A stretch of 64,000 bases of DNA, taken from NCBI GenBank assembly GCA_041640595.1, contig JBEPZY010000001.1:192001-256000 (forward strand), given 5' to 3'. The stretch is from Gemmatales bacterium. GTDB taxonomy: Bacteria; Planctomycetota; Planctomycetia; Gemmatales; HRBIN36. The notes below the pieces were generated by a model. That model made no database searches and had not been told where the DNA came from. It saw only the letters and a program-made list of their open reading frames with translations. Numbering within the stretch: position 1 is the stretch's first letter; each line of letters opens with the position of its first letter. This document shows positions 1-64,000 of the stretch, in pieces. The translations under genes were made by a program, and so were the position numbers.

Positions 1-2988
1 GGACGGGTGGAGTTAAGCGGTCTGGCCCGTGTCACGCTGGAAGATGTCGCTTTGCATCCCCGCTCCAGTGGCGATCCGGCAGGGGGTCTGCAGATCCCGC
101 GCATGGTGGTGTATCTGGATCGGCTGCAATTGGCGCGGGGCCGAATCGTTCCGACACAAATCCTCCTGCAACAACCGGTACTGCAATTGCGGCGGGAATC
201 ATCCGGACAGTGGCATTATCAGCATTTACTGCCCCGCCTGGGTGGAGACCAGTCTGGGCTGGAACAATTGCGCTGGGAGCAGGCGACGCTGGAAATTACC
301 GACGAGCAGTTGCACGAGCGTCTGCGTTACGAAATCGAGCAGGGACAACTGACACTCCAGCCGGATGACAGCTGGCAGTACCAGTTGCAGGGGACACTCA
401 GCTGGGGAGGTCGGCTGACGGTGCGAGGGAACTGGAAACCGCCAGCGGCTGGTTCTGCGGCAGACTCGTTCGGCCAGCTGACCGCTTCCTGGCAACTGGA
501 TGACGTGCCCATCACACCGGAATGGCAGGCACGCCTGATTCGTCTGACCGGGGTCAAGGAGATCGAGTCCTGGCAAATCAGCGGCTGGCTGGGCGCCAGT
601 GGTGAATTCGCCTATCGGGGCGACCAGAAAAGGCACGAGCAGCCGCTGCGATTGTTTTTGCGTGGGGTAACCCTGGCGCATCCGCGGTTGCCCGAACCGA
701 TCTACGCGTTGCGTGGCCAGTTGCAGTTGACTGGCCGGCAGGTGCGGATCGAGGAAGTGTCGGGGCAATGGCTGGGGGCGCAATTGCAGGTGCACGGACA
801 ATGGGACGGCTGGGACTTGCAGGCGGATGGTTTGGTGCAGGCACGACTCGAACCGCTCACTGTCAGCCCGGCCCTGTACGACAAACTGCCCCCGGCCCTG
901 CGGAAGATTTGTTACGTCTTTTCTCCCGATGGGCGTCTCCATTTGCAGGTGGAGTATGGTCGTGAGTCCGGGCAAACGCAGGTGCACATCCTGGCCAGGC
1001 TGCAAGGGATGAACCTGTCCTTCGACGATTTCCCTTACCCGGTTCGGCAGGCGATAGGTGAACTGGAGTATCGGGAATCCGCCGGCCAGACGCCACGATT
1101 GCGTGTGGATATAACGGGGCAGGCCAACAGCCGACCGGTTCAATTGCGAGGGGAGGCCTACGGTGATGGATTGCGGCCGGAAGTTCCGTGGCGGTGTGGC
1201 TTGCGGCTGGACCTGGATGCCGAAGCGATCCCAATAGACGAAACATTGCTCAAAGCGTTGCCGCCAAGAGTCCAGCCGGTAGCCCGCGACTTTCGTCCCG
1301 GCGGTCTGGTAAGCGTTCACGCCGAGATTCGCCGCGATCCGGGCATGGCTGAACATCCTTTCCCGCCCACGTTTACCCGGATTCAGGCGCAAATTCAGCA
1401 GGGCCAGGTCTGCTACAAGAGGTTGCCGTATCCGCTGGAGCAGGTGCAGGGGATGTTGGAAATAGACCTGCCTGCCGAGCGCTGGCGGGCCAGCGGTTTT
1501 GTCGGACGCCACAAAGACGGTCTGGTGTTTGTGACGGCCCAGGGCGAACCTTCGCCGCGCGGCGAAAAGGTTTCCCTGGTCGTGCAGGGACAGCACGTGG
1601 CTCTCGATGAGGAATTACGCGACGCCCTGCCGGAGAAAATGCAACGAGTCTGGAACGAACTCCAGCCAAAAGGTCGTGCCGATTTCCTTGCTCAACTGAA
1701 CTGGGTGGGTGAACAACCGCCGGAGCTGGACCTGACCGTGACCGCTCGCGGTCAGTGCAGCATTCAGCCGCGTTTCTTCCCCTATCGGCTGGAGCAGTTG
1801 CATGGGTCGGCCCGTTATAAAGAAGGGCAGATTACCATAGGCCCGATCACGGCTCGCCACGGTGAAAGCCGGATTTTCCTCGGCCGCGAGCAGATCGGTG
1901 GCGTGCTGCATCTTTGGCCGCAGGGCAGCTGGCGACTGGAACTGTATGAGCTGCGGGGCGACCTGCTCTATGTGGATAAAGATTTGCTCGCGGCTTTACC
2001 GGACGGGCTGCGGACAGTTCTGCAAAGCCTGCAACCGGATCGCCCGTTGCGGCTGGTGGTGAACCTGGAAGTGGAAAACCCACGCGGCGAAGCTGTGCAA
2101 AGCATACGCTGGAACGGCCACGCCAGTTTTGCCCGCTGCACCTGGCAGTGCGGCATCGCTCTGCGCGAGGCTACCGGTTATGTTTCCTTGCAGGGCAGCT
2201 GGCAACCGAATGCTCTGGAAGCGAAAGGGCAGGTGCAATTGCAGGAAGTCTGGGTCGGTCGCTTGCCGTTACGCGAGGTCGTGTCGGAAATGCAGATCCG
2301 AGAGGGGACGGTTTATTTTCCAGGTGTGCGAGCCAAACTCCTGGACGGACAGCTATTCGGTCCCATTCGCTACGACTATCACCCGCGCCGCGAATTCCGC
2401 CTCGACCTGACCGTGAATCAGGTGAATTTGCAGGCACTCGGGCAGCAATTGCTCGGCCAGCCCACAAAAGCACGGGGGAAGGTTTATGCCCGACTCATCC
2501 TCAGCGGTCAGCCGGGCGACTGGCCGACGTTTCGCGGCAAAGGAACGCTCAGCGTCACCGACGGGCACATCTACGACCTGCCTCCGTTTCTCAATCTGCT
2601 GACCCTGTTGAGCGGTCAACTGCCCCGCCAGGCTGCTTTCCAGGAGGTGCAGGCTCGATTTGACATCGAGGGTCGGCGGGTAATTTTCCGTCGCGTGGAA
2701 TTGCTCGGCGATGCCCTGACCCTGCGAGGCCAGGGCTCCATGCGCATAGACGGCACGGACCTCGATTTGGAAATGTACGCCCTGTTATGGGGACGCAGTC
2801 TGCCTCTGCTGCCGCCGGGAATTGACCGCATTCCTCCACTGATTAGCCGACAACTGGCGAAAATCCACATGCGCGGCAGTCTGCAAGAAGTAAGCGTTAC
2901 CCGGGAGCCGGTGCCCCTGGTGACCGATGCACTGCGGTTGCTGTGGCAACTCGGCCCCGGGAGACTGGAAGACAATCACGAACCGTAA
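1..2988 (+). CDS. Large AsmA-like / TamB-like beta-rich envelope protein, probably 5'-truncated by the window edge
   Basis: 993-aa ORF whose frame is open from base 1. Repetitive beta-strand pattern. C-terminus (AFQEVQARFDIEGRRVIFRRVELLGDALTLRGQGSM...DL) resembles the AsmA-like C-terminal region. Confidence 0.6.
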   Translation, partial: GRVELSGLARVTLEDVALHPRSSGDPAGGLQIPRMVVYLDRLQLARGRIVPTQILLQQPVLQLRRESSGQWHYQHLLPRLGGDQSGLEQLRWEQATLEITDEQLHERLRYEIEQGQLTLQPDDSWQYQLQGTLSWGGRLTVRGNWKPPAAGSAADSFGQLTASWQLDDVPITPEWQARLIRLTGVKEIESWQISGWLGASGEFAYRGDQKRHEQPLRLFLRGVTLAHPRLPEPIYALRGQLQLTGRQVRIEEVSGQWLGAQLQVHGQWDGWDLQADGLVQARLEPLTVSPALYDKLPPALRKICYVFSPDGRLHLQVEYGRESGQTQVHILARLQGMNLSFDDFPYPVRQAIGELEYRESAGQTPRLRVDITGQANSRPVQLRGEAYGDGLRPEVPWRCGLRLDLDAEAIPIDETLLKALPPRVQPVARDFRPGGLVSVHAEIRRDPGMAEHPFPPTFTRIQAQIQQGQVCYKRLPYPLEQVQGMLEIDLPAERWRASGFVGRHKDGLVFVTAQGEPSPRGEKVSLVVQGQHVALDEELRDALPEKMQRVWNELQPKGRADFLAQLNWVGEQPPELDLTVTARGQCSIQPRFFPYRLEQLHGSARYKEGQITIGPITARHGESRIFLGREQIGGVLHLWPQGSWRLELYELRGDLLYVDKDLLAALPDGLRTVLQSLQPDRPLRLVVNLEVENPRGEAVQSIRWNGHASFARCTWQCGIALREATGYVSLQGSWQPNALEAKGQVQLQEVWVGRLPLREVVSEMQIREGTVYFPGVRAKLLDGQLFGPIRYDYHPRREFRLDLTVNQVNLQALGQQLLGQPTKARGKVYARLILSGQPGDWPTFRGKGTLSVTDGHIYDLPPFLNLLTLLSGQLPRQAAFQEVQARFDIEGRRVIFRRVELLGDALTLRGQGSMRIDGTDLDLEMYALLWGRSLPLLPPGIDRIPPLISRQLAKIHMRGSLQEVSVTREPVPLVTDALRLLWQLGPGRLEDNHEP

Positions 2989-3016
2989 AGCGTTTGCGTC
3001 CGGTTCGGTCGGGCGT

Positions 3017-3448
3017 TCACGTCGCGGATTCGACTGCGAGAATTTCGATGTCCAGTTCGAGCGTTTGGCCGGCCAGGGGATGGTTAGCGTCGAGTATGGC
3101 CGTATCGTCGGCGATCTCTTTGACCCAGAAGCGCACCCGCTGGTTGCCGATCTGGGCGCTGAGCCGGTCGCCTACCTGCACGCCTTCGGGCAGGTCTGCC
3201 AGCGGGACTTCCCGTTCCAGATGGGGATCGCGGTGACCGTAGGCCTTTTCCGGGGGAATGGTGATGGTTTTCCGCTGGCCCGGTTCCATGCCGATGACCG
3301 CTTCCGATAATCCTTCGATGACTTCGTCGCCGCCGGCGGTAAATTCGAGAGGCTCACCGCCCAGCGAGGTGCTGAAGACCGTCCCGTTCTCCAGCCGACC
3401 GGTGTAATGAATCCGCACCACATCCCCGGCATGAATTTTGTCCGCCAT
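3017..3448 (-). CDS. slyD: FKBP-type peptidyl-prolyl cis-trans isomerase, SlyD-like, without His-rich tail
   Basis: GDVVRIHYTGRLENGTVF, PEKAYG and LDANHPLAGQTL motifs. AGGAG RBS precedes ATG at 3448. Confidence 0.85.
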   Translation of the reverse strand: MADKIHAGDVVRIHYTGRLENGTVFSTSLGGEPLEFTAGGDEVIEGLSEAVIGMEPGQRKTITIPPEKAYGHRDPHLEREVPLADLPEGVQVGDRLSAQIGNQRVRFWVKEIADDTAILDANHPLAGQTLELDIEILAVESAT

Positions 3449-3830
3449 GGGATTTCTCCTCGTCCTACACGCACCGGCTGACGGTCTGACGAAAGGGGGA
3501 ACGGGAAACCCAGCCGGCACCAGCTCACCGTTCCAGCCTCGAGCCGGCCAGCGCCGCCAACACAGCAGGTGGCGAACTCACGGTCGGGGGCTTTTTCTAA
3601 CCCGCATCATCCTGATGCCTGCTTGCACGGTGCAGATGGGGTTGGAATCGGCCTCGAGCAACCGCTTTCCTGATTCCTTCTGTGAAGCAGCGCGACGCTG
3701 ACTCTTGCTACTAGTTTACGTCTGCCCACGTGCCCCGGCAAGCCACAATTCCGGCAGCCGCAACATCGCAACCGATCCGGTCGGAATCATTCCCCTGGCC
3801 GCCCGCCAACAACATCCCCATCCGCAATCA

Positions 3831-3856
3831 AGAGCGGCTGGCGTGAGCAGTCGTGG
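3831..3856 (+). repeat. Solitary degenerate copy of the REP-like palindrome
   Basis: agagcggctggcgtgagcagtcgtgg versus consensus agagcggctggcgtaagccagccgtgg. Confidence 0.6.
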
Positions 3857-3915
3857 TACGCTTGGCCCTATTGCGGATTTGTTATCTCTACTCATCGGCT
3901 GGCGGTTGGCGGAGG

Positions 3916-6900
3916 CTACGCTTCGTGTAGCAAGTTCGGGAGCGTGTTTTGCTCGACGGCGCGATACAGCTTGTCAATTTCCTTCTGCAGCTCGATGGTG
4001 CGGGCGATAGCTGAGGCGATGTGAATATAGCGCACAGGATCGTCGAGGCGGCGACCTTTGCGGTCTTTGAGATATTTTTCCAGCACTTGGTAGCCGCCGA
4101 TGCGGTACTGCCACATGGGCTCGGTGATGCCCTCGAAGTATTTGTCGGCGTTGATGTACACCCGAGCTTTGGCGGCTACATACTGCACTTTCTCGATGAT
4201 GTCGCTTCCCTGACCCTGATACCTGACGCCGGCGGTGTTGCCGACTTTGCGCAACAGGTGCAGGTCGGTCAGTTGCCGGCCCAGGTCAGCCATGCGGCGA
4301 AAGAGAGCGCTGTCGGCAGTGAACGGCACCCGCGGAAAGTCTATCCGCAGCTCCTCAGCGTATTTCTGGCGATAGGTCGGGCTGTAGAAGACGGCGTAGA
4401 TATAGGCCAGCACGTCTTCCGGCGTGAGGGTGAAGCCGTAGGCGTCGCTGAGTTTGGGCAGGAGCCACTCGGCCAGGTTGGGGCGGCGTTCTTGATGGAA
4501 CGCATTCGGCGACTCGGCGGAGGGGTAGAGGTAGAGGGGGAAAAGAGATTCACTCCCTCGGTTATCTGAGCGGATAACGCCGTCTGAGATGATTTTGTCA
4601 GTCACGAAGAAGTAGGTGCATTCTTTGTCTGGCAACTGTTGTCTTCTAGTTACAAGCCCCAAATTCTCCCCGGCCAGCATGTGGCGCATGACTTCGGGGC
4701 GGGGACGTTCGATGACAGCTTCGTGGTAAAAGATGTAGCGCACGTCGAAAGGACGGTACAGGATGGGGTAAATTTTGCTCTGTGCATTGACGTCAGCCTT
4801 GACCTTTTTGCGAGCGGTGGCCAGCGACCAGCCGGGCTTGTCTTTCAGATCGTAAGCTTGCGCCAAGACTTCATCGGGCAAGCCCTGGATGTTCTCAAAT
4901 TGCAGGACCCGGTTTTCCACCTCGGTTTTATCAAAGGCAATCGCAAATCCGTCCCGCGCGGTGACGATGCCGACGCTGTTGACCGGGAAAATCTTGGTGA
5001 TTTGCGGCCATAAGAGATAGGCTTGCAGATTTTGTGTCAGGCGCGGGGTGAAGAAGTAGGAGGGCGATTCGGGCGTGATGGGCTGGTAGCCGGCGGTAGA
5101 GAGGTCGTGCGAATCGAGCCAGGCGTATTTGTCTTCGCGCTTGCCATAGAGATCGGCGTGATAAACCTGCGGCGACGAAAGATTTTTCGTCGCTGCCGAC
5201 TCGCCATACTTGACGAAGATTCCAATCGCCACGCCCTGGCGGATGTCGAAGACATTTTCGTCAGGGCTGCCATCGGGGGCGGTCTCGCGCTTCAGGCTGT
5301 TGCCGTGCAGGTCGAGGATGTAGATTTCGTCGAAGGTCTTGAGCAGGCTCTGCCGCATGCCGCGGAAGGTGGGGTTATCGAGGTAGCTGTGATTGGTGAT
5401 CATGGCGACGATGCCGCGCCCGGCCCGGTGAATCTTCCACTGAGCAAAGCGCAGGAACTTGACGTAGTCGTCCTGCAGCCATTTGGGGTTCTTCTCCCTG
5501 AGCGGCTGACCGTCCACGGTGTAGTAACTCTGCGTCCCGTCGAGGTCCCCTTTCAGCTCCTCTTCCCACAGGCCCTTATTGGCGGTGTGCCCCGAATAGG
5601 GCGGGTTGCCCAGGATGACCAGGATCGGCTCCTGTTTCTTGACGCGAGCTGCCAGATGGCTTTCCTGGGAAAGTGAGGACAGGCCGGGGATGGGGATTTG
5701 TTGCAGGTCTTTCATTTCCAGCGTGTTGGTGAGGTACAACTGAAAGCGCTCGCCGTTCCTGAGCGGTACGCCCAGGGTTTCCAGCAGAAAGCCGATTTTG
5801 ATATGGCCAATGGCATACGGAGCCATGAGCAACTCGAAGGCGTAAAAGTGCGGCAGAATGTGGCGACGGAGCAGGTTGTGTTTGCCACCCTCGCCGTACT
5901 TGCCGGTGAACTCCTCGAAAGCCAGACGGATAGCTTCCGCCGGGAAGGTCAACGTCCCGGCAGCCGGATCGAGCAGAGTAACGCGCTTATCGGCAAGGCC
6001 GTCGGGCAGATCGAAGCGCGTCTTGAGCAGGTCGTGCACAGCGCGAACGATGTAGCGCACCACCGGTAGCGGCGTGTAATACACGCCGCGACGTTCGCGG
6101 GTTTCCGGATCGTATTCAGCCAGGAAAGTTTCGTAGAAGTGCAGAACGGGATCGTCGCCCTTGCCCTGGCGATAGTATTGCAGGAGGATGGACGCCACAT
6201 CGGCCACGTGGAGCACCGCAGCGATGTCGTCCACGATCGTTTCCATCTGGGGCGAGAGTTTGCCGAGCGAAATGAAGTGAAAAACATCCCGCAGGATGCC
6301 GATCGTCGAAGGGATAAGGTTAAAGGCGAGCTTGCGGTTGAACGAACTGTCGGTGCGGGTGCGGGCGGCGAAAAGTCCATAGGTGATCGTCTGGGCATAC
6401 AGATCGGCAAACTGTTCCTGCGTCAAAGCGGCGATCAGGTATTTCTGGAAAGCATCGTAGAAACCGTACAGGTCACCGTGTTCGGCCTTGACCTGCTCCT
6501 GCAATTCGGGCAAAATCACCTGGTCGCGCAGGAAACGGGTTCGCCGGGCCAGCTCTCGAGCCAGAGATTCCGCCGTGAACGACGGTGGTAGCGCGAAGGA
6601 AAAGAAGTTTTCCAGTAGATCCATCAACTGGCGGCTCTGTTCCGGAGTGGGCCGGGACTTCTGCTTTTGTGCAGAACGGGGCAAGCGAGCGCTCTGTAAC
6701 AGCTTTCCGTCGCGGTAGAGGCGAAACTCGTAGAAATCGGTCAGGATCAGGTTGGGGAAGGTGTGGCGGTAGCGGCGGAGTTGGTCGGAACCTTCCACGG
6801 TGTCCAGTCTGGTGCCGGGCGGTTTGGCCTCGACATAGCCGATGACCTGATAAGAACCATCCCAGATGCGAAAATCGGGGCTGCCACCTTCGGTGCGTTT

Positions 6901-7056
6901 CGGAAGGACGGTAATCTGCACGGCTCTGCCCAGTCGCTGGCCCAGCTCCTGCAGAAAGTCCTGAAGGGCCGGGTAGTAGCTTTCCTCGGTGGCATCACCG
7001 CGCCGAAAAAGTTGTGCAATCGCATCCAGGTAGGATGACACTGGCTCGTTTTCCAT
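3916..7056 (-). CDS. Single-polypeptide restriction-modification enzyme (Type IIG-like: nuclease, N6-adenine MTase and ISP-type specificity domain, no helicase)
   Basis: N-terminal SPDF...YVEAK (PD-(D/E)xK), RGVYYTP, motif I LLDPAAGT, motif IV GNPPY, then YRPFD and C-terminal WQYRIGGYQVLEKYLKDRKGR. Confidence 0.85.
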   Translation of the reverse strand: MENEPVSSYLDAIAQLFRRGDATEESYYPALQDFLQELGQRLGRAVQITVLPKRTEGGSPDFRIWDGSYQVIGYVEAKPPGTRLDTVEGSDQLRRYRHTFPNLILTDFYEFRLYRDGKLLQSARLPRSAQKQKSRPTPEQSRQLMDLLENFFSFALPPSFTAESLARELARRTRFLRDQVILPELQEQVKAEHGDLYGFYDAFQKYLIAALTQEQFADLYAQTITYGLFAARTRTDSSFNRKLAFNLIPSTIGILRDVFHFISLGKLSPQMETIVDDIAAVLHVADVASILLQYYRQGKGDDPVLHFYETFLAEYDPETRERRGVYYTPLPVVRYIVRAVHDLLKTRFDLPDGLADKRVTLLDPAAGTLTFPAEAIRLAFEEFTGKYGEGGKHNLLRRHILPHFYAFELLMAPYAIGHIKIGFLLETLGVPLRNGERFQLYLTNTLEMKDLQQIPIPGLSSLSQESHLAARVKKQEPILVILGNPPYSGHTANKGLWEEELKGDLDGTQSYYTVDGQPLREKNPKWLQDDYVKFLRFAQWKIHRAGRGIVAMITNHSYLDNPTFRGMRQSLLKTFDEIYILDLHGNSLKRETAPDGSPDENVFDIRQGVAIGIFVKYGESAATKNLSSPQVYHADLYGKREDKYAWLDSHDLSTAGYQPITPESPSYFFTPRLTQNLQAYLLWPQITKIFPVNSVGIVTARDGFAIAFDKTEVENRVLQFENIQGLPDEVLAQAYDLKDKPGWSLATARKKVKADVNAQSKIYPILYRPFDVRYIFYHEAVIERPRPEVMRHMLAGENLGLVTRRQQLPDKECTYFFVTDKIISDGVIRSDNRGSESLFPLYLYPSAESPNAFHQERRPNLAEWLLPKLSDAYGFTLTPEDVLAYIYAVFYSPTYRQKYAEELRIDFPRVPFTADSALFRRMADLGRQLTDLHLLRKVGNTAGVRYQGQGSDIIEKVQYVAAKARVYINADKYFEGITEPMWQYRIGGYQVLEKYLKDRKGRRLDDPVRYIHIASAIARTIELQKEIDKLYRAVEQNTLPNLLHEA

Positions 7057-7135
7057 GCCTCATTCTTGCCCGATGGTGGTAAGCGACAAGCCGTAGCGTC
7101 AGGAGCCGGCTACGGATTCGGCGGGGGTGGCGGTT

Positions 7136-8458
7136 TTACGGGACGGGGCAGGCAATTTCGCCCCGCAGGAAACCGCTGTCGGCCGGAGCTTTGTAGCGAA
7201 TGTCCAGCTCCGGTGTGGCGATGCGTTGTCCTTTGCGGAAATGGCTCTCCATCAGAAAATCCAGGGCCCCGCTGGTCAACAGCGTCCGCTCCACTGGATA
7301 AGGTGGCTTGCGGCTGACCAGGAGTTTCTCGATGTTGTACACCAGGCCGTCGAAAAATTTGGAACCAGGCGGAGACGGAAGATAAAACATGCACGAAGCG
7401 GGTTTGCGCTGGCCGGTGATACGGGCGGCGAAGCAGAAATCGTTGATGTGGCCGTTGAGCAAAAGCACGGCGGCCCGGCGACCGTCGCGGTATTCGAGCA
7501 AGAAGCAGATGGGCGGAGTGCCTGGCCGACCCAGAACGGGTGTGCCGACGTTACGGCGAACGTCGCCGGGATTGAGCGTTTCGCTGCGACCCAGCGCGTG
7601 TTCGAGAAGCTCCCAACTCCACAAACCCTTATCCCCGGCCTGCCAGACCGCCTCACCGGTCAGGCAGGTCACCGCAGCAATGCCTGTCTCGCCCTCCTGT
7701 CGGCGCTCCATCATCACCTGCAGGGTCTCCAGGGCGTGGAAGCCGTACACCTCGATGGGGCCGTAGGCGGCTACCAGGGCTTCTTCGATGGGTGAATTCA
7801 GGGGCAGTTCCAGTTCCGGACGACGCCAGGTAACCGGCAGACTCGAACCCGCCAGCATCGGAATTTTCAATTCCCGCGACCAGTCGTACATCTGTTTCGC
7901 TTTCGTCCAGCTATAGGAGAGATGTTTGTCCACAAACACGGGCACCACCTGGCCGGTTTTGCGAAACACTTTGACAATTTGCTCCATCCATTCATAACGG
8001 GGATAGAGAATCTGCCCCTTTTCGTTGGTGGGATAATCGCCATGCTCGGCGATATGCAGCACGCCATCCACGACCAGTTTGCCCGTGCCCAGTGTCAACG
8101 CTTCGTCAATGCTGCGGCACAGACGGATGTTGTGTTCCTTCGCCAGTTCCCTGGCCAGATCGTTGGCGCGAAACTGATCCACGTACATGGTATGGACGTA
8201 ATGTTCCGGCACGTGGAATTTGCCCTGCAAGGGGTAGCCGAAAATAAAACGCCCCGCGATGTGGTACGAGTGCGACATAGGGCGATAGACGGTGGTCAGC
8301 ACAGCTAAAGGCTTGCGGTTGGCGGTATCCAGTCGCGGCGGGCGGGTGCGAAAGGGAATTTCCTGGCCTGCCAGTTGATGGAACGCACCAGCGCCGAGCA
8401 GGGCGGCGGTCTGACGCAAAAATTCCCGGCGACTCCAGAATCGGGGCCCCTGATGCAT
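7136..8458 (-). CDS. Conserved exported protein with Tat signal, possibly oxidoreductase-like
   Basis: SRREFL twin-arginine motif, EHGDYP, VFVDKHLS, AGSSLPVTWR and YGFHALE motifs. AGGAGG RBS. Confidence 0.65.
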   Translation of the reverse strand: MHQGPRFWSRREFLRQTAALLGAGAFHQLAGQEIPFRTRPPRLDTANRKPLAVLTTVYRPMSHSYHIAGRFIFGYPLQGKFHVPEHYVHTMYVDQFRANDLARELAKEHNIRLCRSIDEALTLGTGKLVVDGVLHIAEHGDYPTNEKGQILYPRYEWMEQIVKVFRKTGQVVPVFVDKHLSYSWTKAKQMYDWSRELKIPMLAGSSLPVTWRRPELELPLNSPIEEALVAAYGPIEVYGFHALETLQVMMERRQEGETGIAAVTCLTGEAVWQAGDKGLWSWELLEHALGRSETLNPGDVRRNVGTPVLGRPGTPPICFLLEYRDGRRAAVLLLNGHINDFCFAARITGQRKPASCMFYLPSPPGSKFFDGLVYNIEKLLVSRKPPYPVERTLLTSGALDFLMESHFRKGQRIATPELDIRYKAPADSGFLRGEIACPVP

Positions 8459-8637
8459 GGCTTTCCTCCTGAATAGGGCGGTATCTGGTCAGGCAGAAGA
8501 CACGGCGTTTTCTGCTGAATTCCGAAGTGCGCTGCACTTGCGCGCTTTCCTGGCCAGCCCGGTCGGTTCCAGCGAGCGCGTGCGGTATATTGCCGTTGCG
8601 GGACCGGAAAAGGCCAATCCGTCCGGCGAAAAGCGGT

Positions 8638-9426
8638 TTAGCCGAGGAGCTTTCGCAGAAACCGCAAGCCCTCCTCGATATCCCGCCGGGCAGTGAGTCC
8701 TGGCTGACGTTTGAGGGCGAGCCAACCGCGATAGTCGGCGTCTCGCAAAGCGTTGAGCAAACCGACCCAGTCCACGTGGCCGTGCCCCAAGGGCACTTCC
8801 TGAGCCGGGTGCGTCCGCGAACCTCGTCGCGCTTCCCGGGCCTGCACATAACGCAGATGCGGATAAAGTTGGCCGACGGCCTCTTCCGGTTCAAAACCGT
8901 GGGCAATGAGCGTGGCCGGGTCGAGCAACACTCCCAAACCTTCCGATTGCCAGCGGTCGAGGAATTGTCGCCAGACCGTCGGAGGCGTGCTGCCGGTTTC
9001 CAGAGCCAGCACCGAACCGACACGCTCGCCGTAGCGTCCCAGCGTTTCCAGGGCATCCTGGAGCCAGCGTCGGCCGGGGGCATCTTCCTGTTCCGGCAAG
9101 GTGCCCGGGTCGAGTAAAACGATCCGGCTGCCGACATCGTAAGCCAGCTGCAGGGCCTTGCGGCACAGGTCGAGCCGTGCTTCCAGCCCTTCCGGCTCAT
9201 CCAGACCGCGTGATAAGGGGATGCGGATGCCAGCCGCGCTCAGCCAGTTGGCCTCCAGAATGTGGCGAAGCTCTTTGCGAGCGGACTGGCTGAGCTGGTC
9301 GGGAGCCAGTTCGCCGGTCGCTTCCCATTCGGCTCCCTGCACACCCCAGTCACGCAGACGTTTCACCGCCGTCCGGAAAGGTTCGGCCAGCGACGTTATA
9401 GACACTGCCAGACGGAACTGGTTCAT
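8638..9426 (-). CDS. Sugar phosphate isomerase/epimerase (xylose isomerase-like TIM barrel)
   Basis: LALETG, LLDPA and EVPLGHGHVDW...L...YRGWL motifs. Confidence 0.75.
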   Translation of the reverse strand: MNQFRLAVSITSLAEPFRTAVKRLRDWGVQGAEWEATGELAPDQLSQSARKELRHILEANWLSAAGIRIPLSRGLDEPEGLEARLDLCRKALQLAYDVGSRIVLLDPGTLPEQEDAPGRRWLQDALETLGRYGERVGSVLALETGSTPPTVWRQFLDRWQSEGLGVLLDPATLIAHGFEPEEAVGQLYPHLRYVQAREARRGSRTHPAQEVPLGHGHVDWVGLLNALRDADYRGWLALKRQPGLTARRDIEEGLRFLRKLLG

Positions 9427-9958
9427 GGCTTCCTCGCAAGCCAAAAATGGCGCTGACCGGCTGGGCGAGCTGGCGGAAGACCTCGCTGCTCAGGCTCACC
9501 GTATCCCAGCGCGGACTGCGCAGCCGCATGTGTTGTATGTACGCCTCCGCATAGATGCCGCACACAGCGTAAGCCTCGCCCTGCCAGGTCCAGGCATCGT
9601 ACCAATCCTGCGCGGTTTGTTGCGCTGCCCGACCACGTAAATGATAGACGAACACCAGCACGCTTCTGGCACTCAGTAACTGCCCCCAGGCTAGCAAACT
9701 GGTCGGGTCCTGGCGAGTGCACCAGCGTTCCCAGACCCGCCTGGGATGAGTTTCGTTGCCGCCGGGATAACGCCGCCCTTTCACATCCACCACATAGGCA
9801 CGACCCCTGCGGTCGTAAACGAGTAAGTCGGGACTTTTGACCAGTTGGCGGTTCACCACTCGCCGCTGGCTTTCATCCACGGGCAGGTAAGGCAGCTGAT
9901 GAAACCGCAGCCAGGCGACAAAGGCCCGTTCGTAACGGTTACCGCCGTCCATGATCAC
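9350..9958 (-). CDS. HYExAFE-family-like protein (putative PD-(D/E)xK fold)
   Basis: N-terminal NRYERAFVAWLR...PYLPVDE, KSPDLLV...VDVKGRRYP and RSPRWDTV. Overlaps the downstream gene start. Confidence 0.65.
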   Translation of the reverse strand: MIMDGGNRYERAFVAWLRFHQLPYLPVDESQRRVVNRQLVKSPDLLVYDRRGRAYVVDVKGRRYPGGNETHPRRVWERWCTRQDPTSLLAWGQLLSARSVLVFVYHLRGRAAQQTAQDWYDAWTWQGEAYAVCGIYAEAYIQHMRLRSPRWDTVSLSSEVFRQLAQPVSAIFGLRGSHEPVPSGSVYNVAGRTFPDGGETSA

Positions 9959-10396
9959 GTATCCTTGCCGGCCAAATCACCACTGCCGGGAGACCGAGCC
10001 TCCAGCCCGATTGTTCACCGCGGGAATTTTGTTCGCCGGTCGCAGTGCACGCCGACTGAGCCGGCTGGAGAAATATGTATGGCGACACATCGGAAACTTC
10101 CAGGCGACATCGGATAAGTGTTCCGATATGCCGCGTGCCTGTCAGTCCGCGCAAAACACCGTTCGACGCAAAACACACAACCTGACCCCTTCGCGCAAAG
10201 GTGCAAAAACTTTGCCAGCGTCGAAAAGTTTTTGGCACGGCGCGAAAATAGCAGCTTCCTATCCCGCAGCAGCCCGAAAAAATCGTTATTACCCGCTTGC
10301 CAGTCGCCTGTCAGCGCGGAACAATTGAATAGACCAGCGCGATCACGCCGATGGAAGATCAGGGCACTTGTCCGCAACAGGGAAAGAGGTGCAGCC

Positions 10397-10597
10397 ATGC
10401 CGTACTCTGACCATCGAGCCATGGTAGAGCGTGGTCGCAAAGCCGGGCTGCAGACTGCGGAGCTGTATCGAACCCTGGAGAATCGTCCGGTGCCCGCTCA
10501 CGAATTGGCCAACAGCATGGTGGACGAAAACGGTTACAGCGTGGCCATTCGTGCGGATGGGCGTATCAGCTACCGGCCCGGAAACGACCTGCGTTAG
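10397..10597 (+). CDS. Small hypothetical protein (66 aa)
   Basis: GAGGT RBS before ATG 10397. Protein-like composition (DHRAMVERGRKAGLQTAELYRTLE). Stop overlaps the convergent gene's stop. Confidence 0.6.
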   Translation: MPYSDHRAMVERGRKAGLQTAELYRTLENRPVPAHELANSMVDENGYSVAIRADGRISYRPGNDLR

Positions 10598-11790
10598 CGC
10601 CAGCCGGCCGCAATGATGGTCACGTCATCGGCTTGCGGCAACGGCTCGCGGAAACGCCGCAGGGTGTCGGCGAGCGTCGCCACGATGTTTTGCGGCGAGC
10701 TGCGCCCGATTTCGGCAAGGATTTGTTCTACCCGTGCAGCCCCGAAGAATTCATTGCTGGCGTTTCGCGCTTCCAGCACGCCATCGGTTACCAGCAACAG
10801 TCGGTCGCCCGGTTCGAGCGGCAACGACTGTTCCTGGTATTTCGCCTCAGCAGTTACGCCCAGAATCAAACCACGTGCCTCCAGCCGCTGGCACTGACCA
10901 GTTTGCGACCGAAACAGCCAGGGAGCAGGATGACCGGCACTGGCATAAGAGAGCTGCCCGGTCTGCCGATCCAGAACCGCGTAAAAAGCGGTTACGAAAT
11001 GCTCCTCGGTCAGGCCGTGCAGATACCGGTTCATCTGCGCCAGCAAAGCTGCCGGTTGGGTTGCCTGGCTGGTGCAACTCAAAAAGGTCGTATGGGCCAT
11101 GATCGCCACCATGGCTGCCGGGATACTATGGCCGGTAGCATCGGCAATGAGCATGCCCACAAACCGATCCTGGGAAACGGCGAAATTGTAATAATCCCCG
11201 CCCAACGGATCCACCGGCGCATACACCACCGCCACCTGCAGGTCGGGAAAGTTCGGAGGCGATTGCGGCAAAAGTCGGCTCTGAATTCGGCCGGCAATGG
11301 TCATGCTCAACCGGATTTCCTGATCCCGCTCCTCCAGTTGCCGGCACGCCTGACGTAATTCCTGCGTTCGCAGCTCGACTTGCCGATTGAGATATTCCAT
11401 GTAGCTGTCCAGTAAATCACGAGCGGTGACCAGTCCCACCAGCCGACCCGCTTCCACGACCGGTACATGGCGAACGTGCACGGTTTCCATCAACGATCGG
11501 GCCTGCTCCCAGCTGGATTGCGGCGAAACCGTCCACGGGTTGGGCGTCATTAATTCCCGCACCGGTTTCGCCAGCCAGCTGGAGTCCGGAGACCCGGCCA
11601 GATAACGCAATACATCCCGTTCGGTAAAGATGCCCAGTAACCGTTCCTGCTCGGCCACCAGCACCGCGCCGACGCGATGTTCGGCCATCCGGCGAATCGC
11701 TTCGCTGACGGCAGTTTCCGGCGTTACCGTAATGGGATTACGCACCATCACTTCGCCAACACTCAGAATGTAGCTCGCCGATGTGGACAT
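10594..11790 (-). CDS. CBS-pair plus SpoIIE/PP2C (RsbU-like) phosphatase
   Basis: Two CBS domains (VGEVMVRNPITV, LLGIFTERD, RHVPVVE), a coiled coil, then GGDYY, IADATGH, TDGVLE and DDVT. AGGAGG RBS before ATG 11790. Confidence 0.9.
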   Translation of the reverse strand: MSTSASYILSVGEVMVRNPITVTPETAVSEAIRRMAEHRVGAVLVAEQERLLGIFTERDVLRYLAGSPDSSWLAKPVRELMTPNPWTVSPQSSWEQARSLMETVHVRHVPVVEAGRLVGLVTARDLLDSYMEYLNRQVELRTQELRQACRQLEERDQEIRLSMTIAGRIQSRLLPQSPPNFPDLQVAVVYAPVDPLGGDYYNFAVSQDRFVGMLIADATGHSIPAAMVAIMAHTTFLSCTSQATQPAALLAQMNRYLHGLTEEHFVTAFYAVLDRQTGQLSYASAGHPAPWLFRSQTGQCQRLEARGLILGVTAEAKYQEQSLPLEPGDRLLLVTDGVLEARNASNEFFGAARVEQILAEIGRSSPQNIVATLADTLRRFREPLPQADDVTIIAAGWR

Positions 11791-11897
11791 TAGGGCCTCC
11801 TGCGCTTGCTCAATCACCTGCCGGTCGCCTTTAGGCAGAGAGCATCGGATAAATTTGCTGGGGCCAGGTGGAGTTCCAAGTGGATCGCTGGGAGCGA

Positions 11898-12506
11898 TCA
11901 TTCCTGAGGCAACAGGTCATCGGGTGGGAGCCGCCGCAATTGTTCCAGAATCAACTCCAAGTAGGATCGCCGTTCGCTCTGCTGCAAGCCGAGCTCCTGA
12001 GCGAGCGATTGCAGGGCACGCCGGGCCGCTGTCAGTTCCGGCTGGCTGGCCCGCGTTTCCAGTTCCACAAACTGACCGAGCCGGCTGACGTTATCCAGAC
12101 ACACTTTCACCGCGTAACCCCGCCAGTCGAGTTCGTAAATCCGCCGTTCTTTGTACAAACCCACCACAATGTGATAGCCGAGGTGCTCCAACAGATCGCA
12201 GGCCTGTTCAAAGACGGCTGGAGACTTGAGTTCTACTTCGATCTCTTCGCGGGTTTTGCTGAGCGGGTCCAGGCGGGGGCCTTTATAGGTAAGCCAGAGC
12301 CGATTCGCTGTGCGTCGCAACCGTAATGCTTCGTCAGTTTTCGCGAAATCGCGATCCGGCGAAGCGAAATAAATATCTTGCTCGTGTTCCAGCCCCAGTT
12401 CGCGTGCGCCGAGCTGGTTCAGCCGTCGGACCACCGAAGCGGTATCGGTGAGCGGATATTTCAATTCCACTTCCAGGCTCGGTGAGTGGGCAGATTCCTG
12501 TGGCAC
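11898..12506 (-). CDS. cyaB: CYTH-domain protein / class IV adenylate cyclase
   Basis: LEVELKY (ExExK), DIYF, ALRLR, LTYKGP, REEIE, LGQFVELE and SYLEL motifs. Confidence 0.8.
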   Translation of the reverse strand: MPQESAHSPSLEVELKYPLTDTASVVRRLNQLGARELGLEHEQDIYFASPDRDFAKTDEALRLRRTANRLWLTYKGPRLDPLSKTREEIEVELKSPAVFEQACDLLEHLGYHIVVGLYKERRIYELDWRGYAVKVCLDNVSRLGQFVELETRASQPELTAARRALQSLAQELGLQQSERRSYLELILEQLRRLPPDDLLPQE

Positions 12507-12741
12507 AGCGTTGCCTCGATCGGTATTGCAGCCAGCCCGGTTGTTTTAGGAATCATTCGTTGCAACTTCACCAGCAGCGTCATCGCCTTGCCAGCTCCCA
12601 AGCGGGACGTTCCCGGTGCCGACGGTATCGTTCGCGCGGCCTCACCAACATCTTAGTCGTCTACGGCTTCCAGGAAAACAGCAGACGCAGCCGAACTGAC
12701 CGGTTCGGCATTGGTGTTTTGGTGCAGGGCGATGCTGCGTT

Positions 12742-12925
12742 GCGAAATGTGTGCCTGGCAATATGGGGAAAGGCGAAATGCGTGGTTCGCAAGACGGGGC
12801 GCCAAAATCTATGCTCGGCAATGCAGGCGGTAGGTAGCAGAAGCGATAGTCAGCGAGGCCATTGGCGCCAAAATCTATGCTCGGCGATGCAGGGACAGCC
12901 AAAATGTTTGCTTCGCAACGCGGGG
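12742..12925. repeat. Five degenerate ~26-30-nt direct repeats
   Basis: ggcgccaaaatctatgctcggc(a/g)atgcagg at 12798-12827 and 12864-12893. Degenerate copies start near 12742, 12773 and 12898. Confidence 0.7.
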
Positions 12926-12939
12926 GGCAGGCACTACCA

Positions 12940-13046
12940 GTCCGCGGAGATGCACATCCATCCGGCGGAAACGCGCATCCACCCAGCGGACACAAGCATT
13001 CACCGGGAGGAGGCACTCACATCCACCAGGCGGAGTCGCGTATGCA
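12940..13046. repeat. Degenerate 21-nt tandem repeat, five units
   Basis: gtccgcggagatgcacatcca / tccggcggaaacgcgcatcca / cccagcggacacaagcattca / ccgggaggaggcactcacatcca / ccaggcggagtcgcgtatgca. Confidence 0.7.
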
Positions 13047-13050
13047 ACCA

Positions 13051-13655
13051 AGAGCGCCGACCGTCAGCCCGCCGTGGTTCGTGCGGAGACGCCCGTGGAA
13101 TGCACCGCGACCAATGTCCGGCGCATAACGACTGCGGAACCAAGAGCGGCGGGCGTCAGCCCGCCGTGGGTTCTGTAGAGACGCGCTTGCCATGCACCGC
13201 GAACGATGTCCGGACACTGACGACTGCGGAACCAAGAGCGGCGGGCGTCAGCCCGCCGTGGTGCGTTAACGCAACTGCGATGGCGTTCGTGTACGGACGA
13301 CCGGCGGGCAGCCCCTGTGCGACGATTGTCGTGTTGCCGCTACAAGCGCGTTTCCGAAGCCACGGCTGGCTTACGCCAGCCGCTCTTCACCGCGTGAGCG
13401 GATGCCGTTGCAGATATGGGTTTTCCATCCGCAGCAGCGTTAGTTCCCCACGGCTGGCTTACGCCAGCCGCTCCTGGTTGTATGGCGTTTGTTCGGTGCG
13501 AAATGCGCAATTTGCGATGCACAGTCGAACATGGAACAAGAGCGGCGGGCGTCAGCCCGCCGTGGATGTGGTTGGGCGAATGTAATCCGCGATGTGCCGG
13601 AAACTCACTTGCAAGTGCGTTACACAAACCACGGCTGGCTTGCGTCAGCGGCTAG
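13051..13655. repeat. REP/BIME-like cluster 1: seven palindromic units in both orientations
   Basis: Plus-strand copies at 13051, 13143, 13235 (92-nt period) and 13539. Minus-strand copies at 13360, 13448 and 13629. Confidence 0.85.
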
Positions 13656-13738
13656 CGGTCGCGGTATCGGCCAGTAAGCTAAGATCACTGACAGGGGCGG
13701 AGCAATCGGCTTTTGCAGACAACGGGGGAGACGACACC

Positions 13739-15325
13739 ATGCCTGCGACAGTGGTCTGGCTCGGTTTGGCCCTGCTTTCGCTGGTGGCGCAATCACCAGG
13801 CGCCACAGTTCCGGCGACGGCTGGCAGTCCGGAGTCCGCGATGGGTGACGAGTGGCCGTCGTGGGCGATGGCAGCGAACGGCAGGCTAACAAGCCCGGAC
13901 GCAAGCTCTCTCCGGGCTCACGCATGCCCGGCCCAGCCGGGAGTGCCGCCGGCCAGCGTGGGGTTACGGGTGCTGGTTCCGGCCAGCGTGTCGCCTGGCG
14001 AAACGGTAACCTGCCGCATCCGCGCTTATAACAATTCTCCCGTGACGGTGTATCAGGTCGAATTGCGTTGTCGGCTGGATTCGGGTGTGGAGTTGGCGGA
14101 CAGCGAACCGCAGGCTGAACAGCAGGGGTCGCAACTGGTCTGGCGGTTCGCGCAACTGCGTCCCGGCGAGGTTCGGGCATTCACGTTGCGGTTACGTCCC
14201 AGCGTGGCCGGGCCTATCCGAGTTTGTGCTCGCATTCGCTATGAGCATGGCGTGTGCGTCGAAACCACGGTACGTCCCGAAGCTGAACCGCCCGGCCAGC
14301 CGATCCTGGAATTGCACAAGGAAGGTCCGACTCAGGTTGTCCTTGATCAGAGCGTCGCGGTACGGTTGGTGATTCACAATCGCGGCTCGGCACCGGCAGA
14401 GGAAGTGGTCGTGGTGGACGAACTTCCCGAAGGTCTGGAGCACGCCGACGGTGGCCGGCGCCTGACCTTTTTCCTCGGACGTATCGCTCCCGGTCAGCAG
14501 CGGGTGGTGCAATATCAGCTGGTGGCCCGGCGTCCTGGGAACTGGACGAATCGGGCTACCGTGCGGGCGCGCGGCGGAATTGAGGCATTCGCCAGCCTGA
14601 CCATTACCGTCGCCGAGCCGAAACTGGCTGTGCATGTGGATGCACCAGCTCAGGCATTTTCCGGAACAGCCCTGCCTGTGCGCATCCGCGTAACCAATGC
14701 CGGAGCGGTGCCCCTGAACCAGGTGGCCGTGGAATATCGCATTCCCAGCGGGAGCACTGTGCTGGAAAGCCGCCCGGCAGGTACGGTCGGAACCAATGTG
14801 GTACGATGGACAATTCAGCAACTGCCCCCGCAAGAGGCGGTCAGCTTCACCGTGCAGCTGCGGCCGATGCAAGCTGGCACGGTCGAACACGTGGTAACCG
14901 CAGTTGCCGGAACGACTGTCGCCCGTGCCCGAGCGACCACGCAAGTGCTCGGTGCTACCGGCCTGCTGTTGGTCGTCGTGGACACGGATGACCCGGTGCT
15001 GGTGGGACAGGATACGCGCTATCACCTCATCGTTCGCAATCAGGGCAGTGCCGCGGCTACCAACATTCGTCTGCGGGTGCAGGTGCCGGAGGAATTCGCT
15101 ATCACCCGCGTTCAGGGGCCCAGCGACCATCAGCGCGACGGGCAGAAGATTTTGTTCGAGCCGCTGCATTTGCCGCCCAACACCGATCGCATTTACCGTA
15201 TCTACGTGCGCGCACTCAAACCTGGCGTGGTTCGCTTGCGGGTGGAGATGACCGCCGATCAGCTCCCTGCCGGCCCGGTGCGGGCGGAAGAAAGCACCAC
15301 CATCCTGGACGGTTCCGGTCAATAG
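13739..15325 (+). CDS. Exported DUF11 (OmcB-like Ig-fold) repeat protein
   Basis: Signal peptide and repeated V.N.G...A..V.V.D.LP units. C-terminal VVDTDDPVLVG and EESTT. GGAG RBS. Confidence 0.75.
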   Translation: MPATVVWLGLALLSLVAQSPGATVPATAGSPESAMGDEWPSWAMAANGRLTSPDASSLRAHACPAQPGVPPASVGLRVLVPASVSPGETVTCRIRAYNNSPVTVYQVELRCRLDSGVELADSEPQAEQQGSQLVWRFAQLRPGEVRAFTLRLRPSVAGPIRVCARIRYEHGVCVETTVRPEAEPPGQPILELHKEGPTQVVLDQSVAVRLVIHNRGSAPAEEVVVVDELPEGLEHADGGRRLTFFLGRIAPGQQRVVQYQLVARRPGNWTNRATVRARGGIEAFASLTITVAEPKLAVHVDAPAQAFSGTALPVRIRVTNAGAVPLNQVAVEYRIPSGSTVLESRPAGTVGTNVVRWTIQQLPPQEAVSFTVQLRPMQAGTVEHVVTAVAGTTVARARATTQVLGATGLLLVVVDTDDPVLVGQDTRYHLIVRNQGSAAATNIRLRVQVPEEFAITRVQGPSDHQRDGQKILFEPLHLPPNTDRIYRIYVRALKPGVVRLRVEMTADQLPAGPVRAEESTTILDGSGQ

Positions 15326-15356
15326 TGTACAATAGCTCAGTTATGGCCGGAGGGGG

Positions 15357-16409
15357 ATGATGCGTGGACGTGGAACTGACGAGAATCCGCCCAACCGATT
15401 CGAGCCGCTGGTCTATGAACCACTTTCCGACCTGGCCGAGGAAGATCGCCCCGGGCCACGCACCCAGTTTTTCGTGGATCAGTCGCGGTCTTTGATTACC
15501 CGCAACGATAGCCCCGACGTCGGGTTCACCTACAGCATCAATCCGTACCGCGGTTGTGAACACGGCTGCATTTACTGTTTCGCCCGCCCGACGCATGAGT
15601 ATCTCGGCTGGTCGAGCGGTCTGGATTTCGAGACGAAAATTCTGGTCAAAACCGACGCTCCGCAATTGTTACGGCAGGAGCTTGCCTCACCCCACTGGCC
15701 CCGCGAAGTCCTGGCCATGAGCGGCGTAACTGACTGCTACCAGCCCATCGAACGCCAGCTGCGACTGACGCGGGCCTGCCTGGAAGTGTTGCTCGAATTC
15801 CGTCAGCCCGTGGCCGTGGTTACTAAAAACCATCTCGTCTGCCGCGATAAGGATTTGCTGGCAGCCCTGGCCGGTTACCAGGCGGTAGCGGTGTACATTT
15901 CCATCACCACCCTCGACCCGGAACTTGCTGGCCGCATGGAGCCGCGCACCTCTCGACCTGCCGCTCGACTGGCCGCCATTCGGGAACTTGCCGATGCCGG
16001 GATTCCCGTTGGTGTGCTTACTGCCCCGATTATTCCGGGCCTCAACGACCACGAGATTCCCGCGATTCTGCGAGCGGCGGCCGAACACGGTGCCCGTTTC
16101 GCTGGCTACATCGTCTTACGCTTGCCCTATGCCCTGAAGGAACTTTTCGATTCCTGGTTGAAGCGACACTATCCCGAACGTCGGGAAAAAGTGTTGAGCC
16201 GACTCCGCGAACTGCGTGGCGGAAAACTATACGACGCGCGATGGGGAACGCGGATGACCGGCACCGGGCCGATCGCGGAGGCCATCGCTTCGCTGTTTCG
16301 CGTTGCTGCTCGCCAGACCGGTCTGGATAACCCCGCGCCGCACCTCTCCGCCGCCCATTTTCGTGTCCCCGGCCAATCTCGCCAACCCAACCTGTTTCCC
16401 CCTGGCTGA
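15357..16409 (+). CDS. PA0069/Rv2578c-family radical SAM protein (spore photoproduct lyase-like)
   Basis: INPYRGCEHGCIYCFARPTHEYLG (CxxxCxxC), TDCYQPIE and RMTGTG motifs. Confidence 0.9.
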   Translation: MMRGRGTDENPPNRFEPLVYEPLSDLAEEDRPGPRTQFFVDQSRSLITRNDSPDVGFTYSINPYRGCEHGCIYCFARPTHEYLGWSSGLDFETKILVKTDAPQLLRQELASPHWPREVLAMSGVTDCYQPIERQLRLTRACLEVLLEFRQPVAVVTKNHLVCRDKDLLAALAGYQAVAVYISITTLDPELAGRMEPRTSRPAARLAAIRELADAGIPVGVLTAPIIPGLNDHEIPAILRAAAEHGARFAGYIVLRLPYALKELFDSWLKRHYPERREKVLSRLRELRGGKLYDARWGTRMTGTGPIAEAIASLFRVAARQTGLDNPAPHLSAAHFRVPGQSRQPNLFPPG

Positions 16410-16439
16410 ATGCAACGGCATCGTGGAACAGACGCTCTA

Positions 16440-17867
16440 TCACGCCAGGATTTCGTGGATAATGCGGCCGCCGTTGATGGTGGGGCGTTCTTCGCGGCCG
16501 TTGTAGAAGTAGGTGAGTTTGCGGTGATCCAGACCCAGGCAGTGCAGGATGGTGGCGTGCAGATCGTGGACGTGAACGCGGTCTTCAACGGCATAAAGAC
16601 CGATTTCGTCGGTGGCTCCGTAAGTAACGCCGCCACGAATGCCGCCACCGGCCAGCCAGACCGTAAAGCCCCAGGGATTGTGATCGCGACCGTTGCCGCT
16701 TTCGCTCATGGGAGTGCGACCGAATTCGCCGGCCCAGACAACCAGGGTGCTCTCCAGCAGACCGCGGCGTTTGAGGTCTTTGAGTAAAGCGGCGATGGGC
16801 CTGTCGCTGGCGCGACAGAGTCGGCTATGATTGGTTTCGACATCGGTGTGGGCGTCCCATTTGCTGCCGGAGCCGCAGTAAATCTGCACGAACCGCACGC
16901 CGCGTTCCACCAGCCGCCGAGCCAGCAAACAGCAGCGTGCCATAGCAGAGGTTTCTGGACGGTCGAGACCGTAAAGGCGTTTCGTCTCTTCGGTTTCGCG
17001 GCTGAGGTCCACGACTTCGGGAGCAGCAGCCTGCATGCGGAAGGCTAGTTCGTAAGCGGCAATGCGGGCTTCCAGGTCCGTATCTTCGCGGCGGGTCTGG
17101 GCATGCAGGCGATTGAGTTCCTGAATGAAATCGAGTCGGCGGCGCTGATGCTCGCTGGTCTCCTGCGGACGCAGGTAAAGCACCGGCGAATCGCCATCGC
17201 GGAAACGTGTGCCTTGCCAGGTTGCCGGCATGAAACCGGTGCCCCAATTCCGCGGTCCTCCGGCCGGATCATCGGGATTGTCCTGCAGAACGACGAAGCC
17301 GGGCAGGTTTTCATTGGCCGAGCCCAGACCGTACAACGTCCAGGCTCCCAGACTCGGACGCCCGGCCAGGATGCTGCCGGTGTTCATCTGGCAGACGCTG
17401 CCGACGTGATTGAGTCCATCGGCGTAGCAGCTGCGGATGACCGCCAGGTCGTCCACGCACTGCGCGAGTTCCGGCAGCCAATCGCTGACCCAGATGCCGG
17501 ACTGACCATATTGCCGGAAAGTCCGTTTGCTGGCCAAAAGGGGCGTGTAAGCAGTGCGTCCCATCGCGGTGACCGGCCGCTTGAAACTGGCCGGCAACGG
17601 TTGCCCGTGCAGCTTCGCCAGCGTCGGTTTCGGATCGAAGAGGTCGAGATGGCTCGGCCCGCCTTCGATGAACAGCCAGATGACGCTGCGGGCTCGCGGA
17701 CGAAAGTGGGGCGGTTTCGCCGCCAACAGGTTGCCTTCGGCGCTGCTGGCCTCGTTCAGGGCGTGAAACGCCAGCCAGCCGAATCCACACCCTGCCAGTT
17801 CCAGAAACTCACGACGCGTGCTGCACCAGTGGCGATGACCAACCGGGGCTGGTTTATCGGCTCGCAT
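16440..17867 (-). CDS. DUF1501 domain protein with Tat signal
   Basis: TRREFL, GGPSHLDLFDPKP, ARRLVERGVRFVQ, GEFGRTP and GRDHNP motifs. Confidence 0.9.
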   Translation of the reverse strand: MRADKPAPVGHRHWCSTRREFLELAGCGFGWLAFHALNEASSAEGNLLAAKPPHFRPRARSVIWLFIEGGPSHLDLFDPKPTLAKLHGQPLPASFKRPVTAMGRTAYTPLLASKRTFRQYGQSGIWVSDWLPELAQCVDDLAVIRSCYADGLNHVGSVCQMNTGSILAGRPSLGAWTLYGLGSANENLPGFVVLQDNPDDPAGGPRNWGTGFMPATWQGTRFRDGDSPVLYLRPQETSEHQRRRLDFIQELNRLHAQTRREDTDLEARIAAYELAFRMQAAAPEVVDLSRETEETKRLYGLDRPETSAMARCCLLARRLVERGVRFVQIYCGSGSKWDAHTDVETNHSRLCRASDRPIAALLKDLKRRGLLESTLVVWAGEFGRTPMSESGNGRDHNPWGFTVWLAGGGIRGGVTYGATDEIGLYAVEDRVHVHDLHATILHCLGLDHRKLTYFYNGREERPTINGGRIIHEILA

Positions 17868-18272
17868 TCCGAATCCCTCACCGCGTTTGACTAAAAGCAC
17901 CACAACCGTTGCGGATTGTTGTATCGAAATCGGGCAGTCGGTGTCCAGCCGTGAGGAAGGCGAAGTTCCCCACCAAGTATCGAAAACGGATGACATCGCT
18001 GCTAACCCGTGAAAATCGGCACCTTGCCGACCGTGCTGAAAGAAATCAGCCCTAAGATGTCGCGGCACGGCTGTTGCTATGTTGGGGGACCGTCGAGCAG
18101 CGGACTTATGGCGGGCCGATTCTGCCTGGCGATTGCCCATTCGGGCCGAGCCAGCTTTCCCGACAGGCATAGGGTGTCGAGAACACCCGGCCCGAAACGA
18201 GGCTTGGCCAGCCAGCGGGCCGGAACACTGAAGGGGCACGCGCAGCCTGGTTTCACCTGGGGGAGGCACACC

Positions 18273-18764
18273 ATGCGACGGGCGGGCAACGGCAAAACGG
18301 TGGCTTACGGTCGCAGGCAGCTGGAAAAGCTCCGCCAGCGTTTGCTCCAGCGACAGGAAGAACTCCGACAGATATTGGCCGGGCGATTGGAAAACCTTGC
18401 CTCAGCTCAGAGCGAAGTCCGCGGCGAACTGGCAGATGCTGCCCTGGACTATGGAACTCAGGAGATGAGTTGTTGCATGATGGAACTGGCCGCCCGAGAG
18501 CTCGGCCTCATTGAACGGGCCTTGCGAAAGCTTGCCCAGGATAGTTACGGTCGCTGTGAACATTGCGGTGGGCAAATTGGTCTGCCCCGGCTGGAGGCAT
18601 TGCCTTACGCCCTGTATTGCATCTCCTGCCAGCGCGAGCTGGAGCAAGACGCTTTCGCCGGCAAACAAGACCCGGCCCAATGGGACCGCGTTTATGAAAT
18701 GGAGCGAGCCGAAACCGACGTGGAAGTGGACTTTTCCGACCTCGAAACCGAGGCGGATCGCTGA
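18273..18764 (+). CDS. TraR/DksA-family C4 zinc-finger regulator
   Basis: YGRCEHCG...RLEALPYA.YCISCQ with an N-terminal coiled coil. GGAGG RBS. Confidence 0.85.
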   Translation: MRRAGNGKTVAYGRRQLEKLRQRLLQRQEELRQILAGRLENLASAQSEVRGELADAALDYGTQEMSCCMMELAARELGLIERALRKLAQDSYGRCEHCGGQIGLPRLEALPYALYCISCQRELEQDAFAGKQDPAQWDRVYEMERAETDVEVDFSDLETEADR

Positions 18765-18851
18765 CTGTGTTGGCAGGCGTAGCTCCAATTCACTGGGGCC
18801 GCTTTGCTTGCAGCAAGGCCACCCGTAAGACCGTTGGCAGTGTCGGCAAAT

Positions 18852-18961
18852 GTTGCTCCAATTCTGCCCGTTGCCAGTAACCTGGTAACAGACGCTATTC
18901 GGCAGAGGGAGCGCTCACCAACAAGTTGCTCCGATTCTGCCCGTTGCCAGTAACTTGGTAA
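18852..18961. repeat. Two 37-nt direct repeats separated by a 36-nt unique segment
   Basis: gttgctcc(a/g)attctgcccgttgccagtaac(c/t)tggtaa at 18852-18888 and 18925-18961. Confidence 0.8.
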
Positions 18962-19137
18962 TCCACCAGAATAAACACCTGGGCATCGTCGCCAGTGCTG
19001 AGCCTGCGGCTATCTAGGGCGAAGCTGCTGGCAGCGACGATGGCGCGACGGTCTGCCGGATGGGTACCGACTTGTGGCTCGGTGGAGCTGTGGCGGGACC
19101 GTCAGTATGCTCATCACCCTTTTCAGGAGGGACGAAC

Positions 19138-19707
19138 ATGCCAGGCAAATTGTGCTGTCCGGGCCTGTTGATCATAGCAGGCTGGGTGCTGGTGCTCGGG
19201 TTCGCTCGAGTGCACGGGCAGGGTGGTGCAGTGGCGGAAGGAAAACCGGCACCGAAAGTGGAATTGCCGGCCGTCAATGTCGCCACCGCTTTGCCCGATC
19301 AGAAAGACGCGAAGACGCTTTCCCTGGACGCCTTTCGTGGCAAGAAAAACGTCGTGCTTTTCTTCTTCCCCAAAGCGCTGACCTCGGGGTGAACGATAGA
19401 AAGCTGCGGTTTCCGCGACCGCATTGAGCAGTTTGCTCAGGCTGACACAGTGGTCATAGGCATCAGTGTGGACGATGTGGCTGCCCAGACCAAGTTTGCC
19501 CAGCAGAACCAGCTCAATTTCCCGCTGCTGTGCGATACGGAAAAAACCGTGACCAAAGCCTTCGGGGTGCTAGGCGCTAACGGCTTGGCCCAACGCAAGA
19601 CTTTCGTCATAGATAAGCAGGGAGTCATCCGCAAAATCTATGACAAAGTGGATGTCAAAAAACACCCAGACGAAGTCCTGGCCTGGATCAAGGCGAACCT
19701 GAAATAG
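19138..19707 (+). CDS. bcp: Peroxiredoxin (BCP/PrxQ type), probable selenoprotein with in-frame TGA at 19390-19392
   Basis: ORFs 19060-19392 and 19450-19707 are in the same frame. Read-through gives FFFPKALTSG-U-TIESCGFRD...VIGISVD...FPLLCD...RKTFVIDKQG. AGGAGG RBS before ATG 19138. Confidence 0.85.
19405..19423 (+). promoter_or_regulatory. Candidate bacterial SECIS hairpin
   Basis: TGCGGT-ttccgcg-ACCGCA, a perfect 6-bp stem starting 12 nt after the TGA. Confidence 0.55.
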
Positions 19708-19903
19708 GCCCAAGGACTAGCGACGGCGACCGTTTTCCGAACCGCCGGCTAGCCAATTGCCCGACGGATTCTTCGTCGCCCTGCAAAGAGTTCGGGAACA
19801 GGCTTCACCACTACCACGCCGCCGACCGTTCCTAGCCAAGGCCAGCAAGAACGGGATGCTCGATTAGCCGGCACACACACCTGGCTCCGCGACGAGCAAA
19901 GTG

Positions 19904-20950
19904 TCAGCGGCGGGCGGTATGGCTGACCAGGGTCAGTTGCCGCATCTCGCCCGGTTTCAATTCCAGCGTACTGTACGGGACTTCCCGACCAGAACTGTCG
20001 CGGAGATAGACACGCCAGTTTCCTGCGGCCAGGCGAATGTGGAACCGGCCTTCGTGGTCAGGCTGAACCGTACTGCGCTCGTTGGCCGACTCGTTGACGA
20101 ACACCACCTGCGAAACCTCGCTCCCGGACTCAGGCCGCAGCAGTTGACCAGCGATGGCACCGCGTGAGTCGCTGGGATTTTCCAGGGCGATGCGATCCAG
20201 ACGCGGCACAATGGGTCGGCTCGGGGCCGGTGGCGGTGGAGGTGGAGGCGAGTACATTTGCGGACGCGCCGGTGTGCTTCCCTCCGGCTGAGGCGGTGTG
20301 GGGGGATAGGTTCGCTGATACAGAGGGCTGCCATTCTCTGCGGGGGAACGGAACTCCTGGACGTTTGGGGCGGGTACAGTCGGCTGGCGGGGCGTTTCCT
20401 GGATTGCAGGGGGCGCCACTGTGGCTCCCGTACACGGGTCCACATAGTAGCAAGTCGTTTCCGGTTGCAGATAGCAGCATTGACGATAGGTGGTCACCGG
20501 CACAAATCCGCACCGCCGTACCCAGCTCGTAACCGGCGTGTAATAGGCACGCAACTGATAGGAAGTTACCGGCGTGGCTACCTGCTGGTACGTGCAGGTA
20601 CACGGATCGTAGTAACAACTGTAGCGGTACGACACCACCGGCTCGTAATAATACGAGGTGCGGTAGCTGGTCACCGGCTCGTAGTAAGTCTGGAGACGGT
20701 AGGAAGTCACGGGCTGGTAATAACAGCGCTGGACATAGCGGGTGGTACAGACCTGTTGCGGCGCCGGCGGAGCGCAGGCGACGGTCGGTGCAGGACTGAC
20801 CACCACCGGCGGAGCTTGGGCGACTACCGGCGTCGAGCGGTGGAAGCACGTGACTTGAAAGACATTTTGCCAGCCGGCCCAGGAAATTGTCGGCCAGCAC
20901 AGGGCTCCACCGATCAGCAAACTCAGCTTTAGCCAGTTGCCACGCAGCAT
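19904..20950 (-). CDS. Exported Tyr/Thr/Val/Cys-rich repeat protein with Pro-rich linker
   Basis: Signal peptide, eight YYxPVTSY-like units, a poly-Pro linker and a C-terminal beta-sandwich-like region. Confidence 0.7.
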   Translation of the reverse strand: MLRGNWLKLSLLIGGALCWPTISWAGWQNVFQVTCFHRSTPVVAQAPPVVVSPAPTVACAPPAPQQVCTTRYVQRCYYQPVTSYRLQTYYEPVTSYRTSYYYEPVVSYRYSCYYDPCTCTYQQVATPVTSYQLRAYYTPVTSWVRRCGFVPVTTYRQCCYLQPETTCYYVDPCTGATVAPPAIQETPRQPTVPAPNVQEFRSPAENGSPLYQRTYPPTPPQPEGSTPARPQMYSPPPPPPPAPSRPIVPRLDRIALENPSDSRGAIAGQLLRPESGSEVSQVVFVNESANERSTVQPDHEGRFHIRLAAGNWRVYLRDSSGREVPYSTLELKPGEMRQLTLVSHTARR

Positions 20951-21220
20951 AGCTCGCTCTCCTTTGCTTTGACCCCTCTGATATACACAATAGTCTGGCA
21001 TACGAATTCTCCAAGGGTCAACAATTTTCGCAGCACCGGCATAACTCCACGACGGTGAGAAACTTTACCGGTTATGCAGACTTTGATGGTTCGCGTCGGG
21101 CAGAAAAAGTTGCGTCGGGCCAATTTCGCTTAGGATGATATGGGCGAGTGGGCGTCTCTGGGGCGTTGGCAACTCTTTGCCAGGCCAGCAACGCCAGCGT
21201 GCCGGTCATGCCAATTACAG

Positions 21221-22072
21221 ATGTCTCTCATGGCAAACGAAAAACCGACTGTGGAATACGAATTTGGTGTGCCTTTTCCCGGCCGGGTTGTGCCCGCGCA
21301 ACAGTGGACACAGACGGCGATCAAACGGCTCCCCACCACCGGGCCGTTTGACTGGTCGGCGATTTTTGGCCGCGACGCTCCACGTTTGCTCGATCTGGGC
21401 TGCGGCAACGGACGGTTTCTGATCGCCCATGCCCTGGCCCACCCGGATTGGGATCATCTGGGCGTGGATTGTCTGCCCGTGGTCATCCGCTACGCCGTCA
21501 AGCGAGCCAATCAACGGGGCCTGACCAATATCCGCTTTGCCGTTGCCGATGCCCGCGAGGTAATGGAACGCCTGATTCCTCCTGGCAGCATCGCCGAAAT
21601 CCACATCTATCATCCCCAGCCCTATTACGACCTGGCCGAGTTACATCGCCGGCTCATTACGCCGCATTTCCTGGTTCTGGTCCATCGAGCGTTGCAGCCG
21701 GGCGGCAAACTTGTGATCCAGTCCGACAATCCCGGTTACTGGAACTACATCCGCCAGCTGGTGCCTATCTTCTTCCATTTTGAGGAGCGTCAGGAACCCT
21801 GGCCCGATGCGCCGCAAGGGCGAACAAGACGGGAAATTCTCGCCCGGCAACGAGGTCTGCCAGTGTTTCGGGGAATCGGCATTCGCCGCGACGAGCTCGC
21901 CGAAAGCGAAGCCCTGCGACAAGCCGAGACCCTGCCACCTCCGGTGTTCAATGCTGACCGGCGGCTGCTGGCACTCGACCACCTGGAACGCCAGCTCGAC
22001 AATGAGCAACGCCAGGCCAGGGGTTCAGGGAAGCCAGGAGCGTCGCGGCGTCGCCGACCCCGCGGTAAATAA
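21221..22072 (+). CDS. TrmB-like SAM-dependent methyltransferase with atypical active site
   Basis: LDLGCGNGRF, GLTNIRF...DA, HPQPY (TrmB has FPDPW), HRRLI and LQPGG motifs. Confidence 0.7.
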   Translation: MSLMANEKPTVEYEFGVPFPGRVVPAQQWTQTAIKRLPTTGPFDWSAIFGRDAPRLLDLGCGNGRFLIAHALAHPDWDHLGVDCLPVVIRYAVKRANQRGLTNIRFAVADAREVMERLIPPGSIAEIHIYHPQPYYDLAELHRRLITPHFLVLVHRALQPGGKLVIQSDNPGYWNYIRQLVPIFFHFEERQEPWPDAPQGRTRREILARQRGLPVFRGIGIRRDELAESEALRQAETLPPPVFNADRRLLALDHLERQLDNEQRQARGSGKPGASRRRRPRGK

Positions 22073-22128
22073 TAAAACGAACCGGCCTGCACGCTTGTTT
22101 CCGATCTTCACCACATTCATGCGAGGCT

Positions 22129-23232
22129 ATGCCGATGACGCGACTGGCAACGCCGACCGCTTATCCTCCCTGTCCGGTGCGGGCACCGCTTCGCTGGGGC
22201 AGTCTCCAGCTGGCCACACGCTATTTGCTGGCACCGCTGGCCGGCTACACCAATCTGGCCTTTCGGCTGGCTGTGCGCGAACTCGGCGGAGTCGGCTTGT
22301 GCACCACCGATCTCATCAATGCCATCGCTCTGGTGCGCGGCAGCCAGAAAACGCTCGGTATGATCAAGACCTGCCCCGCTGACCGACCTCTGGCGGTGCA
22401 GATTTTCGGTTCCGACCCCACGATCATGCAGGAAGCCGCGCGGTGGCTGGAAGCCTACGGCGTTACTTCCGTGGACATCAACATGGGCTGTCCGGTGGAG
22501 AAAATCACCCGCTGCGGTGCCGGTTCCGCTCTGATGTGCGATGTGGGCCAGGCGGTGCGACTGGTGCAGGCGGTGGTCGAGGCGGTTCGCATACCGGTTA
22601 CCGTGAAAATGCGACTCGGCTGGGACGATGAACACTGGACTGCTCCAGCTCTGGCCCGCGAATTTGAACAGATCGGCGTCGCCGCGGTTACTATCCACGG
22701 CCGAACACGGGAGCAGGGTTTTTCCGGCCAGGTGAATCTGGCTGGGATTCGTGCTGTGGTCGAGGCAGTCGAGCGAATGCCGGTCATCGGCAACGGCGAT
22801 GTTCGCACTATTGACGACGCCTGGCGTATGCTTCACCAGACTGGTTGCCAGGGCATCGCCATTGGTCGGGGTGCGTTGCTCAATCCGTGGATTTTCAGGC
22901 AACTGCAGGAATGGGAAACGACCGGACAGGTGCATTCCTCTCCGGACTGGTGGGCCTATCTGGTGTTTATGGAGCGGCATTTTGAGCTTCAGGTCGAGGA
23001 ACGCGGCGAGCGAATCGGTTGCTCTACGTTTCGGAAACCAGCTGGGTGGTATTGCAAGGTGTTGCGGCCCGAAAAACGGTTACGAGCCCGGCTCATGCAG
23101 GTACGGAGTGTCGAGGAATTCCGCGACATTGTGGCGCAAATGCGTCAGCAAGGCCCACCGCGAGCCTGGTTGCCACCTGCCCGTTACCATTCGCCCATAC
23201 CCGTACCGACCGGCCCAATTGCTCACTGGTAG
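22129..23232 (+). CDS. dusB: tRNA-dihydrouridine synthase
   Basis: LAPLAGYT, VDINMGCPV, PVTVKMRLGWD, IHGRT and IGNGDV motifs. Confidence 0.9.
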   Translation: MPMTRLATPTAYPPCPVRAPLRWGSLQLATRYLLAPLAGYTNLAFRLAVRELGGVGLCTTDLINAIALVRGSQKTLGMIKTCPADRPLAVQIFGSDPTIMQEAARWLEAYGVTSVDINMGCPVEKITRCGAGSALMCDVGQAVRLVQAVVEAVRIPVTVKMRLGWDDEHWTAPALAREFEQIGVAAVTIHGRTREQGFSGQVNLAGIRAVVEAVERMPVIGNGDVRTIDDAWRMLHQTGCQGIAIGRGALLNPWIFRQLQEWETTGQVHSSPDWWAYLVFMERHFELQVEERGERIGCSTFRKPAGWYCKVLRPEKRLRARLMQVRSVEEFRDIVAQMRQQGPPRAWLPPARYHSPIPVPTGPIAHW

Positions 23233-23401
23233 CCGTTTCCTTACACTGACACCGTGGACGGCCGTGGCTGTACGCTCTTCATCGGCCCCAGGCGTACGAA
23301 TTACGGCGTCCCAGTGCAACACTAAACGCATGCTGCCGCAGTGCTGCCGGTGTCTGCTCACCGACGCAGCCTTCAGTACCGATACAGCTAAGGAGCCTGC
23401 C

Positions 23402-24796
23402 ATGCTACCTACCAGGGTCGGGAAACTTAGTTTCGGTTGGGGTATCGCCGCACGCCACCGCAATAAGCATCCCCAAACGCATGCCGTGCTTGTTGGGCCG
23501 TTGCTGGTCGGACTTAGTCTGGCTCTGATTCTGCTAATTCTCGCCGGACTCGGTTGCTCCTGGGTTTCTGCTCAGGTGGTTCATAAAGATACCGCGGACT
23601 GGCTCTGGAGCACCGCTTATGCCATTCCTAAGCATTTGACCAATCAGGGGAGCGGTTATTTCTCTATTGTTGAAGGCAAAAACGGTTGCCTGTATATCGG
23701 CACAGCGAAGTACGGCGAGAATGCTTACTTAGTGGAATTCAATCTCCGCACTAAGCAAATGAAGGTAGTGGTAGATGTGATGAAGGCGATCGGCAGTTCC
23801 GCTAAGGGGTTTGCTGCCCAGGCCAAGATTCACACCCGCAACAATGTCGGTGAAAGTGGCAGAATCTATTTCGGCACCAAGCAAGGCTATCCAGAGAAAG
23901 GCGAAAAACGCACTGATTACCCCGGCGGTTATCCCATGGTTTACGATCCGCAAACCGGCGAAATCAAGGTCTATCCGATCCCAATCCCGCATCAAGGTAT
24001 TATCAGTATCACGCCGGATGAATCACGCGGTATTGCCTATATATCTACGTGCTCGGACGAACGGCCTATCGAAAGCACACATTTCATGATCCTTGATTTG
24101 AAGACCGGTAAATACCGGGACTTGATGGATTGCCAGCATGTATATGCCTTTATTGTGCTCGATTATTTAGGGCGTGCTTATCATCCCATTCGTGGCGGCG
24201 ATATTGCCCGTTACGATCCGCGGAGCGATAAACTGGAACGGTTACGGCAAACGATAGATGGTCAGCCACCTAAAGATTCGTTGCTGGCTCATCCGCATAG
24301 CCATCCGATTAACTGGGAAGTCTCTCCCGACCGTAAGACACTTTATGCCGTGGCCATGAACGAGAATCAACTTTATGCGTATGACCTGACCACCAGCGGC
24401 GAGGTATTACCTGGCCGGCGTTTAGGGGCCTTGATTAATCATCCCGAAGCTAAGACCGATTGCCGGGCCCTGTGCGTGGGCCAGGATGGGACGGTATGGA
24501 TGGGTGTCGCGGTCAGCCTTCCTAAGCATGACCAAACCTTGCGCATCGTCAGTTATAGGCCCGGCGAATCGGGTTGCCGGGATCACGGCCCGATTGCTAT
24601 TCGCAATCCCGACTATACTAATTTCACCGACGAACGCGGCAAACCGCTTCCCTGGCATCACGGGGTGCGTCGCCGACCGGATGGTATTCTGGTGCCCCAG
24701 TTTCACATTATGGGCATCTGCGCGGCGAGCAACGGTTGCATCTATGCCACCACGCTGGCCCCGTTCACCCTGCATGAGATCGAAATCAAGCGCTAG
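23402..24796 (+). CDS. Membrane-anchored or exported hypothetical protein, probable beta-propeller
   Basis: AAGGAG RBS, N-terminal hydrophobic segment and repeated G.(L/I)Y.GT / YDP.TG blades. Confidence 0.6.
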   Translation: MLPTRVGKLSFGWGIAARHRNKHPQTHAVLVGPLLVGLSLALILLILAGLGCSWVSAQVVHKDTADWLWSTAYAIPKHLTNQGSGYFSIVEGKNGCLYIGTAKYGENAYLVEFNLRTKQMKVVVDVMKAIGSSAKGFAAQAKIHTRNNVGESGRIYFGTKQGYPEKGEKRTDYPGGYPMVYDPQTGEIKVYPIPIPHQGIISITPDESRGIAYISTCSDERPIESTHFMILDLKTGKYRDLMDCQHVYAFIVLDYLGRAYHPIRGGDIARYDPRSDKLERLRQTIDGQPPKDSLLAHPHSHPINWEVSPDRKTLYAVAMNENQLYAYDLTTSGEVLPGRRLGALINHPEAKTDCRALCVGQDGTVWMGVAVSLPKHDQTLRIVSYRPGESGCRDHGPIAIRNPDYTNFTDERGKPLPWHHGVRRRPDGILVPQFHIMGICAASNGCIYATTLAPFTLHEIEIKR

Positions 24797-24978
24797 CGAT
24801 CAGCTTCGGAAGGCTAGCTTTGGGCCCTGTTCAGCGCTGGCATGAGTTGATGGCGCTTGCCGGAGAAATATATGCGCCAGTTTCTCACGGATTTCTCACG
24901 AAAATCCGTCCGGTGGCGACGGAACCTGAGTGGTTCTACGGTGTTAGAAAATACGGGTAGCAATGGAGGTGGGAAACA

Positions 24979-26583
24979 ATGATGTGGCGAAACCTCGTGT
25001 GCATGCTGGCAGTGATTGCGACGGTCGGCGTACTGGCCTGTCTGGCGGAGGCAGATTCGCAGAGGGCCACGGGAAAAGCAAACGCCGCCCGGGCAGCGAC
25101 GGGTCCCGCCAGTGCTGCGGAAGTGGCCAGCCAAATAGACGCCATCATTACCCGGCGGCTGGCTGCCGAGAAGGTAACGCCTTCCGAACCGGCCAGCGAT
25201 GCCGAGTTCTTGCGGCGTGTTTATCTCGACATCACCGGCAGAATCCCTACCGCCGAACAGGCTGCTGCATTCCTGGATAGCACTGATCCGCAGAAGCGGG
25301 CGCAGCTGATCGAGCAATTACTGGCCAGCCCTGAATACGGCCGGCACTTTGCGGATGAGTGGGTGCGTCTGCTGGTGCCGCGAAATTCCGATAACCGGGC
25401 GTTGCGAACCCAGCCGTTATTCGACTGGCTGGCCGAACAGTTCAATCAGAACCGGCCCTGGAGCGAAATTGTAACGGCATTGCTGACGGCTACGGGTACG
25501 CAACAGGAAAATCCGGCGGTGACTTATTTCCTGGCCAATCAGGGGCTGGATCAGATCACCAACTCGGTTTGCAAGCTCTTTCTCGGCAACCAGCTGCAAT
25601 GTGCTCAGTGCCACAATCACCCGTTCACCAACTGGAAGCAGAACGATTACTGGTCGTTTGCAGCGTTCTTCTCGAAGGTGCGTGCCGACAACACGGTGCG
25701 TGCGGCTAAACTGGGCAATACTCCTGGCGTGACGGAATCGAACCGGATTTTCGGTCGTCGGCCCAATCTGCCGGAGTCGTATAAGGCCCTGCCGCCGAAA
25801 TTCCTGGGCGGAGCGCAACCGGAACTGCGTAGCGAGGAACCCTATCGGCCGGTGCTGGCGAAATGGCTCACCGCTCCGGACAACCCGTATTTTGCCCGAG
25901 CCACGGTCAATCGCTGGTGGGCCAAGTTTTTCGGACGCGGTCTGGTCAACCCCGTGGATGACATGCACGAGGATAATCCGCCGACTTATCCGGAGTTGCT
26001 GGATTTGCTGGCCACACAATTTGCCGCCCACAATTTCGACCTGAAATGGCTGGTGCGCACTATCACCAACACGCAGGCGTATCAGCGAAGCAGCAGGCCG
26101 GTCGGCGAGCAACCAGCCGACCCGACGCTGTTCGCACAGATGCCGGTCAAACCGATGACCCCGGCACAACTGTTCGACGCACTGGCGCAAGTGGTCGGTT
26201 TCAACCGCAACTTGACCGTTCGCAAACCGACGGTCGGCGGCAAGCCAGCGTTCAACATCCGTGAGGCGTTTATCGTTGCCTTCAGCGGAGACGAAGGAGC
26301 CGACCCACTCGATTACCAGTTGGGAATTCCCCATGCCTTGCGGCTGATGAATTCGCAACTGACCAATGTCGAAGGGCTGGCTTTGCAGGAGGCGTTGCGG
26401 CGAGGTAAGACGCCCCAGGAGATTCTCGACTGGCTGTATCTGGGTATGCTGTCTCGTCGGCCCACGGAGCAAGAACGGCAGCGTTTCCTGGCATACGTGG
26501 CCGAACGCAAATACGACCGCTCTGCCTGGGCGGATGTCTTCTGGGCGCTTTTGAATTCCAGCGAATTCGTGCTGACGCGGTAA
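24979..26583 (+). CDS. DUF1549/DUF1553 (PSD1/PSD2) domain protein
   Basis: DAEFLRRVYLDITGRIPT, CAQCHNHPF (CxxCH), NPYFARATVNR.W..FFGRGLVNPVDD and WALLNSSEF motifs. Confidence 0.9.
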   Translation: MMWRNLVCMLAVIATVGVLACLAEADSQRATGKANAARAATGPASAAEVASQIDAIITRRLAAEKVTPSEPASDAEFLRRVYLDITGRIPTAEQAAAFLDSTDPQKRAQLIEQLLASPEYGRHFADEWVRLLVPRNSDNRALRTQPLFDWLAEQFNQNRPWSEIVTALLTATGTQQENPAVTYFLANQGLDQITNSVCKLFLGNQLQCAQCHNHPFTNWKQNDYWSFAAFFSKVRADNTVRAAKLGNTPGVTESNRIFGRRPNLPESYKALPPKFLGGAQPELRSEEPYRPVLAKWLTAPDNPYFARATVNRWWAKFFGRGLVNPVDDMHEDNPPTYPELLDLLATQFAAHNFDLKWLVRTITNTQAYQRSSRPVGEQPADPTLFAQMPVKPMTPAQLFDALAQVVGFNRNLTVRKPTVGGKPAFNIREAFIVAFSGDEGADPLDYQLGIPHALRLMNSQLTNVEGLALQEALRRGKTPQEILDWLYLGMLSRRPTEQERQRFLAYVAERKYDRSAWADVFWALLNSSEFVLTR

Positions 26584-26712
26584 CCGACGCTGCCGGGCGG
26601 TGGGGTGACGCCAGCCGTTGCCCTGCCGCCTGCTTGGTGAAACAAATAGCCCATTGTGGTCGGGTCACTGGATAAGCGAAACGTCTCGGAAACTTGCAGA
26701 AGGAGAGAACGC

Positions 26713-27981
26713 ATGAAGAATGCTGCGGGCTTATCTCGGCGGGAATTTTGCCAGTTATCCGCTGCGGGGATAGTCGGCTGGTCAGCTTCCGGTTGGCTGG
26801 ACATTCTGGCACTCCGCGCGGCGGAATCACAACAGCGGCATAAAGCCTGCATTCTTTTGTGGATGGACGGCGGACCTTCCCACAAAGACACCTTCGACAT
26901 GAAGCCGGGCACCAAACATGCCGGCGAATTTAAGCCGATCCCCACTTCCGTGCCAGGCATTCAGATCAGCGAACATTTCCCGAAGCTGGCGCAACTCATG
27001 CAGCATGCCGTCATTCTGCGGGGGATGAGTACCGGCGAAGGTGCCCATCCGCGGGCTCGTTACTATTTGCACACCGGTTACCGCGAAGGACAGGGCGGCG
27101 TGGTGCATCCCAGCATCGGCTCGATCGTGTCCAAGGAGCTGGGCAATCCGGACTTTCCGCTGCCGAATTTCGTGGCGGTGTCGGCGCGCACTTTTGGTGC
27201 GGGTTACCTCGGCCCGCGGCATGAACCGCTTATCGTCAACGATCCGACTCGCGGCGTGGAGAATCTTCAATCCTGGGTCAGCGAATCCAGGTTCCAGGAC
27301 CGCGTCAGCTTGCTGACGGAACTGGAACAGGGCTTTTATCGGACTTACCGCAGCCCGGCCGCGCAGGCGCATCAAACCATGTATGCTCGTGCGGTGGAGT
27401 TGATGCGATCGAAGGAAGCAAAAGCCTTCGACCTCAACCAGGAACCTGCCAGTGTTCGACAACGTTACGGCAACACTCGCTTTGGTGATGCCTGTTTACT
27501 GGCGCGGCGACTTGTCGAAGTCGGCGTCAAATTCGTCGAGGTTACCCTGCCCGGCTGGGATACCCATCAAAACAACTTCACGCGGGTGCGGGAACTTTCG
27601 CAGCAGGTGGACCCCGCCATCAGTGCCCTGATCGAAGATTTGAAAGCCCGCGGTCTGCTCGACAGCACCCTGATCATCTGGATGGGCGAATTCGGTCGCA
27701 CGCCGCACATCAACAACCGCGGGCCGCAACCTGGACGCGATCACTGGCCGCGAGCCTGGAGCACATTGCTCATCGGTGGCGGCATTAAAGGCGGGCAGGT
27801 CATCGGCAAGACCGACGCCGAAGGCGCGACTGTGGTCGAGCGGCCCATCTCCGCTCTTGATTTCCTGGCCACCGTCTGCACTATCCTCGGCATTGATTAC
27901 AGCAAGCAATACACGACTCCGCGGGGTCGGCCTATTCGTATTGTGGATCGCGGCGCCAATCCGATTCGGGAAATTCTGTAG
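26713..27981 (+). CDS. DUF1501 domain protein with Tat signal
   Basis: SRREF, WMDGGPSHKDTFDMKP, GWDTH, GEFGRTP and GRDHWP motifs. Confidence 0.9.
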   Translation: MKNAAGLSRREFCQLSAAGIVGWSASGWLDILALRAAESQQRHKACILLWMDGGPSHKDTFDMKPGTKHAGEFKPIPTSVPGIQISEHFPKLAQLMQHAVILRGMSTGEGAHPRARYYLHTGYREGQGGVVHPSIGSIVSKELGNPDFPLPNFVAVSARTFGAGYLGPRHEPLIVNDPTRGVENLQSWVSESRFQDRVSLLTELEQGFYRTYRSPAAQAHQTMYARAVELMRSKEAKAFDLNQEPASVRQRYGNTRFGDACLLARRLVEVGVKFVEVTLPGWDTHQNNFTRVRELSQQVDPAISALIEDLKARGLLDSTLIIWMGEFGRTPHINNRGPQPGRDHWPRAWSTLLIGGGIKGGQVIGKTDAEGATVVERPISALDFLATVCTILGIDYSKQYTTPRGRPIRIVDRGANPIREIL

Positions 27982-28252
27982 TTAGTCCCACCCCGGCAAA
28001 TATTCTTTCCAGCAACGAGATTGCCTCGCTCGCGCCTGGCATGACGGCAAGGCATGGCCACAACGCCAGGCTGGCCCAACTCCGAATCGCCCAACCGATC
28101 GCCAGCATCAAGGGTACGGCATGCCGTACCCTTATTCATTTCCATCGAGCCCAGCCTGTGCGGGAATTGGACCGCCCGCGTGCCTAGTCCTGCCTTTACC
28201 GAATTGCTAGATCATGGTCGGCGGTGCCTTGGGACCAAACGGAGGATACGGT

Positions 28253-31240
28253 ATGCTGCGGAAATGGGCTTTAGGCTTGGTTTGCAGCGGCATCATCCTG
28301 GGGTTGATGGTCATTGCCGAGCCGAAGGCGGTCGAGCCGCTGGCCTGGCAATGGGCAAAAGCAGCTCGCCTGGCTCCACCTCCGGTTGCTGTCCTTCTGG
28401 AACTGGGGCTGACCGACACCGAGCCTGCGGACTGGTCGGGACGTGCCACGCTGACCGGCGGGCGAATCGTTCACCGCGAGGGCTATCGTTTCCGCGACAC
28501 GGATGCCATTCAGGGCGATTCCTGGACTGCCCGCAGCAAACGCCCCATTCGCTTGCCGAAAGGGCAACCGGCATTGGCCCGGCTGGAAGGGATTGATAGC
28601 GTCGGAGTGGTTTTCCATCTCGCCGAGCTAAAGCCCGACGCCGAGTTATCCATCGAAATTCCTGGCCGAACGCCGGCTAAAGAAACCGTCAAGCTGAGTG
28701 AAGTCCTCGCCGGCAAAACAGTCCTGCTCTGGAATAAGTCGGCGGCGGTGCGCCTGCTTTCCACAGCCACACCCCTGGTGACCGAGGCGACCGAAGACGA
28801 TCATCCCGCCGCCTGCTATGCCCCGGACGGAAGCCTGTGGGTAGCTTATACCGCGTATCGTTTACGGCGACCGGATCGGCGAGTCGAGGCCTCGCCATTA
28901 AAGGAAATGCCAGCCCATTTCCGGGATTTCTATATCCCCGAAGCCGCCGACCAGGTTTTAGTCCGGTATCTGCGGCAGGGAAAATGGTCGGCTCCGATCG
29001 CGATCACCGGTCCGCAAGAGGATATAGTGCGTTGTGCGATTGCCGCGGATGTGGAAGGTCGCATCGCTGTTTTTTATAGTGCCCAGCGCCAGGGTAACTA
29101 TGATATTTACGTGCGCTGGCTGGAACCGAGCGACAAAAGCAAAACCGACTCGGAAAGCCCGCGACCTGGTCCGGAAATGTTAGTTTCCGAAGATAGTCCC
29201 GGCCCGGACTTAGCACCGGTGGCCTGTACGGATCAACAAGGCCGTATCTGGGTCGCCTGGCAAAGTTGGGACCGTGCCGGGAAATCTAGTGTACGTTTTT
29301 GCGCTTACGAAAAAGGCAAGCTGGTTCAGTCCGGTCGCCTGGCAACGAATCCCGCCGCCAATCAATGGTCACCCGCGATTGCTGCCGCAGCGGATGGTCG
29401 GGTCGCTATCGCTTTTGATGTGTACAACGGCGATTACGACGTCTATATAGCAGTTATCGAGGCGGGCAATATCAATTTTTATCCAGTTGCTACATCGCCG
29501 AAGTTTGAAGCGCGACCCAGCATTGTTTGGGATAATGCTGGCCGGCTCTGGATCGCTTACGAGGAGGGGACGGAAGACTGGGGCAAGGATTTTGGCGCGT
29601 TTGATACGGAAGGGCAACCGCTCTATGCATCGCGTTCGGTGCGGGTGGTGTGCTGGCAGGACGGCCGATTACTCGAGCCGGTTGCGGAATTACCCTCTTC
29701 CAAGGTCGAGCCGCCGAAAATGCCTTATGAAGCACTGGCTGCTGTGCGTTTTGAACGCACCCCGCGTTATTCCCATCCCCGTCTGGGCTTAGATACCCGC
29801 GGTCGCCTGTGGCTAACCTATCGCCAGAAATTCGGCACACGCTATTCCACGCATCCAGGCTCGTACTGGCTCTCCTACTTGCGCTGTTACGATGGCAAGC
29901 AGTGGTCGGAACCGGTCGAATTGCATCATTCGTGCAACCTCATGGAGAGCCGACCTGTATTGCTGCCGCATACCAACGGCGGGATATTAGTGGTTCATAA
30001 CACCGATGGCCGCTATACCACGCCAGATAAAGTCGGGTACGATCTCTATATAAACACATGCGACCTGCCAGGCTCATCGGTAGCAGCGGAATTACGGCCG
30101 CGCGCGCCCGGCACTAAAGATTTAGACGCGCATCGCAAGGAACAGGAGGCGGTCAGGCGAATCCGCGAATATCAAGTACGCGCCGGTGGTAAGCTATACT
30201 ATCTATTGCGAGGCGAATTTCACCGACACACGGAAATTTCCTGGGACGGCGGCCCGGACGGTTGTTTAGAGGACATGTTTCGCTATGCCATTGATGCCGC
30301 CAGTCTGGACTGGATAGGTAATGGCGACCACGATAACGGTGCGGGCCGGGAATATACCTGGTGGTTGACGCAAAAAATGACCGACGCTTACCATGTTGCC
30401 GGCGTATTTACTCCCATGTTCACCTACGAACGCAGCGTGCCGTATCCGCATGGGCATCGCAATGTCATGTTTGCCCGGCGCGGCATATTGACTTTGCCTC
30501 GCCTAGACGAACCGGATCCCGACAAACGTGTGGCCGGCGTTCATGCCGACGATACGAAGATGCTCTACCGTTATCTGCGGGAACTCGGAGGGATTTGTGC
30601 TTCCCATACCTCAGCAACCGGTATGGGTACTGATTGGCGCGATCATGATCCCCTGGTCGAACCGATTGTGGAAATTTATCAAGGGGACCGCATGAATTAC
30701 GAATATCCCGATTGTCCGCGGGCCGGTTATGATCCCAAATCGGGAAAGTTTCCTCCGCAAATTGGCGGCTGGCAACCCAGTGGCTATATCAACAATGCCT
30801 TAGCCAAGGGCTACCGGTTGGGCTTCCAGGCATCAAGTGATCATTGGTCCACTCATATTTCCTTTTTCGTCGCCCTGGCCGAACGCCGCGATCGGGAGGC
30901 GATCTTAGATGCGGCCCGAAAACGTCACTGCTACGCGGCTACCGACAACATTATCTTAGATGTCCGCAGTGGCACGCATATTATGGGCGATGAATGGGAA
31001 ACTATGCAACCGCCTATATTTCAGATCTATGTGCGCGGCACGGCAGCGATTAAGCAGGTGGACGTTATTCGCGATAGCCAAGTCGTTGCCACTCTCGATG
31101 GGGGTAAGTCCGAGGAACAGCGTCTGACCTGGACTGACCCCAAACCGGAGCGCAACCTGCATTATTACTATTTCCGCGTCATGCAAACGGACGGCGAGCT
31201 GGCCTGGAGCTCCCCGATGTGGGTGCATTATAAGCGTTAG
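28253..31240 (+). CDS. Large exported protein with propeller repeats and C-terminal PHP-like metallohydrolase (DUF3604-like)
   Basis: Signal peptide, DGSLWVAY/GRIWVAW repeats, GEFHRHTEIS.DG, DHD, GHRNV, SSDH and AWSSPMWV motifs. Confidence 0.65.
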   Translation: MLRKWALGLVCSGIILGLMVIAEPKAVEPLAWQWAKAARLAPPPVAVLLELGLTDTEPADWSGRATLTGGRIVHREGYRFRDTDAIQGDSWTARSKRPIRLPKGQPALARLEGIDSVGVVFHLAELKPDAELSIEIPGRTPAKETVKLSEVLAGKTVLLWNKSAAVRLLSTATPLVTEATEDDHPAACYAPDGSLWVAYTAYRLRRPDRRVEASPLKEMPAHFRDFYIPEAADQVLVRYLRQGKWSAPIAITGPQEDIVRCAIAADVEGRIAVFYSAQRQGNYDIYVRWLEPSDKSKTDSESPRPGPEMLVSEDSPGPDLAPVACTDQQGRIWVAWQSWDRAGKSSVRFCAYEKGKLVQSGRLATNPAANQWSPAIAAAADGRVAIAFDVYNGDYDVYIAVIEAGNINFYPVATSPKFEARPSIVWDNAGRLWIAYEEGTEDWGKDFGAFDTEGQPLYASRSVRVVCWQDGRLLEPVAELPSSKVEPPKMPYEALAAVRFERTPRYSHPRLGLDTRGRLWLTYRQKFGTRYSTHPGSYWLSYLRCYDGKQWSEPVELHHSCNLMESRPVLLPHTNGGILVVHNTDGRYTTPDKVGYDLYINTCDLPGSSVAAELRPRAPGTKDLDAHRKEQEAVRRIREYQVRAGGKLYYLLRGEFHRHTEISWDGGPDGCLEDMFRYAIDAASLDWIGNGDHDNGAGREYTWWLTQKMTDAYHVAGVFTPMFTYERSVPYPHGHRNVMFARRGILTLPRLDEPDPDKRVAGVHADDTKMLYRYLRELGGICASHTSATGMGTDWRDHDPLVEPIVEIYQGDRMNYEYPDCPRAGYDPKSGKFPPQIGGWQPSGYINNALAKGYRLGFQASSDHWSTHISFFVALAERRDREAILDAARKRHCYAATDNIILDVRSGTHIMGDEWETMQPPIFQIYVRGTAAIKQVDVIRDSQVVATLDGGKSEEQRLTWTDPKPERNLHYYYFRVMQTDGELAWSSPMWVHYKR

Positions 31241-31308
31241 GTGGTGGAAGTATTGGCACATCATCGGCCTGGTAATGCATAAGGTCTGTCCCGCAGAGTC
31301 GTGGTGCC

Positions 31309-31899
31309 GTGAATGCTGGCGGACGCCGGTTTCGCGTGGTGAAATTGGGCGGCAGTCTTCTGGACTGGCCGGGGTGCATTCCGCGTTTGCGAGCCTTTTT
31401 GGCGGAGTCGAAACCGCATTGTACGTTGCTTGTCGTCGGTGGCGGTGGGGCTGCCGATTGGATTCGCCGGCTCGATCGGATTCACCGTCTCCCCGTCGAG
31501 GCAGGGCACTGGCTGGCCATCGAAACCATGCGGCTGAATGCCGGGTGTGTGGCGTCGCTCCTGCCCGGCAGCCAGATCGTAAAAGAACTGGGCCAGTGTG
31601 AGCACGCCTGGTCGCAACAATTGTTGCCGATCCTCGACCCGGTTCCGTTTTGCCAATGGGATGTCACTCAGTCGGACGGTTTGCCGATCGGCTGGGAGGT
31701 AACCAGCGATAGTATCGCTGCCCAGGTGGCATGGCGCTGGCAGGCCGAAGAGTTGGTGCTCATCAAATCATGCCCGAAACCTTCGGGGGATTGGCAGACC
31801 GTTGCCCGAACCGGTGCGGTGGATGCTTATTTCCCGAATCTGGCCCAGCGCGTGCCAATCGTTCGCTGGCTCTGCTGGCGTGGTGAGAACGCTGAGTGA
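31309..31899 (+). CDS. Amino-acid-kinase-family protein (MfnE/orf21-like)
   Basis: VVKLGGSL, GGGGAADWIR, HWLAI..M and LP.GWEVTSDSIAA motifs. Confidence 0.7.
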   Translation: MNAGGRRFRVVKLGGSLLDWPGCIPRLRAFLAESKPHCTLLVVGGGGAADWIRRLDRIHRLPVEAGHWLAIETMRLNAGCVASLLPGSQIVKELGQCEHAWSQQLLPILDPVPFCQWDVTQSDGLPIGWEVTSDSIAAQVAWRWQAEELVLIKSCPKPSGDWQTVARTGAVDAYFPNLAQRVPIVRWLCWRGENAE

Positions 31900-32174
31900 A
31901 GCGGAATCGCCGGCAACCGATGATTTTCCGCGCGGCGACCGAGCCGGTAGGGCAGCAGGATCGGGGTAACGGTAGCCTGGGGCGGCATGTTCGGCTTCTG
32001 CGCTCGTTTTGCCGGTGTAGAGTGTTAGCGAGCGTCATCGCTCGAAAAAAGTACGCCAACGTTTCGAAACGGGGAATGGTACGCTGAGGGATGAACCTCT
32101 CGTTCACGGTTCGGAAAAGAAGAACTACCGGGGCCATTCAGGAACAGTCAACCGTCTGGCGGAGAGTGGGTCGT

Positions 32175-33230
32175 TCACGGTTCGGGAAAAACTGTGATAG
32201 TCAGGGAGGTTCGCCACTCCTGGCCCGGCTGCAGGATTCGCAAGCCGCTGGCAACACCGCGTTGGTGGAGATTGATCGCATCGGTGACGCAGGTGTACGG
32301 CTCGATGCAAACCGCCTGGCGATGTGGTGGCACAAAAAGCACCAGGTCGCGGAAATGCGGTTCGGTCTGGATACGGATGGCGAAGTGCCGTCGGCGGTCG
32401 CGGAGCAAAACGACCAGCGGAGCGTTTTCCGTCGCCGGGAGGAATCGGAAGGCATCATCCCAGGCCGGGAGCGGTTCGGTGGTGCAAGGGTCGAGCAATT
32501 GCCGATCCTGGACTCGCAGCGGCAGGAGTCGGCCCGTCGGAATCAGGTCGGTCAGTTCCCAGCGTCGTAATTCTGCTCCGGCGTGCCGGGCACTTTCGAC
32601 AAGCACCTGGGCATCGTCAGCAGGTACGGCGAAATACGGATGAAAGCCCAGGCCGAACGGTAACGGAACAATATCGGGGTTGTACACAGTCACCTCGGCG
32701 GATAGCTCTACGCTCGGGCTGGGCTGATTGCGTTCGCGGAGTTGCCAGGTCAGCGTAACGGTGAAATCCGCCGGCCACAAGGAAAGCCGGTCTGGTGCGT
32801 GCTGCGATAACCGAAACTGTCCGGTAACTTGCGATGGCGAACCTTGCTCCGTCGCCCGAAGTAACGTCCAGGGCCGGTCAGCAACGAAACCGTGAATGGC
32901 ATGGCGTTGCTGCGGGTCGTTGATCGGCAGGCGATATTCCCGACCCGACCAATGATAGACCCCGCCGCGGATGCGATTCGGAAACGGGAAAAGCACGGGG
33001 ATGCCGAAGCGGAACGGGGATAGCGGTTCGGCACCCGGTGCGAGGCTGGCGGAGGTCTCGCACGAACCGCCCGGCCAGAGGATTTCCAGAGCCTGTCCGC
33101 TCAGGCGGGTGAACCAGCGGGCACAATTGAAACCGCAGTCTATAAGCACGTCGGCCTGGCTGCGAGCCGAAACCGATCGCAGCGTCTGGCTCAGCTTGCC
33201 AGGAAAACACCAGTGCCGGGAAGCGCTCAT
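32175..33230 (-). CDS. Aldose 1-epimerase family protein
   Basis: GIPVLFPFPNRI, HAIHG, GFHPYF and VCIEPYT motifs. Start overlaps the rfbB stop. Confidence 0.85.
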   Translation of the reverse strand: MSASRHWCFPGKLSQTLRSVSARSQADVLIDCGFNCARWFTRLSGQALEILWPGGSCETSASLAPGAEPLSPFRFGIPVLFPFPNRIRGGVYHWSGREYRLPINDPQQRHAIHGFVADRPWTLLRATEQGSPSQVTGQFRLSQHAPDRLSLWPADFTVTLTWQLRERNQPSPSVELSAEVTVYNPDIVPLPFGLGFHPYFAVPADDAQVLVESARHAGAELRRWELTDLIPTGRLLPLRVQDRQLLDPCTTEPLPAWDDAFRFLPATENAPLVVLLRDRRRHFAIRIQTEPHFRDLVLFVPPHRQAVCIEPYTCVTDAINLHQRGVASGLRILQPGQEWRTSLTITVFPEP

Positions 33231-34303
33231 GGCAGTGCGGACGCCGGAAGCTTGCTGCTATCGGGCGGGGGAGCGGGCCAGCCAGGGGATTGTTCCAATC
33301 GCTGGCGGTAATGCAGGTCGTAGAAGCGACGGTATTCGCCGTGGCGAACCTGCTGGAGCCAGTCGCGGTGCTCCTGATACCAGGCGATAGTTTGCCGCAA
33401 ACCCTGCTCGAAAGGTATGGTCGCACGCCAGCCGAGTTCGCCCTCGATTTTGCTAACATCCATCGCGTAGCGGCGATCGTGACCGGGACGGTCTGCGACG
33501 AAACGAATCAGCGAAGTCGGTTTGCCCAGTTCCCGACAAAGAAGCAAGGCGATTTCCAGGTTGGTTTTTTCGCAACGGCCACCGATGTTGTACACTTCGC
33601 CAATGCGTCCAGCTTCCCACACACGCCACAGGGCCCGGCAATGGTCGTGCACGTGAATCCAGTCGCGCACCTGCTGACCGTCGCCATATAGCGGCACCGG
33701 CTGGTCGTCGAGTAACTGGGTAATGGCCAGCGGAATGAATTTTTCCGGGAACTGGTACGGCCCGTAATTGTTGGAACAGCGGGTAATGATGACCGGCAAG
33801 CCGAACGTGTGAACGTAACTGCGCACGAGCAAATCGGCAGCGGCTTTACTGGCGGCGTAAGGACTGTTCGGCGCCAGCGGCGTGGATTCAGTAAAAGCGC
33901 CGGTCGGCCCCAGCGAACCGTACACTTCGTCGGTGGAAACGTGAATAAACCGCTCTACGCCGAACTCCCGAGCGGCGTCGAGCAGTACCTGGGTGCCGAG
34001 CACATTGGTGCGAATGAAAGGCGTGGCGTCGTAAATGCTGCGATCGACATGGGATTCGGCAGCGAAGTGGAAGACGCTGTGGACTCCTTCGCAAAAGATG
34101 CGCCGCACCAGTTCCCGGTCGGCTATGTCGCCGCGGATAAACACGTGTCGGGGATCGGCCAGCACGTCGGCGAGATTGGCCAGGTTGCCGGCATAGGTCA
34201 GGGCGTCGAGATTGAGGACGGTGATGTCCGGGCGCTGCTGCAGCGTCAGCCGGATGAAGTTGCTGCCGATAAAACCGCAACCGCCGGTGACCAGAATGCG
34301 CAT
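33227..34303 (-). CDS. rfbB: dTDP-glucose 4,6-dehydratase
   Basis: GGCGFIGSNF, AAESHVDRS, STDEVYG, YAASK, SNNYGPYQFPEK and DRPGHDRRY motifs. Confidence 0.95.
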   Translation of the reverse strand: MRILVTGGCGFIGSNFIRLTLQQRPDITVLNLDALTYAGNLANLADVLADPRHVFIRGDIADRELVRRIFCEGVHSVFHFAAESHVDRSIYDATPFIRTNVLGTQVLLDAAREFGVERFIHVSTDEVYGSLGPTGAFTESTPLAPNSPYAASKAAADLLVRSYVHTFGLPVIITRCSNNYGPYQFPEKFIPLAITQLLDDQPVPLYGDGQQVRDWIHVHDHCRALWRVWEAGRIGEVYNIGGRCEKTNLEIALLLCRELGKPTSLIRFVADRPGHDRRYAMDVSKIEGELGWRATIPFEQGLRQTIAWYQEHRDWLQQVRHGEYRRFYDLHYRQRLEQSPGWPAPPPDSSKLPASALP

Positions 34304-34430
34304 CGTCGACGGCCCTAAAATGGCAGGTGATGATCGGAGTGTTCGCCAGTAGCTGTGATCAGCGTAGCAAGATCCGTGCCTGCGGGCAATCGTCCTGTAG
34401 CAGAAGTGCGACCAAAATCTGGCCGTTTTC

Positions 34431-34459
34431 TTGACGCCTGGCTAGCCATTTCTTACACT
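34431..34459 (+). promoter_or_regulatory. Candidate sigma70-type promoter for the HU/IHF gene
   Basis: TTGACG-17 nt-TACACT, about 90 nt upstream of the start. Confidence 0.55.
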
Positions 34460-34550
34460 GAACGCGCTTGCTAACGGTACTGAAAAACGGCTCCTGATTT
34501 GTCAGGTGCTAGGAAAAGGTTATCCGTGAGGCTGGGATAGGAGTACGCTG

Positions 34551-34925
34551 GTGACCAAGAAAGAGATTGTCAAACAGATTGCCGACGAAATTGGACTGAC
34601 CCAGACGCAGACGAAGCAGATCGTCCAGAGAACCTTCGACCTGATCATCCAGACGCTGATGGAGAGCGACGATCATCGTATCGAACTGCGGAATTTCGGC
34701 GTGTTCGAGGTGAAGTTGCGCAAAGGTCGGCAGGCGCGCAATCCGCGCACCCGTCAACCGGTAACTGTTCCTGCCAAGCTGGTGGTCACCTTCAAGCCGG
34801 GCAAAAAGATGTCAGAACTGATTGGCCGGCTCAATGTGAGTGATTTCCGACTCGAGCCGGAGCCAGGGCATTCCATCCGCGAACCGATCACTGCGACCGA
34901 ACCGGTGCTCTCTTCGCAGCCGTAA
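34551..34925 (+). CDS. HU/IHF-family DNA-binding protein
   Basis: [28 protein letters not shown] and FKPGK motifs. Confidence 0.92.
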
Positions 34926-35171
34926 ACCGCTGAACCGATCGGGTGTTCCGACGCTGACCGAGCGTGCCGAACCGGATGCTGAAGGAGCGCTGATAGCCTA
35001 ATGGCAGACGACGGTGTCGTGCCGGAGCTGCCCAATTGATCCGCATCGTCGGCAAACTCCGCAAAATCGTTCAAGTTTATCCCGGCGTTTGCCGATCATG
35101 TAATGGGCAGCCGAGTCGGAGCCCGCACGAAGGGAGTCTGACCGGTTGGCCGGGAAGTCGGGAGGGTGCGG

Positions 35172-35387
35172 ATGCGAATCACCATCTGGTTGCTGACGGG
35201 ACTGTGTCTGGCCAGCCAAACAGGGTGTTTGCTCAATATCTGGTCCAGCGATCCCGACCGACGTATGAAACAAATGATGACGGTCTCGGAAAATCTGCGT
35301 ATGATTGAAGAGGAGTGGGAACGTTTCTGGTTGATCGATCAGCCGTCGCATCTGACGCCGAATCGGACGCACGGGGGGATTCAGTAG
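35172..35387 (+). CDS. Small putative lipoprotein
   Basis: GGAGG RBS, hydrophobic leader ending TGC, and C-terminal EWERFW..DQPSHLTP.R.HGGI. Confidence 0.7.
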   Translation: MRITIWLLTGLCLASQTGCLLNIWSSDPDRRMKQMMTVSENLRMIEEEWERFWLIDQPSHLTPNRTHGGIQ

Positions 35388-35423
35388 GCTGGGCATCGGG
35401 GAACGCATAACAGGGAGCGACGC

Positions 35424-36308
35424 ATGACAATTCTGGGGCGTATCTTTGCCGTGCTGAACTTCTTTATGGCTCTGGTATTCCTGGGTTTCGCCTTCAGCGT
35501 CATGTCGTTGATCAAAGACCCGCGTACTGGGCGAAGCTGGTACGAAGTTTCGGAAGGTTATCGGCAGCAGGTCGAGAGTTTGCAGAAGGACCTGGCTTCC
35601 CAGAAGGAGACGCTGGCCCGGCGGGAAGGCGAATTAAAGAAGGAGCTCGCCGACCGCGAGAGCAAACTCACCGAGGCAGAAAAGCAACTCGCCACGGAAC
35701 GGGGGCTTCGTGAAAAAGCGGAAAAAGAGGCTCAGGATTTGACAAATCGCTTCAAGGAAAGCCAGGTGCTCCTCGAACAGTTGACCAAAGACCTGGATCG
35801 GCGGAGCCAGGAAACGGCAGAACTCAATAAGCGGCTGACCCGTGCTTTGGCGGAAATCACCGAGCGATTGCGGGAAACGGAACTGGAGCGGAATCGTCGC
35901 GTGGTAGCGGAACAGGCTCGGAAGGTGCTGGAAGCGCGAGTAGGGCAGCTCGATCAGGAAGTAGGGCGGTTGCAGTCGGAACTGGAAAAGGAACGCTCGC
36001 AAGCACTGGCTGCCGAACCCAGAGCCGGTTTTGTCGCACCGCGTCCACCTCCGTTTGATGTGCGGGGCCACATTTTGAAAATTGGTCAGGACGGGCTGAT
36101 TGAGATTTCGATCGGCAGCGATGCCGGCTTGATGCGGAACCACACCCTGGAAGTCTTCCGACTGGACCCGAGCCCGGATTACATCGGGCGTGTGGTCATT
36201 CGGGAGGTGGAACCACATCGTGCGGTAGCCCAGTTCCTGAATCGGGAGCAGGCGAAGAAAGCCCGCGTGGGTGATCAGGTGGCCAGCCGCGTGCTCGCCC
36301 GACAGTGA
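35424..36308 (+). CDS. Membrane-anchored coiled-coil protein with C-terminal beta domain
   Basis: N-terminal TM helix, long E/K/R/L heptad region, and IEISIGSDAGL...LEVFR. Confidence 0.7.
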   Translation: MTILGRIFAVLNFFMALVFLGFAFSVMSLIKDPRTGRSWYEVSEGYRQQVESLQKDLASQKETLARREGELKKELADRESKLTEAEKQLATERGLREKAEKEAQDLTNRFKESQVLLEQLTKDLDRRSQETAELNKRLTRALAEITERLRETELERNRRVVAEQARKVLEARVGQLDQEVGRLQSELEKERSQALAAEPRAGFVAPRPPPFDVRGHILKIGQDGLIEISIGSDAGLMRNHTLEVFRLDPSPDYIGRVVIREVEPHRAVAQFLNREQAKKARVGDQVASRVLARQ

Positions 36309-36464
36309 TTCTCGCTGCACTTGCCGCCAGCCTCACAAATGCCAGCGGCCACCTGGCCAAACTCACCATGTCATCGAGCCACAACGTGACTGGCAGCGAA
36401 TCAGCATAAAGTCGGCCGGGAATTTCTCCGGATTGTATCTGCTACCGGGGCGGGAGAAACGATC

Positions 36465-36656
36465 ATGCCGCGAACCGATGAGGGTTACGAGCCGAAACCA
36501 CGCAACGATGCGTACACGATCCTGATGCTCATTTCGCTGCTGGCCATGATTGCCGCGTGTGCCATTTTGTACTTTGAGTTGCGTAAATATCCGCCGGGTC
36601 AGCTTGTGCCACCCGAAACCTACGGTCCGAAGCCATCCGGCCGCCCAATCCGCTAA
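36465..36656 (+). CDS. Small single-TM protein
   Basis: GGAG RBS and PRNDAYTILMLISLLAMIAACAILYFEL..YP. Confidence 0.65.
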   Translation: MPRTDEGYEPKPRNDAYTILMLISLLAMIAACAILYFELRKYPPGQLVPPETYGPKPSGRPIR

Positions 36657-36785
36657 ACGCCAGCGCTTCGCTTCCTCCGACGTTTTTTTGTTACGAAGCC
36701 ACTGCGAACTAACGTCTGTCGCTCCTGGTCATGTGCTCGCCAGGCGCTATGCAATCGTTTTCCGCTGCTAATGTGCCGTTGTCAC

Positions 36786-37447
36786 CCACGGCGGGCTGAC
36801 GCCCGCTGCTCTCTGCGTTCCTCAGTCGCCGATTAGCGCCTGATTTTACCGCTCAGGGCTGGCTTCACACACCACGGCGGGCTGACGCCCGCCTTGCTGG
36901 ACGAAAGCGTTCGCAATTGCAACTGCGTTACTCACACCCACGGCGGGCTGACGCCCGCCGCTCTTGTGAACGTGCGTTTGTGTACCGCGAATGTCGTCAT
37001 TCTTCCGGCGGACGGTCGTTGCAACAGCGCCAGGAGCGGGGGGCGTAAGCCCCCCGTGGGGACTATTAACGCGAATGCAACAGGCATCCGCACATACACT
37101 GTCGGCGGTCTGCCGAACAGGAGCGCTTGTGTCGGCGCAAACGTGTTTCCCACACCCACGGCGGGCTGACGTGTGTCGCTCTCTGCGTTCGCCAGTCGCC
37201 GATAGGGGCCTGATTTTTACCGCGCAGGGCCGGCTTCACACACCACGGCGGGCTGATGCCCGCCGCTCTTGATGACGACGGTCGTTGCTCACGACGAAAT
37301 CGTTTCCGGTTGCAAGTGCGTTACCCGTGCGAACGGCGGGCTGATGCCCGCCGCTCTTGGTGCGTGTTCGGCTGTGCATGGCAAATTGCGCATTTCGCAG
37401 CGAACAAACGTCGTGCACCAGGAGCGGCTGACGTAAGCCAGCCGTGG
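36786..37447. repeat. REP/BIME-like cluster 2: eight palindromic units
   Basis: Minus-strand copies at 36786, 36872, 36938, 37156, 37243 and 37333. Plus-strand copies at 37033 and 37421. Internal ~110-bp direct repeat (36784-36893 and 37154-37264). Confidence 0.85.
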
Positions 37448-37669
37448 GAAACCTTGCGTATTCATCGGCACGAAACGCGTATTTGCCACAACATCGGCGC
37501 ATGCAGTTTGGAGCGGCTGGCGCAGTTGTGCTGGTTTTTGCGTGTGATGACGGCAAGCCGAGCGGCAACTTTCATGGAGAGGCCGACGGCAGTGCCTCAG
37601 GCCAGCAGTAACTAACGAGGGCAGGAGTTGCCCATAGTGGTCAAGCGACGCCCGTTTTGAAACGATGAT

Positions 37670-40600
37670 TCAAGGGGTGCCGAGTTCTTCTTTGAGGCGG
37701 CGTTTGTGAATTTCCCGAAGAAGTTCGTTGATCTTTTCCTGAGCCTTGATGAGGTCACGGAGGATTTCGAGAGCCTTGGCGTACTCGATCAGTCCTTTGA
37801 TTTCCTGGATGATCTTCTGGAAGCGTTCGATGAGGAGATTCATCTGAAAAACGGCGGGATCGAAATCGGCTGGTCGAACATTTTGCCTTTGCGTGCGGAG
37901 ACGATCGGCCAGCAATCCGACGACCGTCTGCGCCTGGTCGAATGCTTCGCCGTCGCGTACCAGTTGTTCGAGCGGCCGGCAGATTTTCTCGTCCAGACGA
38001 TCCAGTTCTTTTTGCTGCACGCAGTTGAACCAGAGTTCTCGATGGATGAGTCGCAGATCGCGGATCACTTCCCGCTGCACCAGATCGCGACCGTCGCGCA
38101 CCTGCCGCTGGGCATCCTCGGTATCACGGGCAAACCGCAGGGCTAAATCTTCGCTGAGTTGCTCGGATTCCTGACGCATTTTGACAAGCTGGTCGCGGAC
38201 GGCAACCAGTTTGGCCAGTAAATTATCGCAGCGTTCGCGGATTTCCTCTTCCCGCCGTGAAACATCAATCAGCAGGTCGTTTTCCGTGACCACGTTGAAT
38301 TCAAAGGCAGCGTGATAATAACTGCGTTGCGGTTGCGAAACGAGACGGTCGCCCGCGGCAACGACCATGCGATTATCGGTAGCGGCCAGGCGCACCACGA
38401 GCCGATACGGTGGCGGCAACGGTAGCCGCATCATTTTCCCTTTCCGCTCCGGATCGGGGACTTCGATTTCCCGCGGTATCAGTTCTGTGAAGAGAAACTC
38501 ATCGGCTACGGTCAGGAATGGGGCGCCGATGGGACGGGTTTCATAACGGCACTCGTGTTCGATCACCTGTTCCAGAATGGGAGGCTGGGTGAGAGTCAGG
38601 GCACCAGTGTGGGGAAGCGTAAGCAACGTCGCTGCCGGCAAAGCCCAGCTTTTACCGAGTGTGCCAAGCGGCAAAGCGCGGGCAACGGTTCGCCCAGCCG
38701 CTCCTGCCCGGAACGTAATCGGTTGCGTCCAGCGAGCCAGAGTGTCGCCGCCGGGCCAGTCGAGCTGGTCGAGAGCAGGGGCAGGTAGAGCTGGACTGAA
38801 GGTACGCAAAGGCAAGCGTGTGGGTGGCCCCAGCGGTTTGCCGTCCGGTAAAATCACGCTGACCTCGTATTCCAGTTGCGTCAGGCCATGATCATCCCGC
38901 ACCAGAGCGCTGAAAGGAATGATCGCCCGGGGCGTAATGGCTTCCCGCCGCACTATTTCAAAGCTGGCGTACTGGAATTCCGGCTCTTTATCGGCAACCG
39001 GGACGATGGTAATCCGCCGGGTGTTGCGGATTCCTTCGGTGTCAGTGAAGCGGAAAACTAAGCGAAGCTCCTCGTTACCCAGCGGAGACAGACTCACGCG
39101 GAACTCGTCGCTGCCCGGCGAAAAGACAACCTGGCGCACGTAGGGATTGCGGCTCTCGTGGTGATAGGTTGCCAGGGCAGCGGTAGCGAAAACCCACGGG
39201 GCTGCAGAATGTCCCAGCAAGCTGGTGCCCAGACCGTGCGTGGCTATCGCAGCGTAAAGGTCCGCGGGGCGTTCTTCCTGCAAACCGATCTCCACCGATT
39301 CCAGTGTTTTGGTGGTCTGGCCCAGAAAAGTAATCTGCGACCCAATCGGGGCATCGAAACGTGATTCCTGACCGCTTTCGGTCGGCACCGAGATAGGTCC
39401 GCGGTTGACCCAATCGGTGGAACCGTGGAGATGCCCCGGTTCCAGTTGCCAGCGCCACAATTGCCGCAATGTCGGCAGTGGACGAACCTCGATATAGTAC
39501 CAGGGAGTAACCGCGTCTCCGGCGAAGACACGAAAACGTCGCGGCCTTTCGATGCGGCGAAACTCGTAGTGGTACTGGAAGCTGCCCGGGGAACGATTGA
39601 CTGGCAAACGTTCCAGCTGAGCACGCATTCGCCGGCGCTCTTCTTCGCTGAGAATGTCCTCATACTCGAGAGTGACTTGCTCGTAGAGCCGCAACCGGCG
39701 GAAATAGATGCGTCGCCCCCAATGGCGCTGGTCGGCACGGCGTTGTAATTCGGTGAACAATTCGCCCAGTTGAGCATTGACGGCACGACCCAACGCCAGC
39801 AGGGGAGGTTGTTCCAGCAGACTTTGCAGGTGGCGTTCGAGTTCCGCAGCCGGGAACGCTTGCCAGGATTCCGGCAGGTCACGCCACTCGGCCGCTGTCC
39901 AGGTGAGCGGCGGGGTGTGGGCTGCCCATCCGGTGATCCAGGCGAGCTGTTGCAGGGTGGAGCTACCCAGTTGCGGAACCGGAACGGGGCTCAAGCTGGT
40001 CAGCAGGGCCAGAGCAGCTTCGTCGGTGGTGGCGACCGGACGCCGCAGCAGTTGCAAACGCCGACGGATTTCTTCTCCGCTTATCCGTCGCGCCAGGCGC
40101 AAATGGTCGCGGATTTCCCCCAGCGACCAATCGCGCCACGCTTCCGGTAGCCATCGAGCCAGTTCATCGTCGAAACGCACCAGCGAGCGTTCCGTTTCGG
40201 TGGCGGCCAGAAGTCGCTGTTCCACTCGCGGAAGTAAGTAGTCCACCGCGGCGCGGCCAAGTTCGACAAGATGTTCCAGAGCTTCCGCACGCAACTGCTG
40301 CGCGGACATAGCCTGATGGCGAGCCTCGATTTCATCGAGCGTCAGGCTCTGCCAGTGTAACGGCAAAATGGCCCGCAATTGCGGTGGAGCCACACTGGGT
40401 TGCAATTCCCAGAATCTTCGCCGTTCTCGTGCCCACCAGGCCGCGGGCGAAGCAGAATCCTCAACCGATGGTTGCTCGGTCTCTTCCGGGGGAAAGAGAT
40501 CGTCCCAGGTAGCCGGTCGCCAGCCGCTCGGATGTTCGGGATGGTCGGTGCGGACAACGTTGACCCGAGCGAGGATACGGATGGGCATTTCGCCACCGCT

Positions 40601-41308
40601 GGGAACACCTCGCGTCGGATGCTTTTCAAAGTCGGGCAGCACGAGGAGCACCTGCACAGGCCAGTGCCGCGACTGCCACAAAACGTTGCGTTCCCACCAG
40701 GTCGCTACCCATTCGGTGGCGAAATAGCCGACCGCCAGCGTGGCCAGCCAGGCTCCCAGCATGACCAGCCCCAGACGTGCCAGCCAGGGCCAGTTGAACA
40801 CTTCCCGAACGGGCAACTGCTGCAGACGTTGCTCAGCGCTCTCGGCGGTGTATTCGACGAGCATGTAGGAGTAACCGTAACGCCGAGCCAGCTGGGGATC
40901 GGCCAGTTCCACCGCGGTTACCAATCGCTCTTCCAGCAAATGCGGGAATCGCCGTTCCAGCACCAGTGCCAGCGTCTCCGGCCGAAATGCCACTACCAAC
41001 CGATACAGCAGGCGATAACCGATCAGGTAAGAGACCGCACCCAGTAGCAATGCCCACCAGAAAATCCGGAATACGGCAGCACCGACAGTCGCACTGTCGC
41101 GGACGTAATCCAGTCCAAGCAGCCAGAACAAGCCATAATCCACCAAAAACGACGCCCAGAACCATACCGCCACGGCCATCGCCAGCTGGAGCACAACTTC
41201 CAGCACGATGAATCGGCGAATCCCCCGGCGCACCTGTAGCAGAGGTTGCCGCAATTTCGGCCGTTGTTGCAATAACACCGATTCCGGCGACGCAGGTAGG
41301 GTAGCCAT
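37670..41308 (-). CDS. Large membrane protein of the MoxR/vWA operon (N-terminal TMs, Ig-like middle, helical C-terminus)
   Basis: LALVLERRFP.LEERLVTAVEL, DDHGL and ATDN motifs. Last gene of the operon. Confidence 0.7.
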   Translation of the reverse strand: MATLPASPESVLLQQRPKLRQPLLQVRRGIRRFIVLEVVLQLAMAVAVWFWASFLVDYGLFWLLGLDYVRDSATVGAAVFRIFWWALLLGAVSYLIGYRLLYRLVVAFRPETLALVLERRFPHLLEERLVTAVELADPQLARRYGYSYMLVEYTAESAEQRLQQLPVREVFNWPWLARLGLVMLGAWLATLAVGYFATEWVATWWERNVLWQSRHWPVQVLLVLPDFEKHPTRGVPSGGEMPIRILARVNVVRTDHPEHPSGWRPATWDDLFPPEETEQPSVEDSASPAAWWARERRRFWELQPSVAPPQLRAILPLHWQSLTLDEIEARHQAMSAQQLRAEALEHLVELGRAAVDYLLPRVEQRLLAATETERSLVRFDDELARWLPEAWRDWSLGEIRDHLRLARRISGEEIRRRLQLLRRPVATTDEAALALLTSLSPVPVPQLGSSTLQQLAWITGWAAHTPPLTWTAAEWRDLPESWQAFPAAELERHLQSLLEQPPLLALGRAVNAQLGELFTELQRRADQRHWGRRIYFRRLRLYEQVTLEYEDILSEEERRRMRAQLERLPVNRSPGSFQYHYEFRRIERPRRFRVFAGDAVTPWYYIEVRPLPTLRQLWRWQLEPGHLHGSTDWVNRGPISVPTESGQESRFDAPIGSQITFLGQTTKTLESVEIGLQEERPADLYAAIATHGLGTSLLGHSAAPWVFATAALATYHHESRNPYVRQVVFSPGSDEFRVSLSPLGNEELRLVFRFTDTEGIRNTRRITIVPVADKEPEFQYASFEIVRREAITPRAIIPFSALVRDDHGLTQLEYEVSVILPDGKPLGPPTRLPLRTFSPALPAPALDQLDWPGGDTLARWTQPITFRAGAAGRTVARALPLGTLGKSWALPAATLLTLPHTGALTLTQPPILEQVIEHECRYETRPIGAPFLTVADEFLFTELIPREIEVPDPERKGKMMRLPLPPPYRLVVRLAATDNRMVVAAGDRLVSQPQRSYYHAAFEFNVVTENDLLIDVSRREEEIRERCDNLLAKLVAVRDQLVKMRQESEQLSEDLALRFARDTEDAQRQVRDGRDLVQREVIRDLRLIHRELWFNCVQQKELDRLDEKICRPLEQLVRDGEAFDQAQTVVGLLADRLRTQRQNVRPADFDPAVFQMNLLIERFQKIIQEIKGLIEYAKALEILRDLIKAQEKINELLREIHKRRLKEELGTP

Positions 41309-41429
41309 ATTCGTTCACCAAAAAGCTCAGGGTTTTACTGGGCCGCACGTTTCATCTCAGATGCGGCCGATAATTTCGCGGGTGTGGTGTGCAGCGTTTC
41401 CTGCCCCGATTTCCACCCGTCCTCGCAGC

Positions 41430-41646
41430 AATGTAGCCAGCCTGGCTTAGTAGCCTTATCGGACACACACTGCGATTCGCCGATTGTTGCCGGTAATGCA
41501 GCCAGCCTGGCTTGGGGGAGCGTCTTGATTGGGGACGGTCGGGTAATTTGCCGCGTCAGATTTCGTATATTGGTTGCGCAGCAGACGCGGGTCCAGCCGC
41601 AAGTTGAATGGCCAGGTAATTTGCCGCGTCAGGTTTAGTATTTTGC
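41430..41646. repeat. Two pairs of short direct repeats inside the operon
   Basis: aatg(t/c)agccagcctggctt at 41430 and 41495. ggtaatttgccgcgtcag... (~32 nt) at 41542 and 41615. Confidence 0.7.
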
Positions 41647-41677
41647 CAAGCGTGGAGAGTCGCAGTCTGCCTGATGC

Positions 41678-44600
41678 TCAGGCGAGGCGCAACAGTTTGC
41701 GTGTCAGCCATTCCGCGGAAAGCAAAGTTACGACCACCACCAGTGCCCAGGGCGGACCCTGCGTGTGGTGCGGTTGCTCAGCGGGTTGCCAGAGCGATGC
41801 CAGGTAAAACCACAGATAATCGAAGCCCTTATCCCAGACGTCCTGGACCCGGCCTTCAGCGCGGGTTTCGGCCACGATCGATTCGAGTGCTTCGGGAATG
41901 GTGCCGGCGTCCGGCAACAGGAGGAACAACCGGCGGGTTTCGTTCTCCGGAGAGAGTTCGGTTGTTCCGGTCTGGCGAATCTGCTGCCGCATCGCCTGTT
42001 CGGCACGTTCAAGGGCGACAAAAAGCGATGCCTGGCGTCGCGCTGATTCGCTCAGTTCGCTGGCTGGGCTGGCCAGACGGTGTAAAGCCGCGTAGTCGGG
42101 ACGGGTGAAATCGCGCTCGGGATCACTGCGTTCGACCACGCAATCTCCTTCGAGCACGTCAATCGCACCCGGGATGGGTACCTGCACGCGATAACGCCCA
42201 GCCCGCAGGATTTGCACTCTTCCGATAAACCAGCCCGGTCGGCCAGGATCGGGTTGCATCGGTATTCCCCGCACCCACTCGGCCGGTACTTCGCCGCTAT
42301 CACTGCTGAGCGGTTTGACCCGCAGCAATACGCTGACGTTGCCACTGAGCGGTCGCATTTCCGCATCGTAAAGCTGAGCCTCCACCTGCACGACATCGCC
42401 TTCGGTGTAGCGGCTGCCAACCACCAGTAACCCGCGCCGGGTGCCGCGACTGGGATCGCCTTTGCCCATATAGCGAATGAGCTTTGTCCAGAACCGCTCG
42501 TAATAGCGCTCCTGAAAGGCACGCAGTCGCCAGATTTCCGGAGAACCGATATAGAAGACCGGCCCTTTACCGAGCCGATGCATGACGAAAAATGGCTGCA
42601 ACTGGCCGGGCTGGGGACCGTCAGGGCTGGTCAGGTAGCGTGGGTCGGGATCGCCGTAACGGGCCAGGACACTGGCGGCGCCTTTCACTTCCAGAACGGG
42701 AGCGAAGCTGTAAAAGCCACGCCGACTCGGTTCCAGAGCCCGACCCTGAGCCGAACGGCGGCGCTCGCCGGGTTTTGGTGTCTCGGTTTCCTGCCAGAAA
42801 AATTGCTCCCAGGCTTCCCGCCAGGTGTCGGGTAACTGACTGGTTTCCTGATCGTCGAGCAGGTTGAAAAACGGCATCTGTCCGGCCGCGGGTTCCCAAT
42901 TGACCGCCCAGGGTTCGCGGGCAGAGCGGTCGAGGATTTGCACCGACAACCGCGTGTTATCCAGCACCACCGGAAGCAGGAAGCGAATCGCCTCCAGTTC
43001 TTTGTCCCGGGCCACGTGAAAAGTGAAGATAGGCCCGGCCACGTAGATGAAGCCGCCGGCAAATTCCGTCACCCATCGCTTCAAATTTTCCAGCGAGCCA
43101 GCCGGAACACGCCGCCAATCCAAATCGAGGGCCACCACCACGTCATAATTGCCGAGATTGTAAGGGTCATCGTCGCGGTCACGCAAACTGTCCGGGAAAG
43201 CCGTCAGCAATCGCCTCGGGTCAACGTCTTGCACACTTTCCCGACCGGCGGATTGCAGGTAAATGGAAAGGTCGAATTTCTCCTGCTCCCGAACCAGCAG
43301 GGTACGCAGGAATTGATACTCACGCATCGGGGAACTGGCACAGAGCAGGACGTTGAGCTTTTTCTCTTCGACCTGCACCTGCACCGGCTTTTCGGACAGG
43401 TTGTCGGCGTGAGCACGTTCCCCTGGCAGGGGTTGCACGCGTGCCCAGAAGCGAAAGGTTCCCTGCAATTTTTCGGCGTTGCGGTAAACGAATTGCTCGG
43501 ATGCCAGGGCCAGCCGACCGGCAGTTGCCTGGAGTCGCACTTCCTTTTTTTCCAGCACTTCGGGGCTTTCCTGACCGGGCTTCTGCACCAGCAGGGTCAC
43601 CTGCACCGGTGTGCCAGGCGGAATGTTCTCCCCTTCGACAACAAAGCGCAGCGGAAATTCATCCTCCGGCTGGACGCGAGTCGGGCCGACAAAATCCACC
43701 AGCCGCAAGTTGCTCGTCTCCTGGTGAGCACCCACCGCGACCGTAAAAACTGGAATGCCCGACTTTTTCGCCTCCTCCAGAGCCTGCGTCATTTCCTGGG
43801 ACGAGCCGGCGTTGAATCGGCCGTCGCTGAAAATAATGACCCCTTTCAGCAGGTTGTTGGCTTCGCGGCGGATGACATCCACCAGGGCGCCGCTGGCATT
43901 GGTTCGATTGGGCAATGCCTGCTCCGCATCGCGGAGATCGCCGAGGGTTAGTTCGAGGCTCCGCAGCAATTCGGCACGACGACGCTCTCGGACTTCCGGT
44001 TCCGCACTGTCCAGGCTCACCAGTTGCGAGGCTGTTTTTTGCACCTGTTCCAGCACAGAAACCGGAATCGGGGTGGCCAGGTTTTGCGGTTGACCCACTT
44101 GCAGGAATGGCTGCAACTTCTCCCGCACAAATTGCCCCAGTTGTTCCCGAATCTCCTGCTGCACTTCGGCGGGCAAATCTTCCCAGCGTTCCGCTCGGGC
44201 CTGGGCTAACCGCTCGCGCAGAGAAGGCAGATTCAACGTGGTCTGCGTATCCAGTCGGGCTCCGAAACGGTAACAGACCACCGGGTTTTTAGCCAGTACG
44301 CGGGGCAGAAAGTCGGGGGTAAGCGGGCTACCGGCCGTGTCGGGCGATTGCGGATCCAGCCAGCGTAACAGCAATTCCTGCCGGGTGGGACGCGGCGTGT
44401 GCGGGTCTTCGGTGGGCGGAACATCGCTCACATGCATGCTCTGCGAGACGTCGAACAGCAAGACAATCCGGGAATGCCGCTCGCGTACCTCCACTTCGCG
44501 AATGGCCGGTAAGAGCCACACGAAAAACACCACCAGGATCGTCAGCATCCGCAACGCGGCCAGGAACAAAGCCCAGGGCTGGCCCACCGTCAGTCCTTCG

Positions 44601-44785
44601 CGGCGATACCAGCGAAAGACAAACACTGCCGCGACCAGCACCAGCACCACGCCCAGCCCGATGAGCAGGCCCGGCGTCATCCATTCCAGGCCCGGAATCT
44701 CACTCACCGGTCGGCCAAAAAGTTCCGGTGGGTCAGTCCAGCGACGAAGAATATGCTCGGTGGTGATCTGGGCGTCGGTTGACAT
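41678..44785 (-). CDS. Membrane-bound vWA-domain protein with GATase-like domain
   Basis: MIDAS-like DVSQSM, FSDGRFN, YDVVV..D, GGFIY.AG and C-terminal TM EWLTRKLLRLA. Confidence 0.8.
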   Translation of the reverse strand: MSTDAQITTEHILRRWTDPPELFGRPVSEIPGLEWMTPGLLIGLGVVLVLVAAVFVFRWYRREGLTVGQPWALFLAALRMLTILVVFFVWLLPAIREVEVRERHSRIVLLFDVSQSMHVSDVPPTEDPHTPRPTRQELLLRWLDPQSPDTAGSPLTPDFLPRVLAKNPVVCYRFGARLDTQTTLNLPSLRERLAQARAERWEDLPAEVQQEIREQLGQFVREKLQPFLQVGQPQNLATPIPVSVLEQVQKTASQLVSLDSAEPEVRERRRAELLRSLELTLGDLRDAEQALPNRTNASGALVDVIRREANNLLKGVIIFSDGRFNAGSSQEMTQALEEAKKSGIPVFTVAVGAHQETSNLRLVDFVGPTRVQPEDEFPLRFVVEGENIPPGTPVQVTLLVQKPGQESPEVLEKKEVRLQATAGRLALASEQFVYRNAEKLQGTFRFWARVQPLPGERAHADNLSEKPVQVQVEEKKLNVLLCASSPMREYQFLRTLLVREQEKFDLSIYLQSAGRESVQDVDPRRLLTAFPDSLRDRDDDPYNLGNYDVVVALDLDWRRVPAGSLENLKRWVTEFAGGFIYVAGPIFTFHVARDKELEAIRFLLPVVLDNTRLSVQILDRSAREPWAVNWEPAAGQMPFFNLLDDQETSQLPDTWREAWEQFFWQETETPKPGERRRSAQGRALEPSRRGFYSFAPVLEVKGAASVLARYGDPDPRYLTSPDGPQPGQLQPFFVMHRLGKGPVFYIGSPEIWRLRAFQERYYERFWTKLIRYMGKGDPSRGTRRGLLVVGSRYTEGDVVQVEAQLYDAEMRPLSGNVSVLLRVKPLSSDSGEVPAEWVRGIPMQPDPGRPGWFIGRVQILRAGRYRVQVPIPGAIDVLEGDCVVERSDPERDFTRPDYAALHRLASPASELSESARRQASLFVALERAEQAMRQQIRQTGTTELSPENETRRLFLLLPDAGTIPEALESIVAETRAEGRVQDVWDKGFDYLWFYLASLWQPAEQPHHTQGPPWALVVVVTLLSAEWLTRKLLRLA

Positions 44786-44791
44786 GGCGGT

Positions 44792-47722
44792 TTAGCTCGC
44801 ACTTACTGTAGCCGGTTCCGCACTGGGCATCGCCGTGGAAATCAGGCGAGCTGCAGGCGGAGGTTGCAGCCCTTTTTCTCCAGCCGGGATATGGTGGCTG
44901 AATTTCATCGCCAAAAATTGTTCCAGCGCCAGTAGCCCCAGAAGGGCCAGCAGGACCCACGAATAATCAGACCAGGAGCGTGTCCGCAGAAATTCCTGCG
45001 GGGGAGGAGCGGACTCGGTCAGGAGAGGCGACCGGCTGACGATCTGCTGGGCTTCGGCGAAAGCCATCCGCTGTTCCCCTTCCGTCAAAGCGCGCAGCCA
45101 TTGTTGATGCAAATCGGCACTGGCCACGCGACGCAGGTCCGCTTCCTCGCGGCAATCGGGGTTGAAAGCCAGGATGCGGGATTCTGGTTCCCCTTTGGGA
45201 GTGATTCCTTCTCCCGGTTCGTTGAGGCGGAGCAGGTAGAATCCTGCTAGCTGCGGATGCAACCGGAAAACTACCTCGTCGCCCTGTTCCACGCCGCTGA
45301 TGGAACCGAGTGGCTGACTTTCTTCGCGCGGTTTACCTTCCGGCCAGTAATAGAGTTGCAGGCGTGGGGCATATTGCTCTTTGTCGAGGCGAAACTCGAC
45401 ACTGCGTTCCAGAAGCCGACTGCTCTCGGTCTGGCGTGCCTTGCGGGATTCGCCGGCCAGATAGCTTTGCAGAAACACCAGCATGGGAACGTAGCTGAAG
45501 AACAGCTCATTGCCCCAGTTGTTCCAGGAGTAATTGCGGCCAGGAATGGGCGTAGGATTGGCCGGAGTGAAAAACGCGACCACCGTTCCTCGCCGTTGTC
45601 CAGTTCCGACCTTGGCTTCCACGACCAGCGGGTCGCCTTCCAGGAGTTGCTGCTGGAATTTTTCCAACCGTTGCCGCAGTTCCTTGCGATCGGGACGTTT
45701 CCAGTATTCAGCAAGCTCTGGGTCGTTGAGCAAAGAGGAGACCGCTTCCAGAAGCGGTCCTTTTCGGCTGCGTTTGAGTTCAGCATCGGCGACCCAGTTG
45801 AGCATGCGCTGAGCGTAACTGGCGAGGACTGGTCGTTGCGGGGAGGTATCCTGGTTGAGAAGCTGCACCAGTTCCACCGTCTGCAAGCGAAATGCGGTCA
45901 ACGGCTCGCGGTTGGTCAGTTGCACCAGCACCTGCACATCCGGGCCCGGTTTCCATGTCGGGTCCACCTTGAAATAGCGGTTCACCTGCAGGTAACGGGC
46001 AAACTCTTCCAGCATTTCTTTGGGAAAGCTGAAGGCAGGATGCTGGGTTTGCAAAACCCGAACTTTCGGAGCGGTATCGTCCAGATCGGGCGGTTCGTCC
46101 ACGAAGGTGAGATTACTGGTGGGAACCGGTCGCAGTGCCAGCGGTGCCGGGAAAATGCCCTGCCCGTTGCGGTACAGAAATCGGTTGTAGAGGTCCACAT
46201 TCACGCGGTCGCCGAGAAAGAAAACGACGCTGCCACCTCGCCGCACATAGTTCTCCAGAGCCTTCAGGCTATCCTCGTCCAAGTCGGAAGGCCCGTTGCC
46301 CACCCCGGGAACGTTCAGCAAATAAACGACCGGATAATCATCGAGCTTACGGTTCTTGAGTTCGTTCGGCCGACACCGTTCCGCCCGCCAGCCCAGACGC
46401 CGACTTCCGCCAATAGCGCTGGCCACATATTCGCTGGGCGGTTTCGGGCTATCGATCTGGTGATCCGGGTCCACCAGCAGAACCGGTATATCTTTCCGCA
46501 ATTCGAGAAACAGATAGCGAACGTTGTCGGCGGGCAGATGATCGGGTTGCTGGCCGTCCTCGACATATACGGCAATCTGTTTCGGCCCCGGCGGGTCGGT
46601 CTCGTAAAAACGCATATCCAGGCGAACCGTACGCTCTTCGTAACTGCCGATGCGATCGACGGCCCGTGCGAACTCGTTTTTCTCCACGCCATCCACGCGA
46701 ACACCGACACGCAAGCCCGTGCGTTCTGTGGCACTGAAATTGCGCAGCGTCACCTCCAGGTCAAAGGGGACACCCGGTGCGATTACCTGAACGGGCACGG
46801 CACTGGCTGCTGTGCCTTCCTCGCGGCGTTGCTGAGCACGGGCGACCACGTGAACGATGGATAAGTTGGCGTGGCTGACCGGACGTTCCTGTGGATTGTC
46901 CGCCGTGCGGGTCGGGGCAGCCACATCGTACAGACGAATCCGTACCTCCTGACCGCGTGCCCAGTCTCCCAGCAGAGCCAGCACCGGTCGGAAACCTTCG
47001 TTATTCCAGTCCTGCTCGCGGAAATCGGTCACCAGGTGCAGGTACTTGTGGCCGCGTTTGATGCTGGCCAGGTAAGCGGCTATGCCGGGCGTATCAGACG
47101 AACCACGGAGCAGGGTCAACCAATCTTCTGGTTTGAGCCGCAATGCCGTGGGCGACGCCGCTTCCAATCGCGCAAGCATCCGCGACAACTCCTCGCTGGT
47201 CAGGAGCTGGCCAGGCAGTGCTTCCGCCAGCTGGGCATACGCCGGGCCGATCTCCGGCGTCTCCGGCTGGGATAGGCGGAACAGCGTTACGTAGTGGGCA
47301 CCGGGTGTGTCAAGGTAATCCCGCAACATCTGGGCGACTAATTCGGTAGCCCGGCGGAAAGCCGTCGGTCCGCCAATTGCCCGGGCATCTTCCAGATCCC
47401 GCATGCTCAGGCTATCGTCCAGCACGATGAAATGATAATGGGGCAATTCCTGACGCCGTGCCTGGGCCGCTTCTCCCATCCACCAGGTTGGCCGAACCAC
47501 CAGCGCCACCAGCACCAGCACTATCAGACAGCGGAGCATCAACAGAATAAGCTGTTCAATGAGAATGCGGCGGCGATTGCGCTGCTGCGATTTGAGCAAA
47601 AACTCCATCGCTGCCCAGGCAATCCGCCGGTACCGCATGCGGTTGATGAGGTGGATGATAATCGGGGAAGCGACTGCCGTGGCTCCCCACCAGTAGGCTG
47701 GATTGATGGCTTGTTCCCACAT
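44792..47722 (-). CDS. BatA-domain / vWA membrane protein
   Basis: PIIIHLINR.RYR.I.WAAMEFL...LLMLR (BatA N-terminus) and LDDSLSM (MIDAS). Confidence 0.85.
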   Translation of the reverse strand: MWEQAINPAYWWGATAVASPIIIHLINRMRYRRIAWAAMEFLLKSQQRNRRRILIEQLILLMLRCLIVLVLVALVVRPTWWMGEAAQARRQELPHYHFIVLDDSLSMRDLEDARAIGGPTAFRRATELVAQMLRDYLDTPGAHYVTLFRLSQPETPEIGPAYAQLAEALPGQLLTSEELSRMLARLEAASPTALRLKPEDWLTLLRGSSDTPGIAAYLASIKRGHKYLHLVTDFREQDWNNEGFRPVLALLGDWARGQEVRIRLYDVAAPTRTADNPQERPVSHANLSIVHVVARAQQRREEGTAASAVPVQVIAPGVPFDLEVTLRNFSATERTGLRVGVRVDGVEKNEFARAVDRIGSYEERTVRLDMRFYETDPPGPKQIAVYVEDGQQPDHLPADNVRYLFLELRKDIPVLLVDPDHQIDSPKPPSEYVASAIGGSRRLGWRAERCRPNELKNRKLDDYPVVYLLNVPGVGNGPSDLDEDSLKALENYVRRGGSVVFFLGDRVNVDLYNRFLYRNGQGIFPAPLALRPVPTSNLTFVDEPPDLDDTAPKVRVLQTQHPAFSFPKEMLEEFARYLQVNRYFKVDPTWKPGPDVQVLVQLTNREPLTAFRLQTVELVQLLNQDTSPQRPVLASYAQRMLNWVADAELKRSRKGPLLEAVSSLLNDPELAEYWKRPDRKELRQRLEKFQQQLLEGDPLVVEAKVGTGQRRGTVVAFFTPANPTPIPGRNYSWNNWGNELFFSYVPMLVFLQSYLAGESRKARQTESSRLLERSVEFRLDKEQYAPRLQLYYWPEGKPREESQPLGSISGVEQGDEVVFRLHPQLAGFYLLRLNEPGEGITPKGEPESRILAFNPDCREEADLRRVASADLHQQWLRALTEGEQRMAFAEAQQIVSRSPLLTESAPPPQEFLRTRSWSDYSWVLLALLGLLALEQFLAMKFSHHIPAGEKGLQPPPAARLISTAMPSAEPATVSAS

Positions 47723-47746
47723 GGCTGAGTGTTTCCTGCACCCCGA

Positions 47747-48667
47747 TTAGCCGCGACGCTGTTTGACGTTGGCCTTCAGCCGCATGCGCGTGTGGAGGAA
47801 GCGCGCCAGCACCGCGTCCACGTAATCACTGGTTTTGACCAGCATGTAATCAATACCCCGCCGCGTACAACCACGCCGCACTTCCAGCAGGTATTCGTTC
47901 AGAGCCTCCAGGTAACCGTCTCGCAGAGCCCGCGGGTCGCAAATCAGGTGGGGTTGCTCTTCCATCCCTTCAAATCGCGTCGTGCCGCTGAACGGGAAAA
48001 TCAACTCGTCGTCGTCGAGCACGTGGAAAACAAGAATGTCGTGCTGCCGGTGAATGAGCATTTCCAACCCGCGGAACAGCGGCGGTCGGTCTATCAGCAA
48101 ATCGGAAATGATCACAATCAGACCGCGACCAGTCATGGTCTCGGCTACGCGCCGCAGGATGCCTTCGATATTGGTCTTCTGGCGTGGTCGGCTGACATCC
48201 ATCGCCATCAGCAAGCGGTCGAGCTGCGCTTGTTGACTGCGGGGCGGAATAATCTGCCGCACACCTTCATCGAAGGTGACCAACCCGACGGCGTCCTGCT
48301 GACGCAGCAGCAAATACGCCAGACAGGCGGCGATGGTGCAGGCATATTCGTATTTGTTCAACGCACCGCGACCGTAGCGCATGGATTCACTGACATCCAG
48401 CACCAGCTGGCAACGCAGGTTGGTTTCCAGTTCGTACTGCTTGATGTAGAAGCGGTCGGTGCGCGACCAGACTTTCCAGTCGAGTCGGCGAACATCGTCG
48501 CCGGGAGCGTATTCACGATGCTGCACGAATTCCACACTCTGGCCGAGGAACGGACTGCGATGCCTGCCGGAGATAAAACCTTCCACCACCTGCCGGGCTC
48601 GCAAATCGAGCCGACTGATGCGGGCAATCGCTTTCGGATGCAAAAATCGGCGAGGATCGTCCGACAT
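47747..48667 (-). CDS. DUF58 domain protein
   Basis: G.HRSP..GQSVEF.QHREY.PGDD.RRLDWK and DVSESM motifs. Confidence 0.92.
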   Translation of the reverse strand: MSDDPRRFLHPKAIARISRLDLRARQVVEGFISGRHRSPFLGQSVEFVQHREYAPGDDVRRLDWKVWSRTDRFYIKQYELETNLRCQLVLDVSESMRYGRGALNKYEYACTIAACLAYLLLRQQDAVGLVTFDEGVRQIIPPRSQQAQLDRLLMAMDVSRPRQKTNIEGILRRVAETMTGRGLIVIISDLLIDRPPLFRGLEMLIHRQHDILVFHVLDDDELIFPFSGTTRFEGMEEQPHLICDPRALRDGYLEALNEYLLEVRRGCTRRGIDYMLVKTSDYVDAVLARFLHTRMRLKANVKQRRG

Positions 48668-48968
48668 GTGTGCTTCACTCTGGAAAATTTCGGGATGTTG
48701 CGGTTAATTCGCTTGCCCAGGTGCTATCGTTGTAAATCGCGCAGGGCGAATATGCCTGCTGCTTCCGAGCAAGATGGCTCAGGCGAAGACGCCCGGTGGT
48801 TTCACCCCGGCGCCGGAGATCGTCGCGGCGACGGATGGGCGATTCTGGCGGGCCGACGATGGTTTCCACGGTCTGAGACCTGATTCGCTTTTATCCTTCG
48901 GCGAACCGTGGTCAGGTTCCACCGACCGGAAAGCCAACGTCAGTGTCTTCACTGGCGGCTCCGGGCTA

Positions 48969-50045
48969 TCAAGCGGCGAAGATTTTCTGGAAGCGCGGGT
49001 CCTGGGTCAGTTCGTTTTCGCGCGTCGGTGTGATTTTCAAGAGGCGGTCCACCACTGTGTCCGCGGTTACACCTTCCGAAGCGGCAGTGAAGTTGGTGAC
49101 CAGGCGATGACGCAGCACCGGCTTGGCCAGAGCCTGGATATCTTCGATTTGCACATGACCCCGGCCATACAGCAGAGCACGGGCTTTGCCGCCGAGAATC
49201 AGGTACTGCACAGCGCGAGGCCCAGCGCCCCAGGAGAGCCATTCCTGAACGAAATCGGGAACGCCCGGTTCGCCGACGCGCGTTTGCCGGACCAGCGCCA
49301 AAGTGTAATTGATGACGTGATCCGATACCGGCACCCGTCGCACCAGGCGTTGCAGTTCGAGAATCTGGCGGCCATCCAGTACCGGCGTAATCTCTTCCTG
49401 CAACAACGCCGTCGTCCGCCGGGCGATCTCGAATTCCTCTCGATAATTCGGATAGCGGACGAAAACCTTGAACATAAAGCGATCCTGCTGGGCTTCGGGT
49501 AGGGGATAGGTACCTTCCTGTTCAATGGGATTTTGCGTGGCCAGGACGAAGAACGGGTCGGGCAAAGGATGGCGCACCCGTCCGACGGTGACCTGCCGTT
49601 CCTGCATGGCTTCGAGCAGAGCCGCCTGGGTTTTCGGTGGTGTGCGGTTGATTTCGTCGGCCAGGATCACGTTGGCAAACAGCGGGCCGGGCAGGAATCG
49701 GAATTCCCGTTGCCCCGTCGTCCGGTTTTCTTCGATGACCTCCGTACCCGTGATGTCGGAAGGCATCAGGTCGGGAGTGAACTGGATGCGGCTAAATTCC
49801 AGGTGCAGGCATTTCGACAGCGTGCTGATCATGAGCGTCTTGGCCAGACCCGGCACGCCTTCGAGAATGCAATGACCGCGGCTGAACAGGGCAATGAGCA
49901 ATTGTTCGATCACCTGCTCCTGCCCGACAATCACCCGGGCCATTTGCCGCTTCAGCTCATCGTAGGCCTCGCGGACACGCTGCACCGCTTCCCGATCCGC
50001 CTGTTCCAGTTCCGGTTCCGCTGGAGTAATGACATGCTGGCTCAT
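48969..50045 (-). CDS. moxR: MoxR-family AAA+ ATPase
   Basis: [40 protein letters not shown] and [21 protein letters not shown] motifs. Confidence 0.93.
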
Positions 50046-50097
50046 GATGCGTTTTCCTCTCCGCTTTAGGGGGAATCGTGGATTTTCTCGTCAGCTA

Positions 50098-51285
50098 TCA
50101 GCGCTGGAAGATGGGCAGGGCGGCTTTATCCAGTTGCAAAATGATCAGATGCAAACTGGTCGTGAAGACCGGGCCCACCCACCCTTGCGACCAGGCTCCG
50201 TTGGCAGACTGGCGACTCTTGAGATACTCGAAGACAACCTCGCGGTAGCGGCTCCATTTCAGTAGCACACGTTGCGACGGATCGCGGCGTTCGATTTCCG
50301 CCAAATCCGGCCGCAACTTCGCATGCCGATCCTCGCCCAGCACGTAAATCACCTGGGCGTAGTAAAAGTGCGTGTATTCCCAGTGTCCGAAACTATCCCG
50401 GCCGGTGCGGTCGATGGGAATATGCCGCATGCAATAGTTCAGCCACTGAATGGCCAGTTCGTTTTCGTATTCGCCAGCGCTGAACATGCAGGCAATGCCT
50501 GCCGCGGTCAAAGGGGGACGCACATTCCCGCCACCGCCCCGCAAACTGTAAGTAACGCCGGCCTCACGTTTGCGCGGGTCGGGGTCGTGGCGAACCACCT
50601 GGGTGCTCTTGCGAAGGTAATCTTTGGCCTTGTCGATCGTCTCCTTCGGCACAGGAATGCCGGCATCACGAGCAGCCCGCAGCGCTTGCAACTGCGTTAT
50701 CGTAACCGAACCCTCATCGAAATCCTGATTGTCGGCAGCAGAAACGTAGCCCCAGCCCCCCAGGCGTGTCTGTGCCCGGGCTGTAAACTCCACCGCTCGC
50801 TCCAGCACCCGCCGCAATTGCTCCCGCCGACGCGGATCGCTTTCCTCACCAAACACCTGCGACAGAAACATCAACGCATATCCATGTCCGTACATGTACC
50901 GTTGCTGCTCTTCGAGATTCTGAATGTTGGCGATCAAGCCGTTGGGCTGAACGCGGCTGAGCAACCACTCGACAGCATCCTCGATGTTTTTGCTGTAGCG
51001 ACCCTGAGTGGGGGTGCTTCCTTCGCAAAGCAGGGCCAGGCCAGCCAGCGCGGTCATGGCCACCGGATAGTTGCCGCCGTTGGCTTCCCAGTGTCCATCA
51101 CGTGCCTGGGCTTTGGCCAGCCACTGCAAACCGCGGTCAATGCAGTCCTGGTAGCGTGCCAGGAATTTCAGGGCATCGGGATCGTCAGCGGCATGGCAGG
51201 ATGAGACCTTCCCGGCCAGGGCTGGCGATGCCAGGGCGCTGACCGTTCCCGCTGCCTGCAGCAAAAATTCCCGCCGTGTCTGCAT
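50098..51285 (-). CDS. Prenyltransferase/squalene-cyclase-repeat (alpha/alpha)6 barrel protein with Tat signal, copy A
   Basis: TRREFL, QW-like repeats (QARDGHW, QTRLGGW, QSANGAW) and MYGHGYA. Confidence 0.85.
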   Translation of the reverse strand: MQTRREFLLQAAGTVSALASPALAGKVSSCHAADDPDALKFLARYQDCIDRGLQWLAKAQARDGHWEANGGNYPVAMTALAGLALLCEGSTPTQGRYSKNIEDAVEWLLSRVQPNGLIANIQNLEEQQRYMYGHGYALMFLSQVFGEESDPRRREQLRRVLERAVEFTARAQTRLGGWGYVSAADNQDFDEGSVTITQLQALRAARDAGIPVPKETIDKAKDYLRKSTQVVRHDPDPRKREAGVTYSLRGGGGNVRPPLTAAGIACMFSAGEYENELAIQWLNYCMRHIPIDRTGRDSFGHWEYTHFYYAQVIYVLGEDRHAKLRPDLAEIERRDPSQRVLLKWSRYREVVFEYLKSRQSANGAWSQGWVGPVFTTSLHLIILQLDKAALPIFQR

Positions 51286-51300
51286 CAGTTCATCTCCATC

Positions 51301-52497
51301 TTAGCGCCGAAAAATCGGGACAGCCGCTTTGTCCAGTTGCATAACGATGAGGTTCAGACTGGTGGTGAAAATCGGCCCGACGTAAATTTCCTCAGCTTCT
51401 TGCCAAGCGCCAGTTTCGGATTGCCGACTCTTGAGATACTCGAAGACGAGCTCGCGGTAGCGGCTCCATTTCAGCAGCACACGTTGCGACGGATCGCGGC
51501 GTTCGATTTCCGCCAAATCCGGCCGCAACTTCGCGTGCCGATCCTCGCCCAGCACGTAAATCACCTGGGCGTAGTAAAAGTGCGTGTATTCCTTGTGGCT
51601 CACCCTGCCCCGAGCCGCTCGGTCAATGGGAATATGCCGCATGCAGTAGTTCAGCCACTGAATAGCCAAATCGTTTTCGTATTCGCCAGCGCTGAACATG
51701 CAGGCAATGCCTGCCGCCGTCAGAGCCGGACAGGCCTCATTGACGCCAAGTCGCAAACTGAAGGCGACACCAGCCTCGCGTTTGCACGGGTCGGGATCGT
51801 CGCGAACTACCTTGGTGCTTTTGCGAAGATAATCTTTAGCTTTGTCAATCGTCTCTTCGGGCACAGGAATGCCGGCATCACGAGCAGCCCGCAGCGCTTG
51901 CAACTGCGTTACCGTGACTGAACCCACATCGAAATGGTTGCAGTCGGCAGCAGAAACGTAGCCCCAGCCCCCCAGGCGTGTCTGTGCCCGGGCCGTAAAC
52001 TCCACCGCTCGCTCCAGCACCCGCCGCAATTGCTCCCGCCGACGCGGATCGCTTTCCTTGCCAAACACCTGCGATAGAAACATCAACGCAAATCCGTGTC
52101 CGTACATGTACCGTTGCTGCTCTTCGAGATTCTGAATGTTGGCGATCAAACCGTTGGGCTGAACGCGGCTGAGCAACCACTCGACAGCATCTTCGATGTT
52201 TTTGCTATAGCGACCCTGAGTGGGGGTGCTTCCTTCGCAAAGCAGGGCCAGGCCAGCCAGCGCGGTCATCGCCACCGGATAGCTGCCGCCGTTGGCTTCC
52301 CAGTGTCCATCACGTGCCTGGGCTTTGGCCAGCCACTGCAAACCGCGGTCAATGCAGTCCTGGTAGCGTGCCAGGAATTTCAGGGCATCGGGATCGTCAG
52401 CGGCATGGCAGGATGAGACCTTCCCGGTCAGGGCTGGCGATGCCAGGGCGCTGACCGTTCCCGCTGCCTGCAGCAAAAATTCCCGCCGTGTCTGCAT
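51301..52497 (-). CDS. Prenyltransferase/squalene-cyclase-repeat protein with Tat signal, copy B (tandem paralog)
   Basis: About 89% aa identity to copy A by manual count. Same GGAGA RBS context before ATG 52497. Confidence 0.85.
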   Translation of the reverse strand: MQTRREFLLQAAGTVSALASPALTGKVSSCHAADDPDALKFLARYQDCIDRGLQWLAKAQARDGHWEANGGSYPVAMTALAGLALLCEGSTPTQGRYSKNIEDAVEWLLSRVQPNGLIANIQNLEEQQRYMYGHGFALMFLSQVFGKESDPRRREQLRRVLERAVEFTARAQTRLGGWGYVSAADCNHFDVGSVTVTQLQALRAARDAGIPVPEETIDKAKDYLRKSTKVVRDDPDPCKREAGVAFSLRLGVNEACPALTAAGIACMFSAGEYENDLAIQWLNYCMRHIPIDRAARGRVSHKEYTHFYYAQVIYVLGEDRHAKLRPDLAEIERRDPSQRVLLKWSRYRELVFEYLKSRQSETGAWQEAEEIYVGPIFTTSLNLIVMQLDKAAVPIFRR

Positions 52498-53057
52498 GAG
52501 TTCGTCTCCCCCGCAGCCTCGCCTCAATGGTAGTTTACGCGCCTGACTGAATGCCGGTCTATTGGTGCAGCCCAGGGTACATTCTCTTGACGACTGGTCG
52601 GCAAAAAACTCACAGCCTATATCCCGCACCGAATCTCCGACGGCCCGATTGTCGCCACCTGATTGGGTCATGGGAAGGGAACTGCGCGAGCCAACCTCCG
52701 TTTCGGTTTCTTCCGGTGGTATCTTTTCGCAAAGCCCCGGGTTGGTCGAACAGCAGCGCGACTGCCACCGCAAGTCGGTTTTCCAACCGTTTTTTCCCGC
52801 AACATGCCGCCGAGCTGGTTCTGCCGACACGAAAATTTGCACTTCGCTGTGCAAGCGATTTGGCACCAGGCGAAATTACGTTCTAGATTTGAACAACCTT
52901 TGGCCAATTTCCCAGCAAGTGCCGGTAGCAATTGCCGATTTCGGGTTGGGCAGCGGTCGCGCCGGTGACCGCGCCGGTAATCACACAAGCGAGGGGAGCC
53001 GTGAACACGCAACTTTCGTCCTTCACACCAGCACGCACCATGCCGTCGGTAGGTCGA

Positions 53058-53714
53058 ATGGCGACTGCCTCGAAAGCCAAAACCAGTCCGCTGGAAAACA
53101 CCGCCTGGTTCTGTCCCCAGGAGGTACGTATCGTGGTGGCGGACGATGATCCGGCCATTGGTCAGCTGATCCTGCAAACGCTGGCCCGACCAAGTTTCCG
53201 CGTGGACGTGGTTACCTCGGCCGCCGAGGCCCGCGAAAAAATCGCCGCCAACCCGTACCACCTGATTATCCTCGATTACGTTTTGCCCGGCTGGGATGCC
53301 AATCAAGCTCTGGAATTCATTCGCCAGCACCAGCCGGATGCAGCTGTGATTGTCATTACCGGCTATCCCAGTCTGGAAGGGGTTGTTTCCTGTCTGCGTG
53401 CCCGCGTCTATGACTATTTGACCAAGCCGTTCGACTTGCAGCAATTCGAAAATGTCGTGCAGCGCTGCCTGCAAAGCAAAGGATTGCTCCGAATGACGGA
53501 GGAAGCATTACTGGAACGCATCGGTGCGTTCATCCGTGAACGCCGCAAAGCGCTCGGTCTGACTCTGGCGCAGATGTCGGAACGTACCGGCGTTTCTCTG
53601 GGCTATTTGTCGCAGATCGAACTGGGCAAAAACTCTGCCTCCATTGAAACGCTTTATCGCATCTGCCTCGGATTCGGAATTCGTATGTCGGAGCTTTTTT
53701 CGGCTATTGATTGA
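53058..53714 (+). CDS. Response regulator: receiver domain plus XRE-type HTH
   Basis: VADDD, ILDYVLP, ITGY, LTKPF, then IRERRKALGLTLAQMSERTGVSLGYLSQIELGK. Start codon uncertain (53040 or 53058). Confidence 0.85.
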   Translation: MATASKAKTSPLENTAWFCPQEVRIVVADDDPAIGQLILQTLARPSFRVDVVTSAAEAREKIAANPYHLIILDYVLPGWDANQALEFIRQHQPDAAVIVITGYPSLEGVVSCLRARVYDYLTKPFDLQQFENVVQRCLQSKGLLRMTEEALLERIGAFIRERRKALGLTLAQMSERTGVSLGYLSQIELGKNSASIETLYRICLGFGIRMSELFSAID

Positions 53715-53858
53715 GTCGCGGCCAATTTGCGACGCCGTGATACCCGTGAGCCGCGCATGTATTGAGTGTAGCCTGCTCTGACGGTACTAAACCGGTAGCC
53801 TGACAAATCCAGCGCTACCAGCCAGGCCGCCTGGTTCGCCTTCAGCCAGACGGTGTCG

Positions 53859-54149
53859 TTAGCTTGGAGAAGCGGCCGGCTGGGATTTCTCCAGTTTCAC
53901 CAGCAGGGCCGATAGCTGGGCCTTTTTACGGGCGGCGTAGTTGGGGTGAACGATGCGTTTGCAGGCAGCGCGATCCAGTTTTTCGAAAGCCAGGCTGATT
54001 TCCCGGCGAAGCAGGTCGAGGTTACTGGCTTTGTAAGCAGCCAGTGCTTTTTTGATTTGTGTTTTGATCGCGTGCTTGACGCTTCGGTTACGCAGACGGC
54101 GTTTGAGGTTCTGGCGTAGTCGTTTCTTAGCATTGCGCGTATGGGGCAT
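53859..54149 (-). CDS. rpsT: 30S ribosomal protein S20
   Basis: MPHTRNAKKRLRQNLKRRLRNRS.K...KT.IKK and LDRAA.K.IVH.N.AARKK. GGAG RBS. Confidence 0.95.
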   Translation of the reverse strand: MPHTRNAKKRLRQNLKRRLRNRSVKHAIKTQIKKALAAYKASNLDLLRREISLAFEKLDRAACKRIVHPNYAARKKAQLSALLVKLEKSQPAASPS

Positions 54150-54355
54150 CGCTGGCATCTCCGTGCAGCAAAGGCGGGAGCAAGTACGCCGTGTTCGCCT
54201 GGCAGGCTCTCCGTATTCGTGCGCCAAATGAGCACAGGTAAAAGAGATGGGCCATACCCGCCACATCCGAGGCACGTTCCGGAAGGGCGGACAGCAGATT
54301 GTATTAGCCGCAGCGACAATCTTCAACGGCTGAGGGCCATGCGAGTGCGGGTAGG

Positions 54356-55291
54356 TCAGGTTACGACCTGCTGGGCGAGGGCTTCGCGAATGGCAAGCAG
54401 GTTCCGCAACAGCTCTTCAAACCGGTCCAGGGGCCACATATTGGGCCCATCGCTCAAAGCCTGATCGGGACGGGGATGCACTTCAAAGAAAACGCCATCA
54501 CAGCCGCACGCGACCGCCGCCCGTGCCAGATACGGAATCATCGGCCGTAACCCGCCACTGCGATCCCCGGCCGCCCCTGGTAACTGCACCGAGTGCGTGG
54601 CATCGAAAATTACCGGACAGCCCAATGCCTGCATCCAGGGGATCGCTCGCATGTCCACGATCAAATTGCCGTAACCGAAACTGCTGCCGCGTTCGGTCAG
54701 CAGGACACGGTGGTTACCTACTTCGTGCAGTTTGGCCACGACGTGTCGCATATCCCACGGGGCCAGGAACTGGCCTTTCTTGACGTTGACAGGCTTACCG
54801 GTGCGCCCGGCAGCGTAAATGAGGTCGGTTTGCCGGGCCAGGAAAGCGGGGATCTGTAACAGGTCGCAAACGGCCGCGGTTGGTTCTGCCTGCCACGGTT
54901 CGTGGATGTCGGTGGTGGTCGGCAAACCGGAAACGCGGCGGACTTTTGCCAGAATCTCCAGACCCCTGTGCAGTCCCGGGCCGCGGTAGGACTTGCCCGA
55001 ACTGCGATTGGCTTTGTCAAACGAGGCCTTGAAAATCAGCGGTATCCGCAAGCGATCGTGAATGTCCGCCAGCTTCTCGGCAATGTGCAGCGTAAGCTCT
55101 TCCGATTCAATCACGCACGGCCCGGCGATGACCAGAAGGGGTTCCCCAGCCCCGCACGCCACCGTTCCGGTGATGACCACGTGGCGGTGATTCGAGTTTC
55201 CGTTGGACTCCGAGGAGATGGTTTCTCCACTGGCATTTTTGCCGACTGGCAAAGGCCAGACACCTGTCAGGTTTCCATCAGGAAATTGCAT
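54356..55291 (-). CDS. kdsA: 3-deoxy-8-phosphooctulonate synthase
   Basis: [37 protein letters not shown] and SDG motifs. Start may lie slightly downstream. Confidence 0.93.
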
Positions 55292-55746
55292 GGTGATAAC
55301 CCCGCAAAGGCTTACCCCGCCGGAAAAAGTTTTTTTGCGATGAGCGATTGTTTGCTTATCCCGTTGCGCAGGCGGTTGTATCTAGCGGCAGGCTTAGCCG
55401 CTTCGATGGCCATTCCGCTTCGATAGCCGGTTCCGTGCTCCGCTTGTATGACTGGTCCGTGTACCGCCTGTATGGCTGACTTGGTGTACGGCTCGGAAGC
55501 GAATGCCGCTCGATGAAAAGCCGTCGTTACCGATTCGGGCAAAAGCCAGAAGCAGCGGTTCGGGCGGATTGCCATCGGCATGTTTGCCAACTATCCAATC
55601 CGTGGCGGTTTTGTCAATTCGAGTCGCCGCGGGTTCGGTTTCCAGCAACCGGCTGGAATTATGTTTCGGCGTTGCTAGACTTAAAGCAGATGCTGCAAGT
55701 TCGGGATGGCTTCGGAACCGCAGGGAATCAGCCAACGGAGTTCTTT

Positions 55747-56976
55747 ATGCGAAACCAGCGATCAGAAATGCCGGGCGTTGCCGTGTGGAAATGGCTCATC
55801 GTCGGTGGCCTGACGATGATGGTGAGCGGTATCCTTTTGGGCCGGGAACCGGCATCGCCGGAAGAACTGGTACGCCAGCTGGGCGACGCCAATTTCCGGG
55901 TTCGTGAGTCGGCGGCCGAGGCATTGATTCGCCTGGGGCACAAAGCCCTGCCGGCGTTGCAAGCGGGCATGAACGATTCCGACCCGGAAATTCGCCGACG
56001 TTGCCGCGAACTTTATCCCCAAGCGATGGCCTACGACCTGGAAGTGAGAATAAAGCAATTCCTGGCCGCCGACGATGACCGGGCCGACACAGTGCTTCCG
56101 GGCTGGCGGATGTTTCGTGAGATCGCTGGGAAGGACGCTGCGGCCAAGCGGTTCTTTGCCGACATCTACCGCTACGGACACACTTTGCTCGACAAAGCCG
56201 AGCGTGCCAGCCGCAGCGACGATGTTCAGTTGAAACGACAGGTTCAGGAGGAATACGCACGGTTGTGCGATGGTCTCACGCAGCAGGCGTTCAACCAGAT
56301 TACCGGTCAGCCGGGCGTCATACTCCCCGAACAGTTCGCGGCGGCGTTATTGCTTGGTTGCTTCCCTATCAACGACGAAGCCCTGGTTCCTCAGGCTCGG
56401 CAGATTTACAACCTGTGCAATCACACGTCGGTGCGACAATTCCTGCAGGAAAAAACGGAGCAGGCAAGCGTTCTGCGACGATTGCTTGTCGGGGTGGCGT
56501 TGAAATCTACCGACATGGCATGCTTGCAACAAACCCTGCAGCTGGCGCTGAACATCAATCTTCCGGAAGCCCAGGAGATGGCCCGACGCCACGCGGAGAA
56601 CAAAGAAATGCCTGGGTATGTTCGCGGACTGGCCCTGACTGTGGTAGCGAAATACGGGGGCCAGCGAGAACTGGCGTTCCTGGAGCGCTTTCTCGCCGAT
56701 GCCAGCCTGGTCACCACTACCCGTTTCGCTCGACAGAATGAGCAGATAAACATCCGTACTGAGCTGCGCGACCTGGCGCTGGCATTGGCGATTGATTTGA
56801 CAGGGCAGCGGCTGCAGGATTATGCGTTTCCCGCCCTGCAAGTGCTGGCGGTGAATTCCCACCTGCGTCCGACGGTGCACTATATCCCGCACTATTACGG
56901 TTTCAGCACTACCGAGCAACGAGAGGCCGCTTTCAAGAAATGGCACGAGTGGCGGCAAAATCACCCTCAGCCGTAA
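55747..56976 (+). CDS. Exported HEAT-repeat protein
   Basis: Signal/TM segment, LVRQLGDANFRVRESAAEAL, DSDPEIRRR and ELRDLALALA. Confidence 0.7.
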   Translation: MRNQRSEMPGVAVWKWLIVGGLTMMVSGILLGREPASPEELVRQLGDANFRVRESAAEALIRLGHKALPALQAGMNDSDPEIRRRCRELYPQAMAYDLEVRIKQFLAADDDRADTVLPGWRMFREIAGKDAAAKRFFADIYRYGHTLLDKAERASRSDDVQLKRQVQEEYARLCDGLTQQAFNQITGQPGVILPEQFAAALLLGCFPINDEALVPQARQIYNLCNHTSVRQFLQEKTEQASVLRRLLVGVALKSTDMACLQQTLQLALNINLPEAQEMARRHAENKEMPGYVRGLALTVVAKYGGQRELAFLERFLADASLVTTTRFARQNEQINIRTELRDLALALAIDLTGQRLQDYAFPALQVLAVNSHLRPTVHYIPHYYGFSTTEQREAAFKKWHEWRQNHPQP

Positions 56977-56986
56977 ATCGGTTACC

Positions 56987-58672
56987 ATGATGAGCGACGC
57001 GGCTCGTGAGGAGCCTTCTGCGGTTTCTCCACCCAGGGATGCCCGGCGCGACTTATCGGGAAAAGTCCTGGGCGATTTTCGGTTGATCCGGAAACTCGGC
57101 GAAGGAGGCATGGGGCAGGTTTATCTGGCCGAGCAAATTTCTCTGCGTCGCCGGGTCGCCGTCAAGTTGCTCCGCAGCGATCTGGCGGGTCAGGAAGTTT
57201 CCCTCAAACGTTTCCGCGCCGAGGCCAAAATTGTTGCTCAGCTCAACCATCCCAACATTGTCCAGGTGTATGCCTTCGGCGAAAGTGAAGGCGTGCACTA
57301 CATGGCTATGGAATACGTGGATGGACGCAATCTCCGTGATTATCTGCGGCGACACGGGCCCGCACCGGTCGCTCTGGTGCTGCACATTGTTCAGCAGGTA
57401 GCGCTGGCGTTACAGCGTGCCAGCGAGCTGGGGCTGGTTCACCGCGACATCAAACCGGAAAACATTTTGCTCACCCGACGCGGCGAAGTGAAGGTAGCTG
57501 ATTTCGGCTTATCGCGCATGATCCAGGGGGAAGAAGCCCAGCGCCTCACCCAGACCGGTACCACTCTCGGCACGCCGTTGTACATGAGTCCCGAACAGGT
57601 CGAAGGTCGCCCTCTCGACTGCCGCAGCGACATCTACTCGCTGGGAGTCACCTGCTATCATTTGCTGGCCGGTCGGCCTCCGTTTGAAGGGGAGAATGCG
57701 TTTGCCGTGGCCTTGCAGCACTTGCAGCACGAGCCACCACCATTGCAATCTTTGCGGCCTGATTTGCCCGAGGATGTATGCGCCCTGGTGCATCGCATGA
57801 TGGCCAAGCGGCCCGAAGAACGTTTTTCCTCTCCAGCTGAGCTACTGCAAGCGGTGGCCGTACTGAGCCAGCGCTATACCCAATCAGGCGCGGTAACCGC
57901 TTCCCCAACGCTAAACACCAGTGCCTCGCTGAGCGGTTCGGCTGCCGGGACGGTGGTGTTGAGTTCCGCGGCCAGCACACTCACCTGGCAGATGGCCGAT
58001 ACCAAAAGCCGAAGCTGGCGGCGCAGGTTGTTATTGTTCCTGGCCGTGCCCGCCAGTCTCATCGGAGCGTTTTTTGGAGCTTGGCAAGTGAGCCGGTTGG
58101 CTTCCGAACATTCGCTCACCGTGAGCCAGCAGGAAGACTTTACCCCGGAAACTGCCGCTCTCCGCCTGGCTGGCGGAATCACCAGGCGCGAACAGGAAGA
58201 AGCCTTGCAGGTGCTGGTGCGGGCTACAGAAAGGCCGGAGAAGGACCCGGCTAAACTTCGCCAGGGGCTTCAGCATCGCCTCGATTTGCTGGTTTTGCTT
58301 TTACACAGCTACGGCGAGGAACGCTCCGCTCTGGATCGCGCGGAGAAATGGTGCCGCGAGTGGATCAAAAGCCCGGTCGAGGCTTACGCGCTGGTCGGAG
58401 AAATCGGGCTGGCTATAGTGCTGGCGTTTCAGGATAAACCAGCGGAATCCAACGAGCGATTCCTGGCCGCTCTGAAACGCTGCCCCGGTTTGCAGCGACC
58501 CGCCTATGGCTTGACACCGGTGCTGCAACCGGAATGGTATCGGCTGGTGGTACGGGCTCTGGAACATAATCGGGTCAATTGCGCTGCTTTCGGCCTGGCG
58601 TTTCCGAACGAACTGGCTCGTTTGCGGCAGGAATTGCCTGCCCGCCCACGCCCCCTCAAGCCCGGTTCGTAA
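56987..58672 (+). CDS. Membrane-spanning Hanks-type Ser/Thr protein kinase
   Basis: LGEGGMG.VY, VAVK, HRDIKPEN, DFG, GTPLYMSPEQ and DIYSLG motifs, with a TM helix after the kinase domain. Confidence 0.95.
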   Translation: MMSDAAREEPSAVSPPRDARRDLSGKVLGDFRLIRKLGEGGMGQVYLAEQISLRRRVAVKLLRSDLAGQEVSLKRFRAEAKIVAQLNHPNIVQVYAFGESEGVHYMAMEYVDGRNLRDYLRRHGPAPVALVLHIVQQVALALQRASELGLVHRDIKPENILLTRRGEVKVADFGLSRMIQGEEAQRLTQTGTTLGTPLYMSPEQVEGRPLDCRSDIYSLGVTCYHLLAGRPPFEGENAFAVALQHLQHEPPPLQSLRPDLPEDVCALVHRMMAKRPEERFSSPAELLQAVAVLSQRYTQSGAVTASPTLNTSASLSGSAAGTVVLSSAASTLTWQMADTKSRSWRRRLLLFLAVPASLIGAFFGAWQVSRLASEHSLTVSQQEDFTPETAALRLAGGITRREQEEALQVLVRATERPEKDPAKLRQGLQHRLDLLVLLLHSYGEERSALDRAEKWCREWIKSPVEAYALVGEIGLAIVLAFQDKPAESNERFLAALKRCPGLQRPAYGLTPVLQPEWYRLVVRALEHNRVNCAAFGLAFPNELARLRQELPARPRPLKPGS

Positions 58673-58810
58673 TGCACTGCTTCGTTTGCGGGACATCCGG
58701 TTCCGTTCGTGAATCCTCAGGTGGGGCCGCGGAGTAAAATGAATGTAACGAACCAGATTGGGCATAATTCGGCCCCTGGATGTCCGGAAGGGCTGACACG
58801 GATACCGGTC

Positions 58811-59977
58811 ATGTCTGATAAAACTGCCTCACTCCCGCTGCACGAACGCGTCCGCAAACTCCAGTTACCGGAAAGCGTTGACCGCACGGTTTCCCGCTGG
58901 CCGGAACGATTACCCTGGCTGCTCTGGCTGGTTACGCTGGCGGTCTGTCTGGTGCTGGCATGGCGTTTGTGGCCGACCAGACCGGCTTCGACGGCGGTGA
59001 GCACTGGCGAATCTGCTTCCGAAGCCAGGCCGTCAGGTCAATCCGCTTCGCCGGACGATTCCGCTCCCAGTCCTGATACCGTGGTGCTCGAAGCGCTCGG
59101 TTACGTGGTCCCGGTGCGCAAGGTGCAGGTCAGTCCCAAAGTCGGGGGTCAGATTATCCGCCTGTATGTGGAAGAAGGCAGCCTGGTGAAGGCAGGCGAA
59201 CTCATTGCCGAGATTGATCCGACCAAATATCTCCACGAGCGCAATCGCCGCTATGCACTCTGGCAGCAGGCGAAAGCACGGTATGAATTGCTCAAAGCTG
59301 GCAACCGTCCCGAAGAAATCCGCCGTGCCGAAGCGGCCTGGCAGGAAGCTCAGGCAGCTCTGCGTCAGGCGGAAAATGACTGGAAACGCACCCGCCTTGC
59401 CAGCCGCGCTGCTACTCCGGAAGAACTCGAACGTACCGAAAGTGCCCTGCAACAGGCTCGCCAGCGCGAACGCGCTTTGTTCCAGCAATACGAACTGCTC
59501 CGTCAGGGATTCCGTCAGGAGGAAATTCGTCAGGCCGAGGCAGAAATGCTGGCTCTGGAAGCCGCTTACCGTGATGCTGAGTACGACCTGGAAAATACCC
59601 GCGTCCGTTCGCCGATCACGGGTGTCGTGCTTACCAAACGCGCCGATGTCGGCGATATGGTTTTGCCCAACGTGCCCAGTAACCTTTCCGCCAGTATATG
59701 CGATCTCGCAGACCTTCGCAATCTCGAAGTGGAAGTGGATATCAGCGAACGCGACCTGCGCTACATCCGTCGCCAGCAGCGCTGCGAGATTCGTCCCGAC
59801 GCTTTTCCGCAGCTGGTCCTTGCGGGCAAAGTTACCCGCATCATGCCGCAAGCCAATCGCAGTAAAGCCAGCGTCTCAGTGCGCGTGGGCATTATCCTGC
59901 CGGACGATGTCGAACTTCTACCGGACACGCGAGCCCGCGTTCGCTTCTTTGCCGGTTTGGCCACTGAGCAAAAGTAA
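58811..59977 (+). CDS. HlyD/efflux periplasmic adaptor subunit
   Basis: TM helix, VSPKVGG.I..L.VEEG..VKAG, alpha-hairpin, SPITGVV and EVEVDISE. Confidence 0.88.
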   Translation: MSDKTASLPLHERVRKLQLPESVDRTVSRWPERLPWLLWLVTLAVCLVLAWRLWPTRPASTAVSTGESASEARPSGQSASPDDSAPSPDTVVLEALGYVVPVRKVQVSPKVGGQIIRLYVEEGSLVKAGELIAEIDPTKYLHERNRRYALWQQAKARYELLKAGNRPEEIRRAEAAWQEAQAALRQAENDWKRTRLASRAATPEELERTESALQQARQRERALFQQYELLRQGFRQEEIRQAEAEMLALEAAYRDAEYDLENTRVRSPITGVVLTKRADVGDMVLPNVPSNLSASICDLADLRNLEVEVDISERDLRYIRRQQRCEIRPDAFPQLVLAGKVTRIMPQANRSKASVSVRVGIILPDDVELLPDTRARVRFFAGLATEQK

Positions 59978-60033
59978 CCTCCCGGTCTCGCGTGGGCATC
60001 GACCTCGAACCGTTTTCGTTCCGTCCTGACGCT

Positions 60034-60711
60034 TTAGACCATCTTTTCCGCCAGCACTCCTGCGAGACCTTCGCTTCCTACACGGACTACGCGGTCGTTG
60101 ACCTCCAGCTCAAAAACATCGTCGAGAAAATGCCGGGCCAGCATCCGCACGCGCGCCCCGGGTTTCAAACCATGTTTTTCCCATTGTCGCAGCCGCTCCG
60201 GCTGATCGTCGCGTACTTCCCGCACGATTCCCCATTCCCCTTCCTGCAACGAAACCAGGGGAAGCAGGCTGCGCACCTGTAAATCGCCTTCCGCGGTCGG
60301 AATCGGATGCCCATGCGGATCTTCCAGCGGTTCCTGCAGATATTGGGCAATCGCACGTTCCAGACGGGGACTGATGACGTGCTCCAGGGCTTCCGCTTCT
60401 GCATCTACCTCACTCCAGTCCAGTCCCAAAACGCGATGCAAAAACAGCTCCACCAGCCGATGCCGACGTACCACCCGCCGCGCTTCCCGTAATCCCGACT
60501 CCGTAAATCGCGCTCCACGACCGGGCTCATACTGCACCCAGCCCGCTTCCGCGAGCTGCTTGAGCATGGCCGTGACCGACGGCGAACGCACGCCCAGACG
60601 CGCCGCGATCTCGTTCGGCGAAACCACTCGTTCTGCTCCGCCCAGATGGTGAATCGCTTTCAGGTAATCTTGTTCCGCCTTACTCGGCACCCGCGGATTC
60701 ATACTCGCCAT
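60034..60711 (-). CDS. DtxR/MntR metal-dependent regulator with FeoA domain
   Basis: DYLKAI, SVTAML..L, RRHRLVELFL, EAEALEH and DPHGHPIP motifs. Confidence 0.92.
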   Translation of the reverse strand: MASMNPRVPSKAEQDYLKAIHHLGGAERVVSPNEIAARLGVRSPSVTAMLKQLAEAGWVQYEPGRGARFTESGLREARRVVRRHRLVELFLHRVLGLDWSEVDAEAEALEHVISPRLERAIAQYLQEPLEDPHGHPIPTAEGDLQVRSLLPLVSLQEGEWGIVREVRDDQPERLRQWEKHGLKPGARVRMLARHFLDDVFELEVNDRVVRVGSEGLAGVLAEKMV

Positions 60712-60743
60712 TCCTGTCCTAGGCGTTCTTGTGTCGCTGGTAG

Positions 60744-62111
60744 CTAGCCGGCTGGTTCGAGTTCGAGATTGGATACCACGTGTCCCGCCTGCGCTGGCAC
60801 CACTACCGCACCGGCACTCCCTCGAGCCACCAGGTTACCGCTGATGAGCAGCTTGCGGCATTTTTCATCGGCTGCAATACCGCACAGGTACTCCTTAACA
60901 TCTGGCCCGGCTGCCACGCGGCAACCCTGAACGAGAACCTCCTGGCATTCTTCAAGCAGGATTCCCTGCCTGTATCCGCTCACTAATTGACAGCCTCCGA
61001 TCACCACCTCCCGACACTTTCGAAAGACCCAGCTTGCTGCCAGCGCTTCTTTTCCCTTTAGTGTGTGCACCTGGACATTTCCTTGCAACACCACTTGACG
61101 GCACCGCTCGAAAAGTACCCCGTCCGTGCTCAAACCCTTGTAATCCGGATTGTAATCCAGGGAGTTACCGCTTACGGCCAAATTCACACAATCCTCTGCC
61201 CGGATAGCGTAACGATAGCCGCTATAAATAACGTTGCCCGTCACACTGACTCCGCGGCACGCTACCAGGTGTAAGACAGTTTCCTGACTGCCTAATAAGT
61301 TGCCGCTAATCGTCAGCATGCCGACCGCGTTGGGATTTTGTGGACCGGCACCTAATAAGCGGATGTTCGCTCCTCCTGGACTTTCCCGAGCTTGAACCGT
61401 GTTGCCCACTATGGTTCCTTCGCGGATTGTACCCTCCCGACAATCGAGAAAAATATCGGCACAACCCTGAAGCTTGTCGTCATAGTTATATTCGATATCG
61501 TTGCCGCAGATTTGTAAGTTGCGGACTTCGCTGCCCTCAATGTAAATGCCAGCTCGTGGGTGATAACTGATATGGCAACCATAAATGTTAGTCTGATGCA
61601 GATTGACGTGGTCGAAATATATGCCGATCTTCCGGCAATGGTATATATGGCAGCCGTCCAGGATCACGTTGCGTGCCCGCTTAACTAAGTGAACACCATA
61701 ACGGCAACGCCGAATGAGAACATGGCTGAGAGTGCTCTGCATGGTTCCTTCGATACGGACACCGTCAGCTTCGGGATGGTCGCCGACGATTTCTATATCG
61801 CTCAGGGTCGGGAATCGCTCGCGTTGCCAGACCGAATCACGAAAATGGCTGGGATCGGCGGTGCGATCATGCGTGCCTATCAGATGCAGAGCAGGTCCGG
61901 CCGATTTCATAAGCAATCGTGCCTGACCTCCCAAGCCGACCATGCTGAACCGACCCAGTTTGTCCAGCGGCACCACTAAACTTCGCGTCAGAACATAATC
62001 ACCCCGCGGTACTTCCAGCAAACCGTCTCCCATTTTCAAGGCGTGCTCGAATGCGGCAGTATCATCGGTTTTGCCATCACCGGTTGCCCCAAAATGCTTG
62101 ACGTTTGCCAT
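60744..62111 (-). CDS. Right-handed parallel beta-helix (pectate lyase 3-like) protein
   Basis: NVKHFGATGDGKTDDTAAF and repeated I.GC.I / I.GN units. Confidence 0.8.
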   Translation of the reverse strand: MANVKHFGATGDGKTDDTAAFEHALKMGDGLLEVPRGDYVLTRSLVVPLDKLGRFSMVGLGGQARLLMKSAGPALHLIGTHDRTADPSHFRDSVWQRERFPTLSDIEIVGDHPEADGVRIEGTMQSTLSHVLIRRCRYGVHLVKRARNVILDGCHIYHCRKIGIYFDHVNLHQTNIYGCHISYHPRAGIYIEGSEVRNLQICGNDIEYNYDDKLQGCADIFLDCREGTIREGTIVGNTVQARESPGGANIRLLGAGPQNPNAVGMLTISGNLLGSQETVLHLVACRGVSVTGNVIYSGYRYAIRAEDCVNLAVSGNSLDYNPDYKGLSTDGVLFERCRQVVLQGNVQVHTLKGKEALAASWVFRKCREVVIGGCQLVSGYRQGILLEECQEVLVQGCRVAAGPDVKEYLCGIAADEKCRKLLISGNLVARGSAGAVVVPAQAGHVVSNLELEPAG

Positions 62112-62182
62112 GTCACCTACCCCCAGGGTCGTTGTTCATGGATCGCTTGACGCTTGGGCCAGCACCAGGTTCTAAATGATGT

Positions 62183-63301
62183 TCAGCCTGAGTGCTGTCG
62201 GATTTCTTCCAAACTCACAGCGCGGTGTTCTCGGGCACTTAGTAAGACGGCTTCACATAAGGCGAGGGTATCTAAATTGTCTCGGCCACTAATCTCCGGC
62301 TCACGATTTTCTTCGATGGCGCAGAGCAGTTGTGCCATGGTTCCGATAAACGCATCGGGAAACCATACCTGCTGCCAGCGGGGACTGAACCAGTAGCCGG
62401 GAAATGCCCGTGTGGTAAAGTCGAGAGTGCTGGGACAGCGGGCTGGATACGCTGGCCAGCCTATGGTACCTCTTGCTAAGCCGTCGCTTCCTTCGACGCG
62501 CCAGCGAATATAGATATCGCTTTCGCTGCCTTCCCTAGCTGGGCCGGTCCATACATCGTCCCAACCGCAGGCTCGGCAACCGTTCGCGTATTCCAGGATA
62601 TAGAGGTTGATACCGTCATGGTGGGGAAAACGGGTGCGGGGATCAGGACGAGTGCTGGCCAGCACGCGATCGGGATTACCGAGCCAGTAGCGGAAAGTAT
62701 CCAGGTGATGGATACTCATAATGAAGGTGCTGAGCGAACGCAGGCCCTGAGCCCAGGGCATCCAGTGTGGAATGGCCCGCATTTCGATAGTTGCCAGTAC
62801 CGGTTCACCCAACCAGCCGCGGCTTAGAATGTCTTTGCAAGCCCGCACCGATTGGTCGTAACGCATATTCTGATTGACTGCCAGATATATACCGGCTTGC
62901 TCACAGAGTTCGACTAACTCCCGGCCCTCCTTATAACTCATGGCCAGGGGTTTCTGGGCGAGGATACCGCGAATTTTGCCGCGATAAGAAGTTGCATGAC
63001 GGATCAGGTCGGGTTGTTGATCCGGCGGCACGGCAATATCGAGAATTTCCACCTCCGGATCGGCAAGCAGCTCATCAAGGCGACGATAGCAGCGGGGAAT
63101 GTCGAAGGTATGTGCGACCTGCCTGGCTCGCTCATAGGTCCTGGAGTAAATGGCCACGGGCCGGAATCCCGCCTGACGGTATGCAACTAAATGGCAATCG
63201 CGCATAATAAAACCGGCACCGATACAGCCGATACCATAATCTTTGCGCTGGGGCAATCGCGGCAGATAATCAAGCTGCAACGTCTGGACTAAGTCACTCA
63301 T
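62183..63301 (-). CDS. Gfo/Idh/MocA family oxidoreductase
   Basis: IGCIGAGFI, ILAQKPLA, VNQNMRY and IHHLD motifs. Confidence 0.9.
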   Translation of the reverse strand: MSDLVQTLQLDYLPRLPQRKDYGIGCIGAGFIMRDCHLVAYRQAGFRPVAIYSRTYERARQVAHTFDIPRCYRRLDELLADPEVEILDIAVPPDQQPDLIRHATSYRGKIRGILAQKPLAMSYKEGRELVELCEQAGIYLAVNQNMRYDQSVRACKDILSRGWLGEPVLATIEMRAIPHWMPWAQGLRSLSTFIMSIHHLDTFRYWLGNPDRVLASTRPDPRTRFPHHDGINLYILEYANGCRACGWDDVWTGPAREGSESDIYIRWRVEGSDGLARGTIGWPAYPARCPSTLDFTTRAFPGYWFSPRWQQVWFPDAFIGTMAQLLCAIEENREPEISGRDNLDTLALCEAVLLSAREHRAVSLEEIRQHSG

Positions 63302-63325
63302 AATGCGGCCCGGCTGGGATAGAGG

Positions 63326-64000
63326 TCATTCGTTTCTGGGTTCGGACTGGAATCTGCGGAGCAACTCTTCTAATATGACGCCCGCCAGCAAAAATGCACC
63401 TACTACCGTGGACAAAAGTTCGCTGCGTATGCCCAGCATCAAGGTGAGGCGGTCTAATAGCCAGATAATAGCGGTTCCCAGTGCCATGCCAGGTACAGTG
63501 CCCTCACCGCCGCGCAGACTGCAACCTCCTAATACCGCAGCAGCGATGGCATACAGTTCGTAAAAACTCCCGACATTAGATGGTAAGGCGGAATTGTGCT
63601 GCGTAATGTAAAGGATGCCGGCGAAGGCAGAAAGTGTCGAGCAAATAACATAGGCCAGTATCTTATAACGATCCACGGCGATGCCAGCGAACCGGGCAGC
63701 ACGTTCATTGCCACCGATGGCGTAAAGGTATCTGCCATAGACGGTAGCATGCATGAAAACAGCAGCCAGCGCCGTCAGGATAAGAAAAATTACGAAAAAC
63801 CGTGGCAGCGGCCCTATCGGATCAGCATAAAGAAATGCTTTCAGTGATTCGAACTGATTACCCAAGCCCATGACCTGTTCGCCGCTGACCCAGCGAGCCA
63901 GTCCACGATAGATAAACAGGCCGCACAGGGTGACCACAAAGGGTTGCAGGCGGAGTTTGGTGACTAATATGCCGTGGAATAAGCCGATCCCGGCTCCGAC
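63326..64000 (-). CDS. Sugar (ribose-type) ABC transporter permease, 5'-truncated by the window edge
   Basis: LQPFVVTL, YGRYLYAIGGNERAARFAGI and YELYAIAAAVLGGCSL.GGEG motifs. Confidence 0.9.
   Translation of the reverse strand, partial: VGAGIGLFHGILVTKLRLQPFVVTLCGLFIYRGLARWVSGEQVMGLGNQFESLKAFLYADPIGPLPRFFVIFLILTALAAVFMHATVYGRYLYAIGGNERAARFAGIAVDRYKILAYVICSTLSAFAGILYITQHNSALPSNVGSFYELYAIAAAVLGGCSLRGGEGTVPGMALGTAIIWLLDRLTLMLGIRSELLSTVVGAFLLAGVILEELLRRFQSEPRNE

Follow-up and report, generated by a model that had tools for sequence, protein, structure and literature searches.

A TGA-interrupted peroxiredoxin gene of the Gemmatales, very likely encoding a selenoprotein predicted to be exported, with cysteine alleles among near-identical strains

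When a peroxiredoxin gene carries a stop codon exactly where its peroxidatic residue should be encoded, is it a broken gene or a selenoprotein gene? The question is raised by a frame on the forward strand of a 64,000-nucleotide stretch of Gemmatales DNA (contig JBEPZY010000001.1, positions 192,001 to 256,000), the whole of which is referred to here as the window. The original prediction, made from the letters of the window, described a single TGA within an otherwise intact 189-codon frame and proposed that the UGA is recoded as selenocysteine (Sec). The first part is confirmed, as the TGA is the only internal stop of a frame that runs from ATG to TAG, and the second is supported by the Sec machinery of the genome, the pairing of Cys and TGA codons among homologues, the constraint on the region downstream and a conserved hairpin. 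We consider it highly probable that the frame represents one intact gene, with the UGA decoded as selenocysteine and with a peroxide-reducing product that is predicted to be exported.

The interrupted frame and its surroundings

The residues around codon 85, read from the window, are FFPKALTSG*TIESCGFR, with the asterisk marking the TGA (Table 1). Protein databases list the gene as two separate halves, of 84 and 85 amino acids, which is the split annotation that had been foreseen. The TGA is kept in the DNA runs X3 and X6 (independent, 98–99% alike) as well as in X2, which is a possible source of the window DNA, hence only X3 and X6 are counted as independent. Because these two runs retain the TGA, an assembly error is excluded. 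Nor is the TGA a product of chance, since 50 of the 109 parsed orthologues have TGA at this position, with TAA, TAG and TGG present in none. The runs that contain this stretch derive mostly from hot springs, and named homologues are labelled Gemmatales or Gemmataceae; the search of named genomes used a pattern that demanded Cys and was blind to TGA copies, and it served for the names of relatives only.

The peroxiredoxin gene stands on its own, flanked by a DksA/TraR-like gene, a label that is based on a four-Cys motif, and by a convergent proline-rich gene. The latter (19904-21001, minus strand) encodes a protein with a signal, repeats rich in Cys and Tyr and a linker rich in proline, and it is syntenic with the peroxiredoxin gene in the genus as well as in G004. 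Upstream of the peroxiredoxin gene, direct repeats with a spacing of 73 nt span 18756-18961, where 37-nt copies that are 95% alike lie at 18852 and 18925 and are preceded by a weaker copy; these repeats occur in other strains too. Elsewhere in the window, the region 12500-13650 is non-coding and contains several copies of one repeated element, which show up when spurious overlapping frames are translated, as peptide motifs that recur.

Table 1. Features of the peroxiredoxin locus (window positions) and further TGA candidates in the genome
Feature	Position	Strand	Basis
Sigma-70-like promoter match, weak (9/12); not evidence of function	18944..18972	+	1 found, 0.3 expected
Shine-Dalgarno AGGAGG, 7 nt 5' of the ATG	19125..19130	+	sequence; comparable purine runs before the starts of relatives
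BCP/PrxQ-type peroxiredoxin gene, 189 aa with one TGA read through	19138..19707	+	frame, Pfam, model
Predicted Sec-pathway signal peptide, residues 1-27; putative cleavage after V-H-G	19138..19218	+	hydropathy, model, orthologues
In-frame TGA, codon 85, peroxidatic position of P78-x-x-x-T82-x-x-U85; predicted selenocysteine	19390..19392	+	
Cys90, predicted resolving cysteine, same helix as residue 85	19405..19407	+	model helix 83-94; role predicted
Hairpin H1, 7 pairs, pyrimidine loop, -8.6 kcal/mol; possible accessory stem	19405..19423	+	
Hairpin H2, loop GUU at 19431-19433 closed by A-U, 6-7 pairs; best SECIS candidate	19424..19440	+	
Arg153, conserved catalytic arginine of peroxiredoxins	19594..19596	+	invariant in 21/21; aligns with Arg of solved BCPs
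Stop of the peroxiredoxin frame, TAG	19705-19707	+	
Seven further TGA candidates (L223-L228, L232)	G000 C6:160081, C1:1156757, C12:11714, C3:649976, C4:310820, C8:50854, C2:6353		

The protein is BCP-like and predicted to be exported

The read-through protein scores 120.7 bits against Pfam AhpC-TSA. Thirteen NCBIfam models were scored and none reached its cut-off with this peroxiredoxin; the best, PRK09437 (BCP), gave 114.5 bits, below its cut-off of 140, and the models for PrxU (NF040737) and Prx-SUH (NF045827) gave 41.8 bits against 270 and 28.6 bits against 298, respectively. The peroxiredoxin is BCP-like, yet it lies outside the BCP equivalog PRK09437. In a structure model with Cys substituted for U (mean pLDDT 89, residues 1-29 unstructured and of low confidence), the fold is closest to BCP and other peroxiredoxins (Foldseek), and the best solved relatives found by phmmer are BCPs. 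The likeness to E. coli BCP and the solved structures 3drn, 5epf, 3hjp and 5enu extends from the best sequence matches to TM scores of 0.83–0.89 by target length. In contrast to the present protein, with its signal-like start and TGA, these BCPs are cytoplasmic, Cys-based and without a signal peptide.

The active-site motif PxxxTxxC(U) is present as P78, T82 and U85, where P78 and T82 are invariant in all 21 aligned orthologues, and the conserved arginine that the original prediction had placed in AQRKTFVID is Arg153, likewise invariant in 21 of 21 sequences. Cys90 lies five residues past codon 85, in agreement with the predicted UxxxxC spacing, and residues 85 and 90 share the model helix 83-94; a CxxxxC arrangement on helix 2 is the BCP pattern. 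Among the orthologues, the second Cys is found at +5 in 91 of 109 and at +4 in the other 18. Reduction of peroxides is predicted for the protein from these features of its sequence. We note that the +4 arrangement occurs mostly in TGA genes (14 of 18; L047, L048, L142, L146, L158, L176-L183 and L189-L192 are among the loci).

Averaged over 11 residues, the hydropathy of the N-terminal segment reaches its maximum of 3.0 at residues 10-20, which bears out its description as signal-like, and such a hydrophobic segment is shared by 104 of the 109 orthologues (47/50 TGA genes and 57/59 Cys genes). The five orthologues that lack it look like mis-chosen starts or masked bases, and a lipobox-like motif is seen in one of the 109. 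On the basis of hydropathy, the peroxiredoxin is therefore predicted to be exported. A selenoprotein with such a start could also be something other than a soluble exported peroxidase, being held by an uncleaved membrane anchor or having relay or sensing of redox state as its main role. V-H-G, the putative cleavage site, departs from the textbook A-x-A, and the related envelope protein PrxL had no peroxidase activity according to PMC3322552. However, most orthologues close the hydrophobic stretch with A-x-A-like residues that are followed by acidic ones, and the P, T, C/U and R residues, absent from PrxL according to the same text, are all retained, such that we regard an anchor or relay as improbable and retain the soluble exported peroxidase as the preferred reading.

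The genome encodes the selenocysteine machinery

A search of the genome for selA, selB, selD and tRNA-Sec had been suggested as a check, and all four are found. In profile searches of the genome, which is 95.5% complete, selA, selB and selD each score above their curated cut-offs, with selA adjoining selB on contig C2 and selD located on C1, and tRNA-Sec with the anticodon UCA scores 75.7 bits against a cut-off of 47. The selD gene itself carries an in-frame TGA, within a CxxU motif. The canonical tRNA-Sec is the sole UCA tRNA found; tRNA-Cys has the anticodon GCA and tRNA-Trp has CCA. Separately, three tRNA genes with anticodons duplicated elsewhere in the genome (Gly, Arg, His) lie on a 6.6-kb contig (G000:C17:6283-6592), which is possibly an element or foreign DNA.

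All 51 genomes that bear the TGA show Sec machinery, with selA found in 9 of 9 and 39 of 42 genomes. The three TGA genomes without a selA match all have a TGA-bearing selD and two of them have tRNA-Sec. One genome, G132, was considered as a case of TGA without Sec machinery, as selA and tRNA-Sec are missing, but this was rejected, since selB lies near a contig end and selD bears a TGA, so that a gap in the assembly is indicated. The codon is not decided by whether the machinery is present, because selA is over its cut-off in 37 of 41 relatives and these include most of the Cys-bearing genomes. In G005, G009 and G018, both selA and tRNA-Sec are missing in the searches, and G028 has broken pieces of selA only (G028:C10:34165-34859), with tRNA-Sec kept.

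A conserved hairpin downstream of the TGA

Two hairpins, H1 and H2, follow the TGA. The bacterial SECIS (bSECIS) consensus, as given in PMC13188914, comprises an apical loop of 3-9 nt starting with G and then G/U, a stem of 4-16 bp, a spacing of 16-37 nt from the UGA to that loop and a model threshold of -7.5 kcal/mol. H2 conforms to the loop and stem pattern, lies at the upper edge of the spacing, with 37 nt from the UGA to the closing A and 38 nt to the loop G, and has a folding energy of -6.7 kcal/mol alone, slightly short of the threshold, and of -15.9 kcal/mol together with H1. H1 was set aside as a SECIS since its loop has no leading G and four of its seven pairs depart only by mismatches; it is also less conserved than H2. 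The 61 nt after the TGA are no more stable than shuffled sequences (z -0.91), and folding of the whole stretch against dinucleotide shuffles likewise gave no signal (z -0.6 to -1.2), such that a signal emerges only across relatives.

Such a signal is seen in the 25 TGA genes (17 genomes and 8 metagenome loci) that encode EQFA at H2. Their codons at H2 are GAG in 25/25, CAG in 25/25, TTT in 23/25 and GCT in 25/25, whereas further downstream in the same genes these codons are used at 50%, 76%, 25% and 10%, respectively. The four inner pairs of H2 are invariant and the next outer pair is UA in 13, CG in 6 and AU in 1, with 5 unpaired, to be read with the caveat that related sequences can beat shuffles in pair covariation without any structure. 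In the Cys-bearing congener G002, H2 is removed by three synonymous changes; the Cys-bearing G004 and L290 keep the H2 core. Another clade of TGA genes has a different hairpin, with the loop GGUC at 25 nt, and this loop is altered in the two Cys sisters of the clade. Local folding relative to synonymous resampling gave a mean z of -1.22 for the 50 TGA genes and -0.17 for the 59 Cys genes, values from kin that are not independent of each other. A simple hairpin rule, which was fixed after H2 had been seen, matches 34 of the 50 genes with TGA and 16 of the 59 with Cys, and within the genome 8 of 11 TGA candidates as compared with 195 of 3000 ordinary Cys codons. On sequence grounds, H2 is the best candidate for the SECIS of the peroxiredoxin gene.

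The machinery and the hairpin also bear on whether UGA85 is read mostly as Cys or as another residue, either because the Sec pathway takes up sulfur during selenium shortage or through near-cognate decoding, which would yield an ordinary Cys enzyme. Cys alleles of the gene are viable and frequent, and the fit of H2 to the consensus is borderline. Against this stand the sole UCA tRNA found, which is tRNA-Sec, with the tRNA-Cys and tRNA-Trp anticodons noted above, the presence of selD, itself a TGA gene, and the presence of RF2; reading as Cys is accordingly very improbable. Decoding of UGA85 as selenocysteine remains the preferred reading in what follows.

Codon 85 is TGA or Cys throughout the order

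An alignment of 21 orthologues was used for a search of the order, in which matches at E 1e-45 or better were obtained in 152 of 267 genomes; among the 150 matches listed, 51 (about one third) contain one TGA. The loci examined (29 plus 80 fetched, 109 in all) cover every row with a TGA and 59 of the 99 stop-free rows. One locus yielded two genes and one locus (G079) was not parsed by the motif, leaving a total of 109 genes, from which L049, a BCP without a signal-like start, is excluded. Column 85 of these genes contains TGA in 50, TGC in 48, TGT in 11 and nothing else, which is the Cys/TGA pairing that the proposed alignment of homologues was expected to reveal; the ratio of 50 TGA to 59 Cys differs from the frequency in the order, as rows without a stop were sampled in part. 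Among the closest metagenome loci, 12 of 16 parsed (21 found) have TGA. The locus L156 (G111:C179:199-1393) carries adjacent tandem Cys and TGA peroxiredoxin copies, which come from different branches of the tree.

On a quick maximum-likelihood tree, calculated with the column masked, at least 12 switches between TGA and Cys are required, of which 9 are forced by well-supported branches; as the tree is unrooted, most of these switches are counted without a direction. On this reading, selenium is dispensable for the peroxiredoxin: TGA and TGC/TGT have replaced each other repeatedly at codon 85, and both states are found among ~98%-identical strains. Outside the order, none of the genomes in a 251-genome sample of the phylum reached E 1e-45, and the clade with the signal-like N-terminus scored best only within the order in this sample. 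TGA-interrupted BCP-like matches, counted whatever the position of the TGA, are present elsewhere in the phylum.

The same TGA is present in congeners with 75–83% protein identity and near-saturated synonymous sites. Downstream of the TGA, dN/dS is 0.058/1.08 and 0.085/1.75 relative to two TGA-bearing congeners, and the region after the TGA is under purifying selection (dN/dS ~0.05).

TGA and Cys codons coexist among near-identical strains

In the eight runs examined, the codon is TGA in X2, X3 and X6 (DNA), TGT in X9, X17 and X18 and TGC in X16 and X20. The contigs with a Cys codon are 97–98% identical, with no other difference at 19393-19457 among the rows listed, and these alleles retain the hairpin intact. 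All five RNA runs examined carry the Cys codon, and a transcript of the TGA allele was found in none of them, which tempers our confidence. Because those five runs are RNA, the peroxiredoxin gene is probably transcribed in populations with the Cys allele; the contigs, which in four runs start between 19007 and 19163, inform on neither strand nor level, and stretches without RNA cover were left unused.

The mixture of codons recurs in protein collections. The 90%-identity cluster of the gene (29 members, of which 15 are listed) contains the 84/85-residue halves alongside full-length Cys forms. A second cluster combines an 85-residue piece with the same end and a 190-residue Cys form with a near-identical N-terminus, and a third has full-length Cys forms beside C-terminal halves; in both, the ends of the pieces suggest a TGA. 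Thus, within one genus, the two codons coexist in no fewer than two of the 90%-identity protein clusters, and a third cluster probably has both as well. Congeners have TGA and the hairpin has decayed in G002, so the simplest and likeliest reading of those Cys alleles that retain an intact hairpin is a recent change from Sec to Cys.

The same strains provide the argument for regarding the TGA as a nonsense allele, that is, a broken copy of a Cys peroxiredoxin that is intact in its neighbours, since strains with ~98% identity have TGT or TGC, which a single base separates from TGA, and five of five RNA runs have Cys. This contrasts with the conservation of the TGA in diverged congeners and the low downstream dN/dS, with the 50 TGA codons and zero other stops among 109 orthologues, and with the synonymous constraint of the hairpin that tracks the TGA, which together render a nonsense allele slightly less probable still than reading as Cys. 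Close relatives with TGC or TGT throughout and a private nonsense mutation were among the grounds that the original prediction had named for its own refutation: very close strains do carry TGT or TGC, but TGA is common to the genus and the order and is therefore not a private nonsense change. Reassignment of TGA to an amino acid in the genome (code 4 or 25), suggested by in-frame TGA in several genes, has a negligible probability, as TGA is the commonest stop of frames of at least 600 codons (213 of 513), prfB (RF2) is above its cut-off and the in-frame TGAs retained after reading fall at redox Cys positions.

Further TGA genes include candidate redox partners

The peroxiredoxin gene is the sole BCP-like gene among 12 AhpC-TSA matches of the genome, the others of which include cytoplasmic Tpx-like, exported PrxL-like and TlpA-like proteins, as labelled from motifs; the exported PrxL-like protein (CxxC) is encoded at G000:C1:418266-418643. 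Catalase and KatG were not found in searches of the genome (95.5% complete). Only one DsbD membrane domain is present, in a DsbD-family gene (L222:301-2442; G000:C2) with a TGA at 320003, which replaces the first Cys of the gamma-domain CxxC and cuts the protein at 628 residues in databases. This TGA, with an identical hairpin, is found in all four genomes of the genus, in contrast to Cys in 26 of 26 other relatives, and was therefore probably gained in the genus. An exported TlpA-like protein with UxxC is encoded by L233:51-551 (G000:C3:187750-188250, minus strand), where a GUU-loop hairpin follows 30 nt on, and TGA is present in 10 of 31 parsed copies among relatives.

Among the members listed, the protein clusters contain only cut forms both for DsbD (15 of 44 members listed; the representative ends at the TGA) and for the TlpA-like protein (7 and 4 members, all listed), and the Cys-bearing congener G002 keeps the TGA in both genes. 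As neither these clusters nor G002 show Cys forms, switching between Sec and Cys appears to be specific to the peroxiredoxin. The peroxiredoxin, TlpA-like and DsbD genes lie on separate contigs, and synteny offers no link between them as partners.

A coding-potential scan for in-frame TGA gave 49 candidates, of which 12 were chosen by eye and read; it missed selD and does not amount to a full selenoproteome. The retained TGAs of the scan sit at redox Cys positions, and C8:70823, C2:536533 and C3:324572 were discarded because, once read, they proved to be ends of genes or shadow frames. Six of the seven further candidates (Table 1) have signal-like starts. The ArsC-like (NF041106) and Trx7/PDZ (NF041199) candidates pass curated selenoprotein models, one is deiodinase-like and four are without a Pfam or NCBIfam family, two of these being paralogues with CFV-U.

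Discussion

Our results suggest a pathway in which SelB with Sec-tRNA would with very high probability bind H2 and decode UGA85, and the signal peptide would very probably carry the peroxiredoxin to the periplasm. In BCPs with a Cys at +5, the peroxidatic residue attacks the peroxide and the second Cys resolves. By analogy with BCP, the Sec85 selenolate, which Thr82 and Arg153 would hold in place, would very probably attack H2O2 or an organic peroxide, with Cys90 resolving to form an Se-S bond. A thioredoxin-like donor in the periplasm could then reduce the enzyme again; the most plausible one is the exported TlpA-like protein with UxxC, which would receive its electrons from the UxxC DsbD, by analogy with the ScsB-TlpA-PprX system of Caulobacter; the genome encodes further thioredoxin-like proteins besides this candidate, and we see the case for the donor chain as evenly balanced.

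Selenocysteine-containing BCPs (TxxU) have been catalogued since 2005. The Sec-Prx family PF00578/COG1225 (Bcp), with TxxU, has 43 sequences in Sargasso Sea data (PMC1088965) and appears again in a 2026 review (PMC13188914). The present protein shares with this family the fold, the PxxxTxxU motif, the Sec/Cys pairing and a hairpin within the coding region, but differs in the signal-like N-terminus, the resolving Cys at +5 or +4 and the presence of Cys alleles within a species cluster. PrxU of Eubacterium (Peptoclostridium) acidaminophilum and Prx-SUH are also Sec-peroxiredoxins, but of other subfamilies. Table 1 of PMC1794560 counts five Cys-to-Sec and no Sec-to-Cys events for Prx, and the same paper describes other families in which a change from Sec to Cys has left a remnant SECIS behind; in contrast to these Prx counts, recent Sec-to-Cys change with a remnant hairpin is the likeliest reading here.

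The closest functional parallel is PprX of Caulobacter crescentus, a periplasmic PrxQ that is reduced via ScsB-TlpA (PMC3322552); PrxL is another ScsB substrate in Caulobacter. Both PprX and the present protein are of the BCP/PrxQ type with a signal sequence, here a predicted one, and the genome likewise has genes for exported TlpA-like and PrxL-like proteins and for a single transporter of the DsbD family. However, PprX is Cys-based, and its description (PMC3322552) places its two cysteines far apart in sequence, whereas here a TGA codon is combined with a second Cys at +5 or +4; moreover, the donor chain proposed here is a prediction, and two of its candidate members carry TGA. By analogy, the peroxiredoxin would work like PprX; it is placed in the Sec-Prx (TxxU) family, and not under PprX, PrxU or the BCP equivalog.

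Within the phylum, a split peroxiredoxin is listed as a Sec candidate of planctomycete P1 in Table S9 of PMC4807772. It resembles the present gene, by description, in its phylum, its annotation as two genes, its Cys homologue and a called SECIS; subfamily and localisation are not given in that table. The catalogued selenoprotein families also include the 'Thiol:disulfide interchange protein', with the motif UxxC. The accessible text of bioRxiv 10.1101/2022.07.06.499078 has nothing on peroxiredoxins, and a literature search that covered few subscription journals returned nothing on an exported Sec-BCP of this order and nothing on Sec/Cys alleles within bacterial species.

For annotation, the finding is a correction: about one third of the orthologues listed in the order (51 of 150) contain a TGA, and the copy in the window is filed as fragments. 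What it adds beyond this are the Sec/Cys alleles among near-identical strains and the candidate donors that bear TGA; neither these nor the SECIS-like hairpin figured in the original prediction. It is conceivable, if rather doubtful, that Sec and Cys are standing alleles within a single hot-spring species, held by selection, with DsbD and the TlpA-like protein staying selenium-dependent. The peroxiredoxin would then flip to Cys under a shortage of selenium or a demand for full output, and with an intact SECIS a single base would restore Sec. Were this true, the envelope peroxide pathway of the genus would be an all-selenium relay with one switchable end.

Why cells pay for selenocysteine where cysteine works is an old question that has been studied mostly across species. 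Here, both codons occur among ~98%-identical strains, and the hairpin, still whole in the recent Cys alleles, has eroded in an older Cys allele. The frequency of the alleles can be compared with the chemistry of the springs, for two enzymes that differ by one atom. If the two codons are indeed standing alleles, the gene would offer a natural system in which to measure selection for Sec over Cys in the wild.
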